This document shows, one piece after another, positions 1 through 64,000 of a stretch of DNA of 64,000 bases (position 1 is its first letter; each line of letters begins with the position of its first letter). Source of the DNA: Zygnema circumcarinatum SAG 698-1b (taxonomy: Eukaryota; Plantae; Zygnematophyceae). The notes beneath the pieces were generated by a model that saw nothing but the letters and a program-made list of their open reading frames with translations, was not told where the DNA came from and made no database searches. The translations under genes were made by a program, and so were the position numbers. The stretch covers positions 1,922,001-1,986,000 of the forward strand of contig CM074817.1 of the NCBI GenBank assembly GCA_037447605.1, given 5' to 3'.

Positions 1-257
1 CCAATGGCGGCGCGCGAGCGGGCGCAGGCGGCGGGAGGGAGGGTCCATCCGGGGGCGGGTGGGGACTGCCGGCGGGAGGACGAGAGAGAGTGGGAGAGGG
101 ATAGAGGGAGAGGGAGAGGGAGAAGGGAGAGGGAGAGAGGGGCACGTGAGGTACAATACAGTACAGGAGAGTAGCTACGTTTAGGGTCCGAGCAGGAGGA
201 AGGGAGCTTCGTTGGACGAAGGGGGGGCCGAGGGGAGGATCAAATTTGGGTTGCAGG

Positions 258-1982
258 ATGGGGGCGGAAGAGCAGGCGGTGTACATGATTCCCGGGGGAG
301 TGCGCGTGGAGTTGGCGTCGGATTACTGCGTGGGAGTGGAGTTAGGGGCGGGAGGATACGGCGTGGTGAGGGCGTGCAGGGAGAGGAGAACGGGGGAGGT
401 GGTGGCCTGCAAGACGATTTGGAAACATAGAATTCGCGCGGAGGGTGAGCAGGCAGCCGTTCTTCGGGAGATAGCCACGATGCGACACGTGGCAGGCCAT
501 GGCGGGGTGGTGGAGCTGAAGGGCGTGTATGAGGACAGCGAGGCGGTGCATATTCTGATGGAGGTGGCAGACGGTGGGGACCTTCTAGAATGGCTGAACA
601 ATAATAACAGCCCTATGCATGAAGACGTAGCAAGGGAAGTGTTTCGGCAAGTGGTGGAGGCGGTAGCTTACTGTCACAGGAATGGAGTTCTGCACAGAGA
701 TTTGAAACCGGAGAATATTTTGCTGTTTTCTGGAGCTGCAACGGGAAAGGAAAAGGCGTCATCGTCTTCAGAAAACAGCTGTGAAGAGGAGAAATGTTTT
801 CCTTTTTCTAAGCACCGCGTGGAGGAGGTACTGGAGCAATCTGCGGGAGGGAGGGAACCGAACGGAGGTGCAGGAGTTAAGAATAGAATGAGAGTGAAGC
901 TCGCGGATTTTGGGCTTGCAGTGATGTCAAATGGAGAGAGAGGAGAGCTCGTTGCGGAAGGGAGGGCGGGGTCACCTTCATATCTAGCGCCGGAAGTTGC
1001 AGAGGGGCGCAAATACGGAGCGAAAGCAGATATTTGGAGCTTGGGGGTGTTATTACATATATTAATTTCTCGGCAGCATCCGTTTCATAGCCGTGAAGAC
1101 GAAGGAGAGACTTCGAAGCTTGTGTACAGCGAAGTGTTGGATCTCTCTATGGGTATTTGGTCGCGTTGCTCGTCGGAGTTGAAGGAGTTGGTGCAGTGGA
1201 TGCTCACTATTGAAAGTGAGAATAGGCCTTCTGCAGACGAGGTTTTGAAGCATACATGGCTGAGGGAGAAGTCTGGGCGAAGCTCCTCGGTTTCATCGCT
1301 TTCTGTTGGCAGATTCGATTTACCAAACAGTCGTATGGGTGAGGAGTTAAGTTTCTCTGCTTGGTGTCCGGTTCAAACAGAACATTCACTGGGTGAGGGC
1401 GCTTGTCTACGTCTGATATCTCAGCAAGGCGACAGTGATAAGGAGAACCGTTCGAATAATCTGCAGAAAAATAAGGAGGAGGGTGAATCCGTTGCAGCTC
1501 CAGGATGCTCCATGAATGAGAGAGTTTGTGGCGATGGGAGAGTGAAGAATTGCATTGATTCATGCAGTCCTGCGGCTCCTTTGGTAGTGGAGGCTGTCGA
1601 ATGTAATGATTGTCCGCCTGTAAGGGGAAGTCAGGAGGCTGGAGATGCTGAAGAGAAGAATGAGGAAGTATGTGCCCAATTGCTGGAAAGCTGTCAGTCA
1701 GCAGAAGAGTTACGAATGAGTGGTTGGAAGAGAGGAGAGGCAGGATCGGCGAAGGGTTATGAAGGCCTATCAAGACTGGAGTTGGTGGAAATGGTCAATT
1801 CTTGTTGCAGCAATCCTCTATCAAATCGTCAAAGAGTGGTGGATGAAGGCTGCGAAGTGTCCCTTGATAATTATGCGGCAAATTCGACTGCTTGTATTGA
1901 CCGCTGTCCACCTCTGAAGAGACGGAGGATTGTTACTCTGCAAGCAGGCGCAGGAGCGTTTGAAGTTGATGTTTGTGGGTAG
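258..1982 (+). CDS. Intronless Ser/Thr kinase, PEPC-kinase-related (PEPKR)/CDPK-related, no EF hands; Cys-rich low-complexity C-tail
   Basis: GAGGYG loop, VACK lysine, [23 protein letters not shown] and ADIWSLG. ATG at 258 (the track starts at an upstream TTG). Confidence 0.9.
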   Translation: MGAEEQAVYMIPGGVRVELASDYCVGVELGAGGYGVVRACRERRTGEVVACKTIWKHRIRAEGEQAAVLREIATMRHVAGHGGVVELKGVYEDSEAVHILMEVADGGDLLEWLNNNNSPMHEDVAREVFRQVVEAVAYCHRNGVLHRDLKPENILLFSGAATGKEKASSSSENSCEEEKCFPFSKHRVEEVLEQSAGGREPNGGAGVKNRMRVKLADFGLAVMSNGERGELVAEGRAGSPSYLAPEVAEGRKYGAKADIWSLGVLLHILISRQHPFHSREDEGETSKLVYSEVLDLSMGIWSRCSSELKELVQWMLTIESENRPSADEVLKHTWLREKSGRSSSVSSLSVGRFDLPNSRMGEELSFSAWCPVQTEHSLGEGACLRLISQQGDSDKENRSNNLQKNKEEGESVAAPGCSMNERVCGDGRVKNCIDSCSPAAPLVVEAVECNDCPPVRGSQEAGDAEEKNEEVCAQLLESCQSAEELRMSGWKRGEAGSAKGYEGLSRLELVEMVNSCCSNPLSNRQRVVDEGCEVSLDNYAANSTACIDRCPPLKRRRIVTLQAGAGAFEVDVCG

Positions 1983-2576
1983 TTGAGTTATCATTTCCTG
2001 ATTTATCCTTTGTCATTTTTGGGTGGAAAAGACATAGTTGTGGAGAGAAGGGGAGATGGAGCGGCGGAAAGATTGTCAGGGGGGTGTCCCTTTGTTATGA
2101 TTATGTATGCTTTGCACATACATGCGCTTATGTATGTGCAAATGCATACGAATGAATTCCTGGACTCTGTGCGGAATAAGCTTTGCACTTTAGCAGCCCC
2201 GAGGTTAGTAGGTCAGAGAGGAGGGCGCCTGGGAGGAGGGAGAGGCTTATTAGTGTAATTTGGATGTGGGGGGAGGACGCCGATGCTTTCCTGCTTCCCC
2301 TTCCAAAGTGGTCGTAGATGTTGTACCAAAGCGGTTGTTTCCTTGGTTTTTTCCCTTTTTTAATTTGTTTTGTACATTAGAAGCACAAATAAGGTTCTGT
2401 TCCGCTGCAAGAAAGAAGCAGACAGAAAGGCAGGCAAGCTGCAGGGAGAGGCCTTTCTGTAATAATCCCATTTTTTCAATAATTTGATTTGACATCACAT
2501 TTTCGCAATCGAGTGTGGAATGTGGAATGTGATTCTATACTGAAAAAGGTGTGGTTAGATGTGAGATGTGTGCTGA

Positions 2577-2855
2577 TGCCCCTCCCCCCTCCCTCCTCCC
2601 TCCTCCCTCCTCCCTCCTCCCCCCTCCCCCCTTCCCCCTCCCCCCTCCCTCCTCCGTCCTCCGTCCTCCGTCCTCCGTCCTCCGTCCTCCGTCCTCCGTC
2701 CTCCGTCCTCCGTCCTCCCCCTCCCCCCTCCCCCTCCCCCTCCCCCCTCCCCCTCCCCCTCCCCCCTCCCCCCTCCCCCTCCCCCTTCCCCCTCCCCCTC
2801 CCCCCTCCCCCCTCCCCCTCCCCCTCTGTATTTCTCCCTTGCTCGCTCTCTCTCC
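2577..2855. repeat. C/T-rich low-complexity tract including a (CCTCCGT)n heptamer run (~2648-2715) and (CCCCCT)n runs
   Basis: Tandem units read directly; they explain the spurious Pro/Gly-rich ORFs here. Confidence 0.9.
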
Positions 2856-3067
2856 CCGATCTAACAAGAGTCAGCTCACCAACTTGTCGACACTGCCATG
2901 CTATGGAAATAGCAAAACGCAGGAATCATAAACTTTATTTGACAGCAGCTGGAGCGAATGCCAGGCTTGTCCGTACACTTGGCTTCCATTTGCATCTTGA
3001 AACAAATTAGGGTAAAGCCAACCTTTTTTGCCATCAAATAACAGAAGCCTATACCAATAACGGCCCG

Positions 3068-6000
3068 TCAATACTCCGCTTCAAACTCTAACTCGCTCAT
3101 TGATTCGGCAAACGAGGCATTTTCCAACAAAGTGGTGATTTCAAAGGCGAGGTCTAGAAGCTCCTCATCCCAACCCCATGGCCCCACAAGGCCCAACCCC
3201 ACAGGTGCTCCCTCCACAACAGTGATCGGTACATTCACCTGCAACGTCATACGAGCACCATGCCCCAGTAAGGAGAGAACAACCAAACAGGGGAATAGAG
3301 GGAACAGCTGAAAGCTCATTCAATCTCCAAAAAAGGGCGAGTTTTGATTCTACCTGGGGAAGTCCTGCCGGCCCTGCGATGACTGTTAAGCAGAGAGCAC
3401 GTCTGCGAAAAGTTTCAATCTCTTCTGATGAAGCTGTGAGAGAAGGGGCAATGCCCGGAGCAGCCGGTACAAAGAGCACGCATCCGTCACTGACAAGCTC
3501 CCTCATGTGTTTTGTGATCCTGCAGAATCGCCCTCTCACCATCACCTTACCACCTTGCACTCTGTTGTCTACTGAATGTACCATTTGCAGGGTGCAGCAG
3601 AGAACAGAAAAAAATAACTGTCTCACTTTGCTCGCACAGTTTGCGCATGTGCAACAGCCGTCTCCTCCACCACTCGTGCAGCTTCAAATCGTTGTCTGAC
3701 ATCATCACCAAAAACAGGGTTCTCCTGCTGAATCCACTTCCCATTACTCTCCCATGCCTCTCGCAGCTGCGTCCACAAACGCACCTCATGGCAACATCAA
3801 CACGTCGCCAACAACGATGTGGCCAACGCATTGACTTAGTCATATCGATCATCTCCAACTTGTCCATAACACCCACAAGCCCACTTACTTGCAACACTCG
3901 CATATGACGCACCCACTCCTCATAGCCCCCTTCCACCGTTCCCACTGCAATGCTTTCGGGCCCCTTCAACCGCTGCTGCAATCTGTCACGAATTGGGAGG
4001 ATAGCCTTATAGACTGCTTCCACCGTTGCAGGGTCGGAGAGGCTCTCAAATGCATCCTGTGCCACTAGCCATCGCGTGATTCTTCTCTCTGCCCGCCCAC
4101 TTTCGCGGCTTTCTGCCAACAAAACTTGGCCCACATCGCGGACCACCCATATGTCGTTCGCAAACCAACCCACTGCACACACACGAAAGAGAATCGGAAT
4201 GCAGGTAAGGAATGTTTCAGAGAGCTTCTTTTCCTCAAACTGCATTATCATTCTGTCAGTCGTCGTTCGTCATCTGTAAGCTCCTTGACCAAGTTCACTT
4301 GCTAGTAAGGCTAGCTATTAGCAAGTATTGGTTCTACACCCCCGTGTTCTAGAAAGACATAGAAAAGAGTTGAACAGCGTGCATAACCATTCTTTAGGCA
4401 AGGTCATGCGCTCTACTATAAAAAAAAAAAAAGAGGGAAGCCATACTTTCTCTACGAAACATTGGTGGAGAATAATCATGCATTCTCCTCAAAGCAAACA
4501 AGAAACTGTCCAAAATTAGAAGCATACCTGTGTCTACCGACGGCTGCAATGGGAGAGCACCCTCCATTGAAATTCGACCATGCGATGGTCGCATGCCAAA
4601 AATTCCACAATGCGCTGCTGGAATGCGAACTGAGCCGGCCGTATCGCTCCCTATGGCGAAGTCTACGAGACCAGCAGCGACCTGCTAGCACGCAAAGAAA
4701 GACTGAGAAAGAGAAGAATCATGCATTGCATACATATATGCATGGGCTCTTGCAGGAATTATGAGTAAGAAGATTCGCTTACAGCTGATGCTGATCCTGA
4801 AGATGAGCCGCCGGGAATTCGTTCCGGAGCAGAGGGATTCAAAGGGGTTCCATAATGCGCATTCCTCCCTGAGAGACTGAATGCGAGCTCATCCATTTGC
4901 GCTTTTCCTGTCAAGGTGGCTCCCGCATCCAGTAACATCTGGAGAGGCATCACTATCTCTGATCCGATTTCATAGCGTCTGTGCACACTTGAAAGCCTTT
5001 TATGACATGGTAGATGATTCTCTGTGACAGAAACTAAACTTTTCACGCGGGTTTGCAGTAAGCACATCCACACTAACAAACTCCTTTCGCTTGCGAATTT
5101 ATGGACCCTTGAGAGAATCAGGTTGAGTTGATACGAACAATGGGAATGAATTAAGGCAACAAATGCTGAGAGAGAAGGCACAACGCACCTGAATGGCTGC
5201 AGCCGTTTTGGTTGGAATTGGGTGAGTTTTTAGCCATGTCGGGTTGCCAAAGCCGGTTGGAAAGGATGCTATCTGCGATAAGGAAACAATCATGATAACG
5301 GGATGAGTGCTGCAGATATTAGAGGAACACGCACACGAACGCTATGAATAAAACCAGAAGTCCGTCCATATCAAAGAATAGCACCTAACTGCAATAGGAA
5401 GCATCAATGTAAATCTATCCCCTATAGCAGAAAACTATCTCGTTATATTCCGCCAGTCTACCAATGCAATTCTATGAGGTAACAAAAACAGTCTTCTCTA
5501 CTTATCATTTTAAAAAATATGCCAAAATTTTCTAGTGCAGATTTTCAGAGGATGGTTAAGACCACACTTATTAGCCTTATTAATTCAACGCCACTGGTAG
5601 CAAGACCTAGAGAAGCAGAGAATCTAAAATCGCAACAGCAGAATGCTGTAGTGGAAAGGATCAGGTTATCAACGTTCGCTTGTTCGTTTATTCCCCATTA
5701 AGCAACGCTTAAATCGAGCACTGGACTAGACAAGAAGGTTGAACTACACAAAAAATTCAGCAGAAAGTTCAACTTTCAAAAGGTTAGCACCTGCATTGAA
5801 CAAACAATTCTAGCCCAAAGAAGAACGTGAAAACGCTCACTCTCACGGAGTAGAGCAAACGAATCGTCGTTCTTTTTGGATTTCAACTTCTGCATTCTTA
5901 TTCTTCCACGACATAAATCATATCTAGCCTCAGAAATGATTTCTTACATGGAACATATCCTTTGCTGCAAAAGTTAGCCCGCAGAGCGGGCCTTTCTTGG

Positions 6001-6226
6001 CACCCTCGACAATGCAGTCACAATGCTCCACAAAGGCCTTCATCTCCTTTCCCTTTTTCAACACATCCTGCAGCGCTCCAAATGTGCCTTCCGCGCTGCA
6101 GCGCACCTGAACCGACCTCCTCACACGGCTGGCGTCAGGAGACAACGGTCTTTGGGAAGAGAGAAATGGAAGAGAAGGGGAGGCAGAGAGCGAGCCGAGC
6201 GCTGGAACAGCCCAGAGGGCCGCCAT
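3068..6226 (-). CDS. AMI1-like: Amidase-signature protein, AMI1/Toc64-amidase-like, multi-exon, with predicted plastid transit peptide
   Basis: Exons encode GLTFAAKDMF, GFGNPTW, GKAQMDELAFSLSGRNAHYGTPLNP..RIPGGSSSGS, DFAIGSDTAGSVRIPAAHCGIFGMRPSHG, LTVIAGPAGLPQ and PVGLGLVGPWGWDEELL. N-terminus is Ser/Ala/Arg-rich and ends VRCSA. Confidence 0.88.
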
Positions 6227-6924
6227 GGCCTCTCCTCTCCTCTCCTCTCCTCCCTCCTCTCCTCTCCTCTCCTCTCCTCTCCTCCACTCCTCTCTCTCTA
6301 CTCTCTCCTCTCTACCCCAAGCAAAGAAGCAGCCCCTCAGCTAATCCAATGGCTACTTGCCACTTAAGCAAAATTTAACACGTGGCGGATCGTGGTTAGC
6401 GTATGCCTTGGCTGACATTGGCACTAAGATCCGGCCGCGAGGCGGACGGCCGATCTTTAGTGCCACTGCAGCCAAGGCATCCGCCAACTTCGAGAAACCA
6501 CGTGTACACTATGCATATGTGGCGAGTAGCCATTGGATAGAGCTAAAGTTAAGTCCATGACTCGAGTCATTAGTCAAAGTTAACATGGCTGACTACGTCT
6601 CGAACTCGCCATTCTCTGGTCGAGGGAGGGAGGGACCGGTTAGCCATATTTGCAGGCAGTTGGTGGAGGTTAGTCGACTAAGGCATTAGCCGTTGGGAGC
6701 CGCCTAACAGCCACCGTCTCGGTACCGATGTACGGTCGGCCGTTTAGTCATTAGTCATGGCCCTCCGCTGCTTGAAATTGTAGGGTTGGGCGAGGTAGAG
6801 GTAGACGGAGAGAGAGAGAGGGAGAGAGAGAGGAAGACTGGAAGAGCGAGGAAGAGCGAGAGAGAGAGGGAGAAAGTGAGAGAGAGGGCCAGAGGAAGAC
6901 AGGGGGAGGGAAAGGAGGGCAGCC

Positions 6925-9900
6925 ATGAGGGCGGGAGCGCTGAGGCCGCGGTCCGACCCGCGGAAGTTTGGGGAGAGTTCAGTGGGATCGTGCATGCTGC
7001 TGACGATGCTGGTGGTCGTGGCCTTCGCTGCGACCTACACGACTATGAATACGATTTACGCCCGCCCTCACAGCATGGCTTTGAATGATGCATTGAACCC
7101 GGACCTCTCCACGGCGGTGAGTGCTCCATCACAAACCCTAAACGGTATTTCTTGCTGCTGCAAGGTTTTTGGCTGCTTTCTAGTGCAAGTTTTTGCTGTG
7201 CTGATGCCTGTGGAAGCCCGAGAAAGCATTCATCCGCGAGATCTGAAAGCGCATGCGTGACTTTGTTTAAGTTGAGACTTCCAAGATTTGTTTCCTGAAT
7301 GCTGCTGCTTCTGCGACCTGCTGCTTTAATTTCGATAATTGAACTTTTGAATTTTATTTTTAATTCTCGATTTCCTGTTTTTTATATTTCTTTTGGCCCA
7401 CGGGCTACGAACCAGGGCTCAGTGGCGGGAAATAGCGTTTTTTAAAAGTAGTAGCAAGTCTCAGCAGTGAAACATGTGCATATGCAGGAGGATGTTACTG
7501 CGTCATCCGGAGACAATGATGAAAACTTCTGCAGAGGCTTGAAACACACAGAGCTTTGGGGAGCTTCTGTGAAATGGGGTGCTACAAATTTGGTGGACAC
7601 AGCGGAGGAGTGCTGCAAACAATGCAGGTATCCCTTACAATTTGTGTCCGGGAGAAGGATCCAAACTCTCTGGAACTCAGTACAGCAGTGAAGGTTGAGG
7701 AAAGTTGTGCGAACAGAAGCCATATTTGGTTTAGCATTCACTTGGAGCTCGCTCATATCAATTCTTATGCTTTGCAACAGCCCTGCTTCAACTGGAAGCT
7801 ATTGGTGTTGCAGACGGCTTCTATAGCTTTCTGAGGTGATTCTTTCCATAGCAGCCACGGAGCGTTTTTAGGAGTATTGGTGCTCACCTCAAAAACTTCA
7901 TAGCTTTTCTGTGGAAGTCTAGTGTAGAATGTGCCAGAAGCATGCATCTCTGCTGCTGGCCATTCTTTTCATCTGTCTCCCCCAATGGCAAGCTCAACAC
8001 CTCTCTTATGTTTTTTGTATTTAAGCTCTGCCGAGGCTGAGCGAACGCTTGCTTACATAAATCCCTGCCGCAACAATCTCAACATGTCGCAGCGGCTCGT
8101 GTTGAACTGCCAGTTCTTTTCGGACTGATAGACGCATTGCATCAAGGCATTCACGGCTCGATTATAACCCGCATATTCTCTGTGTGTGTAGTTCTTTTGT
8201 TTGAACGCTCTCGATCGACCTTGTCAAGCTTAATGTGGGCAATCAGGATTTGCCATTGTTGGATTGAATGTGCCTTTACTGTTCTGAGTGTGGTCTTCAA
8301 AGCAGAAGGCAGTCTTATGTTGAGGGAAGCTCAGCACACTTTCGAAGGCGACTATCTCAGTGGCTGTAGTTGGGCGTCATTGTGTATTTTGGGCTTCCGG
8401 GAACAGAGACCTATGTCCAGAAGGTCGTTCAGACTGCTCTTGCAACTCTTGGGTTTACTGTGAAGATCAATCTCGCTGTGGAGAAAGTCACAAGCAGGTG
8501 GGCCTTACATTACCGTGAACGAAGCACTGCAGGCTACTTTCTTTGCAGAAACTCTGAGCTGAGATTTTTATTAATGTTTCAGTTGTTGGGGGCTTCAGTG
8601 TTGGCTGAAGAAACAAACGGATGTTCTTCGCCCTGAAGTGCATAGCACTTCACCAGACTTAGGCTGGACATCCGGGATCATTCATCCATTCAAGCAGGTG
8701 TGTTTGGCAAGAACAGCAGCACAGCAACGTAAATAGTTGGAGTATTAGTCCTTAGAACCTTTTCTTCGGATATGACTGAGCGGAAGCTTGTGGGGTCATT
8801 TCGCGAGCAGGGCGTTGTCAGAATGGAAACGACGGAAGGGACCATTCGGGTGCAGGTGAGCTAATCCTCCGCTCCCTCTCTCACCTTGTCCCAAATCTCA
8901 AAAGAACATGGGGCTTTTTTCCTTTAAGCCTACCTCCTTAGCATGTGAACAGGTTCGCAAGTTTGAAAGAAATTTTTCTTTGCTGTTTCCAGTTGAAACC
9001 CAACTGGGCTCCCTACACCGTGGCATACATTCGGGAGGTGCTCTCTCTCCGTCATTGCTCCGGTTGCCAGTTCTACCGTGGGGAGGGTTTAGGAGCAGGC
9101 TGGGATGCCAATGGCAATCGAATCAATTCTGTGAGTATATGAACCCAGCTGTCCTGTTGTTCAGGTGGTTTAGAATTCTCCCTTCATGAGGAAAATCAAA
9201 AGAAACAAACGTAATTTGAACAGTTCTGTTTAACGGCATCAAGAGAGCTGAAAGTGGAGTCATCAATAATGCAATTCCTAAGTCGCAACTGCAGATGAGC
9301 TGTAATCTCGACAGATACGGATAAAGTGATGCATTTTTCTCTGAAGCAAGAAATTGGAATAGCATTCAGCATGAAGACGAACCCTCCTTTTTATTAAAGT
9401 GCTTTCTAGATCAATAAAGGGGCGTCAATAGGAAAGACAGAGATTAAACTTTTATGATCGCGCGAATGTACATGAGCCAATTTCCTCCTGATGATGATGA
9501 GGAAGATATCGACTTGCATTATTTAAAGCAACCTCCCATGACCCTCTACACTGGCCTGAGGGAAGATGATTCTCACGTCGTGGGTTTAAATCTTCCCTAG
9601 CATGTGGACCAAGCAATATATTATCTGTGTAACTCGATTCACCCCTTATATGAGTGCCCTCAAACGCTCTGCCATCTTCTGCATTCGCACCAAGCAGCAC
9701 GCTGCACTTCTGTTCTTCTAGTTTGCTTAAGAATGCGAGAAAGAAGGCATTACCATTCTGCACTTGGGTTTTGCTGTGCAGAAACCACCAGGGCCACCCT
9801 ATGCGCTTCTGCAGGGAACCCTCTTTGCGGATGGCATTCCCTTCAAACCCATTGCCCGAGAGGCAGCACCCATTGTGAAGAGAGGCCATGTTTGCCTCAT

Positions 9901-10108
9901 CGGAGAAGGCCCCGATTTCTTCATCAGTCTTGCGCACCATCCGGAATGGGCCCATGGCCATACTGTGTTTGGAGAGGTGGTGACGGAGGACATGGCGGTT
10001 GTGGACCGGCTGGTGACGAGGCCGACAAAGGCAGCCAAGTGGGGGGAGGTAGAGGTGCGGGAGTTTGAGGACGCTCTCTCCTTCAGTTTGACTAAGTTAA
10101 AAGGGTGA
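6925..10108 (+). CDS. Membrane-anchored Apple/PAN-domain plus cyclophilin-like (PPIase-fold) protein, multi-exon
   Basis: N-terminal hydrophobic segment LLTMLVVVAFAATY. Apple-like Cys pattern over exons: HTELWG..TAEECCKQC, CNSWVYCEDQSRCG, CWLKKQ..GWTSG. Cyclophilin-like exons METTEGTIRV, CSGCQFYR and GPDFFISLAHHPEWAHGHTVFGEV. Confidence 0.8.
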
Positions 10109-10645
10109 AGGTCTACTTTTTTGTTAAGAAAGAAAATTAGAGATTTGCAGTCTAGATTTGAATGGGGTATTGTTGACGTTAGGGCTCTCGCCAATGAGAG
10201 TACTCGATCATTGTCCAAATCGAGGACATGTGGAATTTAAAATTCGATTCCTTGGAAGGATGGATGGTTTTATGCTGAGAATATGAAAATTGATTCCATA
10301 ATCTGATGGATTATATTGGGCGTGCCTCGTTTGAGCATGAGAGCTGCCTCTCTAACTGAAAAATGAAGTGGAGGTTGTCAGCAGTAGGAAACCTTTTATT
10401 TCAAGTTGTGTGCCGGTACTCACATAAGTGAAGCCCTCCATTCCTCTCACTACAGTAAGGATATGCTCTTGCTTGAAAGGCATCTCGTTCAAGTGAAGTC
10501 TCTGAAGTCTCTGAAGTTGACTCCAGGTGGCATTGCTCAGCATGGGACGGAACCAATATGACGACGACCTCTTATACAGCATCCAACTATCATAAAAACA
10601 ATCAAAGATATCTATCACTGAATCAGATCCCTAGTCAGTAGCTGG

Positions 10646-11480
10646 GAACCATTGGCAACCAATGGCTGCAACAATTGCCAACTGCAGGCTGGGTCTGCCA
10701 ATCAATGGTTGCAACCATTGAAATGGTTGGTGCTCTACGGGCCATGTGGTACACTTCAGTCATGGCATGAAATGCTATGCGGTACCGTACTGCATTTGTA
10801 CTTGGACTGCACAATTCGCTGGTTTATGGTTTTGGGTTTGTACTTTGTGGTTCAAGATTTCGTGGTTTCATGGTTTACGGTACAGTAAACTGGTACATGC
10901 GACTTTATCAACGCCTTGGAGTTTTTAATAGCCAAAACCTCATTACCAATTGAATTCAATCAATTTAATATTGATATAGTTGGTGTTATAGTTATTTCCC
11001 GTTCGATTTGAATCTCTTATTGTAACCGCTCTGACGGCTCTATTGTCTGAATCCTAATTCGCAATACGTAAGTGGACTCTTTAAACGTTTGAAATAATAA
11101 CGAGAAAAGTGCAAATGTTCGACTGGACAAGATTCCAAGCCCCTCAATCTCTCCTGATTCAATACAATTCAATCAGTTTGACAGAGAAATGTTCAAAAGG
11201 GTCAGCTTTACGGTACTGCCCAGGCCGGATCGTTGGATCAACCATTGAAATGTTGCCAACCATTGGTTGGCGGACCCAGCCAGCATTTGGCAATGGTTGC
11301 AACCATTGGTTTACCAATATGGTTTATTTTGTCTTGTTCCCAACCATTGGCAATGGTAAACAACCGCTGGATCCGCTCAATGGATCCAATGCTTGCCAAC
11401 CATTGCCAACCAGTGGTTTGAACCAATGGTTGGCAACGATTGGAAGCCTGGGCAATGGTTGCCAATGTTGAGCCAACGGT
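10646..11480. repeat. Inverted pair of TGGTT-N3-AACCA dyad clusters (10646-10730 versus 11228-11480) flanking ~500 bp; diverged relative of the 31/34 kb arrays
   Basis: The reverse complement of 10646-10730 aligns with ~11238-11320 (caaccatt..aat.ttgc.aaccattg.ttggc.gacccagcc.gca.ttggcaat.gttgca.ccattgg). Confidence 0.75.
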
Positions 11481-12338
11481 CCAATATGCGCTGTTCCATG
11501 CTTCGTGTCCCCTTGTGCAACTGCGGCCGGCGCCGTCCTAGCGCATGGAACGAGCGCCTACCAACGGAGTAGGCCTGCATGGAACGGCCGTACAGCGGCA
11601 TTCGGCGCCGCCGCACGCCTTGACTTTTCCACCGCGCCGTCACCCCAAAGCGGCGATCATCCGTGACGTAATTATGACATCAATATGCAAAACGACGTGT
11701 ACGCGTCGCGACTATTTTGCCACGTGTCTCAAAGTACGGATTTCCCCGTTGTACAAATAGTCGGTGCGGCCAATCAGCGTCCGCCATTTCTGCCGCTCAA
11801 GCCAACGTGGAGGGGCTCGCCCTCAGCACCGACACGAAATGTCGGTGGACATCCTCCACGTCATGGCCCAAAGCTGACCCCGCGGTCGGGTTCTACGGAT
11901 CCCGATTCCATCGCAGTTGATCCAGAAACTCCACCCAGTGGACCCTGGCCGTCCTGCGTGCGATCCACGCGGGCTCGGTTCACGACCTCGAACGGACGAC
12001 GTCGCCATGGCCACTTCGTACGGCACCGACCCCTCCTGGTCTGCCCGTGAAACCTTTTCCCCTCCGGGCAGCGCATCCCTGCGCGCTGATTGGCTCCACC
12101 TGTGACCGCGCGCCGCCTGGCCGCGTCCTCCACGTCCCGCGAGGTCGACTTCAAGGCGGTGCGGCGCGGGAGCGGCGCCAGGGCTCCCCCTCTCTCCCCC
12201 TCCCTCTCCCTCTCCCCCTCCCTCTCCCACTCCCACTCCCTCTCCCACTACCCCTCCCGCCACTCTCACTCACTCCCACTCCCACTCTCCCTCCCCCCCT
12301 CCTCTCCCTCCCTCCCTCCCTCCCTCCCACCTCTCACA

Positions 12339-13889
12339 ATGTGGTACAAGCGCGGCCTCTCCTCCTCTGTGCTGCTCCACCCCACCGACGATGTCAGCGA
12401 GCATTTCCTATTTGGCAAGGAACTAGGAAGTGGGTTTTCCGGAGTCGTCCGTCAGTGCACGGACCGCAGCACGGGCGAGGAGCTCGCCTGCAAGTCCATA
12501 AAGAAGGCGAACCTTGAAGACGAGGACGACTTCGACGATGTCCGCCTCGAGATCGCGGTCATGCGCCGTCTGAACGGGCACGCGGGGGTGGTCGCCCTCC
12601 GGGGGGTGTTTGAGGACCCGGACAGCGTTCACATCATAATGGAGCTTTGCGAGGGAGGGGACCTATTCGATGAAGTGGTAAAGAGAGGGCCTCTCTCAGA
12701 GGTGGGAGCCGCACGTGTGATAGCGCAGATAGCGGAGGCTGTGTCCTGCTGCCATGCAAAGGGAGTGATGCATCGCGACTTGAAGCCGGAGAATATTCTA
12801 CTGTCGCGGCCCTCGGGGCGCGGAGAGGGAGGGGGGAAGAGAGAGGAGCAGGAGAATTTTGTAGTGAAGCTTGCGGATTTTGGGCTGGCAATGTTTTTGG
12901 GTCCCTTCCAGGAAGCCTCTGGGTTTGCAGGGTCCCCTTATTATGTCGCTCCGGAGGTCCTCTCACAGACGTGGTATGGAAGAGAGGCCGACATTTGGTC
13001 TCTGGGAGTTGTGCTCTACGTGATGCTGAGTGGGGAGTTTCCATTTGCTGGAAAGACAGATGCTAAGCTTTACAAAGCGATCAAGAGAGGGCGTCTCACA
13101 TTCTCCCACCCCCCTTGGCCCTCAATTTCTGTGCTGGCCAAGTCCCTGATTCGCTCTATGCTCGCATTGGACCCCCGTTCCCGTCCAACTGCAACGGAAA
13201 TTTTGCAGCATCCATGGATTCAGAGGTTCTGCGACACTCCCTCACAGCGAGTCGGCCTCTCTAATCTTCTCATGCCGAAGTCGGCTGCAGCTTACTTCGC
13301 AGCCAGCTTGGGAGGCTTCCTCGGTAGCTCTCCTCCCTCCTCTCCCGCACATCTCAGCCCCCCTGAAGCGGAGCCTCCCATCACCTCCTCTCACGTCCTC
13401 TCTCTCTCAAAGGCCACCTCTCTCTACGTGGTCAAGGCCTCCAGCATTTCCGTTGCCATGGAACCAGTTGTGCAGCAGGAGGCGTCCGTTCCATGTGCTC
13501 CGTTCCCCGAATCTCACCCCACCATTCTCCCCTCCCTCTCCATGGCCCCCACCATGAACCCCCCCAAAGTGTTATCTGTGCCTAAGGGCCCATTCTCGGC
13601 CTCTGCCGGGGCAGATTCCCCAAAATCAGTACTGGCTTGCGCTGAAGAGGTAAGCGATAGCGACTCGGAGACGGGCGAAGTTGAAAAATCTGGTGATCAA
13701 ATGCCTTCTCCCACAGCAGAGGGAGGCCCTCCCTCTCTCGTGAATGGAGTACTTTCCGCCTGTCTGTGGCGTATTTCCGCCGCCTGTACCTGCTACTCCA
13801 GTGCTCTTTTGGGTCGCTGCCTTTCACGACGTCGCCCGGCAACAGAAGGAATGGCGGGTTCTAACACTGGTGTGAGTGCAGCACTATAG
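12339..13889 (+). CDS. Second intronless PEPKR/CDPK-related kinase, no EF hands; Ser/Pro-rich C-tail
   Basis: [35 protein letters not shown] and DIWSLG. ATG at 12339 (MWYKRG); upstream ORF sequence is a CT-rich tract. Confidence 0.92.
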   Translation: MWYKRGLSSSVLLHPTDDVSEHFLFGKELGSGFSGVVRQCTDRSTGEELACKSIKKANLEDEDDFDDVRLEIAVMRRLNGHAGVVALRGVFEDPDSVHIIMELCEGGDLFDEVVKRGPLSEVGAARVIAQIAEAVSCCHAKGVMHRDLKPENILLSRPSGRGEGGGKREEQENFVVKLADFGLAMFLGPFQEASGFAGSPYYVAPEVLSQTWYGREADIWSLGVVLYVMLSGEFPFAGKTDAKLYKAIKRGRLTFSHPPWPSISVLAKSLIRSMLALDPRSRPTATEILQHPWIQRFCDTPSQRVGLSNLLMPKSAAAYFAASLGGFLGSSPPSSPAHLSPPEAEPPITSSHVLSLSKATSLYVVKASSISVAMEPVVQQEASVPCAPFPESHPTILPSLSMAPTMNPPKVLSVPKGPFSASAGADSPKSVLACAEEVSDSDSETGEVEKSGDQMPSPTAEGGPPSLVNGVLSACLWRISAACTCYSSALLGRCLSRRRPATEGMAGSNTGVSAAL

Positions 13890-15148
13890 AGAGGAGAACT
13901 TGGGCTCATGTGGGTGGGCTGCTTTTGGTGGGAGACAATGCCTATGTTAAAATTTGAGGTGCGTTTTTAGGTAGTGGCTAGTTGGGCCCTTTTTCGATAG
14001 CACGGCAGAGGGGAGTTTTGGGGTCCAGTCGTCCTTTCCGTGAGCCATTGTGTACATATACAGAGATGTGCGTGAGATAGAGAGAAGTGTGTGTGTGAGC
14101 GAGAGAGAAAGAGAGAGAGAGAGAATGAGGGGTGAGGAGGGAGAGAGGGAGAGATCGACAGTGAAACAAACAGGTAGCGCTGGGCCAAGTGGAGGTCTGG
14201 GCACAGACAGGAGATTTGTAGCTCCACAAGGCCGTGTGTGAAATGCAGGTAGGGATCAATTGTAGGGCGAGTTCCGCTCATTTTGGTTTAGCTCACATTG
14301 GAAGCGGGACATGTAGAGGCCGTGCAGGCCGCAGATTAGGGAGGGAGGCAGTGAGGGGGAAGGTATGTAAGTAGAGCTGCCTGTCTTCGTATATGGTGCA
14401 GTTGCTGAGCCCTGGGCTTCACATTAGGGGGTTGGCAGAAATAAATGTAAGCGCGTATGCGCGTTTCCAAAGTGAAATTTACGAGTTACGAATTTACGAG
14501 CTGTCTTCGCCCTTGTGCTTGTTGAGCTGCTTGCCACGTGCGAAGGTGTCTCCTGAGGATACTTGGATAAATACCTGTTTATGTATTATTTGTTTATTTA
14601 TCATAATAGATTTGTCATAAATTCAATGCAACAGCACGATGTTGAGTAGCTGACTAACCTTATGAGGGTCGAATTAGCAGTTACTAACTCTTAGCCTTCT
14701 CGTATAAAAAAAGGGTACCTTTTTACTCTGAATGACGCATCTAATTTTCTGGTTAGACCACGTAAACTACAAGATGAGTCAAATTGTTCGACTCCAGTTG
14801 CAAGTGTAGCAAGCTACGGAGTTATTCAAATTACTCAACGAAGAAGTATTTATTTCATTGTTTTTTTTTTTAATTTAGTCAAACTCTACTTCTAAATTTT
14901 TCCACTCCATTCAAAACAGTTACTGTTCAAATGCGTGTAGGCTTAACCTACAGTCAGAAAAAAAAAAACGTCCACAACATGTAGAGCCGAAAGTGAAAGA
15001 AAATTGCTCATAGACAAGAAAAATTCGAGCAGATAGTAAAAAAAAAGAAATATCCATAGGGGCTCCGAGCTTTGTCATACGCAAAAAAGATTAAGAAGGA
15101 AGTAAAAAAACTAATTCTTTCTGCAGCTGCCGAACACTCAGCCTTTTC

Positions 15149-16853
15149 TTTAGAGGCGAGACTTGAGCTCTCTCCTCAGTATCTTCCCGGAGGCCGATTT
15201 CGGAATAGCCTCCACAAAAATGACCCCATGAAGGCGCTTGTATGGCGCAACCTGTACACAGTCCAAACAAAGGAAAGTGGCGGGAGAGGGATAGGGGACG
15301 GGGGAGGGGAAGGAGAGAGAGAGAGCGGGAAAACTGGATGCTTAAAAGTCACAAGCATATCTGAATTCATCAAACTCTTCCACTATCGTTCTCTCACTCT
15401 CTCTCTCTCTCACACTTCCCGCCCCCCCCCTTCTCTCCCTCAACAACATTTAGCCAAAGCAGTCACAACACGATGAAGTGGGCTCATACATTCTCATGAA
15501 CCAGCAAAATAAGAAGGTCCTCCTTTCTCTCCACAACATGACAGAAACTGAGCCCTGTTGGATGGGAGGTCTCGCCTGCTTTGCCACAAACTCCTTCACT
15601 TCTCCCTCCGTGAGCCTCTTCTCGGATCTCACAACAAACGCAACCGGCACCTCTCCCGCCTCCTCATGCGACTTTCTGCTAATCTCCGATACTCCCATCA
15701 TCGCCAGAGTCACCCTCAAAGTTTAGACCAGAAAAACTCTCAGATGAAACTGCATTTCCGACGCAATCAATATACTAAGAAAGAGCAATTGCCGATCAAA
15801 GCAGCAAGTGCCGAAGTAAAGGCAACCACGAAGTAAAGGCAATAAGGGTCTTACGGAACAACAGCTGCATCTGAAATGCAGGAGTGGGACAGCAGAATGC
15901 TCTCCAGTTCGGCAGGTGGGACCTGCATAACCGACCGAACCATACATATCTCGTTTTTAGCAGCTCGACCATAAATCCAAGACAAGGTCAAGCTCCGAAA
16001 GCACTGCAAAAAAAAAATTGCCTATCATCGACTACAACTGAAGATAATACCCAAAGCGAGAGCCCTGATGCAAGGACTCGCATAAAATCAATTGAGCTCA
16101 GAGAGACGAATTTTTTAGTAGATCTTGCGCTCAAGTTTGCGAGGTCACCACGTTTTCCCACAACATTTGAACAGTGTTGTACCTGAAACCCCTTGTACTT
16201 TATAAGCTCCTTCACTCGATCCACAATGAAGACCTCTCCCTCCTCATCGACAAATGCCACGTCACCGGTGTGTAGCCATCCGTCCTTGTCAATGGTTACA
16301 GCTGTCGCCTCCGGCTGGTTCAAGTACCCTGCCAGACTGACACGTGTCAGCTTGTGGGGAAGCCACCACAGCCACATGAACCCTCACATGAAGTAGCTCT
16401 TGTAGTCATCTTTCCGTACGTAAAATCATAGTTTGCATTCAAACAAATGAAGTCACCAATTGCTTTTCCGTCCTTGGCTTATCACATTATTCCTAAAGAC
16501 CTGCATACAAATGCATGCAAAAGAACCGTGACATGCGCAGAAATCATGGACAGTCAAAGCAAACACACACTTTACTATGAGATCTTGTACAGAACAACCA
16601 AACTTTGTCGACGAATTCACTTCTTTTGGATGTACTGTACCTTTCATGACTTGGGGGCCCCGCACGCAGAGCTCTCCCCTCTGATTGGCTGGGAGAGATT
16701 GCCCTGTGGCTGTATCCACAATGATAAGCTCCGTATTGGGTAGAACCGCTCCTGCAGAGCCGGGCTTGGAGAGGCCGCCACCTGGCATGAAGCCGCGGCT
16801 GAGAGTCAAGGTGGGACTGCTCTCAGTCATGCCATAACCCTGCAACACACACA

Positions 16854-16891
<38 letters not shown>

Positions 16892-19733
16892 GTGAAGGTT
16901 TCATGGGTTGGATGACAGCTGCACATGCCAGCTTTACAGGACCAACTGCAGGAATCCAATCTGCTTCTAAATTCTTGTGTTCAAACACCTTCATAGTTCT
17001 AAGACTGCGAATCTTAACGGGAAAAAAAAACCCACTTCAATTTGCGCTACAGGTCAACGCCCCTGTTCTGGACCAGTTGTGGGTGTAATTCACGAGCTTT
17101 AATAAGCGAAGAAATTTCAGGGAAATAGCCAGAATGAAGCTCACCTGTCCAATAACAACTTTGGGAAACCGACTTCTGAATGCTAATTCAAGATCTGCTC
17201 CAAGAGGAGCAGCTCCTGAAACGACCTTCTTTAAAGAATGCCATTTGTATTTGTTTACCACAGAGGACTTCGCCAGAGCTGTTCCATCAACCACAGCCCA
17301 CAGACAAAGAAAGTTCTTCAATCTGCTTTCACTCTGTTTCCAATAAAGATAACTTTACTTTTGGAATATTTGGAATGCAAATTGTAAACAAGAAGGGCCG
17401 AGAACTGACCCAAAATAATTGGTGGCACTAGTGGAGCCATTGTGATGCCGTACTTCTCTCCAAGGGTCAACATGTGCTCAAGGTCAAATCGCGGCATTGT
17501 GACAAGTGTCGCACCGGCTTTGAGCGCTACCATGTTGATGCATGTCATGGCGTAAATGTGAAACATAGGCAGCAATGCAAGCGTCACGTCGCCCGTCCTG
17601 ATCGACATTTCGCAGTACAATGGTAGTCAATGTGCAGAGAATGACAAACATTGTAAAAAGGGAGTACCCTGTGTAGAGCGAATCATCGTAACATCTGGCC
17701 AACATGGACAAGTGTACAAGTTGACGATGATGCCGCCATTGAATTTGCCCCATTTGATCCATGGAAATGGAGAGGATGAGGTGTACGGCATGAGCTCAGT
17801 CGATGGCTCTCACCCAGTTTCTAGTCGGGCTTTGACCCCTCCAAGATGCTGCGCCACATTTGATATCACGTTTCTATGTGTCAACATAACCCCCTTTGCA
17901 TCTCCCGTTGTTCCCGACGAGTAAGGCAGCACGCAGACATCATGGTCGGAAACTTTTGGGAAAACTGCTTTTGACCCATCAGCTGCAAAAAGTTGCGAAA
18001 CTGTTGCCTCTTTCGACCGAGGTTTTCCCAGCAGCACAATAGCCAGCTTACTCTCTTCTACTTTGTCTGCAAGTTCACGAACAGCGAAAGCTAAGTCATA
18101 AACAAAGCAGCAAATGCTTGTGAGCTGATTAATATTCTAAAGACAGGCTAGAAATAAGAGGAGCATAATTCCTCTAGCTCAGTGGATAGCATTTAAAAGC
18201 CCAAAACCCACCTGGAGATTAATCTAATCCAACACGGACTACGGAGACAGCCTCATATAATAGCTTGGTTTGAAGAAGGCAAGGGAAGCAACTAAGCGTG
18301 GAAGGCATTAGCTTTCAAAAAGTCCTCTTATACAACCGAGTTAGAGGGGAAATGCAATCAGACCAGTTTGGAATCTGCATTTGGCAAAGCTCCATACCAG
18401 CAAGGGCTTCAATAGTAATGATCAATTTTGCCTTTGAGTCTTTGAGCTGCTTTGATATCTCCCTCACTCCATAAGTCGGGTTTGCAGTGGTCACAATAGC
18501 GCCCGCAGCCACAATAGCGAGGAAGAGCAGTGGGTACTCTGGACAGTTAGGGAGGAGCAGCATAACAGCATCTCCCGGCCTGCAAAGCAAGTACACAATG
18601 AATTCAATAAAAAACATGTGATGTGAACCACACAAAACATCAGCTTACCGGAAGAGGATTGCAGATGCTCGAATCGATGCCGGCCATTGAAGTTCAAGGT
18701 GCGCTAAGCTTGAAGCATCTCACCACCACATGGCATTATTGTAAATGTTTAATAAGTGCTATGTTAGGCCACCTGCTGGTATAAAACAGAGATACGTCTC
18801 TCTATACAGTCGCTCTCGCCAAACAACCATCTTGGACACTCTCAGCTCCGAATGGACGTATTTCTGAACACGACTTAAGCATGTGGAACCCATTTTCTTC
18901 AAGGTTTTTTTAACGCGTCGCTCTATGGGGTAGCCAGTCAATGTTCTACGCAATTTGGTGGAACTTCTATTAATAGTTGCCTCCTAGACGATGTTTCCAC
19001 CTATAATGAAAACCACATTAGTCGTTATTTAGGAGCCCGAATTAGGTTCTCAAATTCAAATTTGATGATTTTGTGAATGACAAATGATGCTATGCGTGAG
19101 ATTGAGCGCACAAGGACATCCTGACAGAAGGTTTGAATAGGTACACACGACATGCTTGATGACATAGCACGGAACAGCATGTCTATATACACTTGGATGC
19201 GTTCTATATACATATATGGTGATTTACATGGCCAACAAAACTGTTAGGCCACACAGGCATCCAGGACGAGAAATTAATACACATAAAGATAAAGATTGGA
19301 ACAATGTGTCAAGTTTGTTTTTACAAAGTTCAGCCATGAAAGTTATTCAAATTATATGAGAAAAATCAAGACGGAATGTATATAAGCAGCTTGCCTGATT
19401 CCTAACTCGGTCAATCCCGTCACAGTATTGTACACCAAACGCTTCACCTGCCGAGAAAAGAAGCCAGAAAAGTAGGAAAAAATAAATTCATAAGCAAAGG
19501 AACCCTATAAATGAAAATTTCTTCCTTTCCAGCATCTTCAATAGACAAACAGGGACTCTGCACTCTGGCTACACCTCCGCATAACTGTAGCCATGGCCGT
19601 CAGTCCCGTCTACAATGGCCTTCCGACTGCCATGGCGCTCTGCTCCTTCCAGAATGTAGTCAGGCAGCGAGATGCCTTCAGGTATCGCCACATCTCCTGT
19701 CAGACTCCTGAACACGAAGCTCGGAGAAGCCAT
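15149..19733 (-). CDS. 4CL-like: 4-coumarate:CoA-ligase-like acyl-activating enzyme with C-terminal PTS1 (SRL), multi-exon
   Basis: [18 protein letters not shown] (AMP box), [27 protein letters not shown] and [14 protein letters not shown]. Last exon reads [18 protein letters not shown]-stop (TAA at 15149-15151). Confidence 0.92.
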
Positions 19734-20230
19734 GGCGGCCTCCAGCGCTCCCCGTCCCCAGCAGGAGCCTTCCGGTTGCTCTCCAACGACAACATCGCAA
19801 TCGTATCGTATAGTTTCCATATCTCGATATATTGTATCGATAACAGGCTAGCCGCCGATCGGCAATACAATTGATATCGTATATCGTATCGTATTATATC
19901 CAAGCGTACTTCGATGTATCCCTCTAAAGTGGAAAGTATCGGTTGGGATATATCTGGCTATATCGTTTGCATACTACTGTAGAAGATGTCGCCATCGAGT
20001 CCTGCCTTGGCCAACACGATAACGGGATTCCCAAACGCTGCAATTCGCTTTCTGTGGACAGCGACGCGTTTGCGGAGGCGGCTTGCCGCGTCCGCGAAGA
20101 TCCAGATCGGACGGCGGAACGCGTTCACGTGCTCGACACTCCACCGTCCGATTCGCGGATCGCGAGCCTTCCGCACCCACGCCAGAACTAGAAATTGCCG
20201 CGATTCCCAAACTCGTCATTCAGCGCCGCA

Positions 20231-21103
20231 ATGGAGAACCCCGCAGCAGCAGCAGCAGCCCCCTCGGGCCCCGCCCCTCCCACCACCGAGCTCGCCGCCC
20301 TCCTCCTCCCCTCCGCGCCATGGATGGGGAAGAGAGGCCACCGCCGCCATGCCCTTCGGGGAAGCTCTGAGCACCCCCACCGCCACCGCGGCCACGGCCA
20401 TGGCCATGGCCACGGCCACGGCCATGGCTATGGTCACAAGCACCACCGAGGCCACGGGGGTGACAAGGAAGTTCATGATGGAGGTCATCCCGGCTTCTTC
20501 AAGGGGCGCCATGGCGGTCACATGCACCGCATGCATGGCATGCATGGTGGAGCATGGCGTCGAGGGCGATCCGTCAGCCCCTCCCCTCTTAACGGAGCGG
20601 AGCTTGACCCAAGCAAGGTGGCTGTGATTCTGGAGGAGGCGGGGAAGGATGGCGAATACCGAAGGCATGGAAAGTATGGAAGAGGCGGCCGCCATGGCGG
20701 TATCCTCGCTGCAGATGTGTGGGAGAAGGAGGACGCGTATGTGGTCGCGGTGGACGCGGCGGGAGTGAAGGAGGAGGACGTACGGACGCACTTCCAGGCG
20801 GGGACGGGGCCGGGAGAAGGCCCGCTCCTGCTGCTCAGCGTCACACGTGCGGGGGAGGCCGATGGCACGTGCAAGCTCGTGCGGCGGGAGCGTCTGGTTG
20901 GTCGGTTTGAGCGCAGGCTGCGGCTGGCGGAGGATGCGGCCGTGGAGGCGGCGGCGACCGCTGTGGGGGGCGGCGTCATCACTGTCACGGTGCCGCGCAG
21001 GGCGAGGGAGAAAGAGGGGGAGGGAGGGGCTCCGCTGGATGTGGCTATGGCGGAGGGAGAGAGAGAGGGAGAGGGAGAGGGAGAGGGAGAGAAGACTGTA
21101 TGA
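20231..21103 (+). CDS. Intronless small heat-shock (alpha-crystallin domain) protein with His/Gly-rich N-terminal arm
   Basis: ADVWEKEDAYVVAVDAAGVKEEDV ... RRERLVGRFERRLRL ... GVITVTVPR matches the ACD pattern. HGHGHGHGHGHGYGHKHH arm. ATG at 20231. Confidence 0.8.
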   Translation: MENPAAAAAAPSGPAPPTTELAALLLPSAPWMGKRGHRRHALRGSSEHPHRHRGHGHGHGHGHGHGYGHKHHRGHGGDKEVHDGGHPGFFKGRHGGHMHRMHGMHGGAWRRGRSVSPSPLNGAELDPSKVAVILEEAGKDGEYRRHGKYGRGGRHGGILAADVWEKEDAYVVAVDAAGVKEEDVRTHFQAGTGPGEGPLLLLSVTRAGEADGTCKLVRRERLVGRFERRLRLAEDAAVEAAATAVGGGVITVTVPRRAREKEGEGGAPLDVAMAEGEREGEGEGEGEKTV

Positions 21104-22155
21104 GGAGAGTCTGTGAGAGATCAGATGTAGCGTTGGGTTGAGTTGGGGTGTTGATACGTTGGTACACGAGGGGGGTACCTGGCAATAGTCTTCAAAAAGC
21201 ACAAAAAAAAGGGGGAGACGGGGGGGAAGAAGGGGGTAGCGATGAGCTTTCATTGTACTATACAGTTTGAAGGAGAGGAATGAAGTGTGGCGAAGCTTAC
21301 TGTCGCCTTCGTTCATTTTGCGTACATGCAGACCATGGCTTCAAGTGTTTGTGGTGTAGTCACTTGTCAAATGGGTTTCATTTTGTGAAGTCTCTGCCGA
21401 TGAACTCCTCAGCCCGAACTTGAAGCAACAAACCTTGATGCTCATTAGAGGCAGGAGGAAGTTGGTTGATTGAGGCTTTCTTCGTGCTGATGTGAAGTTA
21501 AGTGAAATTTAACCTAGCTTTGGTGATTGGTGGTTTGAGGGAGAGAACCGCTGTTCGAAAGAGCAACTGAAGGTTTTGAGAATGGGAATTGTTTATTGCT
21601 CGATGTTTGCGTGTGTGTTCTTATGTGTGATTTCATACACAAAAGCTGCCCTCTTTATCTTTTTAATTCTGTCTGTGTTAAAATACAAATGTTATTGCGA
21701 TACAACATGACAGAAGGCACTGTTTGTATGCAGAAAATGAAAACTAAGAATGTAGAGTTATGACAGACGCGAAAGTCAAAAAACCTTTTTGATTTTGATG
21801 GCTGGTTTTGTGCATGTACATGTGATGGCTTCGCCATCGTGAGATCAATGATGCCACATGATGCCACTTTCTTGTTAGTTTTGCTTTGGCTTTTGAACAG
21901 AACATCGCGATATGTAAACGACTTACCGATACCAAGCAGAGCGAATGTATTCGAATGCCGATACAGTATATCTATCGCGAACGATTTATCGAAGCTTCGT
22001 CATAAGTCCTCCGTCCCTCCCTGGTGATCTTCAAATCTCATCGAGCGGAAGTCGAAAGTGGGAGAATACAGTAGCATAAACAGGGAAATTAGAGTAGCCA
22101 GAGGCAGAAGCGTCCATCCTTCAGCATCACTTGCGAATTTTGAGCTCCTTTTGTC

Positions 22156-25100
22156 ATGGAAAGTGAGTCCACACCTCCTGTCAATGGTGAGCTATGCAAA
22201 GCAGAAGACGAGGATGAGGAGGTTCCCGAGGCAATAGAGCTTAAGAACGAAGGCACTGCAGTGAGACCGCCTGTGCCGGTAACCATCATTACGGGATATT
22301 TAGGCGCCGGAAAGACCACGGTCAGTCGTGAAATCTTCACTTTGTGCTGCAGGAACGCTGCGTGTGATAATAAAGTAAAATGTTTCCAGGAGAGACGAAC
22401 GATTTCTTTATTGATTTTTAGTCTTATTGATGTTTTTTGTTCTACTAAGCTTCATATGGTTTCTCGGAAGGGAGGATTTTTGTAATCGAGAGACTAAGCT
22501 ATCTTGCTTTTCCGCTACTCAAAACTCGCTGAATTTCTACCATGTTTGACACACTTCAATTGCAAAGCCAGAAGTCGTTGAGGCTAAACAGCTGTCATTG
22601 GAAGAATGTCGACAAAACCTCTTTTTTTCTCCCCATATTCGCTGCTCTCTTGCTACTTTCTTCCTCAAGCCTCAAGAACAGCCGGCTTCCGATTCTCGCA
22701 ACTGAGATGGCGCAAAAATGTTCAGAAAAAGCCTGATCTTTATTGGCTGACCATTGGCTGCAAAACTTAATAAACGCTAGCTTTTGGAAGCTCTACATGT
22801 ATCCGTGTTCAGCATCCGCTTGTTATCGATAGTCCGGAAGTTGATCTATTCATAAACTTTTCCTACTATTTTGGAAAAGGTTGTTTCAGAGAAATTCGTA
22901 AAATATATTGTCCTCTACTGTGTAGAATCTGCTATCGCTCTACCTGTAAGGAAGCTGATGATCTGGAGAGTCGCATTCTTTAGAAATTCTCCATCTAATG
23001 CCTTTTGATTTTACCGATTGATTTTGTCACTTCCATTATTCCTCAAATCTACTATGATCCAATGCCTGTACCCTTGTACTTCCAGTTGGTGAACTACGTT
23101 CTTACAGCTCAACATGGGCAACGAATTGCTGTTATTCTGAACGAATATGGAGCAGAACTGGACATAGAGAGAGCGCTGGTTAGCGAGGGCGAGGGGGAGA
23201 ACGCCACCTTGGTAGAGGAGTGGATAGAACTGGGGAATGGCTGCATCTGCTGCAGCACCAAAAACAGCTTTGTCCAGGTCTTGGAGGAGCTCATGCAGCG
23301 CAGAGACAAGTATTCCTCCTTACAACTCGTCCCTCTTTGCCTGATCGGTCACTTGCAAATTGTTGTTGTTGAGGCAGGTTTGGCTCTCCTTGAAGTCCGC
23401 ATATGCTCTAAACAGCTCAAGTTAGGCAATGTTTCTGTATGGCAGGTTTGACCACATTCTCCTGGAGACCACTGGACTTGCAAATCCTGGCCCTGTTGCA
23501 GGCCTGCTTTGGGTGGACGAGCCCCTTGAAGCTGCAGTGCGACTGGATGCTGTGGTCACGGTGAACTTCCAGCATTAGCTGATCTCTCTCTCTCTCTCTC
23601 TCTCCCCCTCCCTCTCCCCTCTCCCTCTCCCTCTCTCTCTGTAATTTGAACTTCAGTGGTATTCCTCCCTGTTGAACTCATTTGGGTTAGAGAGACGTAT
23701 GTAGAGCTCATGGATTAAGCTAATCCGAGGGTACAGTAGTGACCTGCAGGTGGTCGATGCTCGGAATCTCCAGAAGCAGCTCGGGGAACAGAGGGAAGCC
23801 GGGGCAGCAAATGAAGCTGCTCTTCAGATTGCTTTTGCGGTGCGATCTCTTTTATTGTGCGTGGAGTGAGTCGGTCCGCCTTCCCAGTTTCCTGCCTCGT
23901 CGTACACAGCTGAGTGAAGAACCATCCTACTCTTTGCCTCCCTGCATTCATGTGACCTCAGGTTTCCATTGGTTGTTATTGATCCCAGGACATAGTTATA
24001 CTCAACAAGATTGACCTACTTTCATCGGAGTCAAAAAGTACATCTGCATCCCTGGGTGGGATTAGTGCTCAATCTTCTTCCTTAGCTTTCGATTCTTCCA
24101 TCAGCACGGAACGACAATTATCTGAATCTCCATCAATCGAACTGCCTTCTGAGCCTGCAAATGAGTGCCATGGAGAGGAGAGCAACCCTCTCACTGAGTT
24201 ACCTGCTCAGGTGATGGTTGGAGGCTCCAATATAGTGGGCATAAGGGCAGGGATTGGCAGCCGGATAGCAATAGATGAGGAAAGAGTGAGGGCTTTGGAA
24301 GAAGAGATTCGAAGCATTAACGCGATGGCTACAATCATTCGATCCGTTCGATGCCAAGTTGATCTCCGGCAAATTCTTCAGCGAGGGTCCCTTGATCCGC
24401 AGGTGGATCTCGCAGGCACTTTATCTGAATTGGCATTTCATTAGCTGTTTCTGAATGGATGTTTAACAGGAAGATGGTTTGGCCTTATGAACATGCAAGG
24501 GTGGCCTTTTGTAAAACTGAACTTGCAAATATTTTGACCTGTACAGATGTATCCACACACGCATACGTTCTTTCACGATTCCTTCGCGTTTTCCTCCTTT
24601 CCATTCTGTTTTGTTTTCCCCCTCCCTTTGGTTCCCTTTCTTTTCTCCTACTGCAACTCTGCCTTCCAGTTGTGCCTATCCCTTGTGTCCTTGAGCTCTC
24701 CTATCATGCATTCATTCCTGTGATTGTCAGTACAGCCTTTTTTCTGTCTTACCTTCTATCTACCCTTCTTGGGCTGTTCCTTACCAGAGAGTCGCGGAAT
24801 TGGAGCAGCTCTTAGAAGCTGACAGTCGCCAAGGCCACCGCCATGACTCCTCTGTTGGAACAGTCAGCTTTTGGCTACCCGGGTTTGTTGATGTTGCCAA
24901 GGTAAGATCTCACTCTTAACTCTTAACTCTTTGTCTTGTTTGTTTTGCGTAGTATGTCTAGGTATGACAATGTTTGATGTCATTTCACGGACATCACAGC
25001 GTGTTTGATGGCTTCCATATGGATTCATGCGTAGGGATGCAAACAGGCATGGGATCCCTAACATCAGAACATAAGAAAATCTCTTAGTGCACAAGTAACC

Positions 25101-26055
25101 TGTGGTCTAAGAGGTGGTTCGGAGGTAGGTGGACCTTTGGCTTGGAAACCTGCTTTGGGAAAAGGCACACAAGAGTGATGTCTACCGCATGAAAGGGGCC
25201 CTTCAGGTGAAAGACACCGACAAAATGATGGTTTTCCAGGTGAGCCAAACGCAATCACTTGATCTGAATAGTCATAAGAAAACAAAGAATAATCACACGC
25301 TCAAACATACAGTGGTGGATGTTTAGATGGTCATCCGCGAGGAAAGATACGCTTAAGGTGGACCTTATTTGTTGGTAGTCATAGCAGTGAGCTGTAGTAT
25401 TTGTGGAGTTCAGGCTGTGCTTATTTGTGAGAATAAGTCTCCTGCCATGAAGTAGAGTGGTTGTTGAAACCACTTGGAGCTCACATAGTAAATGAGACTT
25501 TGTCTTGCAGGCTGTTCACGAGCTCTATGAGATTGTTCCAGGGCGGCCCTGGAAGCCCTCCGAAGAGCGCTGCAATAAGCTCGTCATTATTGGTCAGTTC
25601 CTCTGCCCTGAGAAACGTTTGAAACGTCGTACTAAACCTAAAAAAAAATAGGACCTTTAGAAACCCTAGAGGCCTAAGACTTATGGGCCCTTCGCAACCA
25701 GTTTCTTTGGGAAGGAATTGGCACAGTTCATTGCATCCCGCTATGAACTGGAAACATAGAACTAAGCAGGATGACGCCTTTAGGGAAATCGATTTCTGTA
25801 TGTAAACAGTAGAATCGTCATCTCCATGAATCCATCTCCATGGAGTGCCGTCTGTGAATGCGTGCTGACTGCACTGAAACTGGGCATAGAGCGGCTGCCC
25901 CTTCAAAGCTGCCTGCTTGCAGTGATGCTGCCATGCATGGAAGGTCCCTAAAGGAAGGCCTCGTCTGAGATAAGCTGCTATTGGAGGGCGCAGGGCGCAA
26001 CCTTGACCGTGAGTGGCTGCTGTCCTCGTTTTCAAGCTGCTTGCTGCCCGAATGA
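22156..26055 (+). CDS. ZNG1/CBWD-like: COBW/CobW-family G3E P-loop GTPase (ZNG1-type metallochaperone), multi-exon
   Basis: PVTIITGYLGAGKTT, IAVILNEYG, GCICC (CxCC motif), HILLETTGLANPGP, VVDA, ILNKID, YRMKG and QAVHELYE. Last exon GRNLDREWL..PE-stop. Confidence 0.92.
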
Positions 26056-26760
26056 GCCAGCTGCTGGGAGACCAGGGAAACTTTTTGAATTTGTTTGTGC
26101 TTCCCCTGTCAGTGGAGTGGAGGGATTGCGATCTGCTTCACGGGGCCAATAGAGGCTCCATTGGAAGCGAAAACTTTTTGATTTATATCTTCTGGCAGAA
26201 CTTGACTATGAAATTAATAGTGATTGCTAGACGGAATTTTTTTGGTGTACATTCACGAGGAAATATTAAGAATTCCAAAAAGAAAGTTCAATACATGGAC
26301 GGAGCTATTGGCACGGTGTAGGAGTCAGCATATGATTTTTAAATTCTAATCCGCCAACTTCAGTTACCACCTTGAGTTACTGCAAGACGCTCCACCAAAA
26401 GTCAACTTTCTCACATTTCCATGACACATGGTATTTTAGTCTCAGGTCACAGAACTGGAGATAGACAGGGAGACAGAACATGTGACAACGTCACAATCCT
26501 GCCGCTTTACAGAGCGCAAAACCGAAATCAATTATATACATTCCCGTAGCTCGTTACTAAGTGCCATACAGAGCCATAAATAGCCCACATCAAATAGTGG
26601 GAGCAACTGAAGAAATCGACCCTAACCGTAACCAAACCAAGCACACAACAATTGAGAGTCACAAACCCAGTCTTGGAGGGGCGAGGACTCTCCAACATAA
26701 TTTGGAGCTCCGAGGAATGAACCATCCCCCTTATTTGCTAAAGAATAAGATATCAATCAA

Positions 26761-29700
26761 TCAAAATCGGCTGGACACCATCAACGCAAGGCTTTCGAAC
26801 GGTTCTCTCCGGCAGGAACGCGGCATAGAAACGAGGCTGAGACGGCTCTGCAGCTGTGCCCCACATGTCACCGCCGCTCGCAGCTTCTTCCCCCAATTCT
26901 GAGCGAAGGAGTGGTCCAAGGCTGGAGGGTTGAACACCTGTCCCGTGGAGTGTCTTCGGCGTGTTTTCGGGAACAGGAGGAGCTGTTCGTGAATGCTCAG
27001 CCTCTTGAAATCTGCATCCGCAAAGTTGGGAGCAATGATTAGTTCATTTTCAGTGACTGTCAAGCAGATACCATATCCTCTCTTGTTCTGCGAATTAGTC
27101 AGCACTGACTGGAGATGTGCAGTTGCAACAGCTCAATGTGCGTCTGTTTTTTTTATGATAGAACGATGGAAGGAGGTGGGGAGGGGGGAGGGAGAGTAAA
27201 GACCTGCTTGTGACTCGCATTCCTGCTTCCTCTCGTGCGATGAGTTTGCGAACACGCCAGATATGAGCCCCATATGTTGCACAGCCCCCTGATCTGCCAG
27301 CCCTCGAAACGAATTGCCTAACTGGGATCCAAAACTTGCAGCCTCTTTCAATAATGGATTGTCGATTGCAGCACACGATGCCACGATGCCCGTGGCTGCC
27401 AGTAGGATGGATGGTAGAGGAAATCTCCGCATGGGAAGAACAGCTCTACCAAATTTGAGAACAGCTGTAACCAGGGTTGCAGTCAAAGAGGTCTGCACCC
27501 CCTTGGCAAGAAAGGCCGTGCTCTCTTTCTCAAGTGCCCACTGTGCCACCTGAATCAGCCGGTCTCCCAAGGCAGGAGGTTGCTGACACCTTCGACTCAC
27601 AGAGTGACGCATGAGGGAGGCAGAAGCTCGTTCAATGCCAGTGGTAAAGCGCACAAGCATATCTACGTAATGCCTGCATTACACAACGGGTTTCACGAAC
27701 AAGTTTGAGAATCGTTTCAGCCCTAAATGACAACCCTGAAGGGATGATCGCAACAGCAGACATTCAAGTTTCCCATCGACTCTGAAACCTGGAGGCTTCA
27801 ACTGGATGATAATGCTTACCTGCAGTCGTTATGATTGAGCTGATAAGCCATGTTATGTACATTATTAAAACTGCGAATCGCATCTAGGGATAAACGAGTG
27901 CAGCCCATGTATAGAGCAGTCGATGGAAGACCGCCATCCAGCTGCACAACAGCAATAAAAGCTCCAATTAGACAATAAACCAAACAGCACAGCCGATTTT
28001 GTCAGCGCAAATACCCTCTCCCACAGAAAGAAAAGGGCTTCTGAATCATCTGGATAATCGCTAGACAGTCGGACCCTGTTCCTACAGTCGGCCCCTTTTC
28101 ATTCTTGAAGAATGATCTGTGCCTTCGTATTCTTGTCCCCCACGACATAGCACAGCATTTACTTTGATGACGTCAGTGCTATAAACGTCGTCTCATCCAG
28201 AGGCAGGACATCCTCCAATTATACGACAACTTCAACTGAGGGGAAGAAAAAAAAATCTTACCCTCTCTTCGCGGATCTCGCCCTGTGGTCCAGCAAAGAT
28301 TATTCCCTTCTCGTGATGGAGGAGTTCAACCATGGTTTCCACATTCGATAAATTGCTGCGATTCTGGCTGGCGGGGATAGTAACAACCATATCGCCGCCA
28401 CGGGGGCCAAAATCAAACTGCACTAATTCTCCTCGGCGAGATCGAAACACTGCCATGAAGTGGCATACACCTAAATCTCTCAGACTACTCTGCAAATACG
28501 CACAAATACGCATGACGCAGAAGAAAAGTCAGCTTCTCAATTATCTGCTCAACTATGAGCTATTCTCCAGAAGGGTCAATCTAATCGCAAAACTATCGGA
28601 CGTGAGGTAGCATGCAAAAGGCCAGCAGACAATTGCCAGAAATCGGACTAATGAACACGCACAAAGAGCTTCCGGAAGATACCATGTGAATTGTAGTCAT
28701 GCAGCAAAAAAGAAAGCAGGAGTGACATGGATAACGGCAAGCATTTCATACATTCCAAATGTCGTTCTATCAGAAATATTCCATCCCTATGTCCACGTCA
28801 GTCATGCAGAGGATACGCGGTCTAAAGCCAAACGAACGAAAGTAGAAATTGGAGCACAACCGTGCACATGTCATTCGAAGGAAGCAAGGCAGCAACAAAT
28901 CACTTGCAAAAATAGTGACCATCAACGTTATTCTGCAACTTAAAACTTAAATTACACATCCTCAATATTTCGAATTACATCTACTGAATCGACACTCTCT
29001 GATATGACTTGAGCAATATGCCCCTACGGATTCAAAAACGCACGCATGTTGAGCTTGTTAAATTAAAGCGCTGCCAGAATTGCCATGTGATGAACCACCT
29101 GGGCCCTCTATTTCCCTGCGATTTTAGACGATTTTGTTTCGGTCCTTAGAAAACCAGTGTCGTAGGGGCATTCATAAAGCAGTTTCAAGCAACGGCTATC
29201 TACATAGGGACTACGATCCTTCGACAATAGTTCAAATACTTGTTATATTCAGGGAACGAACAGAGATAATGAGTGCATATCTATTCCTAAAACTCATTGA
29301 AATAGTTTTAGGAACCGTTTTTGTCAAACGGTCGTCATAGTCATGTAGTATCTTAAAGAAAGACACGGAGTGATTTTTATTTCGAACGACGAGCAGACAA
29401 AGCAGAAGTACATCCACAAGAGAAGTATTCTCTGCAGAGTCATTTTGCAGCCGTTCTGGACAACCTTTGTCAGTGCGCTCAGGAGTCAAAAGCATCGCAA
29501 GGTCAATAGGGACAGAGTAAGCACGAAAGGCCGATCCAGATCAAAAACGTCCTCAGCTTGACAAGGCGAGACTGATCCAATTCACGTGCATTCACATAAA
29601 CATGCCATATTGACCCTTGCGCGACATGTCAATCAAATCGCCAAACTTAAACCAATTCTCCACTTCGTCTTCATTCGCTTTGGTTTTGATCGAAGGAAAT

Positions 29701-30257
29701 CCGATAAAGACGCAGATGCGATTAGGAAAGAAGGCAAAACAACGCTATAAAACAAGCAAAAGCCTTTCAATCACCTTATGATTCAGACACGAAATCAAGT
29801 CCACTGGAGATGTAAAGATGCTCACCTTCACCTTCGGAGGAAGAGTTGAATATAAATCGCCAGTAACCTCTCGGAGCGGTCTATGACAAACATAAACTTC
29901 CCATTCGTCCTCACACGCCGGCGATGAGGTGCTAACTGAACATTCCAGGGTACTGTAAAACTGTCCAGTATTCCGCGATCCTGCTCTCATCGTTTCTTCC
30001 AATCGTGACTGCTTTGCAATCCTATCTTTGTCCAGCTCAACAAAGCTGGCCATCATTTGCTTTCTAAACTTACTTTCTACAGTAGTCAACAAACCTACGT
30101 CACCCCCGAAAACGACCCCTGTTCCAAGAGATCTTCTGCAAACGACCTCGTCTAAAGATCCATCCCTGCAGATCCCTGCAGCAGACTCATCTAAAGCCTG
30201 CAGCGGCCTCCTCCCCAACAATCTCGCTCCCTCCAAATCCTCCTCCTCCTCCCTCAC
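26761..30257 (-). CDS. Uncharacterised plant protein with permuted papain-like (PPPDE/DeSI-like) signature; both ends uncertain
   Basis: Exons EVYVCHRPL, RDLGVCHF..VQFDFGPRGGD and YQLNHNDCR|HYVDML (spliced ~27810 to ~27672) give a His...Cys order like PPPDE folds. The track start is GTG, so a further 5' exon (~30455) is possible. Confidence 0.6.
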
Positions 30258-30564
30258 TAAACCCTCCCACCAACCCCCTCCGCCGCCACTTTCAAATCAC
30301 CAATCCTCCTCAATCAATAACTCCTCCCTCTCCCTCTCCCTCTCCCTCTCCCTCCCTCAACCGTTCCCTCTCCAACTGACAATGCAAAACGAAGCGATGA
30401 GCCAACGCAATGTCGCGTAACCGGGTTGAAATGGCTGCAGGTGGGCGGCCGCCATGGCGTCCGAGCATCGCGGCAGCCATGGCATCTTTCCAGGGCACCT
30501 CCTGCAGCAAATATTCAGATTCCGCCTCCGCCCGCCGCCCTCGGCCACTCTTGCAAGACGCCCT

Positions 30565-30969
30565 GCCACGTGGCACTTGCAACCGCGCTTTTTGCTCCAA
30601 TGGCCAATGCGAGCGCGCCTTCACATGTGTGCGATCTGCCGACTATGCGGAATATGAGCCACGTGGCGGGAGGATCCAGCGCTCCGCCAGTTTGATGCCA
30701 TTTACTTTACTGGTTCCCTGTGAAAATTCGGACGACATTTTCAACCGAGGATGGATCCATGCTACTTGTGACACGTGGCACACTGACGAGCGCCACGTGG
30801 CACGGCACCGAATCAGGAGGCGCGGATTGGTCAAAACGGACCCGCTCCTGCGCCGGTTCTCCGCAATGTCCGGGCGAGGCCTGCAACCAGAGGGAGCCAC
30901 GTGGCACTCTTGCGCTGCCCTTTTCCGAAAATATCGAGCGGAAATGCGGAAAAGCGCGTGCCACGTGGC
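30565..30969. promoter_or_regulatory. Cluster of six G-boxes (CACGTG), five as perfect GCCACGTGGC
   Basis: Sites at ~30565, 30658, 30770, 30792, 30896 and 30960, directly upstream of the minus-strand PPPDE-like gene. Confidence 0.55.
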
Positions 30970-31180
30970 AGGAGATGGGGATCCGCCGACAGGCGAAATG
31001 TGTCGGTGGAAATATCACGCAGATGCCGGATCTCGGGGGATTCCGGACGGGAACTGGAACTGGAACTGAGGGGATGGATGCGCATGGGGCCGGCCAACGG
31101 CAACGTGCTTTCGAATTTCAAATTTGGGTTCACTCGTGGTTTCTAGTTTTTGTAGAGCTTTGAAGTCTAGCACAGTTCGG

Positions 31181-31553
31181 ACCAGTGGATCGGCAACCAT
31201 TGGACAACCATTGGATGGCAATGGTTGGACGTCTACTGGTTGGCAACCAGTCGACTGGTTGCCAACCAGTGGCATCCACTGGTTCCAAACCAGTCGAATG
31301 GTTGTCAACCAGTGGCATCCACTGGTTGGCAACCAGACGAATGGTTGTTTCGGTCCGCAACCACTGGTTGGCAACCAGTCGACTGGTTTGGAACCAGTGG
31401 CATCCACTGGTTGGCAACCATTCGACTGGTTGTGAACCAGTGGCATCCACTGGTTCCGAACCAGTCGAATGGTTGTTTCGATCCGGCGGCACTGGTTGAC
31501 AACCAGTCGAATGGTTATATCCATTTAATCAAATGGTTGGCAACCATTAAATT
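31181..31553. repeat. Array A of palindromic dyads ACTGGTT-N3-AACCAGT (about 12), joined alternately by CG and GGCATCC (43-bp higher-order unit)
   Basis: Units read directly from the sequence. Confidence 0.93.
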
Positions 31554-31585
31554 GTCGGTGTATGGATCTCCGTACAGTCGATATA

Positions 31586-32140
31586 CAGTAGGGGGTCCTC
31601 ATATTTTCCACCCTGGTTCCGGGCAAAATGAGGCGAAAATATTAAATTTGCATATATAAGGTTCGTGTTACGAATAGACGGGCGGTATTATGTTAGAGTT
31701 CATGTTGAACCGTACGTATCGTACCGTACCGTATCGTACCGTATCATTTAGAATCGTATCGTATCGTGATATATCGTGACGCATAAGCGTAGTTTTTAGG
31801 ACTGTTGTTCGTCTCATTGATGATGCCGTACTACGGATAGTACCGTATCGGGAAGTTTCGTATCGTATTGACGATATCGTATCGTATCGTATCGTGTCGA
31901 AGTCAAGAAGACGGGGAGAAGAGCGAGCGCCTCTTACGGCGGCACGAGCGGGGAGATTAGGTGAGTTTTGCGTAAGCCCGTAACGGCTAGTACAGATAGT
32001 ACGGACAGTACGAACAGTACGGTCAGTACGAATAGTACGGCTAACACAAGTTACCGTACAAAAAGGTGGTTTCGGCAAAATCGGGGCGAAAATATTGAGG
32101 ACGCACTCCTTAGGGTCGTAAATACGAGGACCCCCCACTG
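31586..32140 (+). mobile_element. pogo/Tc1-mariner-like MITE copy 1 (555 bp)
   Basis: TA|CAGTAGGGGGTCCTC ... GAGGACCCCCCACTG|TA; internal (CGTAT)n and GTAC repeats. Confidence 0.88.
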
Positions 32141-32188
32141 TATGGGATTTGGTCTACATGTACGGATATACGGTCAGGTGAAATAAAT

Positions 32189-32857
32189 AGTACGCTTATT
32201 GTTTTGGCGGGTAGCACGGGATGCCACCGGTTGGCTGCGCCAATTGGGGCAGCCAATCTAGGACTACCACGTGGCAATTAGGGTTACAGGCCTGCTGGAG
32301 GATGGAGGCAGGAGGGACTGCAAGGAGGCAACGCAGAGGAGGACGAGCTCCCCGGTCTCACCGGGCGGCGGACATGGCCAGCCGAGCAGCCAGCAAGCAA
32401 AGGACGAGGGCCAGGGCGGGAACCAGGGCGGGCGTCGAGGCGAGCGAGGAGCGGCGGACATGGAGGCAAATTATTGGAGCGGTGGGAGTGCGGCCGAATG
32501 AGGAGCTGCGGCTCTCTTTAGGGCTTAGGCATAAATAGTGCTTAGTGCTTTTTTAGGTTTAACCTTCTTCTGCTTTGCTATGTGCAATCAGCCCTTGTGA
32601 AGGCTGGATAGAGGAGGTGGGAGCTTGGGTAGCTCAGGTGTGTTCTTTGGGATTAGAGGGTGTGTTTAGAGGATAGTGTGAGGTTGAGTTCCAGACACAT
32701 TCCTTGTAAACATCCTTATTCTTATTAATGGAGTTTTAGGCTTAGAGCTTTCTCCAAAGTTTTCTCAGCGTATGTTCTACTCCCTTGCATGTTCCTCAGT
32801 CTGAAGTGTCTATAGCGGCAAGTGAGGGGACATCTGCTGGGGGGTCTGACTCTAACA
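32189..32857 (+). mobile_element. Probable solo LTR (669 bp)
   Basis: Flanked by the 5-bp direct repeat TAAAT (32184-88 and 32858-62) and ends in CA. Starts AG rather than TG. Contains an ATAAATAG TATA-like box followed by a T-rich segment. Confidence 0.5.
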
Positions 32858-33980
32858 TAAATCACTAATTGTCAACAGTTGGCAACCCACCAAAAAACAC
32901 ATACGACCCATTTTTGAGCCCCTACATCTCCCTATACGTTTGATTTACAGTAAACTATTAGTTTCCTCTTTTTGAAGTACTCACGGAACCCTAAGCCTGG
33001 CCTGAACCCTAAGCCTAGCCTAAACCCAAAATCTGGACTCCTGCTCCTCCTCGCGATTCTGACTGCTCTCACAAAGCGCACACTCATGCGCTCTACAGCG
33101 ACAAAACAAAACAAAACAAAATAAATTTAGCAGAGCATGTCCATCCACCCAAGAGAAGAAAATGAGCACAAAACACACACACATCGCAGTATTCGCATTT
33201 TCAGATGATCACATACAGTTGAAAAAAATTCATATCAGAAATTTCAGAGTGTGCAGTTTTGCTGAAAATAAAAAGACTGCCAAAAGCAGTGGAAGTTTCA
33301 AAAATAAAATAACGAAGCACTTCAAAATTACGAAGGAACGAATTTACGAATTACATATGAAATGAAGTTACAGCTTCAAGACTGAGCCTTCAACTCCAGC
33401 CCTTAGACTCTACCACACTTTTAAACTCCTAAATGAATACCCCCAACCTTCCTTACCCACCCTCCCTCTCTCTCTCTCTATCCTCTTTTTCTCACTCCAT
33501 CCCTCTCTCTCTCATTCCCTCCCTCCTTCCCTCCTCCAATACTTGCCTGCTTGTTTGCTCGCCTTCTTGCTTGCGTGTCTCCCTCCCTCCTTCCTTTCCT
33601 CCTACCTCCCTGCCTCCGTCCATCAAATTTTTCAATTGTCATCATTCACATAATCCAGATAGTTTCCTCCTACCTCCTTGCCTCCGTCCATCACATTTTT
33701 CAATTGACATCATTCACATAATCCGGATAGTCAGCTGCCTGAGTATCTATGACATCTTCGTCCGCCTCCTCCCTTGCATCATTTTCGATGGGCATCTCAA
33801 TTGAAATTTGCTCTCTTACTTCTTCATCGCTGCCTTCATCTAGCGCACTGACTGCTTCAAACGATTTGCAATCTGATAAGCGTGTAGGCACAAAAGAGTT
33901 GATTTCAACCCATGCCACCGAATGCTGTCAATAAGTGAGAAAGGAAGGGTTCAGGTTAGGAAAAAGAGCATAATTTCAGA

Positions 33981-34391
33981 AATTCAATGGTTGCCAACCA
34001 TTGGATCACTGGTTCCGAACCAGTCGAATGGTTGTTTCAGTCCTGCGCCACTGGTTCGCAACCAGTCGACTGGTTTCCAACCAGTGGATGCCACTGGTTG
34101 GCAACCAGTTGACTGGTTTGGAACCAGTGGATGCCACTGGTTGGCAACCATCCGACTGGTTGCAAACCAGTGGCATCCACTGGTTGGCAACCAGTCGACT
34201 GGTTTGGAACCAGTGGATGCCACTGGTTGGCAACCATTCGACTGGTTGCGAACCAGTGGCATCCACTGGTTGCCAACCAGTCGAATGGTTGTTTCGGTCC
34301 GCAACCACTGGTTGCCAACCAGTCGAATGGTTGTTTCGGTCCGCAACCACTGGTTGCCAACCAGTCGACTGGTTTGTCTAATGGTCCGATC
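33981..34391. repeat. Array B of the same ACTGGTT-N3-AACCAGT dyads (about 15); its ends are inverted relative to array A
   Basis: Units read directly. The outer end ttgtctaatggtccgatc mirrors gatcgg..accattggacaa, and the inner end aattcaatggttgccaaccatt mirrors aatggttggcaaccattaaatt. Confidence 0.93.
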
Positions 34392-34609
34392 TGTTGTCTA
34401 GGGAGTTTGTTATTTACACACCTTTTAGCTAACTTTGTGTGTCCTCACGGCCTATCACCACGCGCCACGTGTACATTCAACATTTGTCGATTCTAGCGCT
34501 CTGTTCAGACCGGGACCAAATCACCTAAGGACCTCGGATATCGGCTAAGGACCAGCGACAGAGGCTGTGGACCGTACCGTGTACAGTACAGTCTTCTCAC
34601 GTTACAGTA

Positions 34610-35252
34610 CAGTAGGGGGTTCTCGTATTTACCGCCCTAAGGAATGCGTCCTCAAGAAATTCGCCCCGATTTTGCCGCAAACCACCTTTTTGTACGGTAA
34701 CTGCGTGTTAGCCGTACGGTTCGTACTAGCCGTACTAGCCGTTACGGGCTTACGCAAAAGTCACCTAATCTCCCCGCACCTCCCGCCGTAAGAGGCTCTC
34801 GCTCTTCTCCCTCTTCTTCGTGCCCTCGATACGATACGATACGATACGATACGATACTTTACGATACTGTGCGACACGGTACGATACGAAACGCCCCGAT
34901 ACGGTACTATCCGTACTAGCCGTATGAGCTGTAGTAGCCGTTACAGTACGATACGGTACGATATGGTACGGTACGATACGAAACGCCCCGATACGGTACT
35001 AGCCGTACGAGCTGAGACGAACAAACAGCGGAAAACTACGTCTATGCGTTACGATATGGCACGATACGATACGACGCTAAACGATACCGTACGATACGGT
35101 ACGATATGGTGCGATACGATACGTACGGTCCAACATGAACTCTAACATAATACCGCCCGTCTATTGGTAACACGAACCTTATATATGCAAAATCAATATT
35201 TTCGCCTCATATTGGCCAAAACCAGGGTGGAAAATATGAGGACCCCCTACTG
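34610..35252 (-). mobile_element. pogo/Tc1-like MITE copy 2 (643 bp), opposite orientation to copy 1
   Basis: TA|CAGTAGGGGGTTCTC ... GAGGACCCCCTACTG|TA; interior is the reverse complement of 31586-32140. Confidence 0.88.
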
Positions 35253-35339
35253 TATAGTGACCGTGTCGGCCCCCACATGTTTGTGTCACTATATCCGTAA
35301 TGACCCGTTTGTCATTTTACATTTATAGTGATAATGTTA

Positions 35340-36391
35340 GGAAAATGATACAGCGGCCCCACTCTTTGGATATCGGCGCCCCCTTTTGGGAAAAAAATGT
35401 ACTTTTTTTTTGGCTAATCACTCCCCCCCTTGGATCTTTCGGGAGGAGAGATCTTGTAGACAATCGGACCCCGCGCCTCGCGCGCCGGATCCGACTGTGC
35501 ACCGACGTACGGCGCCGCGCATCGCGGCGTGGCCAGCGAGATGCGGCGAGCCTACGGAAACGTTGTCCTCACCTGACCCGTTTGGGTCAGAGGTTGCCAC
35601 GTGACAGCCTGCCATTGGACAGCCCTGCTGCCGGTCCCCCATGCCGATACCGTGGACCCCCATAATATTTTCGCCATGGTTTCGGCAAATACTGGGCGAA
35701 AATATTGTAATTTGCAAATATAAGGTCCGTGCTACCAATAGGCGAGCGGTATTATGTTAGAGTTCATGTCTGTTCGTACGTATCGTATCGTGTCGTATCG
35801 TACCGTGATTTAGATACACGAGCTCCTATTGGTGCCGTACATATACCGTACGACTTAGAGATTTTATTCGTACTTACCGTACAGCGTGAAAGCGTGACCC
35901 ATGTTTGAAATCCGTTTCGATTAACAGATTTTGAATTGGAGAATAGGTCAGGTTAGGTTAACACCCCTAATACGTTAACATTGAGTTACCGTACAAAAAG
36001 GTGGTTTCGGCAAAATCGGGGCGAATTTCTTGGGGACGCACTGTACAAGGTGGAAAATATGGGGGTCCACTGTATCGGCAATTCGGCATGGGGGACCGGC
36101 AGCAGGGCTGTTCAATGGCAGACTGCCACGTGGCAACCTCTGACCCAAACGGGTCAGGTGAGGACAACGTTTCCGTAGGCTCGCCGCATCCCGCGGGCCA
36201 CGCCGCGATGCGCGGCTCCGTACGTCGGTGCACGGTCGGATCCTGCGCGCGAGGCGCGGGATCCGATTGTCTACAAGATCTCTCCTCCCGAAAGATCCAA
36301 GTGGGGGGGGGGTTGATTAGCCAAAAAAAAAAACATTTTTCCCAAAAGGGGGTGCCGATATCCAAAAAGTGGGGCCGCTATATCATTTTCC
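35340..36391 (+). mobile_element. Foldback/Mutator-like non-autonomous element copy 1 (1052 bp, ~310-bp TIRs)
   Basis: Ends GGAAAATGATA...TATCATTTTCC; 8-bp TSD TAATGTTA (35332-39 and 36392-99); arms 35340-35649 and 36073-36391. Confidence 0.88.
35650..36072 (+). mobile_element. pogo/Tc1-like MITE copy 3, nested at the symmetry axis of the foldback element
   Basis: TA|CCGTGGACCCCC ... GGGGGTCCACTG|TA; shares GCGGTATTATGTTAGAGTTCATG and TTACCGTACAAAAAGGTGGTTTCGGCAAAATCGGGGCGAA with copies 1 and 2. Confidence 0.85.
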
Positions 36392-36667
36392 TAATGTTAT
36401 TACAGATGTTTTTGCGGTATATCCGTACACCTTTGATCCCGTACTGTACAGTACATTGTACTTTTTGGGCAGTCGTCTCGTGGGTACTGTACAGGTCTAC
36501 GAACCCTGGTGAGCATGTGTACGGTCAAGTTGATATGTACGGTCACGTCGATATCTGACGGTATTTGTCGATATATGTACGGTCGTAATATATTTCTAAC
36601 TTATATCCGATGCGTGGGTGGATAATATCGACATTTTGAATATATAGTAACAATTAGGGCTTTTCAA

Positions 36668-37720
36668 GGAAAATGATACAGGCGCCCCACTTTTTGGAAA
36701 TCCGCGCCCCCTTTCGGGAAAAAACTGTACTTTCATTTTGGCTAATCACGCCCTCCCCTTGGATCTTTCGGGAGGAGAGATCTTGTAGACAATCGGACCC
36801 CGCGCCTCGCGCGCAAGATCCGACTGTGCACCGACGTACGGCACCGCGCATCGCGGCGTGGCCCGCGAGATGCGGCGAGCCTACGGAAACGTTGTCCTCA
36901 CCTGATCCTTTTTGGGTCGAGGTTGCTACGTGGCAATCTACCATTGGACAGCCCTGCTGCCGGTCCCCCATGCCGATACAGTGGACCCCCATAATATTTT
37001 CCACCTTGTACAGTGCGTCCTCAAGAAATTCGCCCCGATTTTCCGAAACCACCTTTTTGTACGGTAACTCAATGTTTACGTATTAGGGGTGTTAACCTTA
37101 CCTGACCTATTCTCCAATACAAAATCTGTTAATCGAAACGGATTTCAAACATGGGTCACGCTTTTACGCTGTACGGTAAGTACGAATAGAATATCTAAAT
37201 CGTACGGTATAGGTACGGTACCAATAGGAGCTCGTGCATCTAAAGCACGGTACGATACGATATGATACGATACGATACGTACGGATGTACATGAACTCTA
37301 ACATAATACCGCTCGCCTATTGGTAGCACGGACCTTATATTTGCAAATTACAATATTTTGGCCCAGTATTTGCTGAAACCATGGCGAAAATATTATGGGG
37401 GTCCACTGTATCGGCATGGGGGACCGGCAGCAGGGCTGTCCAATGGTAGATTGCCACGTAGCAACCTCTGACCCAAAAAGAGTCAGGTGAGGACAACGTT
37501 TCCGTAGGCTCGCCGCATCTCGCGGGCCACGCCGCGATGCGCGGCGCCGTACGTCGGTGCACGGTCGGATCCTGCGCGCGAGGCGCGGGGTCCGATTGTC
37601 TACAAGATCTCTGCTCCCGAAAGATCCAAGGGGGGGGCGTGATTAGCCAACATGAAAGTACAGTTTTTTCCCGAAAGGGGGCGCGGATATCCAAAAAGTG
37701 GGGCGCTTGTATCATTTTCC
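36668..37720 (-). mobile_element. Foldback/Mutator-like element copy 2 (1053 bp), inverted relative to copy 1
   Basis: Same GGAAAATGATA termini; 7-bp TSD TTTTCAA (36661-67 and 37721-27). Confidence 0.88.
36979..37408 (-). mobile_element. pogo/Tc1-like MITE copy 4, nested at the same axial TA
   Basis: TA|CAGTGGACCCCC ... GGGGGTCCACTG|TA. Confidence 0.85.
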
Positions 37721-38591
37721 TTTTCAAACGTAGTTATATCCGTAATGGCGTCACTATTTACGAGAATCTTGTGAAGACCTTGCTTGAACATTTCCCAATA
37801 CTGTTACTGTCGAGTCAGATTTTTCAATAATTGATTGGATGGGAAAAAAATGAGTTTCGGAAAATTTTGACTAAGTTTCATTGGAAGGCATTCTTCATTG
37901 CAAGCAGTTAGATAGTCTGAATGCTCTTTAACGATCTTCTTGAGTAGTTTGCAATACTTTTAGAGCCGTCTTGTTCAGCTTCGAAGCAGCAACAAGGGAG
38001 TAAGACTATTTTATATTTCATTTCCAATTTCTGTTCTTACTTTACTGTTTGTGGCTAAAACCCAAAACTCTGGAGGTTATGATCTGGTATTAAGTGCTCC
38101 CAGCAAAATTCATAGACTTCGATGATTGAGTCTGCTTGATTGTGCCTTTGCATACTTCGAAGTATCCTCGTTTTGTTCCGGACTGGTTTGGACCACCAAA
38201 AATATGTGAATGCTGTAGGCTCTGCGATGTTCTTTTATTACTGTGAACGAGCAGGTTCAAGTCTGAACTGCAGCGTTTGCATGGCAGGACACGAACGAAT
38301 CAATTTCCTTTGTTATGGCAAAAGATCATGCGACAATTGTCCATCCACACCATTCCAAACATTTTGAAAGCCAGAAATCATTTACAGATGACGGTACATA
38401 AAGGCTTTACCTTCAAGCCACCTAAACCTTCTAGCGCTAAGCCTATGCACTTCTTTTATATCTAACATAATAACATGCCGGAACACAGAGGCATCTGAGA
38501 AACCATCCACTTCAACTGGACATGGCTTAGGGTACAAGTCGGGGTCACCTCCACAGAGTTCCGTTCATGTTGCAGTATAGGTCGAGTTTGG

Positions 38592-39807
38592 TCAGAGCAA
38601 TAAGGTGCAAATGCCCATAGTGAGGCAACAAAGCGACACCCAAGGACTCAAGCGCTCCCCTGCACCACTCAAAACAGGAGCCGCATTCAGCTCACACTCT
38701 GAGGCAGACTGCTCTGTATCAGAAACACAACTCTTCCTAAAAGAACAGGCGAAGTTCCTTTGCAGCGGAATAGGGGAAGATAGCGACGTCCCAGAAGGAG
38801 TCACTAGCCCTCTCCAATGGATACATTATTACCTCAGACTTCCCTCATACACGTTAATACATGTATTGAAAACATTGCCCTGATAACATATTTCACTCAC
38901 ACAGCGAAACTGGAATCTGGAAGTGGATGCAAGCTGTCGCCTTGGGAAGAAGACATTCCTAATGCTGTCACGTGCCTTTATGTACCCGAAAAGCAGCGAA
39001 TTAGGCAAATCTCCTGATCAGGCTTAATGCAGTTTAGAGCCTACGGTAAGAGTGGTACTCACCAACTCGAGCGGCCTTCCAAAAAAATCCCCGAAAACTG
39101 CCAATGGACGATCAGACATAGTACATAAGCAGAAGGAAGTAGCTAAACGACCCATAGTCGGGAAGCCCATTGAGAATGGAGCAGAGTTGGCACGACCATA
39201 TATAAAAAGTAAGCCATGCCTAAATTCCTGACACAACATAACAGACAGGAATCCTTGTCCAAGAAAGGCCGTATAGCTGTTATGGAGGGGTCCATTAAAC
39301 CGTAGTGCCGACCTGGAAATACATTATAGTATAGGAAGTTTGAGTAGTCTACTAATGAGAAACTCGTAGTTGACTCACCCTGTCTTTTTTTCGAGTGCGT
39401 TTGGGAACTGGATCTTCACGTAGGTGCACGTGCAGATGAGCAACAGCACCACCGTGAGAAAAGACTGGAAGTCAAAAAGTGCGGACTGCACAACCCTCCC
39501 TGTCGCTGGCTTGTCAGTATGAGCGTCAATACAGAGGTCTCGGAAGAAAGGGTTGTGAGATTACATGACAGACAAGGTGAAGGGCCTAACATTCGATCAT
39601 GTCAGAGCATCACTGGTCCACGTAGATGTAAAAAATAAGAAACACGGGTAAAAGGTTCCTCCACTGCTCATACTGCACGGCATAACGTTTTGTGCAGTAG
39701 TACTAGCCAGCTCATGCTACAACCTAAAGAATGTTCCTGATATTCATGCCCGCCCTTAGTACCAGCTTCCGTTAACAAGGAAATCAGGAGCTCGAAACTC
39801 TCACCAT
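38592..39807 (-). CDS. KISH/TMEM167: Protein Kish (TMEM167 family), 70 aa, 4 exons: 39807-39805 (ATG only), 39485-39379, 39097-39063, 38659-38592
   Basis: Manual splice with GT-AG junctions and consistent phases gives MSALFDFQSFLTVVLLLICTCTYVKIQFPNALEKRQGFRGFFWKAARVGERLSPWVSLCCLTMGICTLLL. Confidence 0.9.
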
Positions 39808-40962
39808 ATTATTGAGGGCACACTGTTGATCACCTCCAAAAATATCAGTACGTTCGGAAAGAAAAAACGCCGATCAATCCGTGCGGAGGCTGTAAGAAGA
39901 AGCGCGGTTTGGTGTGTTCGCCAAATGCTGTGAGACGAAACGATTCAAAAAACTTGAAGTGACTTGAAGGTCTTCTTTGGCCCTCGTCACAGGGAAGTAA
40001 GTAAACATGCTGTTTAATTAAATACAGCAACAATATAGATTGACGATGTTGTCAATCACATCCGTAGCTACGCTTGAAAATAGCCAACCCTAGTACTGAA
40101 ATTGTTGACGACCTTGTATGCAAAACAAATCTTCAACATGAGGCGCTGAATTTGATGCTAATTTTGGTCTCGTCTCATACTGATAATTCAAGGGCCAGTT
40201 TTTAACAATGAAAAAAGGAAATTATCTCTCTGCAAATTAGGGCTTCAGGAGAAAACATCTACAGGAGAGGCTGAAAGAGAGGTAGCGATAAATATGAGCC
40301 TAAACGAAACCTAAAACAATCCCAGAGAAGAGAGAAATCCCTTGGCCGAGAGTGCTCTTACCGCGCTATGGCTCCTCCTTACCGCCCTCCCTCCCTGCCT
40401 TCCTCTGTCGCCATGGCGCCTGCCCTTCCAGACCCACTCAGGCCCATGCCCTGCTGCTGCCACTCCATGCGGCACAGTTCGCGGAGTACAGCCCCAACGG
40501 AACTGGCTCCATTCTATACATGTACCGTACTGAGTTCGGTTCCGTATCGCAATAAATTCTTTCATGTCGATATTTGCTAGTACTTTCCAATACTGTACTG
40601 ACCATATCGCTATTGTTCATGATATACGATACGATATACGATATCATGCGATACTACACGATACTAAGCGAGATTATATACAACAAAATACGATACGCGA
40701 CAGTGACGGCGGTTTACCTGCACGACGTGGACTTTGAGACACTGACCGTACCTCGACGTACGACCGCGCCGTACCGAGCCCTGCCCTGCCCTGCCCGAAA
40801 CCGCTTTCCTTGCCCCAAAAAAAGGCCGCGGCAGCGGGAAGTGCGCGCGGGCGGCCACGTCGGCCCTGCGAGGCGCCCGCGTGGCGGCTTCTCCGAGGAC
40901 CGCGGGCGGCCGAGGACGGTTACACCGGGATGCCGGGACGGGGTCATGCTGGGCAACTCGAC

Positions 40963-41025
40963 CATGTGCATGTGCATGTGCATGTGCATGTGCATGTGCA
41001 TGTGCATGTGCATGTGCATGTGCAT
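40963..41025. repeat. (CATGTG)10 microsatellite
   Basis: Perfect tandem hexamer read directly. Confidence 0.95.
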
Positions 41026-42141
41026 CGCCATCATGAGAGCAATGCCTAATCCATCTCCTTCATCAATGGACATCACTTCCCCATAGTGAGATCGATACCC
41101 TTCACTTGCCCTTCGCTATGTCCCCATCGCGAATGAACTCGAATCCATTCCGCTGTTGCTGTCCTCGATCCCATCCGCACCCCCATCACGAAGAATGATG
41201 GATCCATGGCGATGCGGACATGCCATGCCATCTCATACATGGCGTGGAGCGCAAACGTCCAAATCGGCATGACGTCGACGCCTCGCACCGTCCAATCGCC
41301 GCCGCCCTCGTGCATCACCTCCACCCGTGCGGCAACCTCCTGTCCGTACACGCGACCGGTCGCCCTCGCCAGTTTTGAGCTGCCCGAAACTTCCAACGAG
41401 CCCTGCCTGCCCTGCCCGGCGGGCGGTTGTACGAATTCGTACGACGCAAACGGTCGCGCCCGCCCGCGGCCGTCACCGCCTGTCGCCCGCCGTCAGCGAG
41501 CGGCGCGGGGTCCCTGCGACGGCATGCGACGTAATGCGACGCAATGTGACGACCTGCGACGACAGATAATCGACGCAGGCACGTGCGAGCGACCGGATGT
41601 GGCATTACCGGCGGCCGTTTCCTCTTCCCCAAAAGGGAGGCACAGTTTGCCTCGTCCTCGGGAGGTCGGAAGCGGACGGGGGGGAGGGAGGGAGGGAGGG
41701 AGGGAGGGAGGGAGGGAGGGAGAGGGGATCCTGTGGAGGGAATTACTCAATTACTGTACATATATAGTTCTGGTGAATTTAGGGGAGGCTTTTAGCTGGG
41801 CCTTGCTTTTATCTTTAGTTCTTTGTGGGTTGGATTAGAGGTTAGAGCTCTTTCTGAGCTGTTTTTTAAGGCAGAGGAGGAATTTCTTAAAAGAAAAAAG
41901 GGAAAGGGATCTTTTACGCGTGAGTAAACGTCATTATTTTACTTTACCTTTGATTCAGCTTTAAGGTAAAGGGAGCTGTTGACAGCTGTTAGTGAGTTCG
42001 TACAGACAGCATTGAAAGAAGAGCAGAATTCATCGAGATAAGCGGATAATTCGAATTAGGGTCTTATTAGGAACTGCATTGTATTACTAAGAAAGAGAGA
42101 GGCTTCCAAGAGTGGATCAAGCTCCGGTTTTGAGGGCAGAA

Positions 42142-45100
42142 ATGAACACGGTAATGAAAATGATGAAGGAGAGCTTCTCGGGCGGGACCCAAAAGATGCC
42201 TAAAGAGCCGTGGATTGGCCCAAACGTGCCAGAGACGATGACAGCACAAAGAAAAGAGAATCTTCCGCCAATAAGGTGCGACTATCTTGCTACACTTGGT
42301 GGGATGAAACTGGGGGGTGGGGGGGGGGGGAGGGAAGGGAGCACATGACACGGAGAGAGGGGGAGGAAGAGAGGAGATGGGAGGGAGAAGGAAGCAATGG
42401 AGAGAGGAGAGGAGTGGGTGAAGGTACCAAGAAATGTTCTGCTACTACTCCCCTCCTTTTCTTTTTCCAGTATTAGGGTTTTTATATCAGCCCTGTTGCC
42501 CGTGAAGTTTTCTGGGTCAAGGCGCGGTACTATAATTCACAAAAGAATACGCTTTTCCCACAAATTTTTTTAAGTATAGCTTTTACGCTATTAATCCGCT
42601 CTAATTTTGCTTTCTTGACATAAAATTAAATTGAACAGCGTCTAAACTCGAGCTCTTTATCTTTCCCAAATTTTAGCAAATCTAAAGTAAGCTTAATCGG
42701 ACGTCAATCATAGAAAGGTCAGCGAGGGGTTTTTTTTAGACACAAGGTAAGCAACTAAAGCTTCTTTTAGTATTTAAACTTACAAAAAAGTGACTTAAAT
42801 TAAGCTAGTTAATAAACGTAACAAAAATCTTTTATTGCTTTAAAATGTTCAAATGGTACCTTCGACTTCCTCGCAAGCCACAGTCCCACCAGTGCATGGA
42901 AAAAGAAAAGGTTGGAATAGATTCCCAATAGAACCTGAAGTTTTCCCCATCTTAAAGCACTGTTTCATTAAATAACTAAATGAGGTTTCTTAATGGAATG
43001 TTCCCGTACTTTTTGGTGAACTGTTTCAAGAACTTGTCCTCTTGCTCTAAACGGCGATGCTACCATGCATGTCTTCTTTATCACTTCACTGAAAGATAAA
43101 GGACAACTCGTTGCTCTAACTGTCAAAAACTTTCACTAGTGAGGCTCCTCCTTGAATCTTTTCACTTTTAATGCCGAGGATTGTGACAGTGCAGGGGAGA
43201 AAAGTCAACTCCAGAAAAACTTGCGGAGGAAGGAGGAGGCTTCTCCCCTGGCAACCGCTACGCGACAGCGACGGTGCAGAGTTTCACGAACTTCAAAGAA
43301 ATTGGAAGTGGCAGGTAATAAGAGATACTGATACTTGTGACGCCACTTTTAGCGAAGATGAAATTGCATGGACAATAATAGCCTTAGGCTCTTTAATCTG
43401 CCGGTTCGACTTTTTCGTTTTTCTGTATGATATCTTGAAAACTTCCTGCAGTCGGTACAGCAGAGGACTTTCATTAAGAGATATGGGTCTCAATAAGTTG
43501 CAGGAAGTTGCCCAAGGGAAAGCGGCAAGGGAAATTTATGACGAATTTTTTTTCTCTGGCTGTGTTTGCAGGAACGCATTAATTTACTCTGCTATATGCA
43601 AAGCAACAGGGCAGCGTGTGGCCATTAAGGCGTACCTTCGCAAGGGTCTGACAGCTATCGATTTGTATCGTGTGAAGAGGGAGATATCACTTCTCAGAAT
43701 GCTTAGGTACGAGCCTCAGGCAGAGGACAGCTGTGAGAGGTTGAACGGCTGTTGAACAGCCCATGGAAACGACTTGGATGTTTTTCAATCGATGCTCCCT
43801 GACGTGATTTTTAAGCACAGACGGAGACCTTTACGCATTTTTTACAAGCTGAAACTTCCCCTGTTTTTTTAAGTTGAAGCTGTGGTGGGTTATGGGTGGG
43901 GGTTGGCAGGCACGAGCACATCATTGGGTGGTTGGGGCATTTTGAGAACGAGCAGAGTGTGTTCCTTGTTCAAGAATGGGCTGCTCGAAGCGATCTTTTC
44001 GAGGAGTTGAGGCTTTGTGGAGGGTCCATGACAGAGCGAAGAGCTGTCTCCCAAGTACGCTCCTCAGCTTCTTGTTGCACTCCATTGTCTTGTTTTCAAA
44101 TTTCCTTACAGACAAGTTTTAGTCCGAGGAAGATGTTGTCGGTTCACTTCTGTCGGTTGGGGAACGAAATTTTGTGCAGGTACTTCTTCCTCTCATTGGT
44201 GCTTTGCAGTACATGCATTCACAAGGAGTTCTCCATCGAGACCTGAAACCGGAGAACATCCTACTCACAGCTGATGGCACCATAAAAGTACGATCTACCC
44301 TCTCCCTCTCCCTCTCCCCATGTCAAACAGCTGCTCGTCCTCTCAAGGCTCAGGACTGCATGTTGTGGGCAATGTTGGTAGACTAACAAACTTGTATACA
44401 ACGAATGCAAAGAACTGTCCAACCTAACTGATTTGGACATGAAGCAAAAGCGCAAATCTTCAGGTGACTGAAGAGCCGAAATGAGAGTGCTTTGCAGGTC
44501 TGCGATTTTGGACTTGCTATCAATGTCGCCTTAGAGCGGCCGGCGAGCCGGCTCGGAACCCTGCAATATATGGCGCCGGAGGTGGTCTGCAGACCCCTAG
44601 TGAGGCCAAGGAACATGGCGGCTATTGAAGCCTACGATGAGAGAGTTGACATCTGGTGAGTGGCAAGCAAGGTCCCAATTGCAATTGCACTTCTCCAAAT
44701 CTTTTCATACTCCTCTGAAAGATGCTGCCTAAAAGCAGGTGCAAATTTGATGCACCTGATTATAGCCTTGAAGATATCGCACAGCAAGTTTCAAAGGGCA
44801 GCAAAGGGGTGAAGGAAGAACGGAGTTTTTTCATGGTTGGCTAATCTGAATCTCCACTTCCTGTAGGGCATGCGGAGTGCTTGTCTATGAGCTGGTGATG
44901 GGTCGGCCTCCGTTCGAAGCATCTACTGACGAAGGAACTACGGAGCAGATCATGCACATGGAACTCTCAAACATGCCCGAATGCATGTCGGTACTGTGCC
45001 AGGATTTCATTCGCAAGGTAATGAAGCTTCACTTTATCTCTTCACGCGTTTAGCAGCCATCCTGCAACTGCACATTCCTCATCCTTCTCCCCAACCTCAT

Positions 45101-46746
45101 TTTTCGCACTGCCTGTACATATGCTGCGCCAACACAATGCAGTATGCACGAAGCAGAGTTTCGGAAAGGAAACATAAAATAAAATAAAGACAAAACGATG
45201 CCGTTTATTCCGACAGGTTCTCAGAAAGCAGCCTTCGGAACGTTTGACTTTGGCTGAGATGCTTCGCCATCCTTTCATTACGGCGAATGTTAGCTATGAA
45301 CAGTTGCAGCGAGTCCGTCGATCGGCTACGACTATTTCCCCCCGCGCATCAAAGACTGCAATTCGCACTCCGAGTCCCGTCAAAGTGACGAAGTCTGCTT
45401 TGTGGGAATTTGAAGGGCCTGAAAGCCCGGCCCTTCTATCGGCAACTGGAAAGGTTATACCAAAAACGACGCAAGGAAAGAACTTGGCGAGTTTGACTGC
45501 TGAGGGAGAGGGGAGGGGAGGAGACCGAATTAGGGTTGGAGCATTGCGGGAGGGGACAGAGCAGAAAGGCGGTGACCTTGCGCAGGGGAAGCATGAAGCA
45601 GGAGGGAAGAAGCTGCTGGATGGCCATATCGAGACAGAAAAAACTTGCAACAACTTGCAGAATAAGAGAGCTTTTAAAAGTTCAAAAGTGCATCCGTTTA
45701 ACCCTGACGACGAGAATGGAGGTCCGGCTTTGAATAGTGAGTCTGGAAAGAGCGGCACTCAGTCTCAAGAGGCAAATCTCTGTCCAGAAAATGATACCGT
45801 GGGCCGAGTGCCTGCACATGTGAAAGTCTGTGAGCGCAAGCAGGACGAAGAAGACAAAGGCGGAGGGCTTTCTGACAACCAGAAGAGAACGGAGAATGGA
45901 GTACGAGAGATGGAGCCGGGTCTCGCTTCTTTAAAATCGCAAGCACAAGGTGCTTTTGCTTCACTACTCAGAGTCGCAATGCCTAAGTCTGCGCCTGAAC
46001 CCGCAAAAGCTTCTCCCAGTAAAAGTATTGCCTCGGGGTTGAAGACTGACTTCGAGAGAGCAGATACAGACAAGCAGGCGACAATTCCAGCCTTCACGTT
46101 GATTCCTGTGGCTGCAGATGGGCCAGCCAACAAGCATTCTGAAACAGAGTACAGCACGCCAAAATCCGAGTTATCATCCTCTCACGTTTCTTCTTCTTCC
46201 GCCGCCTCATCATCGTCCGACTCAACTGAGACTGCCTTTCCCCCCTCTCCTCCCACCAGTCCCCACAGCCCTCTCCAGCTGCATGGCTCAGAGTGGCTGA
46301 AGCCCAGAAAGGATGCAAGTTTGACATCACCTACAACGAGAGGCACGCCTGAACATAACGGCTCAACTTCCCGGATTCCTGTTGCTAAGCATATGAAGGT
46401 GGGAGAAGGAAATGAAGACTCAGTTATGATGTCGCCAAACACAAAGGAAGAAAGCAGCAAAGGGATTTCTGTCTCATCTCCGGGAAGGGGAGTGCCTACG
46501 AGACCCCTTCTGCCGGATGTGCAGTTTGATAAAAAATCAGTCTGGCTGATGAATCCTAAGGCGGTTTCTGCAGACGCAACTGCTAACGCTGCTGCTGACA
46601 AAGAGAAGCTCCAAATTAGGGTTCTTGAGAAAGGCGGCGGCAAGGGAGAGGGAGAGCAGCAGAGGGGGAAGGAAGAGGGGCGCAACTCGATGGACAAGGG
46701 CTGGCCATGGCTGACAAGCTTGCTGGAAGCTGTCACCTCTCCCTGA
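42142..46746 (+). CDS. Aurora-like Ser/Thr kinase with long low-complexity C-terminal extension, multi-exon; 5' exon tentative
   Basis: Splice 43314/43571 gives FKEIGSGR|NALIYSA..VAIKAY. Also [52 protein letters not shown] and GRPPF. Confidence 0.85.
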
Positions 46747-47359
46747 AAGCGTGGGCGGGAGAGGGAGGCAGGCAGAGAGGGAGGGAAGGTGGGAGGGAGG
46801 GCTCGTCTTTTCTGGCGAGTGGAGGTGAAACCAAAAAGTGCGGGGGAGGAGGCTAAAACTGAAATTAATTTTGTATAGAAAGAAATTATGTAGATAATTT
46901 GTTTAATCTGTTATTGTTTTAAATCATTTTTCCAGAAATAAGGAGTTCTGAAGGTCGACATAGACGCAGAAGTTGTACAGTAGAGCGAGCTGGGATATTT
47001 TTCATTGAATAAGGACGAGGGCGATAGAGCCTCCTCGTTTACTTGTCAAGATGGGTACATCATACTTTAGAACTTTCACAATTCAAAAAACAAAAAAAAT
47101 AATTGGCGGCATTTAGCATTTTATTTTAGCTTCTCATGTGAATACACCTCTAGGTTGCAAGGCTCTAGAAATTTTAATGTTTTGTTTAATTTTAAATGAC
47201 ATTTTTTAGAGGGAAACGTTTTTGGACTCCCATGTTGTTGTCGCAAGCCTTGGATTCAAACCGTCTTGGCTCTTGAGGCTGTACCGTACGGCACCGTTCT
47301 TGATCATGCGCCGTACATGTACGGTCCAACAGAGCATCGTACGAAAACTGTTTGTCGTA

Positions 47360-48777
47360 CAGTACCCCCCCCCCAATATTTTCGCCATGGTTTCGGCAAA
47401 TAATTGATTGGGCGAAAATCTTGGAATTTGAAAAAGGGTAGTGATATTTCCACCCCTTTTTTGGATCCAAACACCCCTTCCCGACCGGGCAGATTTCAAA
47501 AGGGATTAAAAACAGAAAATGCTTTTTGCACACCTTTTTGGAATCGATACCCACCTTCTTCCGTCGGCTGATTTTATTTTTGCTAACCAAGGAAAATGAT
47601 ACCCCGTCACCGCATTTTGAATACTGTATCCCGCCTCCCTGAATTTTTTTTTTGAGGGAAAGAAATATCTGCCTGCCCGAATCCGCTCGGAGCGGAAGAT
47701 CCGTCCGCCACGAGATCGTTCGCGGGTGTCCGTCCTTTACACGTGTGTGTCAATCGCAGCTGTCGATTCCCTCGCAGATCACACCACTGCAGATCACCGT
47801 TCGATCTGCAGCCGGCCTCGATCTTAGCGAATGGAAAGCGCCCACGAGTCCCGTCAAAGCCAAATCGCTCGTGCGAGTGCGCGCTTCCTTCGGCACGAGA
47901 TCTCGTCAATGTTAGCTTCCAGCCAATAAAAAGCTGCCACGTGTTACATTTTTGACGTGGAAAATTTTGATTGGTCTAAGATCTCAATGTACAAAATTTT
48001 GGGTTCCTCAAGTTGCGACCGTTTGTACGGACAAACTTTTGAGAGGACCTTGGCGGGATACGTGGGCACGTGCCATGCGCTGTGACCGAGCCCGGCTGCC
48101 GATCAAATAGTGATCTGCCGTGTTGCGATCTGCGAGGGAATCGACGGCTGTGATTGACCGCACGCGTGAAAAAAAATTCAGGTAGGCGGGATATTCAAAT
48201 GGGGTGACGGGTTATCATTTTCCTTGTTTCGCAGAAATAAAATCTGCCGATGGAGGGTGGTATCGATTCCAAAAAGGTGTGAAAAAAGCATTTTCCGTTA
48301 TAAATCCTTTTTGAAATCTGCCCGGCCGGGAAGGGGTGTTTGGATCCAAAAAAGGGGTGGAAATATCACTACCCTTTGAAAAAATACCGTGTTAACAATA
48401 GGCGGGCGGTATTATGTTGAGAGTCTGGCCTGCGGCCGTACTGTTTCTCTCTGTACGGAGGAGGATGGCCGCCCGGCAGGCCCTGTCGCGAGCTCCTATT
48501 GGTGCCGTATATTCAACTACACGAGCTCCTATTGGCGCCGTATATATACCGTACGATTTGGAGAATCTATCCATACTTACCGTACATCGGAATAGCGTGA
48601 CCCATGTTCGAAATCCGTTTCGATTAACAGTTTTTGTATTGAGAAATAGGTCTAGGTTAACACCCCTCACACAGACTTACCGTACGACAAGTAGTTTCCT
48701 CAAAATCAGGGCGAATTTCTTGGGTAAACGCAAGTGCTCGGGTGGAAAATATTTTTGGGGGGGGGGGGGGGGTACTG
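47360..48777 (+). mobile_element. pogo/Tc1-like MITE copy 5, interrupted by a Mutator-like element
   Basis: TA|CAGTACCCCCCCCCCAATATTTTCGCCATGGTTTCGGCAAA ... GGGGGGTACTG|TA; the 3' part matches the interior of 35650-36072. Confidence 0.85.
47436..48374. mobile_element. Non-autonomous Mutator-like element (939 bp, ~215-bp TIRs)
   Basis: Ends GGGTAGTGATATTTCC...GGAAATATCACTACCC; 9-bp TSD TTTGAAAAA (47427-35 and 48375-83). Confidence 0.9.
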
Positions 48778-49430
48778 TACTGTATAACTGCATTCGTACC
48801 GCACGGATAGCATGCTGTACGAAAAAAGTACAGTACAGCATAAAACGTACTGTACTGTGCATCGCACCGGACAACAAATGTACGACTGAATTGTACGAAA
48901 TGTACAACATATTTCCGGGTTTCCCCGGTGTCTCAACCAATCAGCTTCTCGCTTGAGGACATTTTATATTTTTACCTACGTGGCGTTATGTTATTGGCTG
49001 CAGGATCCGAGTACTGCCCGTGCGGGATCTTGCGCATTTCCAGCATACAGAAAATACAGGAGACATGCTGAAACCTACGGAAGGTCGACATCATGACGTC
49101 ATCCACTGCCAGCCGGTCAAGGGACTACTTTCTTTAGGAAAAGTACACGCCACGTGAACAATTTTTACCACGTGGCACGCCACCATTCGCTTCCCGTCGA
49201 CCTGCTCGTCCGCGATTGGCCAGGCCCTTGGCCGGCGGGCGGCAGCGCCGTCGTTGTCGGCCGTTGTACGAGCGTACGAGTCGGTGAAAAAGTACCGGCT
49301 GGCGGCTCGGTCCAATAAGGGCTTGTTGCTCGCCGAACATGGCGCCGGGCGGAACGGGGAGAAGGCGGGGAGAGGGGAGAGAGAGGCTCTCTCTGTACCT
49401 CTATAAAGGGAGGGAGGGCCTGCAGCAGCC

Positions 49431-51183
49431 ATGGAAGCAGCACTCGTGGCACCCAAGCTTGGGGGAAATCTAAAAACCCTGAAACCCCTTCTCTCGCCTG
49501 GTGCGCTTGAGTTTTCTGCTCCGGCTTTAGCTGTAGCTCTCACGTCTCGAGTGCGGGGCGGATACAAGGGGCAGAAGAAGGCAGCGGGAGTAGCGTGGGG
49601 GTTGAGATCAGCTTCCGAGAATTTGAAGGGTTTTTATTGTAAGGCGGTCATGGGGTTTGGAGAAGCCGCTCTAGCGTTCGCTGCGCCAGGGTTTATGGTA
49701 AGTGAGCTAATCGTGGCACGGACTGTAGTTGCGAAATTTGGGTTTTTTAGAACTGAACAAAAGAACGAATGTGGCTGTTGCATGTTAGCTTGATGGCTTC
49801 CTTGAGTATGTCTAAGCTTCCAGACTTTGATTATGTTGGTGTGATGGGGATGGTGCAGACGGAGTTCACTGTTGACATGCCATGTGGAGGATGTGCGAAA
49901 ACTGTGAGAAGCACTCTGCAGTGCGTGGAAGGTAAGCGAGGACATGCAGTAGTGGCATGGCTCTTATGACAGACTGCAGCCAGATGAAGGACGTTCGATG
50001 AATGCAAACAGTAGAATTGGCGAGAGGCTCAGAAAATTCAATCCAGGGTTCTTACATAATTGGGAGCCCTTCGTACCTATGTCGCTTCCGCTGATATTTA
50101 TCTATTTATTTGGTGGAAACAAAAAAATGATTCTCCGTTGGAAAGCTGCAGGTTCATGAATTCTTACCATGCGGATATATGCACTGCGCGCAGGTGTACA
50201 ATCTATCGAAATTGACATTGAGAAGAGTACTGTTCGGATCCTTGCCACCGCGTCCCTTCAAGCTTTACTGACAGCGATGGAGAAGACGGGAAAGACTTAC
50301 AAGCTCGTCTCCCACGAATCTCCTGCAGGTGCTCCTCCACCCGCACTATCCTGCATATTTGAACCTCGTCTCTCCCCCTCATTAAGCGAGGAAGTTTGAA
50401 TCTGCTGAAGGTTTCCCTCACCAGGTCTCCACCATTCGTGTCGGGAGGAAGTGGGGGAGAGCGGGAGAGAGAGGGGGAGAGAGGGATAGTGGGAGAAATG
50501 GATATCGAGAGAGGGGGGCAGAGAGGGAGAGCGGGAGGAAGGGAGGGGAAGTGAGGGAGGGAGAGGGAGGGAGAGGGAGCGAGGCGGAAGCGCGAGCATG
50601 TCCAGTCCGTGACGTGACAATCTTGCCCGGCTTGCAGACTCGCCGCGGCGCGCAGTGGCGGAGTGGAAGGGCGCGGTCATTGGCGTGGCGCGGATCACGC
50701 AGATCACCCACCACGTGGCGCGCATCGACGCCGCCTTCGCCGGCCTGCCGCCCGGCCCGGCCCAATGGTCCGTACATGCGTACGGTGACCTCAGGCGCGG
50801 GGCAGCCAGCACGGGACATCCGTACGTCGTGGTACGAAACATCCCTTTCCGTACGTCCTTCCGTACACGCCGTATGCTTAGAGCGAGCCTGGCCGACTCA
50901 TGAATGGAACATGGTACATGGGTGTTGTGGGCGGGCCTTGTGGTCCTAGCTAGGGGAGCTCATGGCGGACGAGGCGGGCAACGCGCGGTACGCGGCGGCC
51001 ATGGAGGGGCTCGAGGTGGCGGACCTCATAGGGCGCGCCATGGTGCTGTATGGGAAGGAGGGCGGCGGCGATGTGGCGGCGGTGGTCGCCATGAGCGGCC
51101 ATGGCGAGGGCGTGGACTGCCTGTGCGCGTGCGACGGGAGCGTGCTGTGGCGGGCGTGTGCCCGCACTGCCAATGTCAACTAG
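49431..51183 (+). CDS. CCS: Copper chaperone for Cu/Zn superoxide dismutase, with N-terminal transit peptide, multi-exon
   Basis: ATX1-like TEFTVDMPCGGC, SOD-like ARITQ..IDAAFAGLPPG..WSVHAYGDL and DLIGRAMVLY, and C-terminal CACDG (CxC). Confidence 0.9.
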
Positions 51184-51712
51184 ATTGAAGGGTTTTTAGG
51201 GTTTTAGGATTTAGCCCAAAAACCCTAAAAAAAGCGCCTTGTTGGGGAGAGAGGGGGGGGCGTTGGACATAGTTTTCGGTGTTGAATTTCGTCGGGACGA
51301 GGAGGAGTTCTACGTGAAATGAGAGAAGGACGGGTGAAGGGATGCAGTGAGGGGTTTTTTAAGAAGGCAATCGTAGAGAGTGTTTTGTACAGTTGGTTTA
51401 TGGTTTAGTGTTAGTTTCATGAGCCATCATAGTCTTTGTTTCAAGAGTTTTTCGGTTAGCACAAAAGAATCGATCAGTTCGTTTCTTTTCTTTCTAGAAA
51501 GGCTTTTGACGAAGATAGATTTACCATTTTTTGGCTTTCTGTATATAACTAAACCATTGGATACAAGATGAAAGTACGCTTTCTTTTGTATGAGATGGCG
51601 CTCATTCTAAATGTATTTTTATCTCAACGGGAGGCGCCGCTTGTGACAAACGTCAATAGCAGCATTGTCCAAAATCGTGTAAAACGCTTTAAATTTTGAC
51701 AGGAAAAAAACT

Positions 51713-51885
51713 CCTAAAACCCGAACCCCGAAACCCTAATGCATACAAATTTTAACTTCTAAACGCTAGAAATACCTTTAAACCCTAAACCCTGACCCCT
51801 AACCCTTATCCCCCAAACCCTAAACCCTAAAATCTTAACCCTAACCCCTCCCCCCTAACCATAAACCATAAACCCTAAACCCTGC
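51713..51885. repeat. Degenerate plant-type telomeric (CCCTAAA)n interstitial tract
   Basis: aaaccctaaaccctgacccctaacccttatcccccaaaccctaaaccctaaaatcttaaccctaacc... Confidence 0.8.
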
Positions 51886-53485
51886 AACAGGTGAAGCGTG
51901 CGCGCGTGCTTTTGAGAGTGAGGGGAGGGAGGAGGGGTAGGGGAAACGAAATATGTGAGGCCGAGAGTGGTAGAGGGAGAGTGGGAGAGGGAGAGTGAAA
52001 GGGAGGGAGATGGGAGAGAGAGGGAGCGGGGGAGAGGGAGGGGGGAAAAGGGGAGATGTGTGAAGGAAACAACAACAACAACATGGGGAACCACGAGGAA
52101 CCGACCGACCGGCCGCAAAGGACCTAGGGACCTTCGCGACGTTTCGTTTTCATCGGAAGGGAGGGGGCCGCAATGACGGCTTCCGGCATCCACGCAAGGC
52201 TTGACCAATCAAATCCCTTCATTACACGTGGGAATTGTCCACGGACCAATGAAATCCATCGTTTACATGTGAGAACTCCAACGCGCAGTCGTGTCAAAAA
52301 CAGCACCGACAATCGACAAAGTGTAGGGTATGAACCGTACAATGTCATTCATTATTCGTACAGGCTCACCGCCATGTGACGGGACATTCGTACTGTACCT
52401 ATCCGCGCTTGGAGAGGATCTTAGGGCCACGTCATTGTCAGGATGGCGTGGCAGCGGCTGACTCGTTACCTGGCAGCCACGTCATTGGGCGACTTCAACA
52501 AGGATGCCGCGTGGCACGTTTTTAGTGCCCTCCAGGAGTCCAGCTGTAACAGAACAGAGAGAAAATCTTCCAAACGGGCAGCCGAAAACTAAGATTTGGT
52601 TTTTCGGGCAAAACTAGAGAAATGTTTCACTCAGTATGTTCTGTCCGCGCATTGGCTGCGATTTCTCCTCGGCACGCGGAACACTCCCTATTGGGCGGTT
52701 TGCCTCCCTGCGGGCTGCCCGATAAATGGAAAAAAATGTTGAAAGACTTTTGGATTTGACTTGCGCTGGTTGAGAGCATGCTTTCAGGCTCCGGCCTATC
52801 AGGGCCAGCAGGCAGCCATGGCTTCCCTTTCAAGCTGTTTGAAGTGCGCAGAAGCAGCTATATATAGAGGAGTAATAGGAGCTTAGAATTAGTAATTATA
52901 ATATAATTGGGAGCCTTATTGAAGGATTACTGAAGGTGCTGATTCTTGCACGCCGTTATTTTTTTGGTGAGGTCATCTATCGGTTAGATTATACGCAGTG
53001 CTTCGCTGATGTGTGGACTGTTCTGTTTGATGACATGTTTGAGGCATTTTTTTTTTTTTTATATTTCATAGAGTTCTGGGACCACTTTCTTTTTATGTTT
53101 GGTGGTGAATCTACGTGCTGTAAGTTGTGTGCAGTTTATGATTTGCTATCGGCCCCCTTTGCAACCTCTTAGCCTCAAATCCAATCTCCTCAAGTTTCAA
53201 TGACTAATTAGCTCTCCAGCGTCGCTTTCCTCTTCCCCCTCTCTCCATTCTCACTACTTCAATCGCTTCTCTCCCTCTCTCCACGGCTTTCCAAGCGCCG
53301 CTGAGTGGTTGATGCGTTTATGGATACAATCTGCAAAATAGACCCAGATGTGCTCAAAGAAATTCTATAACAATTGTGTCGTATTCCTGGGTGGAATATA
53401 TGTCCTTCGCTTGTCCTTAATTAATGTCCTTGGATTGATGACTATTGGGTGAAGCAGTTTAGTTGCGGCTTTTGGTCATTCGGTC

Positions 53486-55702
53486 ATGGCTGATATCCAA
53501 GCGTGCGCACAAGGCCGACCAGTATGGCAGGTATTCCCAAAATCCAATAACATTTGAATTTCCCACCTCTACTTGTATCACTTTTGAAAACTCCTGCATG
53601 CAGCCGGAAAAGGAAATAAGCGGTGGTGTCACGCTGTATAAATCAGGATTACTGCAATACATGGCAGATTACATATAAGGATGAACGGAAGGGGGAACTT
53701 ATTAACTTAACGTTGACCGGTTGCACTGCTTACGCAGTCTCGTTACTTATTGGGCGAAAGCATTCCTTTGTTTTGTGCAGGAAAACACAGAAGCACACAA
53801 CTGCACCAAATGTGACCGTTTGTTCAATATGTATCACCGTCGCCACCATTGGTAATGAGAATTTCTCCGTCAGGATAATCTTTGAGATTGGAGTGAAGAG
53901 GAGCGAATGATGTCGAAATTGCGGAGTTCTGTTTTTCGCTCCTTTTGTTCACTTCAAGAGGCTTACCTCAACTGCATGGGGAAACCTTCCGCTGCGTTCC
54001 TTTTGTTTATTTCATCTGCCGGATTAGCTGTCATCTCTCAGACTGCCCTAACATTGTTGCCATCGTCTATTTTGGGTTGTATTCTGGCAGCCGAGGATGC
54101 GGAAAAATCGTTTGTGACAAATGCAGTCCATGGCGACTTCAACTCCCTGAAGAATATGAACTTGGCGCAGGAAAGCACCGTGTTTGCAACGACTGCTGGA
54201 AGGCAGCGCTGAGTTTACAGTACGAGGCAGGCCTTACAAGCGGGGCAATACAGGCACCTGACTTCGTGAAGGTGAAGGTAGACCTACTCGAGAAGGCGAC
54301 CAAGTATTTGTCGTTGCCAGAGTCTCAGTGGGTGACAAGAGTGTACAGAAATGTCAAAATTGCCACTCAACCAGTCAATGGTCACTCGATTTTCGCCGTA
54401 CGGAGCGAGGTATGTGATCGTTATGAAGTTTCACCTGTGTCCTGCTCGTGAATAAGTATATACATTATAGGGGAGACCGGTTGAGACCTGGCAACTGATA
54501 TGTAAAGAGGAGAGGCAACTCAAATATGTTTGTATGTCATACTATGCAGGTATTGATAAAGGCCTCGATAGAAAAGACTCGCAAGGTGTACGGGAACATG
54601 GACATGTGGCGGCACTGGAATCCTTATGTGACAGCACGCGAAGTCCAAGTTGTGGATGAGCGCAGCAAGGTGAGCTGTAGTTGCTGGACTCAAAATTTGT
54701 TAGGGCAATCACCGAAGAACATAAGAAGCTTTTTACAAGCTTCTGTAGAGACCCTTATATTGCACTTTATGCAGATCCGTGTGAAGCTATAGGTACGGGA
54801 AGCTGGCAATGACAAAAAAGAGCCTCACATGAGTGAGGCTCGGAATTTTGTTGTCCTCAAACCGAGTTAAATGATGGTGCAGGTTTTTGAAGCATCATAT
54901 GATGCACCCATCATCCGGCAGCGCTCGAGCGTATTCTTCTGCCACACACTGGATGGCTCTCTCGTACACCCTAAAGTTAATGAGGGGACAACGACTCTCG
55001 GTAAGTTGTATGGAGTGCAACAGAAGGCGGGTGATGCTGGAACATACGTAGGAAGGGAGGCAATTAGGGCATGGTTTGAACGGAAAGAATGTTCAGAGGT
55101 GGACATTATGACTCTGCCTTCCATTCAGACTCGTCACTGACTGATTGTCAATGGGGGGCTGTTTGCAGCCATGTCTTTGGAGCATCCACTGTGTCCTATG
55201 GTGAGAACAGATTCCCTCCGTTGTTTGGTTATAATATAGCCCTGTTTCCCCAACCCCTGTTTTATTTTCTTTCCTATTTTCTGTTTTTAACGCACACCTT
55301 AAGTGCTTGGTCACATGTCGATCACTTGCGCGACTAGTGGATGTCAAAAACCAGGGCATTGAGCCGATGCAACTTTTTCTGCTGAATTCGAAGGGATAGG
55401 GATAAACCTAATGACTGGAAGAGTATCATGGATAGTTTGTGGAGTGGTACTCGAAGAGGGCAAGATCTGAATCACTACTTTTGGTCTCCTTGCAGAGGAA
55501 AGGAATTGTGAACGCGTCCATCATGTTCAGCATGACATCACTCGAGTCCGTGGAGGACGACAGCCAGCGGACGCGGCTCCTCTCCATTGTGCACAGCGAC
55601 CCCAAAGGCCTGCTTCCACCCTTTGTGGTCAACGCGTTCCTGGCGCGAGGGGCTGACCACCTGCGGGGAATGTGCGACTACATCGAAAATAGTTCTGACT
55701 GA
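53486..55702 (+). CDS. FYVE zinc finger plus START-like lipid-binding domain protein, multi-exon; start tentative
   Basis: RPVWQ|ENTEAHNCTKCDRLFNMYHRRHHC|RGCGKIVCDKCS..RVCNDC is a FYVE finger. DMWRHWNPYV..VQVVDERS and LLSIVHSDPKGLLPPFVVN are START-like. Confidence 0.8.
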
Positions 55703-56122
55703 GGGAGGGGACCATGCACACCGCTGTGGGTTCAGAGCGATGTTGCAAAGACGGGATAAGAGGCTTTTGCTTTTGGGTTTTTAGGAAGTCGTGGAGCAGC
55801 AACTTGTGACATGTTGTAAGGGAAGTTTTGTACATTAGATCAGAAGAGATATAGTCAACAGAGGTTGAAATGTCGGTTGAAATGTCCCTATTGAACGTGA
55901 AAGAATATTATGTAGATTGAATGTAAAATGTCTCCAAGGAATACAGTTGAGCCGTGCACGCACTAAACTGCAGACCAAAGTACTTTCCGTAGTCTTCCCT
56001 GAAAACAGGAGTTCAATCATAATATCTTGTGCACTTGCTTGCATTCCAAAGTCGACAATCGGAGCAGATCCTTTAACAGCCAGAAGAGGAAGACCTACCT
56101 CTCTCCACTCTCACCGACCTCC

Positions 56123-56929
56123 TTAGAGATGCTTCTTCCGCGACCGAGAGGTAGGGACAGGGGCAAACTGGGCAACAGGCTCATCCTCGAGAGTGGAGAT
56201 GAACTTGGGCTGAGACGGAGTCCAGTTGGCAGGCGCGAGGCAGATGAAGCCCAGCAGAACACTGACAAGCAGCGGCAAGAGCCGGAGCAGTGCAGCAGGA
56301 TCTTGCACCACAATTCCATAGAAAAGAGCGGCCATCATAGTTCCAAATGATTCCTTGTGTCGGCATGAACCCAAAATGCGCGAGCAGATAATGACCTGCA
56401 CCTTATTTTGGGAGTGCTTTTGGGCAAGCTCTGCAAGCACTGGTGCCAGAACGGCTCGCTGTCGACCTTTAGTTACCACACTGCAAGCCAATCGCAGGTC
56501 CGGCTCGATTGGAAGCACTGATCTGCCATATGAAGGAAGGTTGTCGTATTCATAAGACGGCATGCCAAACCAGTTATGCCGCACACGTAGCTGCTGCAAT
56601 GCAGGGCTCTCACACAGGATATCGAAGAGGTCCTGAGCATAGGCCACACTTTGGACATACGGGACTTTGACGAGTTGTCCGTGTGCATCTACCTCCTCCA
56701 CCAGACGGCCTTTCAATTGCTGATTAGGAGCTTGCAAAGCCCTTGTCAATACACCAACCAATACCTCACAAGTACCGCAGGCTACATGCGCGTTCTTGTT
56801 CAGAGGCTTCATCCCTTCCACATATGGTGTCGAACTATCCAAACTTTGAACCGTCAAGGCGGGTGCAAGAATAGATGCTACGAAGACAAATCCGGACAGA
56901 AGCCCCAGTATTCTGCCTCCAGTCGTCAT
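56123..56929 (-). CDS. Intronless saposin-fold (Canopy/MSAP-like) protein with signal peptide and C-terminal TM segment
   Basis: Hydrophobic N-terminus; six Cys in saposin spacing (CGTC, LC, AC, IC..GSC); KVPYVQS resembles the Canopy motif; hydrophobic LLPLLVSVLLGFICL. Confidence 0.65.
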   Translation of the reverse strand: MTTGGRILGLLSGFVFVASILAPALTVQSLDSSTPYVEGMKPLNKNAHVACGTCEVLVGVLTRALQAPNQQLKGRLVEEVDAHGQLVKVPYVQSVAYAQDLFDILCESPALQQLRVRHNWFGMPSYEYDNLPSYGRSVLPIEPDLRLACSVVTKGRQRAVLAPVLAELAQKHSQNKVQVIICSRILGSCRHKESFGTMMAALFYGIVVQDPAALLRLLPLLVSVLLGFICLAPANWTPSQPKFISTLEDEPVAQFAPVPTSRSRKKHL

Positions 56930-58255
56930 TGCTTCTCAACCGATAGAAGACTAGAGCGAACTCTGCACAAAGTACAGAGGACCAAAGAAAATTACGCACC
57001 AACTTTCATTGGTGAAACCAAGGTAATGCGAGCTAGATAGGTCATATAGGTCATTTGCTTCAGAAAAACGATTTGAGCTTCCAAGATTTCACACAGCATC
57101 GCTGCATAATTTTGCATGAAGAGGAGACCCCACGGGATACAGCGGCCAAGGAACCAAACACGAAGCACTCATTTTTTCAAAGGGTGCGAACAGTTGCCAC
57201 TTTGTCCTAAAACTGTAAGGCGATCCTTCCTTAGCAGATTACAAGCTTTCGACACCTAGAAAATTGAATGCAAGGGATTAATAGCAGGCTCATGTCGTCC
57301 TCAAGAATTTCATTTTTGTGATTATGATTGCTTTCCCGAATTTACCTTTCAACCTTTCCCAGCCAACGATCATGCAGTGATCTTCCAACTCCAAGATACA
57401 GACGACGAGAAACAGTTCTCAAATCAAAGCACCGTATTTCCTAAGTCGAAAGAATCACTTACTCTGCTACTATTGCAGAGGCTTCACCTCATCTTCTGGT
57501 TGCTTAAGTCATGATACAATTATACAAACAGTTCTGAAATTCAAATCATCGAAAAAATGCCTGCCTGCAAACTGTAGGAACATGAAGATACTTCGTGCTT
57601 GCAAAGATTATTCCTCTTACTTCCACTCCCTCGCACAGATAACACCAGGAAATTCCCAGCTCTGTACTGTCCCTCATTCACTGCCTCCCTAAACTCAAAT
57701 CGAACCCTAACTCGCCACGTGCTACAGTTCTACGAAAAATCGTTATCGATTCATGTATGACTCAGTTACAGTTATGTAATTTGATCATAGAACAGTTGTA
57801 TTCTAAAACACAACGAAGTTTCACACTCACCATAACTGGTAATGGACGGGACGCTCGAACATAGAATGGATTGTGAACAGGAACTGCAACTATGACATAT
57901 AAGCGTGAAGCGTGACCTGCACGGTAACAAGTGACCACGCAACACGTGGCAGACGGTCCAGCAACGTTTGGCCGTTGGATGTAGACCGTCCGATGCGTCC
58001 AAATGGAGAGATCTGGACTGTCCGTTTTCCGCCCGACCCTAATGGACATAACTTCAAATTTCCGCCGTGCCATGGCCTGCAGTTGGGGGCTTCTCGGAAC
58101 CAGAAATTAGGGTTCTGCTCGGGCTGCATACTTCCGGAGAAATATTTTAAGAAGAGTGTGAGGGTATTTTTTTCAATACAGACAGATATTAATAGTGTTT
58201 GGTAAGAGAGGTATTTGAATCTCTTGAACAGGCCTGCAAGGAAAAGGGTAAGGAG

Positions 58256-58696
58256 ATGCCGAAGAACAAGGGAAAGGGAGGAAAGAACAGGAAGAGAGGG
58301 AAGAATGAAGCGGAAGATGAGAAGAGAGAGCTTGTGTTCAAGGAGGACGGGCAGGAGTACGCTCAAGTGTTGAGAATGGTTGGGAACGGCCGCTGCGATG
58401 CCCTATGTATTGACGGAGTGAAGAGGTTGTGCCATATTCGCGGGAAGATGCATAAGAAGGTGTGGATTGCAGCGGGAGACATCATATTAGTGGGCTTGCG
58501 AGACTTTCAGGACGATAAAGCGGACGTTATTTTGAAGTATCAACCGGACGAGGCGCGTCTCCTGAAGGCTTATGGGGAACTTCCAGACAATGTTCGTCTG
58601 AATGAGGGTATTGCAGGCGGTATGGGAGATGATGATGACGAGGGTGGATCGGACGACTATCTCGAGTTCGAGGATGAAGATATTGACAAAATTTAG
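58256..58696 (+). CDS. eIF1A: Eukaryotic translation initiation factor 1A
   Basis: [57 protein letters not shown], with an acidic tail. Confidence 0.98.
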
Positions 58697-60050
58697 ATGG
58701 CTGGGTGCTTGCTCGATCGAATCGAAAGGGATTCAGATTCGTGGATGCTCATAGTTTCTACGTTTTTAATTCTATGGCTCTGCAGACAGCTTGTATGCAT
58801 CCTTGAAATGATTCCGTAATTTGGTTCGAGGACAATCCTATTGAGAGGTTCAGTTTTTAAACAGGAGTCCAGGACGTTTTGTGAAATCTTTTGTAGTGCA
58901 TGCTGCTATTCTTTAGAGAGAGTGCAGTGGCGATGATGGGTGCCAACATGGGCAGTACTTGGTGGCAATAGTTTGTTGAGTAGCTACTCCTGTCTGTATG
59001 CTATATTTCGTTTGCTGTACAGACTTAGTTTCGCACAAAGCCATGATTCTTTTGAGAATCTTATTGAATTGAACATGTCATGGCCGTCCGGTCAACTTTG
59101 GCCAGGTTCCTTTCACTCAGATGTTGATAACGTGATAACAGACTCGTGCTTGGTTATTCCACCTCTTTGCCCCCCTTCTGTTCTTTTGTTTTTGTTTTTG
59201 TCAAAGATTGTGAACTGGACTAATCCAATTTGCAACCCACCAAGGGTAGCTGAGCTCGTTGAGAGACGCTCTCCAGCCTGTCTGCTCTGCCTGTCTGTTG
59301 TAGGAGCTGGATCAGGCTTTGGGTCGTTTGAAAATTCACTTGGGGGCTTGTTATAGTTTTTTTCAATACTCAAATAGTTATAAGAAAGTGCTGGATTTGT
59401 CGAAGTCAGAGAAGGGGGCAGAGTGGGGGGGCTTCTATCAAGGAGTGTTTCAGTCACAAGGATTCTACAACCACCAGTTCCAAAAATAGTGGCATAAAGA
59501 AATTTGGATTTTTTGGAGAATTCAAAGGGTGGAGCAGGTCATGTAGAAACATACATCGTCAAAAGTTCTTTGACATACAGCATTCAAGTGTTTAAATAGC
59601 AAGTTATGGAGTTCTTAACCATATGATGGATTTCTAACAGCAGCTAGGCTTTTTCTCAGCCGTTATGGTCGATGGCTTATTGAAGTATCCTATTATAAGG
59701 AGGGAAGGCTCCAGCCAGGCCCCCTCGTTTCCCTGCCTCTTTCAGATGTCCTTTTATCTCTCAAACGCATAGTTTTGAATGTCCATGTGCTCTTTTTTGA
59801 CACGCACTCATAGGATTAATACCCATCATCTGAATAATTTTTTGGCGACCGACTCTTGAGGCTGCCTCGCCGCTTTTAGGAGATCCAAAAGAGGGCTCTG
59901 ATAATTTCTCTGCGCCAAGTTGGCCTTCGACTGACGCCTACGTTGCAGACACAACTTTCGATAGTACTTTGTATTAAGGTTTAGACTACTGGAAATTCTG
60001 CAGCATTCACTAGAGAGGGCATGCTTCAGTAGCCAGACCAGTGCTACAGC

Positions 60051-62149
60051 CTATCCCTGCTTCTGCTTTTCCGACCATCCTGTAAGATCGTCCACGCTGA
60101 ATTCATAGGTCTCTTCTGAGCCTGTCCGCACCTCAACGCCCTGACTCGCAAGAAAGGTCTCCACACTTCCAGGCTCCCCAAACCAGCCCAGCCTGTCTGC
60201 TATGAGGTGCATGTTCTGGCAACCAGAGCAGCGCACTATGACGACCCCTGTTTGGTAAGTCGACCGACTCATAGTCTTCGCAGACCGCGTCTCACAGACC
60301 GAGCAAGTGAACAGGATGGCCAAGTCATGGCGGCTCGACTGTCTGGGGGTCACTTCGGCACTCGCTTCTTCAGGCTGAGAGATGCTGGTGATGGTCCCTT
60401 CTTGCTCATCTATGTTCGCCGGTTTTAAACCATTGCCCTGTGGATGGTTTTCAGCTCCTGCTGTGTCTGAGGCAGACTCAAACACGTCCTGCTGTCTGGA
60501 TAACTCATGCTGTTGTTTAGTTGAATCGTGAAGAGCAGCACAGCTACAGAGGTTTGCATATCGAACAAAGGTTCGGTCTGTATGCGCAAAAGATGTCCTG
60601 GGATCATGTGTTGACTGTTCCCTATGGCCGAATGTTGAAAAGGGAACACTTCTAAAAGGCACAAACTGCGGATAATAAGCTTGATCGTAGGCTTGTGGTA
60701 ACGTGGTATGAGGAATAGACGTGGAGAATTGTTTTTCCAAGTCTTGATTTGTAACTGGGAAGACAGCCTCGTGGAAAGGAAAGGGCGAACGGCTAGACTG
60801 TAAACCTGCATCCAGGGAAACAAATACGAATTACTAAATGTAGGGTTGCTTTCTCGAGACTCTTGCAATGAGAGAGCCATTTTGAACACGAAAAGTTACT
60901 CAGCACACAAGCTTCTTCCACACACTGAGGTGCAGCTTATCCACATATAAGCTCCAATATCAGATAACACCAGATAACAATGCCAAGACATGACAAAATG
61001 ACAAATGACAAGACTGAACGACCCATTGGAAACGACATCGAGATCACAAGCAAATGGCATCTGTGGGAAGTCATGATATGGTAACAAGGGTCAACTTCAT
61101 CAGCCATATCACTCCCTTCCATTACGGAACGGCCTTCGCTGCTGCAAAGTGCACCGTCTGTAGGGTGTGCGTGAATCAGGCTCACACTTCTACTGCTTTG
61201 TATTGCAATACAGGATGACCCTCAGTCTATCTCCGCATCATCAATAAAGTCTGGGAACAAGGATATCAAGCTAAAAAACGAGAACTTACTGAAAATCTTG
61301 AATGGAAACACCTAAGCTTATAGAGACAACCTTCTCTGAGATTTTCGCATTACGAGTCCTAAACCTTTTTGGGGATGTGGTTTTGTAGAGCCGTGCTCGA
61401 CACCCAACTAATTGTTGGAGGAAAGACACCCTATTGGTCAATTTCGATTTGAATTAGAAACAAAAAATTGACATGCTGGAGAGAACTGCAAAGCAAAGAT
61501 AAGTTAAAGACAGCTTGGTTCTTAGCCCAAATCTTTCTTGACCTATAAATCTAATCGGAAAGAAAACTAGATAAGAACTATATAATGAGCATAATGATTC
61601 GAATTTTGAACAACTCTCAATTGAGAGCAACAGAAGTTTTCACTCAATCCACAAGAAGCACTCATATTATATCTCACGCTACGGTGTGTCTGCCCTATCC
61701 ACGAATTTTCCAATTGCGAGAAATCAACGCTCACACTGATGTAAACTTGAAGGAGTTCTTTAAGATGGAACGCTTATTTTTCCTACAAGTGGTGAAACTA
61801 GGGTTAGGGTTGGGAGTAAGGGGGGAGTGGAGAGGAGGTATAAAAGGGGACGGGTTCATCATTTATCTCTACAGGTTCAACGTTGCGAAGGTGCAGAAAC
61901 CCATTCTGTACTGTTGATTACCTTGAACTCCCTTTACGCTACAAGCGACTACTTTTCAAGCACAGCACATCGTTTCTGTAAGCCCACCCAGCATGCCATA
62001 GAAATTTGTGTTCCTCAAAAGTTCAAACTCGTCCCAGACATACTTTCCAGGAAGATATACATACCACCCCTTTGCAAATCGTATCCTCTAAAGCGTGCTC
62101 TTGAGAGAGATGCGAGCAAAAGAAGTCCGTTGCTTATCCGAGAAGCCAT
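60051..62149 (-). CDS. DNL-type zinc finger Hsp70-escort protein (Zim17/Hep1-like), likely mitochondrial
   Basis: FTCSVCETRS..YQTGVVIVRCSGCQNMHLIADRLGWFG. Tentative exon 1 (62149-62065, MASRISNGLLLLASLSRARFRG) splices in phase to the acceptor at 60805; an extra exon cannot be excluded. Confidence 0.85.
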
Positions 62150-62215
62150 TTCAAGCAGGTTTGTTGACGATGCCGACCATTCAGCTCACACCGCTGCTTC
62201 AGCTGCACTCGTCCG

Positions 62216-62252
62216 AAACCCTAAAAAACGCTGAAGGGAGGTCAAACCCTAA
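62216..62252 (+). promoter_or_regulatory. Two telo-boxes (AAACCCTAA) in a ~410-bp divergent promoter
   Basis: Exact matches at 62216-24 and 62244-52, between ATGs at 62149 (-) and 62560 (+). Confidence 0.55.
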
Positions 62253-62559
62253 AATTGTCAATCCCTGCATCCCCTTAGTGAAGGCTTCTCCCCAAAGAAG
62301 GCCCGCGTCTCTCAGGGTGGACAGAGAAGCTGTTTAGAACTCCTCATTGCGCGACACGTGGCACTACTTTATCGAAGGAGAATCCTGGAAAGCAGGAGCA
62401 CTTCACCGCCCGTGGGAGCTGCAGGCGCATGAACCTGTCATGTCTTTCTGAATCCATACATATACAGCAATACGCACAAACATCATTCTTCGTCCTCTTC
62501 TTCTTCTTCTATCGGAATTTGGAATTGCCGTGTTAGGATAGTTACTCTCTTCTCGGACG

Positions 62560-63703
62560 ATGGGCGCTGGAAAGATGCAGGGCAGGGACTCGTTCAAGCT
62601 TCCTGTGATTGTGTCTCCTGAATGGGGAAAGCTCGGGCCTGGCTGGGGATATGGCGTCGGCTGTGGAATGGGAGTAGGAGTAGGGATCATAGGCGGTGAG
62701 GCATTGAATTCTCCCGTTGCGTTTTGTCTTGCTTTAGTAGGAAAACTTCTTCGGCCTTCTGTCGTGTTCTTTTTATGTCTTTCGGCTTTTAAAGCTTTTA
62801 AATAAGTCGTTCTTTACTTTTGGAGTTCTCACCAAGCTGCAAGGAGCAGAATGCTGGCTGTGGTTGACCAGCAGTCGCCCTTCTACTCCTTAGAGGCGAC
62901 CGAAGGTTTGGAGTGACAGAAAATATTGAAAAACATGAGGTCTTCATCTTATTGCAGGGACGGTAAAGTCTTGCAGTCTGCAAGGGAGTCATTCTTGAAT
63001 CCGTGGCCTTACAAGAGAGAAGTTTTTTGGTTCGATAGACTGTTTGGAACACTTACATTGTGTGCGAAAACTTACATTGTTTCTTGGTAAAGGAGAGGTA
63101 ACTTGGTTATTCGGGTAATAATTCTTTCTCTGTTTAATACTGACTCGCATTGTGTTGAACCGGAAGTGCTTCTGAAAAAAGAACTGTAGATGGGGGTAAG
63201 GGAAACAGTATAAGGAATACTTCTAGAGAATCCTATCTGATGTACGTTTGTGACCTCTCTTGAAATGTCGTTACCTTATGATGACAGTAGTACTTCATGG
63301 AGAAACGCAGTACCAGCTGCCATATCCCCCCTACTCAGTTACCAGCTGTCATACAGCTTCGCAATTTCAGGCTTTCGCGAGTCTTTCGCATCAGCATCTC
63401 TAGGGACTACATTGCTTGAGAGAGCTGAGATTACGCGTTATTTATCCACAGGTTTTTTTCTTAATTTTTGTAATGGCATGTCTTGTTTGGACCATTTCAG
63501 GTGCAGGCTTTGGCTGGGGACTTCCGGGCTTCCAGGCGGGGATTGGCCTTGGAGCAGGCTGCGGAATTGGGATCGGATATGGCTACGGAGCAGGCAAGGG
63601 CCGTGGCTACGACCGGCTGGGCAGCTACTCCAATGTGGGAGGTGGAGGGACCCGTGTGAGACGGAAAGTATACAACTCGAGGGTAGAGGGAAGCCCTCTG
63701 TAA
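62560..63703 (+). CDS. Conserved plant Gly-rich (GxG-repeat) protein of unknown function, at least 2 exons
   Basis: KLGPGWGYGVGCGMGVGVGIIG|GAGFGWGLPGFQAGIGLGAGCGIGIGYGYGAGKGRGYD; 3' end tentative. Confidence 0.65.
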
Positions 63704-64000
63704 GCTTAGCCATTCTTTAGCCTAAAAGGCTTCAGCTGTTTTGGCGATGCTGTGTTGCACTTCACATCACAATTGATAAGCTGCAGTATTGACCTTCTTT
63801 GAACGATGAATGGGTCTTCGTGAGACTTAGGCTACATTGAATTCCCTAATTTTTGTGATGTTCATTTTGTGCAGCGCGGACACAGAGTTAGGACGTATGG
63901 TTGCAGATCTCTTCGAGGAGGCCGTTCACGTTGTCGCAGGGCTGGGCCGAAGAAATTAGTGACTTCAACATTCTAACTTTGAAGTAAATATGCAATAGAC

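Follow-up and report, generated by a model that had tools for sequence, protein, structure and literature searches.

The 64-kb stretch of DNA analyzed here (the window) contains two arrays, A and B, of a short palindrome, or dyad, ACTGGTT-N3-AACCAGT. Both arrays lie inside a single 3,225-bp unit at positions 31171 to 34395, whose features are as follows.

31165 to 31170, no strand: left flanking repeat GTCTAG, provisionally a candidate 6-bp target-site duplication
31171 to 31183, plus strand: left TIR, starting CACAG and matching the reverse complement of 34383 to 34395 at 11 of 13 positions
31184 to 31234, plus strand: left outer domain, three copies of a variant motif, CAACCATTGG / CCAATGGTTG, as read directly
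31235 to 31548, no strand: array A, 12 dyads in about seven units of 43 or 42 bp, comprising block A1 (31235 to 31362), block A2 (31363 to 31490; 128-bp higher-order blocks), and a decayed inner part
31586 to 32140, no strand: nested MITE of another family, with ends beginning CAGTAGGGGG and TA on both sides
32143 to 33985, no strand: middle domain, noncoding and unique within the window
32253 to 32271: ERSE-like, promoter-like box CCAAT-N9-CCACG in the middle domain
33595 to 33731: 68-bp tandem duplication in the middle domain
33986 to 34374, no strand: array B, 15 dyads, comprising block B1 (34050 to 34178), inverted relative to A1, and block B2 (34179 to 34306) with later units, direct relative to A2
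34383 to 34395, minus strand: right TIR, whose reverse complement starts AACAG
34396 to 34401, no strand: right flanking repeat GTCTAG

The outer limits of the unit are marked by the 13-bp TIR and the perfect 6-bp direct repeat flanking it, a combination that arose in 1 of 3,000 shuffles of the flanks. A search of the 64 kb for the terminus, allowing two mismatches, returned the unit's own two ends and nothing else. The sequence-only reading of this DNA had taken the arrays for a pair of arms, and at this locus they do share outer termini and a flanking direct repeat, as seen in one clean copy. Other registers were considered. A 3-bp duplication fails at these ends, an 8-bp duplication is out of register at this copy, and a 5-bp reading (TCTAG, with left end CACAG and right end CTGTTG) requires an indel in the TIR. 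The seven bases TCCCTAG (reverse complement), lying outside the right terminus, recur beside the end of a second structure at 10636 to 11480, so either the true terminus or the target may include CTAG.

This second structure is decayed and has the variant half-site, 43-nt spacings, and an end similar to that of the unit described above; the left outer domain resembles its positions 11396 to 11418 (91% over 23 nt). Scanning 10480 to 11640 for a TIR and duplication gave hits inside the structure's own repeats only, and the joined flanks that would represent a paralogous empty site were not found within the window. The nested MITE, a later insertion into the middle of the unit, is a copy of an element at 34610 to 35252. 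The surroundings of the unit are TE-rich.

Ten ORFs of the middle domain (54 to 123 aa, the scan being limited to ORFs of at least 54 aa) had no Pfam match above threshold, and apart from low complexity the domain has no repeats elsewhere in the window. The check proposed earlier, whether a pair of arrays encloses a transposase, was negative at this locus: none was found in the unit, and a scan of ten large ORFs of the window gave none either. No autonomous copy was found. No Rfam family matched in the window, and a word-based protein search with translated array sequence (a 159-aa ORF) scored 984 candidates, none of them significantly.

Organization of the dyad arrays

Allowing one mismatch, the dyad has 24 matches in the window, confined to 31235 to 31507 and 34008 to 34365, compared with a mean of 0.02 in shuffled sequence; allowing three, array A has 12 dyads and array B has 15, in agreement with the first estimate of about 27. 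TRF found a 43-bp period in both arrays, with higher-order periods of 85/86 bp and 128/129 bp. The alternation of CG and 7-nt linkers within that period, also described previously, was confirmed, the short linker being CG in 15 of 16 cases and TG in the other and the 7-nt linker being GG-CAT-CC or GG-ATG-CC. A 42-bp variant of the unit (n = 6) is conserved and has a degenerate second dyad. Each arm (0.3 to 0.4 kb) consists of one 7- to 8-bp word whose orientation alternates; together with successive gaps of 3, 2, 3, and 7 nt, the words make up the 43-bp period. Three palindromic forms are nested in this arrangement (ACTGGTT-N3-AACCAGT, AACCAGT-CG-ACTGGTT, and AACCAGTGG-N3-CCACTGGTT), and choosing one of them as “the site” is arbitrary. 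For 19 of the 27 dyads, an 8-N1-8 palindrome is the true form. The dyad word does not match MYB cores or the RFX X-box.

An invariant word repeated at regular intervals might serve the host, independently of transposition, as a landing pad at which a dimeric DNA-binding protein has a regulatory or architectural role, such as that of an insulator, silencer, or origin-like site. Half-site centers lie 10, 9, 10, and 14 bp apart, so that each 43-bp unit spans about four helical turns, a spacing that may indicate helix phasing. Nevertheless, we regard a landing pad as highly improbable. The dyad does not occur elsewhere in the 64 kb, and the half-site was found 8 times outside the arrays when 8.8 occurrences were expected for the whole window; this lack of enrichment counts against a general host operator. 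Mobile DNA is indicated instead by the TIR with its flanking repeat, by the nested MITE, and by the abundance of TEs nearby. Nor was the double dyad found in prokaryotic genomes or viral contigs, and its exact form with a CG linker was absent from metagenome contigs. With a linker of 2 to 7 nt, it matched two metagenome contigs (L001 and L002), both A+T-rich with AAT/ATT spacers in an unrelated context, and these are probably independent small tandem palindromes.

Aligned to each other, the arms are 85.9% identical over 284 positions in direct orientation versus 79.7% over 316 when inverted. Most blocks are direct (A1, A2, and B2 are 86 to 91% identical in that orientation), with B1 relative to A1 the single inverted block. 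Because the arms are more alike in direct orientation, this is not a classic foldback arrangement, but the palindromic nature of the units means that the two arms can still pair despite their mixed orientation. The earlier view that the array ends mirror each other therefore applies to the 13-bp outer repeat and to the inner dyad, itself palindromic, but not to the arms overall. Folded as single-stranded DNA, the arm at 31171 to 31560 reaches −143 kcal/mol (z = −19.3) and that at 33975 to 34395 reaches −164 kcal/mol (z = −19.0).

The direct identity of A1, A2, and B2 and the ability of each array to fold on itself would also be expected if the arrays, 2.4 kb from each other and oriented alike, were two separate small palindrome-built elements or one array that was duplicated locally. 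We consider this very unlikely, since the inner array edges (about 31550 to 31585 and 33960 to 33985), on reading, have no terminus-like sequence or flanking repeat, and the outer pair is the only pair of termini with a flanking repeat.

Half-sites and palindrome centers

Mismatches were counted in 10 of 378 half-site cells and 20 of 81 spacer cells, with either spacer orientation allowed (Fisher p = 7e-10), a comparison biased by the use of half-sites as the criterion for picking dyads. No such bias affects a gapless direct alignment of two paralogous 154-bp blocks (31363 to 31516 and 34179 to 34332), where all 12 mismatches lie outside the 98 half-site positions (P = 5e-6 for a uniform distribution of mismatches). 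By both measures half-sites are more conserved than spacers, the reverse of what had been proposed as a sign of an ordinary minisatellite. An ordinary minisatellite is further contradicted by the TIR and flanking repeat and by the confinement of variation to palindrome centers. The description of near-invariant half-sites separated by variable spacers stands as far as the contrast is concerned, but the spacers, at 89% G+C, are not free. Their length is fixed, as claimed, with no indels in dyad spacers across the arrays, and their sequences are precisely the 12 variants named previously.

Every variable position lies at the center of one of the three nested palindromes. At the center of the 7-nt linker, exact inversion (CAT/ATG) is the sole form of variation, and the spacers include four pairs of reverse-complementary partners. 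Among the seven dyads departing from consensus, five lose complementarity, and compensated stem variants were not seen. We considered a fold-back doubling model, in which every level arises as an exact inverted copy of the level below it, and rejected it because partner spacers are reverse-complementary only in the first unit (GGC/GCC).

These patterns admit an explanation based on DNA structure rather than on reading by a protein. The arrays might be a hairpin- or cruciform-forming palindromic minisatellite, with or without a transposon as carrier, whose stems are homogenized through slippage and through unequal exchange and gene conversion acting in either orientation, while the unpaired 3-nt centers are open to mutation and hairpin inversion. 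The location of all variable positions, the CAT/ATG inversions and reverse-complementary spacer pairs, the occurrence of both block orientations, and the very strong folding of both arms (z about −19) are all consistent with such a process, and there is a precedent in plastid DNA, where loops between short inverted repeats have been documented to flip-flop (PMC6342102). The CAT/ATG flips in particular fit hairpin-driven change equally as well as protein reading. However, a structural process needs complementarity, not a fixed word, and in these arrays departing dyads mostly break complementarity without compensation. The even-length CG center is kept in 15 of 16 cases although it too would be unpaired in a hairpin, and the TIR and flanking duplication are left unexplained. 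We therefore judge it unlikely that structure accounts for the arrays, with the qualification that this process is compatible with, and not exclusive of, a transposon.

A transposon copy that is dead after insertion drifts evenly, and so the contrast between half-sites and spacers must stem either from the master lineage or from mutational bias.

Comparison with known transposons

Target-site duplications are 9 bp long in FB and 7 bp long in Galileo. Long TIRs that contain tandem repeats, together with a noncoding middle, are found in foldback elements, and foldback-like elements combine short true termini beside repeat-filled arms with a variable middle, a target duplication, and non-autonomous copies; the duplication of Tetris is 8 to 10 bp (PMC4079207). 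In Galileo, the THAP domain of the transposase binds additional sites repeated in the tandem repeats of the TIR, and these sites are believed to confer specificity and to promote higher-order synapsis (PMC3688188). The element at 31171 to 34395 resembles this group (Drosophila FB, Tetris, and Galileo; plant FARE/SoFT) in its repeat-filled arms beside short termini, noncoding middle, flanking direct repeat, and non-autonomous nature, and its 43/42-bp units, which show further periods of 86 and 128 bp at higher order, correspond to the tandem subrepeats of the group's arms. It differs from the group in that its arms make up about 25% of the element and are mosaics of direct and inverted blocks rather than mirror images, its repeat unit is a hierarchy of palindromes, and its flanking repeat is 6 bp instead of the usual 8 to 10 bp. 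A 6-bp duplication lies outside the 7 to 10 bp typical of foldback, Mutator, and P elements.

Elements of the hAT and CACTA (En/Spm) types have TIRs of 10 to 25 bp and carry many short transposase-binding motifs in both orientations within a few hundred base pairs of their ends, examples being the hexamers of Ac/Ds and the 12-bp motifs of En/Spm. Autonomous hAT copies encode a transposase with a BED finger, a DDE domain, and a dimerization domain. The element in this study is similar in having short TIRs and many short putative binding words in both orientations near its ends. It differs in its regular 43-bp palindromic period, which is far more ordered, and in its ends, CACAG at the left and CTGTT at the right. 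hAT duplications are typically 8 bp, with 5, 6, and 7 bp in the subgroups hAT5, hAT6, and hAT7, of which hAT6 is placed within an animal lineage, whereas CACTA elements have a 3-bp duplication and CAC..GTG ends (PMC12730594). Read as 6 bp, the duplication here would match hAT only in its hAT6-type exception. With respect to Transib (5 bp) and CACTA (3 bp), both having CAC..GTG ends, the 5-bp reading comes at the cost of the TIR indel, and the 3-bp reading fails. The P superfamily, including Galileo (7- to 8-bp duplication, THAP-domain transposase), and Mutator-type foldback elements (8 to 10 bp; PMC4079207) do not fit a duplication that reads 6 bp. IS3EU (6-bp duplication, ends TAYGG..CCRTA, TIRs of >30 bp; PMC12730594) fits in duplication length but not in its ends or in TIR length, which is 13 bp here.

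A candidate foldback-like transposon

Our observations make it probable that the arrays form the subterminal repeats of a single foldback-like, non-autonomous cut-and-paste DNA transposon of 3,225 bp in a streptophyte alga. This reading rests on one clean copy and is drawn from the TIR and repeat that bracket the arrays, the noncoding middle, the self-folding arms, and the related structure in the window. The previous reading of the arrays as foldback-element arms was only loosely right, because the arms are mosaics of direct and inverted blocks. The element most likely belongs to a known kind of mobile DNA, of which it is a well-formed example, and is not a new system.

Under the transposon model, a transposase encoded elsewhere would use the half-sites as multiple binding sites for its DNA-binding domain; it is plausible that the dyads are read by a putative dimeric protein. 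Many short sites acting jointly could provide specificity and help to pair the two ends, as shown for Galileo. In an active lineage, half-sites and the distances between them would be kept by selection as the unpaired palindrome centers change, part of that change perhaps taking place by hairpin-mediated inversion and by exchange between arms in either orientation. Such inversion and exchange would account both for the flips (CAT/ATG and GGC/GCC) and for the mixed orientation of the blocks. The copy itself may be young enough for half-site decay to be scant (2.6%).

A more adventurous proposal, which we think doubtful, is that the transposase is new to foldback elements and possibly belongs to a superfamily undescribed in the green lineage, with the 6- or 5-bp duplication and CACAG ends as its marks. 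Its putative dimeric domain would recognize an 8-bp half-site that recurs in phase and at fixed spacing over dozens of sites, and the centers would be diversified by hairpin-loop-specific inversion and mutation in nuclear DNA. If this is so, the arrays would preserve a natural trace of the extrusion of cruciforms or hairpins in vivo.

No new class of system is revealed by this element. It represents a very regular case of a non-autonomous transposon that stacks many short putative binding words at its ends. The promoter-like CCAAT-N9-CCACG box that it carries adds to the evidence for promoter modules spread by mobile DNA in this alga, and its half-sites free of substitutions, set around centers that flip, offer a natural test that might distinguish selection for protein binding from hairpin-driven change.

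Arrays, termini and arms of the element

Direct reading of 30900-34700 revealed two blocks in which ACTGGTT and its complement recur densely. The 17-bp dyad ACTGGTT-N3-AACCAGT, in which two 7-bp half-sites enclose a 3-nt spacer, occurs 24 times in the window with at most one mismatch, always inside 31235-31507 or 34008-34365, against a mean of 0.02 in dinucleotide-preserving shuffles. At up to three mismatches, array A (31235-31548) holds 12 dyads and array B (33986-34374) holds 15, in agreement with the sizes of about 12 and about 15 estimated by a sequence-only reading of this DNA, whose list of 12 spacer variants was also reproduced exactly. According to Tandem Repeats Finder, both arrays repeat every 43 bp, and longer periods of 85/86 bp and 128/129 bp are superimposed on this. 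The regular unit (nine copies) is composed of a dyad, CG, a second dyad, and GG-CAT-CC or GG-ATG-CC; in a conserved 42-bp variant (six copies), a degenerate module that opens with AATGGTT-GTT-TCGGTCC stands in place of the second dyad.

The arrays occupy the ends, or arms, of a segment bounded by short inverted repeats:

31171-31183, left terminal 13-mer starting CACAG, 11/13 match to the reverse complement of 34383-34395
34383-34395, right terminal 13-mer, its reverse complement matching 31171-31183 at 11/13 positions

No further match to the 13-mer with fewer than three mismatches was found elsewhere in the window. The hexamer GTCTAG lies directly outside both termini, and when the 120 bases flanking each array were shuffled 3000 times, a 6-bp flanking repeat together with an 11/13 terminal inverted repeat (TIR) arose once. 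Given this rarity, we provisionally read 31171-34395 (3,225 bp) as a single insertion with a 6-bp target duplication. A 5-bp duplication, TCTAG, is possible and would need a one-base indel in the TIR; an 8-bp duplication was rejected as out of register.

As single-stranded DNA, each arm alone forms long hairpins, with folding energies of -143 and -164 kcal/mol (z-scores versus shuffles, -19.3 and -19.0). The true TIRs are the 13-bp ends only. The proposal that the array ends mirror each other holds for these 13-mers and for the inner dyad, itself a palindrome. The two arms in full are no mirror images, and their best local alignment is stronger in direct orientation (85.9% over 284) than inverted (79.7% over 316). 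Within the arms, the repeat blocks are related as follows:

31235-31362 (A1), 31363-31490 (A2) and 34179-34306 (B2), direct orientation among themselves, 86-91% identity
34050-34178 (B1), inverted relative to A1, 85% over 122, or 92% over 113 in another comparison

All six degenerate modules point in the same direction across both arms, and a variant half-site is common to A2 and B2 at the same position. The mixed block orientations and common variants thus mark the arms as mosaics, which would be expected were sequence exchanged between palindromic arrays in either orientation.

Substitution pattern and its possible causes

Among the 27 dyads, half-sites carry 10 mismatches in 378 cells (14 positions per dyad) and spacers 20 in 81, even with each spacer scored against whichever of GGC and GCC is closer (Fisher p = 7e-10), a contrast biased by the use of the half-sites themselves to pick the dyads. 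We therefore made a second comparison free of that bias: 31363-31516 and 34179-34332 align directly without gaps, and their 12 differences all fall outside the half-sites, which make up 98 positions (P = 5e-6 for differences spread evenly). No dyad has a spacer indel. The suggestion of nearly invariant half-sites around a spacer variable in sequence and fixed in length thus stands as to the mismatch contrast and the length, but the spacers are 72/81 G+C, versus approximately 48% for the window, and so are not free to drift.

As read from the spacer list, 19 of the 27 spacers are GNC or CCG, and dyads with such spacers are really 8-N1-8 palindromes. The first dyad of the unit is nearly always of this type, while the second holds most of the spacer variety. 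The centre of the 7-nt linker is CAT or ATG, exact inversion being its only variation; the two-base centre is CG in 15 of 16 cases. Taken together, these patterns place all variation at the odd-length centres of three nested palindromes, among which sequence alone cannot tell which is the operator.

The reading with the best support makes the element a non-autonomous DNA transposon of foldback-like type, with putative transposase-binding half-sites stacked in its arms. What the sequence shows is the element with its ends and repeat architecture, and the bias in its substitutions; beyond this, the arms would offer many binding sites, a dimeric protein would read the half-sites, and selection would act in the master lineage. 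Successive half-sites are spaced 10, 9, 10, and 14 bp from centre to centre, which by arithmetic is about four helical turns per unit, so that they would lie roughly on one helix face. The main rival explanation of the conservation pattern is structural: hairpins would extrude, and their unpaired centres would acquire mutations and become inverted, as happens in the loop flip-flops known from plastid DNA (PMC6342102). That CAT and ATG are exact inversions of each other speaks for some contribution of this kind. Structure alone, however, accounts poorly for the fixed sequence of the word and the constant CG centre, and no compensated stem variants were seen. The two explanations are compatible, and both may hold. 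For binding-site-stacked arms the closest tested precedent is Galileo, in which DNase footprinting and EMSA mapped binding sites of the THAP domain to tandem repeats within the long TIRs; the authors of that work proposed that the many short sites confer specificity and allow a synaptic complex of higher order (PMC3688188). The general foldback layout is described in the Tetris paper (PMC4079207).

Interior, related structure and surroundings

Two features were located between the arms:

31586-32140, nested MITE of another family, ends beginning CAGTAGGGGG, TA on both sides, with another copy at 34610-35252
32253-32271, ERSE-like box CCAAT-N9-CCACG in the middle domain, overlapping a G-box-like CCACGTGGC

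The main element is therefore older than the MITE insertion. The second MITE copy lies about 200 bp downstream of the main element, in the opposite orientation to the nested one; both contain internal CGTAT/CGATA-type short repeats, and related pieces occur at about 35665-37393. The remaining 1.8 kb of the interior is unique within the window, low complexity aside, and ten middle ORFs of 54-123 aa had no Pfam match above threshold. ERSE-like boxes number six in the window, with about 0.12 expected by simple base odds, the others being at 36929, 37440, 47923, 47956, and 48979.

A decayed palindrome-rich structure at 10636-11480 is built from CAACCATTGG / CCAATGGTTG, the word that corresponds to the AACCATT half-site variant. 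Complementarity between its arms (10657-10729 versus 11239-11311) is 85%, start-to-start distances of 43 and 41 nt occur repeatedly within it, and at its left it ends much as the main element does at its right; a TIR and target duplication scan defined no termini or flanking duplication. The 7 nt just beyond the main element's right end (TCCCTAG in reverse complement) recur beside an end of this structure, so CTAG may be a favoured target or a piece of the terminus.

No relatives of the array ORF were found in the protein collection searched, and the dyad pattern had no related match in the metagenome, prokaryotic, or viral collections scanned. Two metagenome contigs matched by a double-dyad pattern with a 2- to 7-nt linker (L001:2740-2825 and L002:2441-2480) contain these 7-bp half-sites in tandem, but with AAT or ATT spacers and different linkers. 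The matched region of L001 is rich in GACCGGTC-like words and looks like a transposon end; these repeats probably have no connection with the algal element.

Pfam searches of ten large ORFs in the window outside the main element found no transposase. Domains were assigned as follows:

246-1979 and 12090-13886, two single-exon ORFs with complete protein-kinase domains
20195-21100, Hsp20-domain ORF
60054-60740, minus strand, DNL zinc-finger ORF

The tract at 51779-51883 is made up of about 15 TAAACCC units, which read on the reverse strand as the plant-type telomere repeat; its position inside the window makes it interstitial telomere-like.

Classification and significance

Duplications of 6 bp have been reported for hAT6 and IS3EU (PMC12730594). 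Both would agree with the provisional 6-bp reading of the main element, but the TAYGG..CCRTA ends of IS3EU differ from those seen here, and the lineage in which hAT6 is placed is animal (PMC12730594). P, Mutator, and typical foldback elements differ in having duplications of 7-10 bp. Superfamily assignment hinges on a transposase-bearing relative. Elements of this kind are already known; this one has an unusually orderly architecture, and the interest is in its detail.
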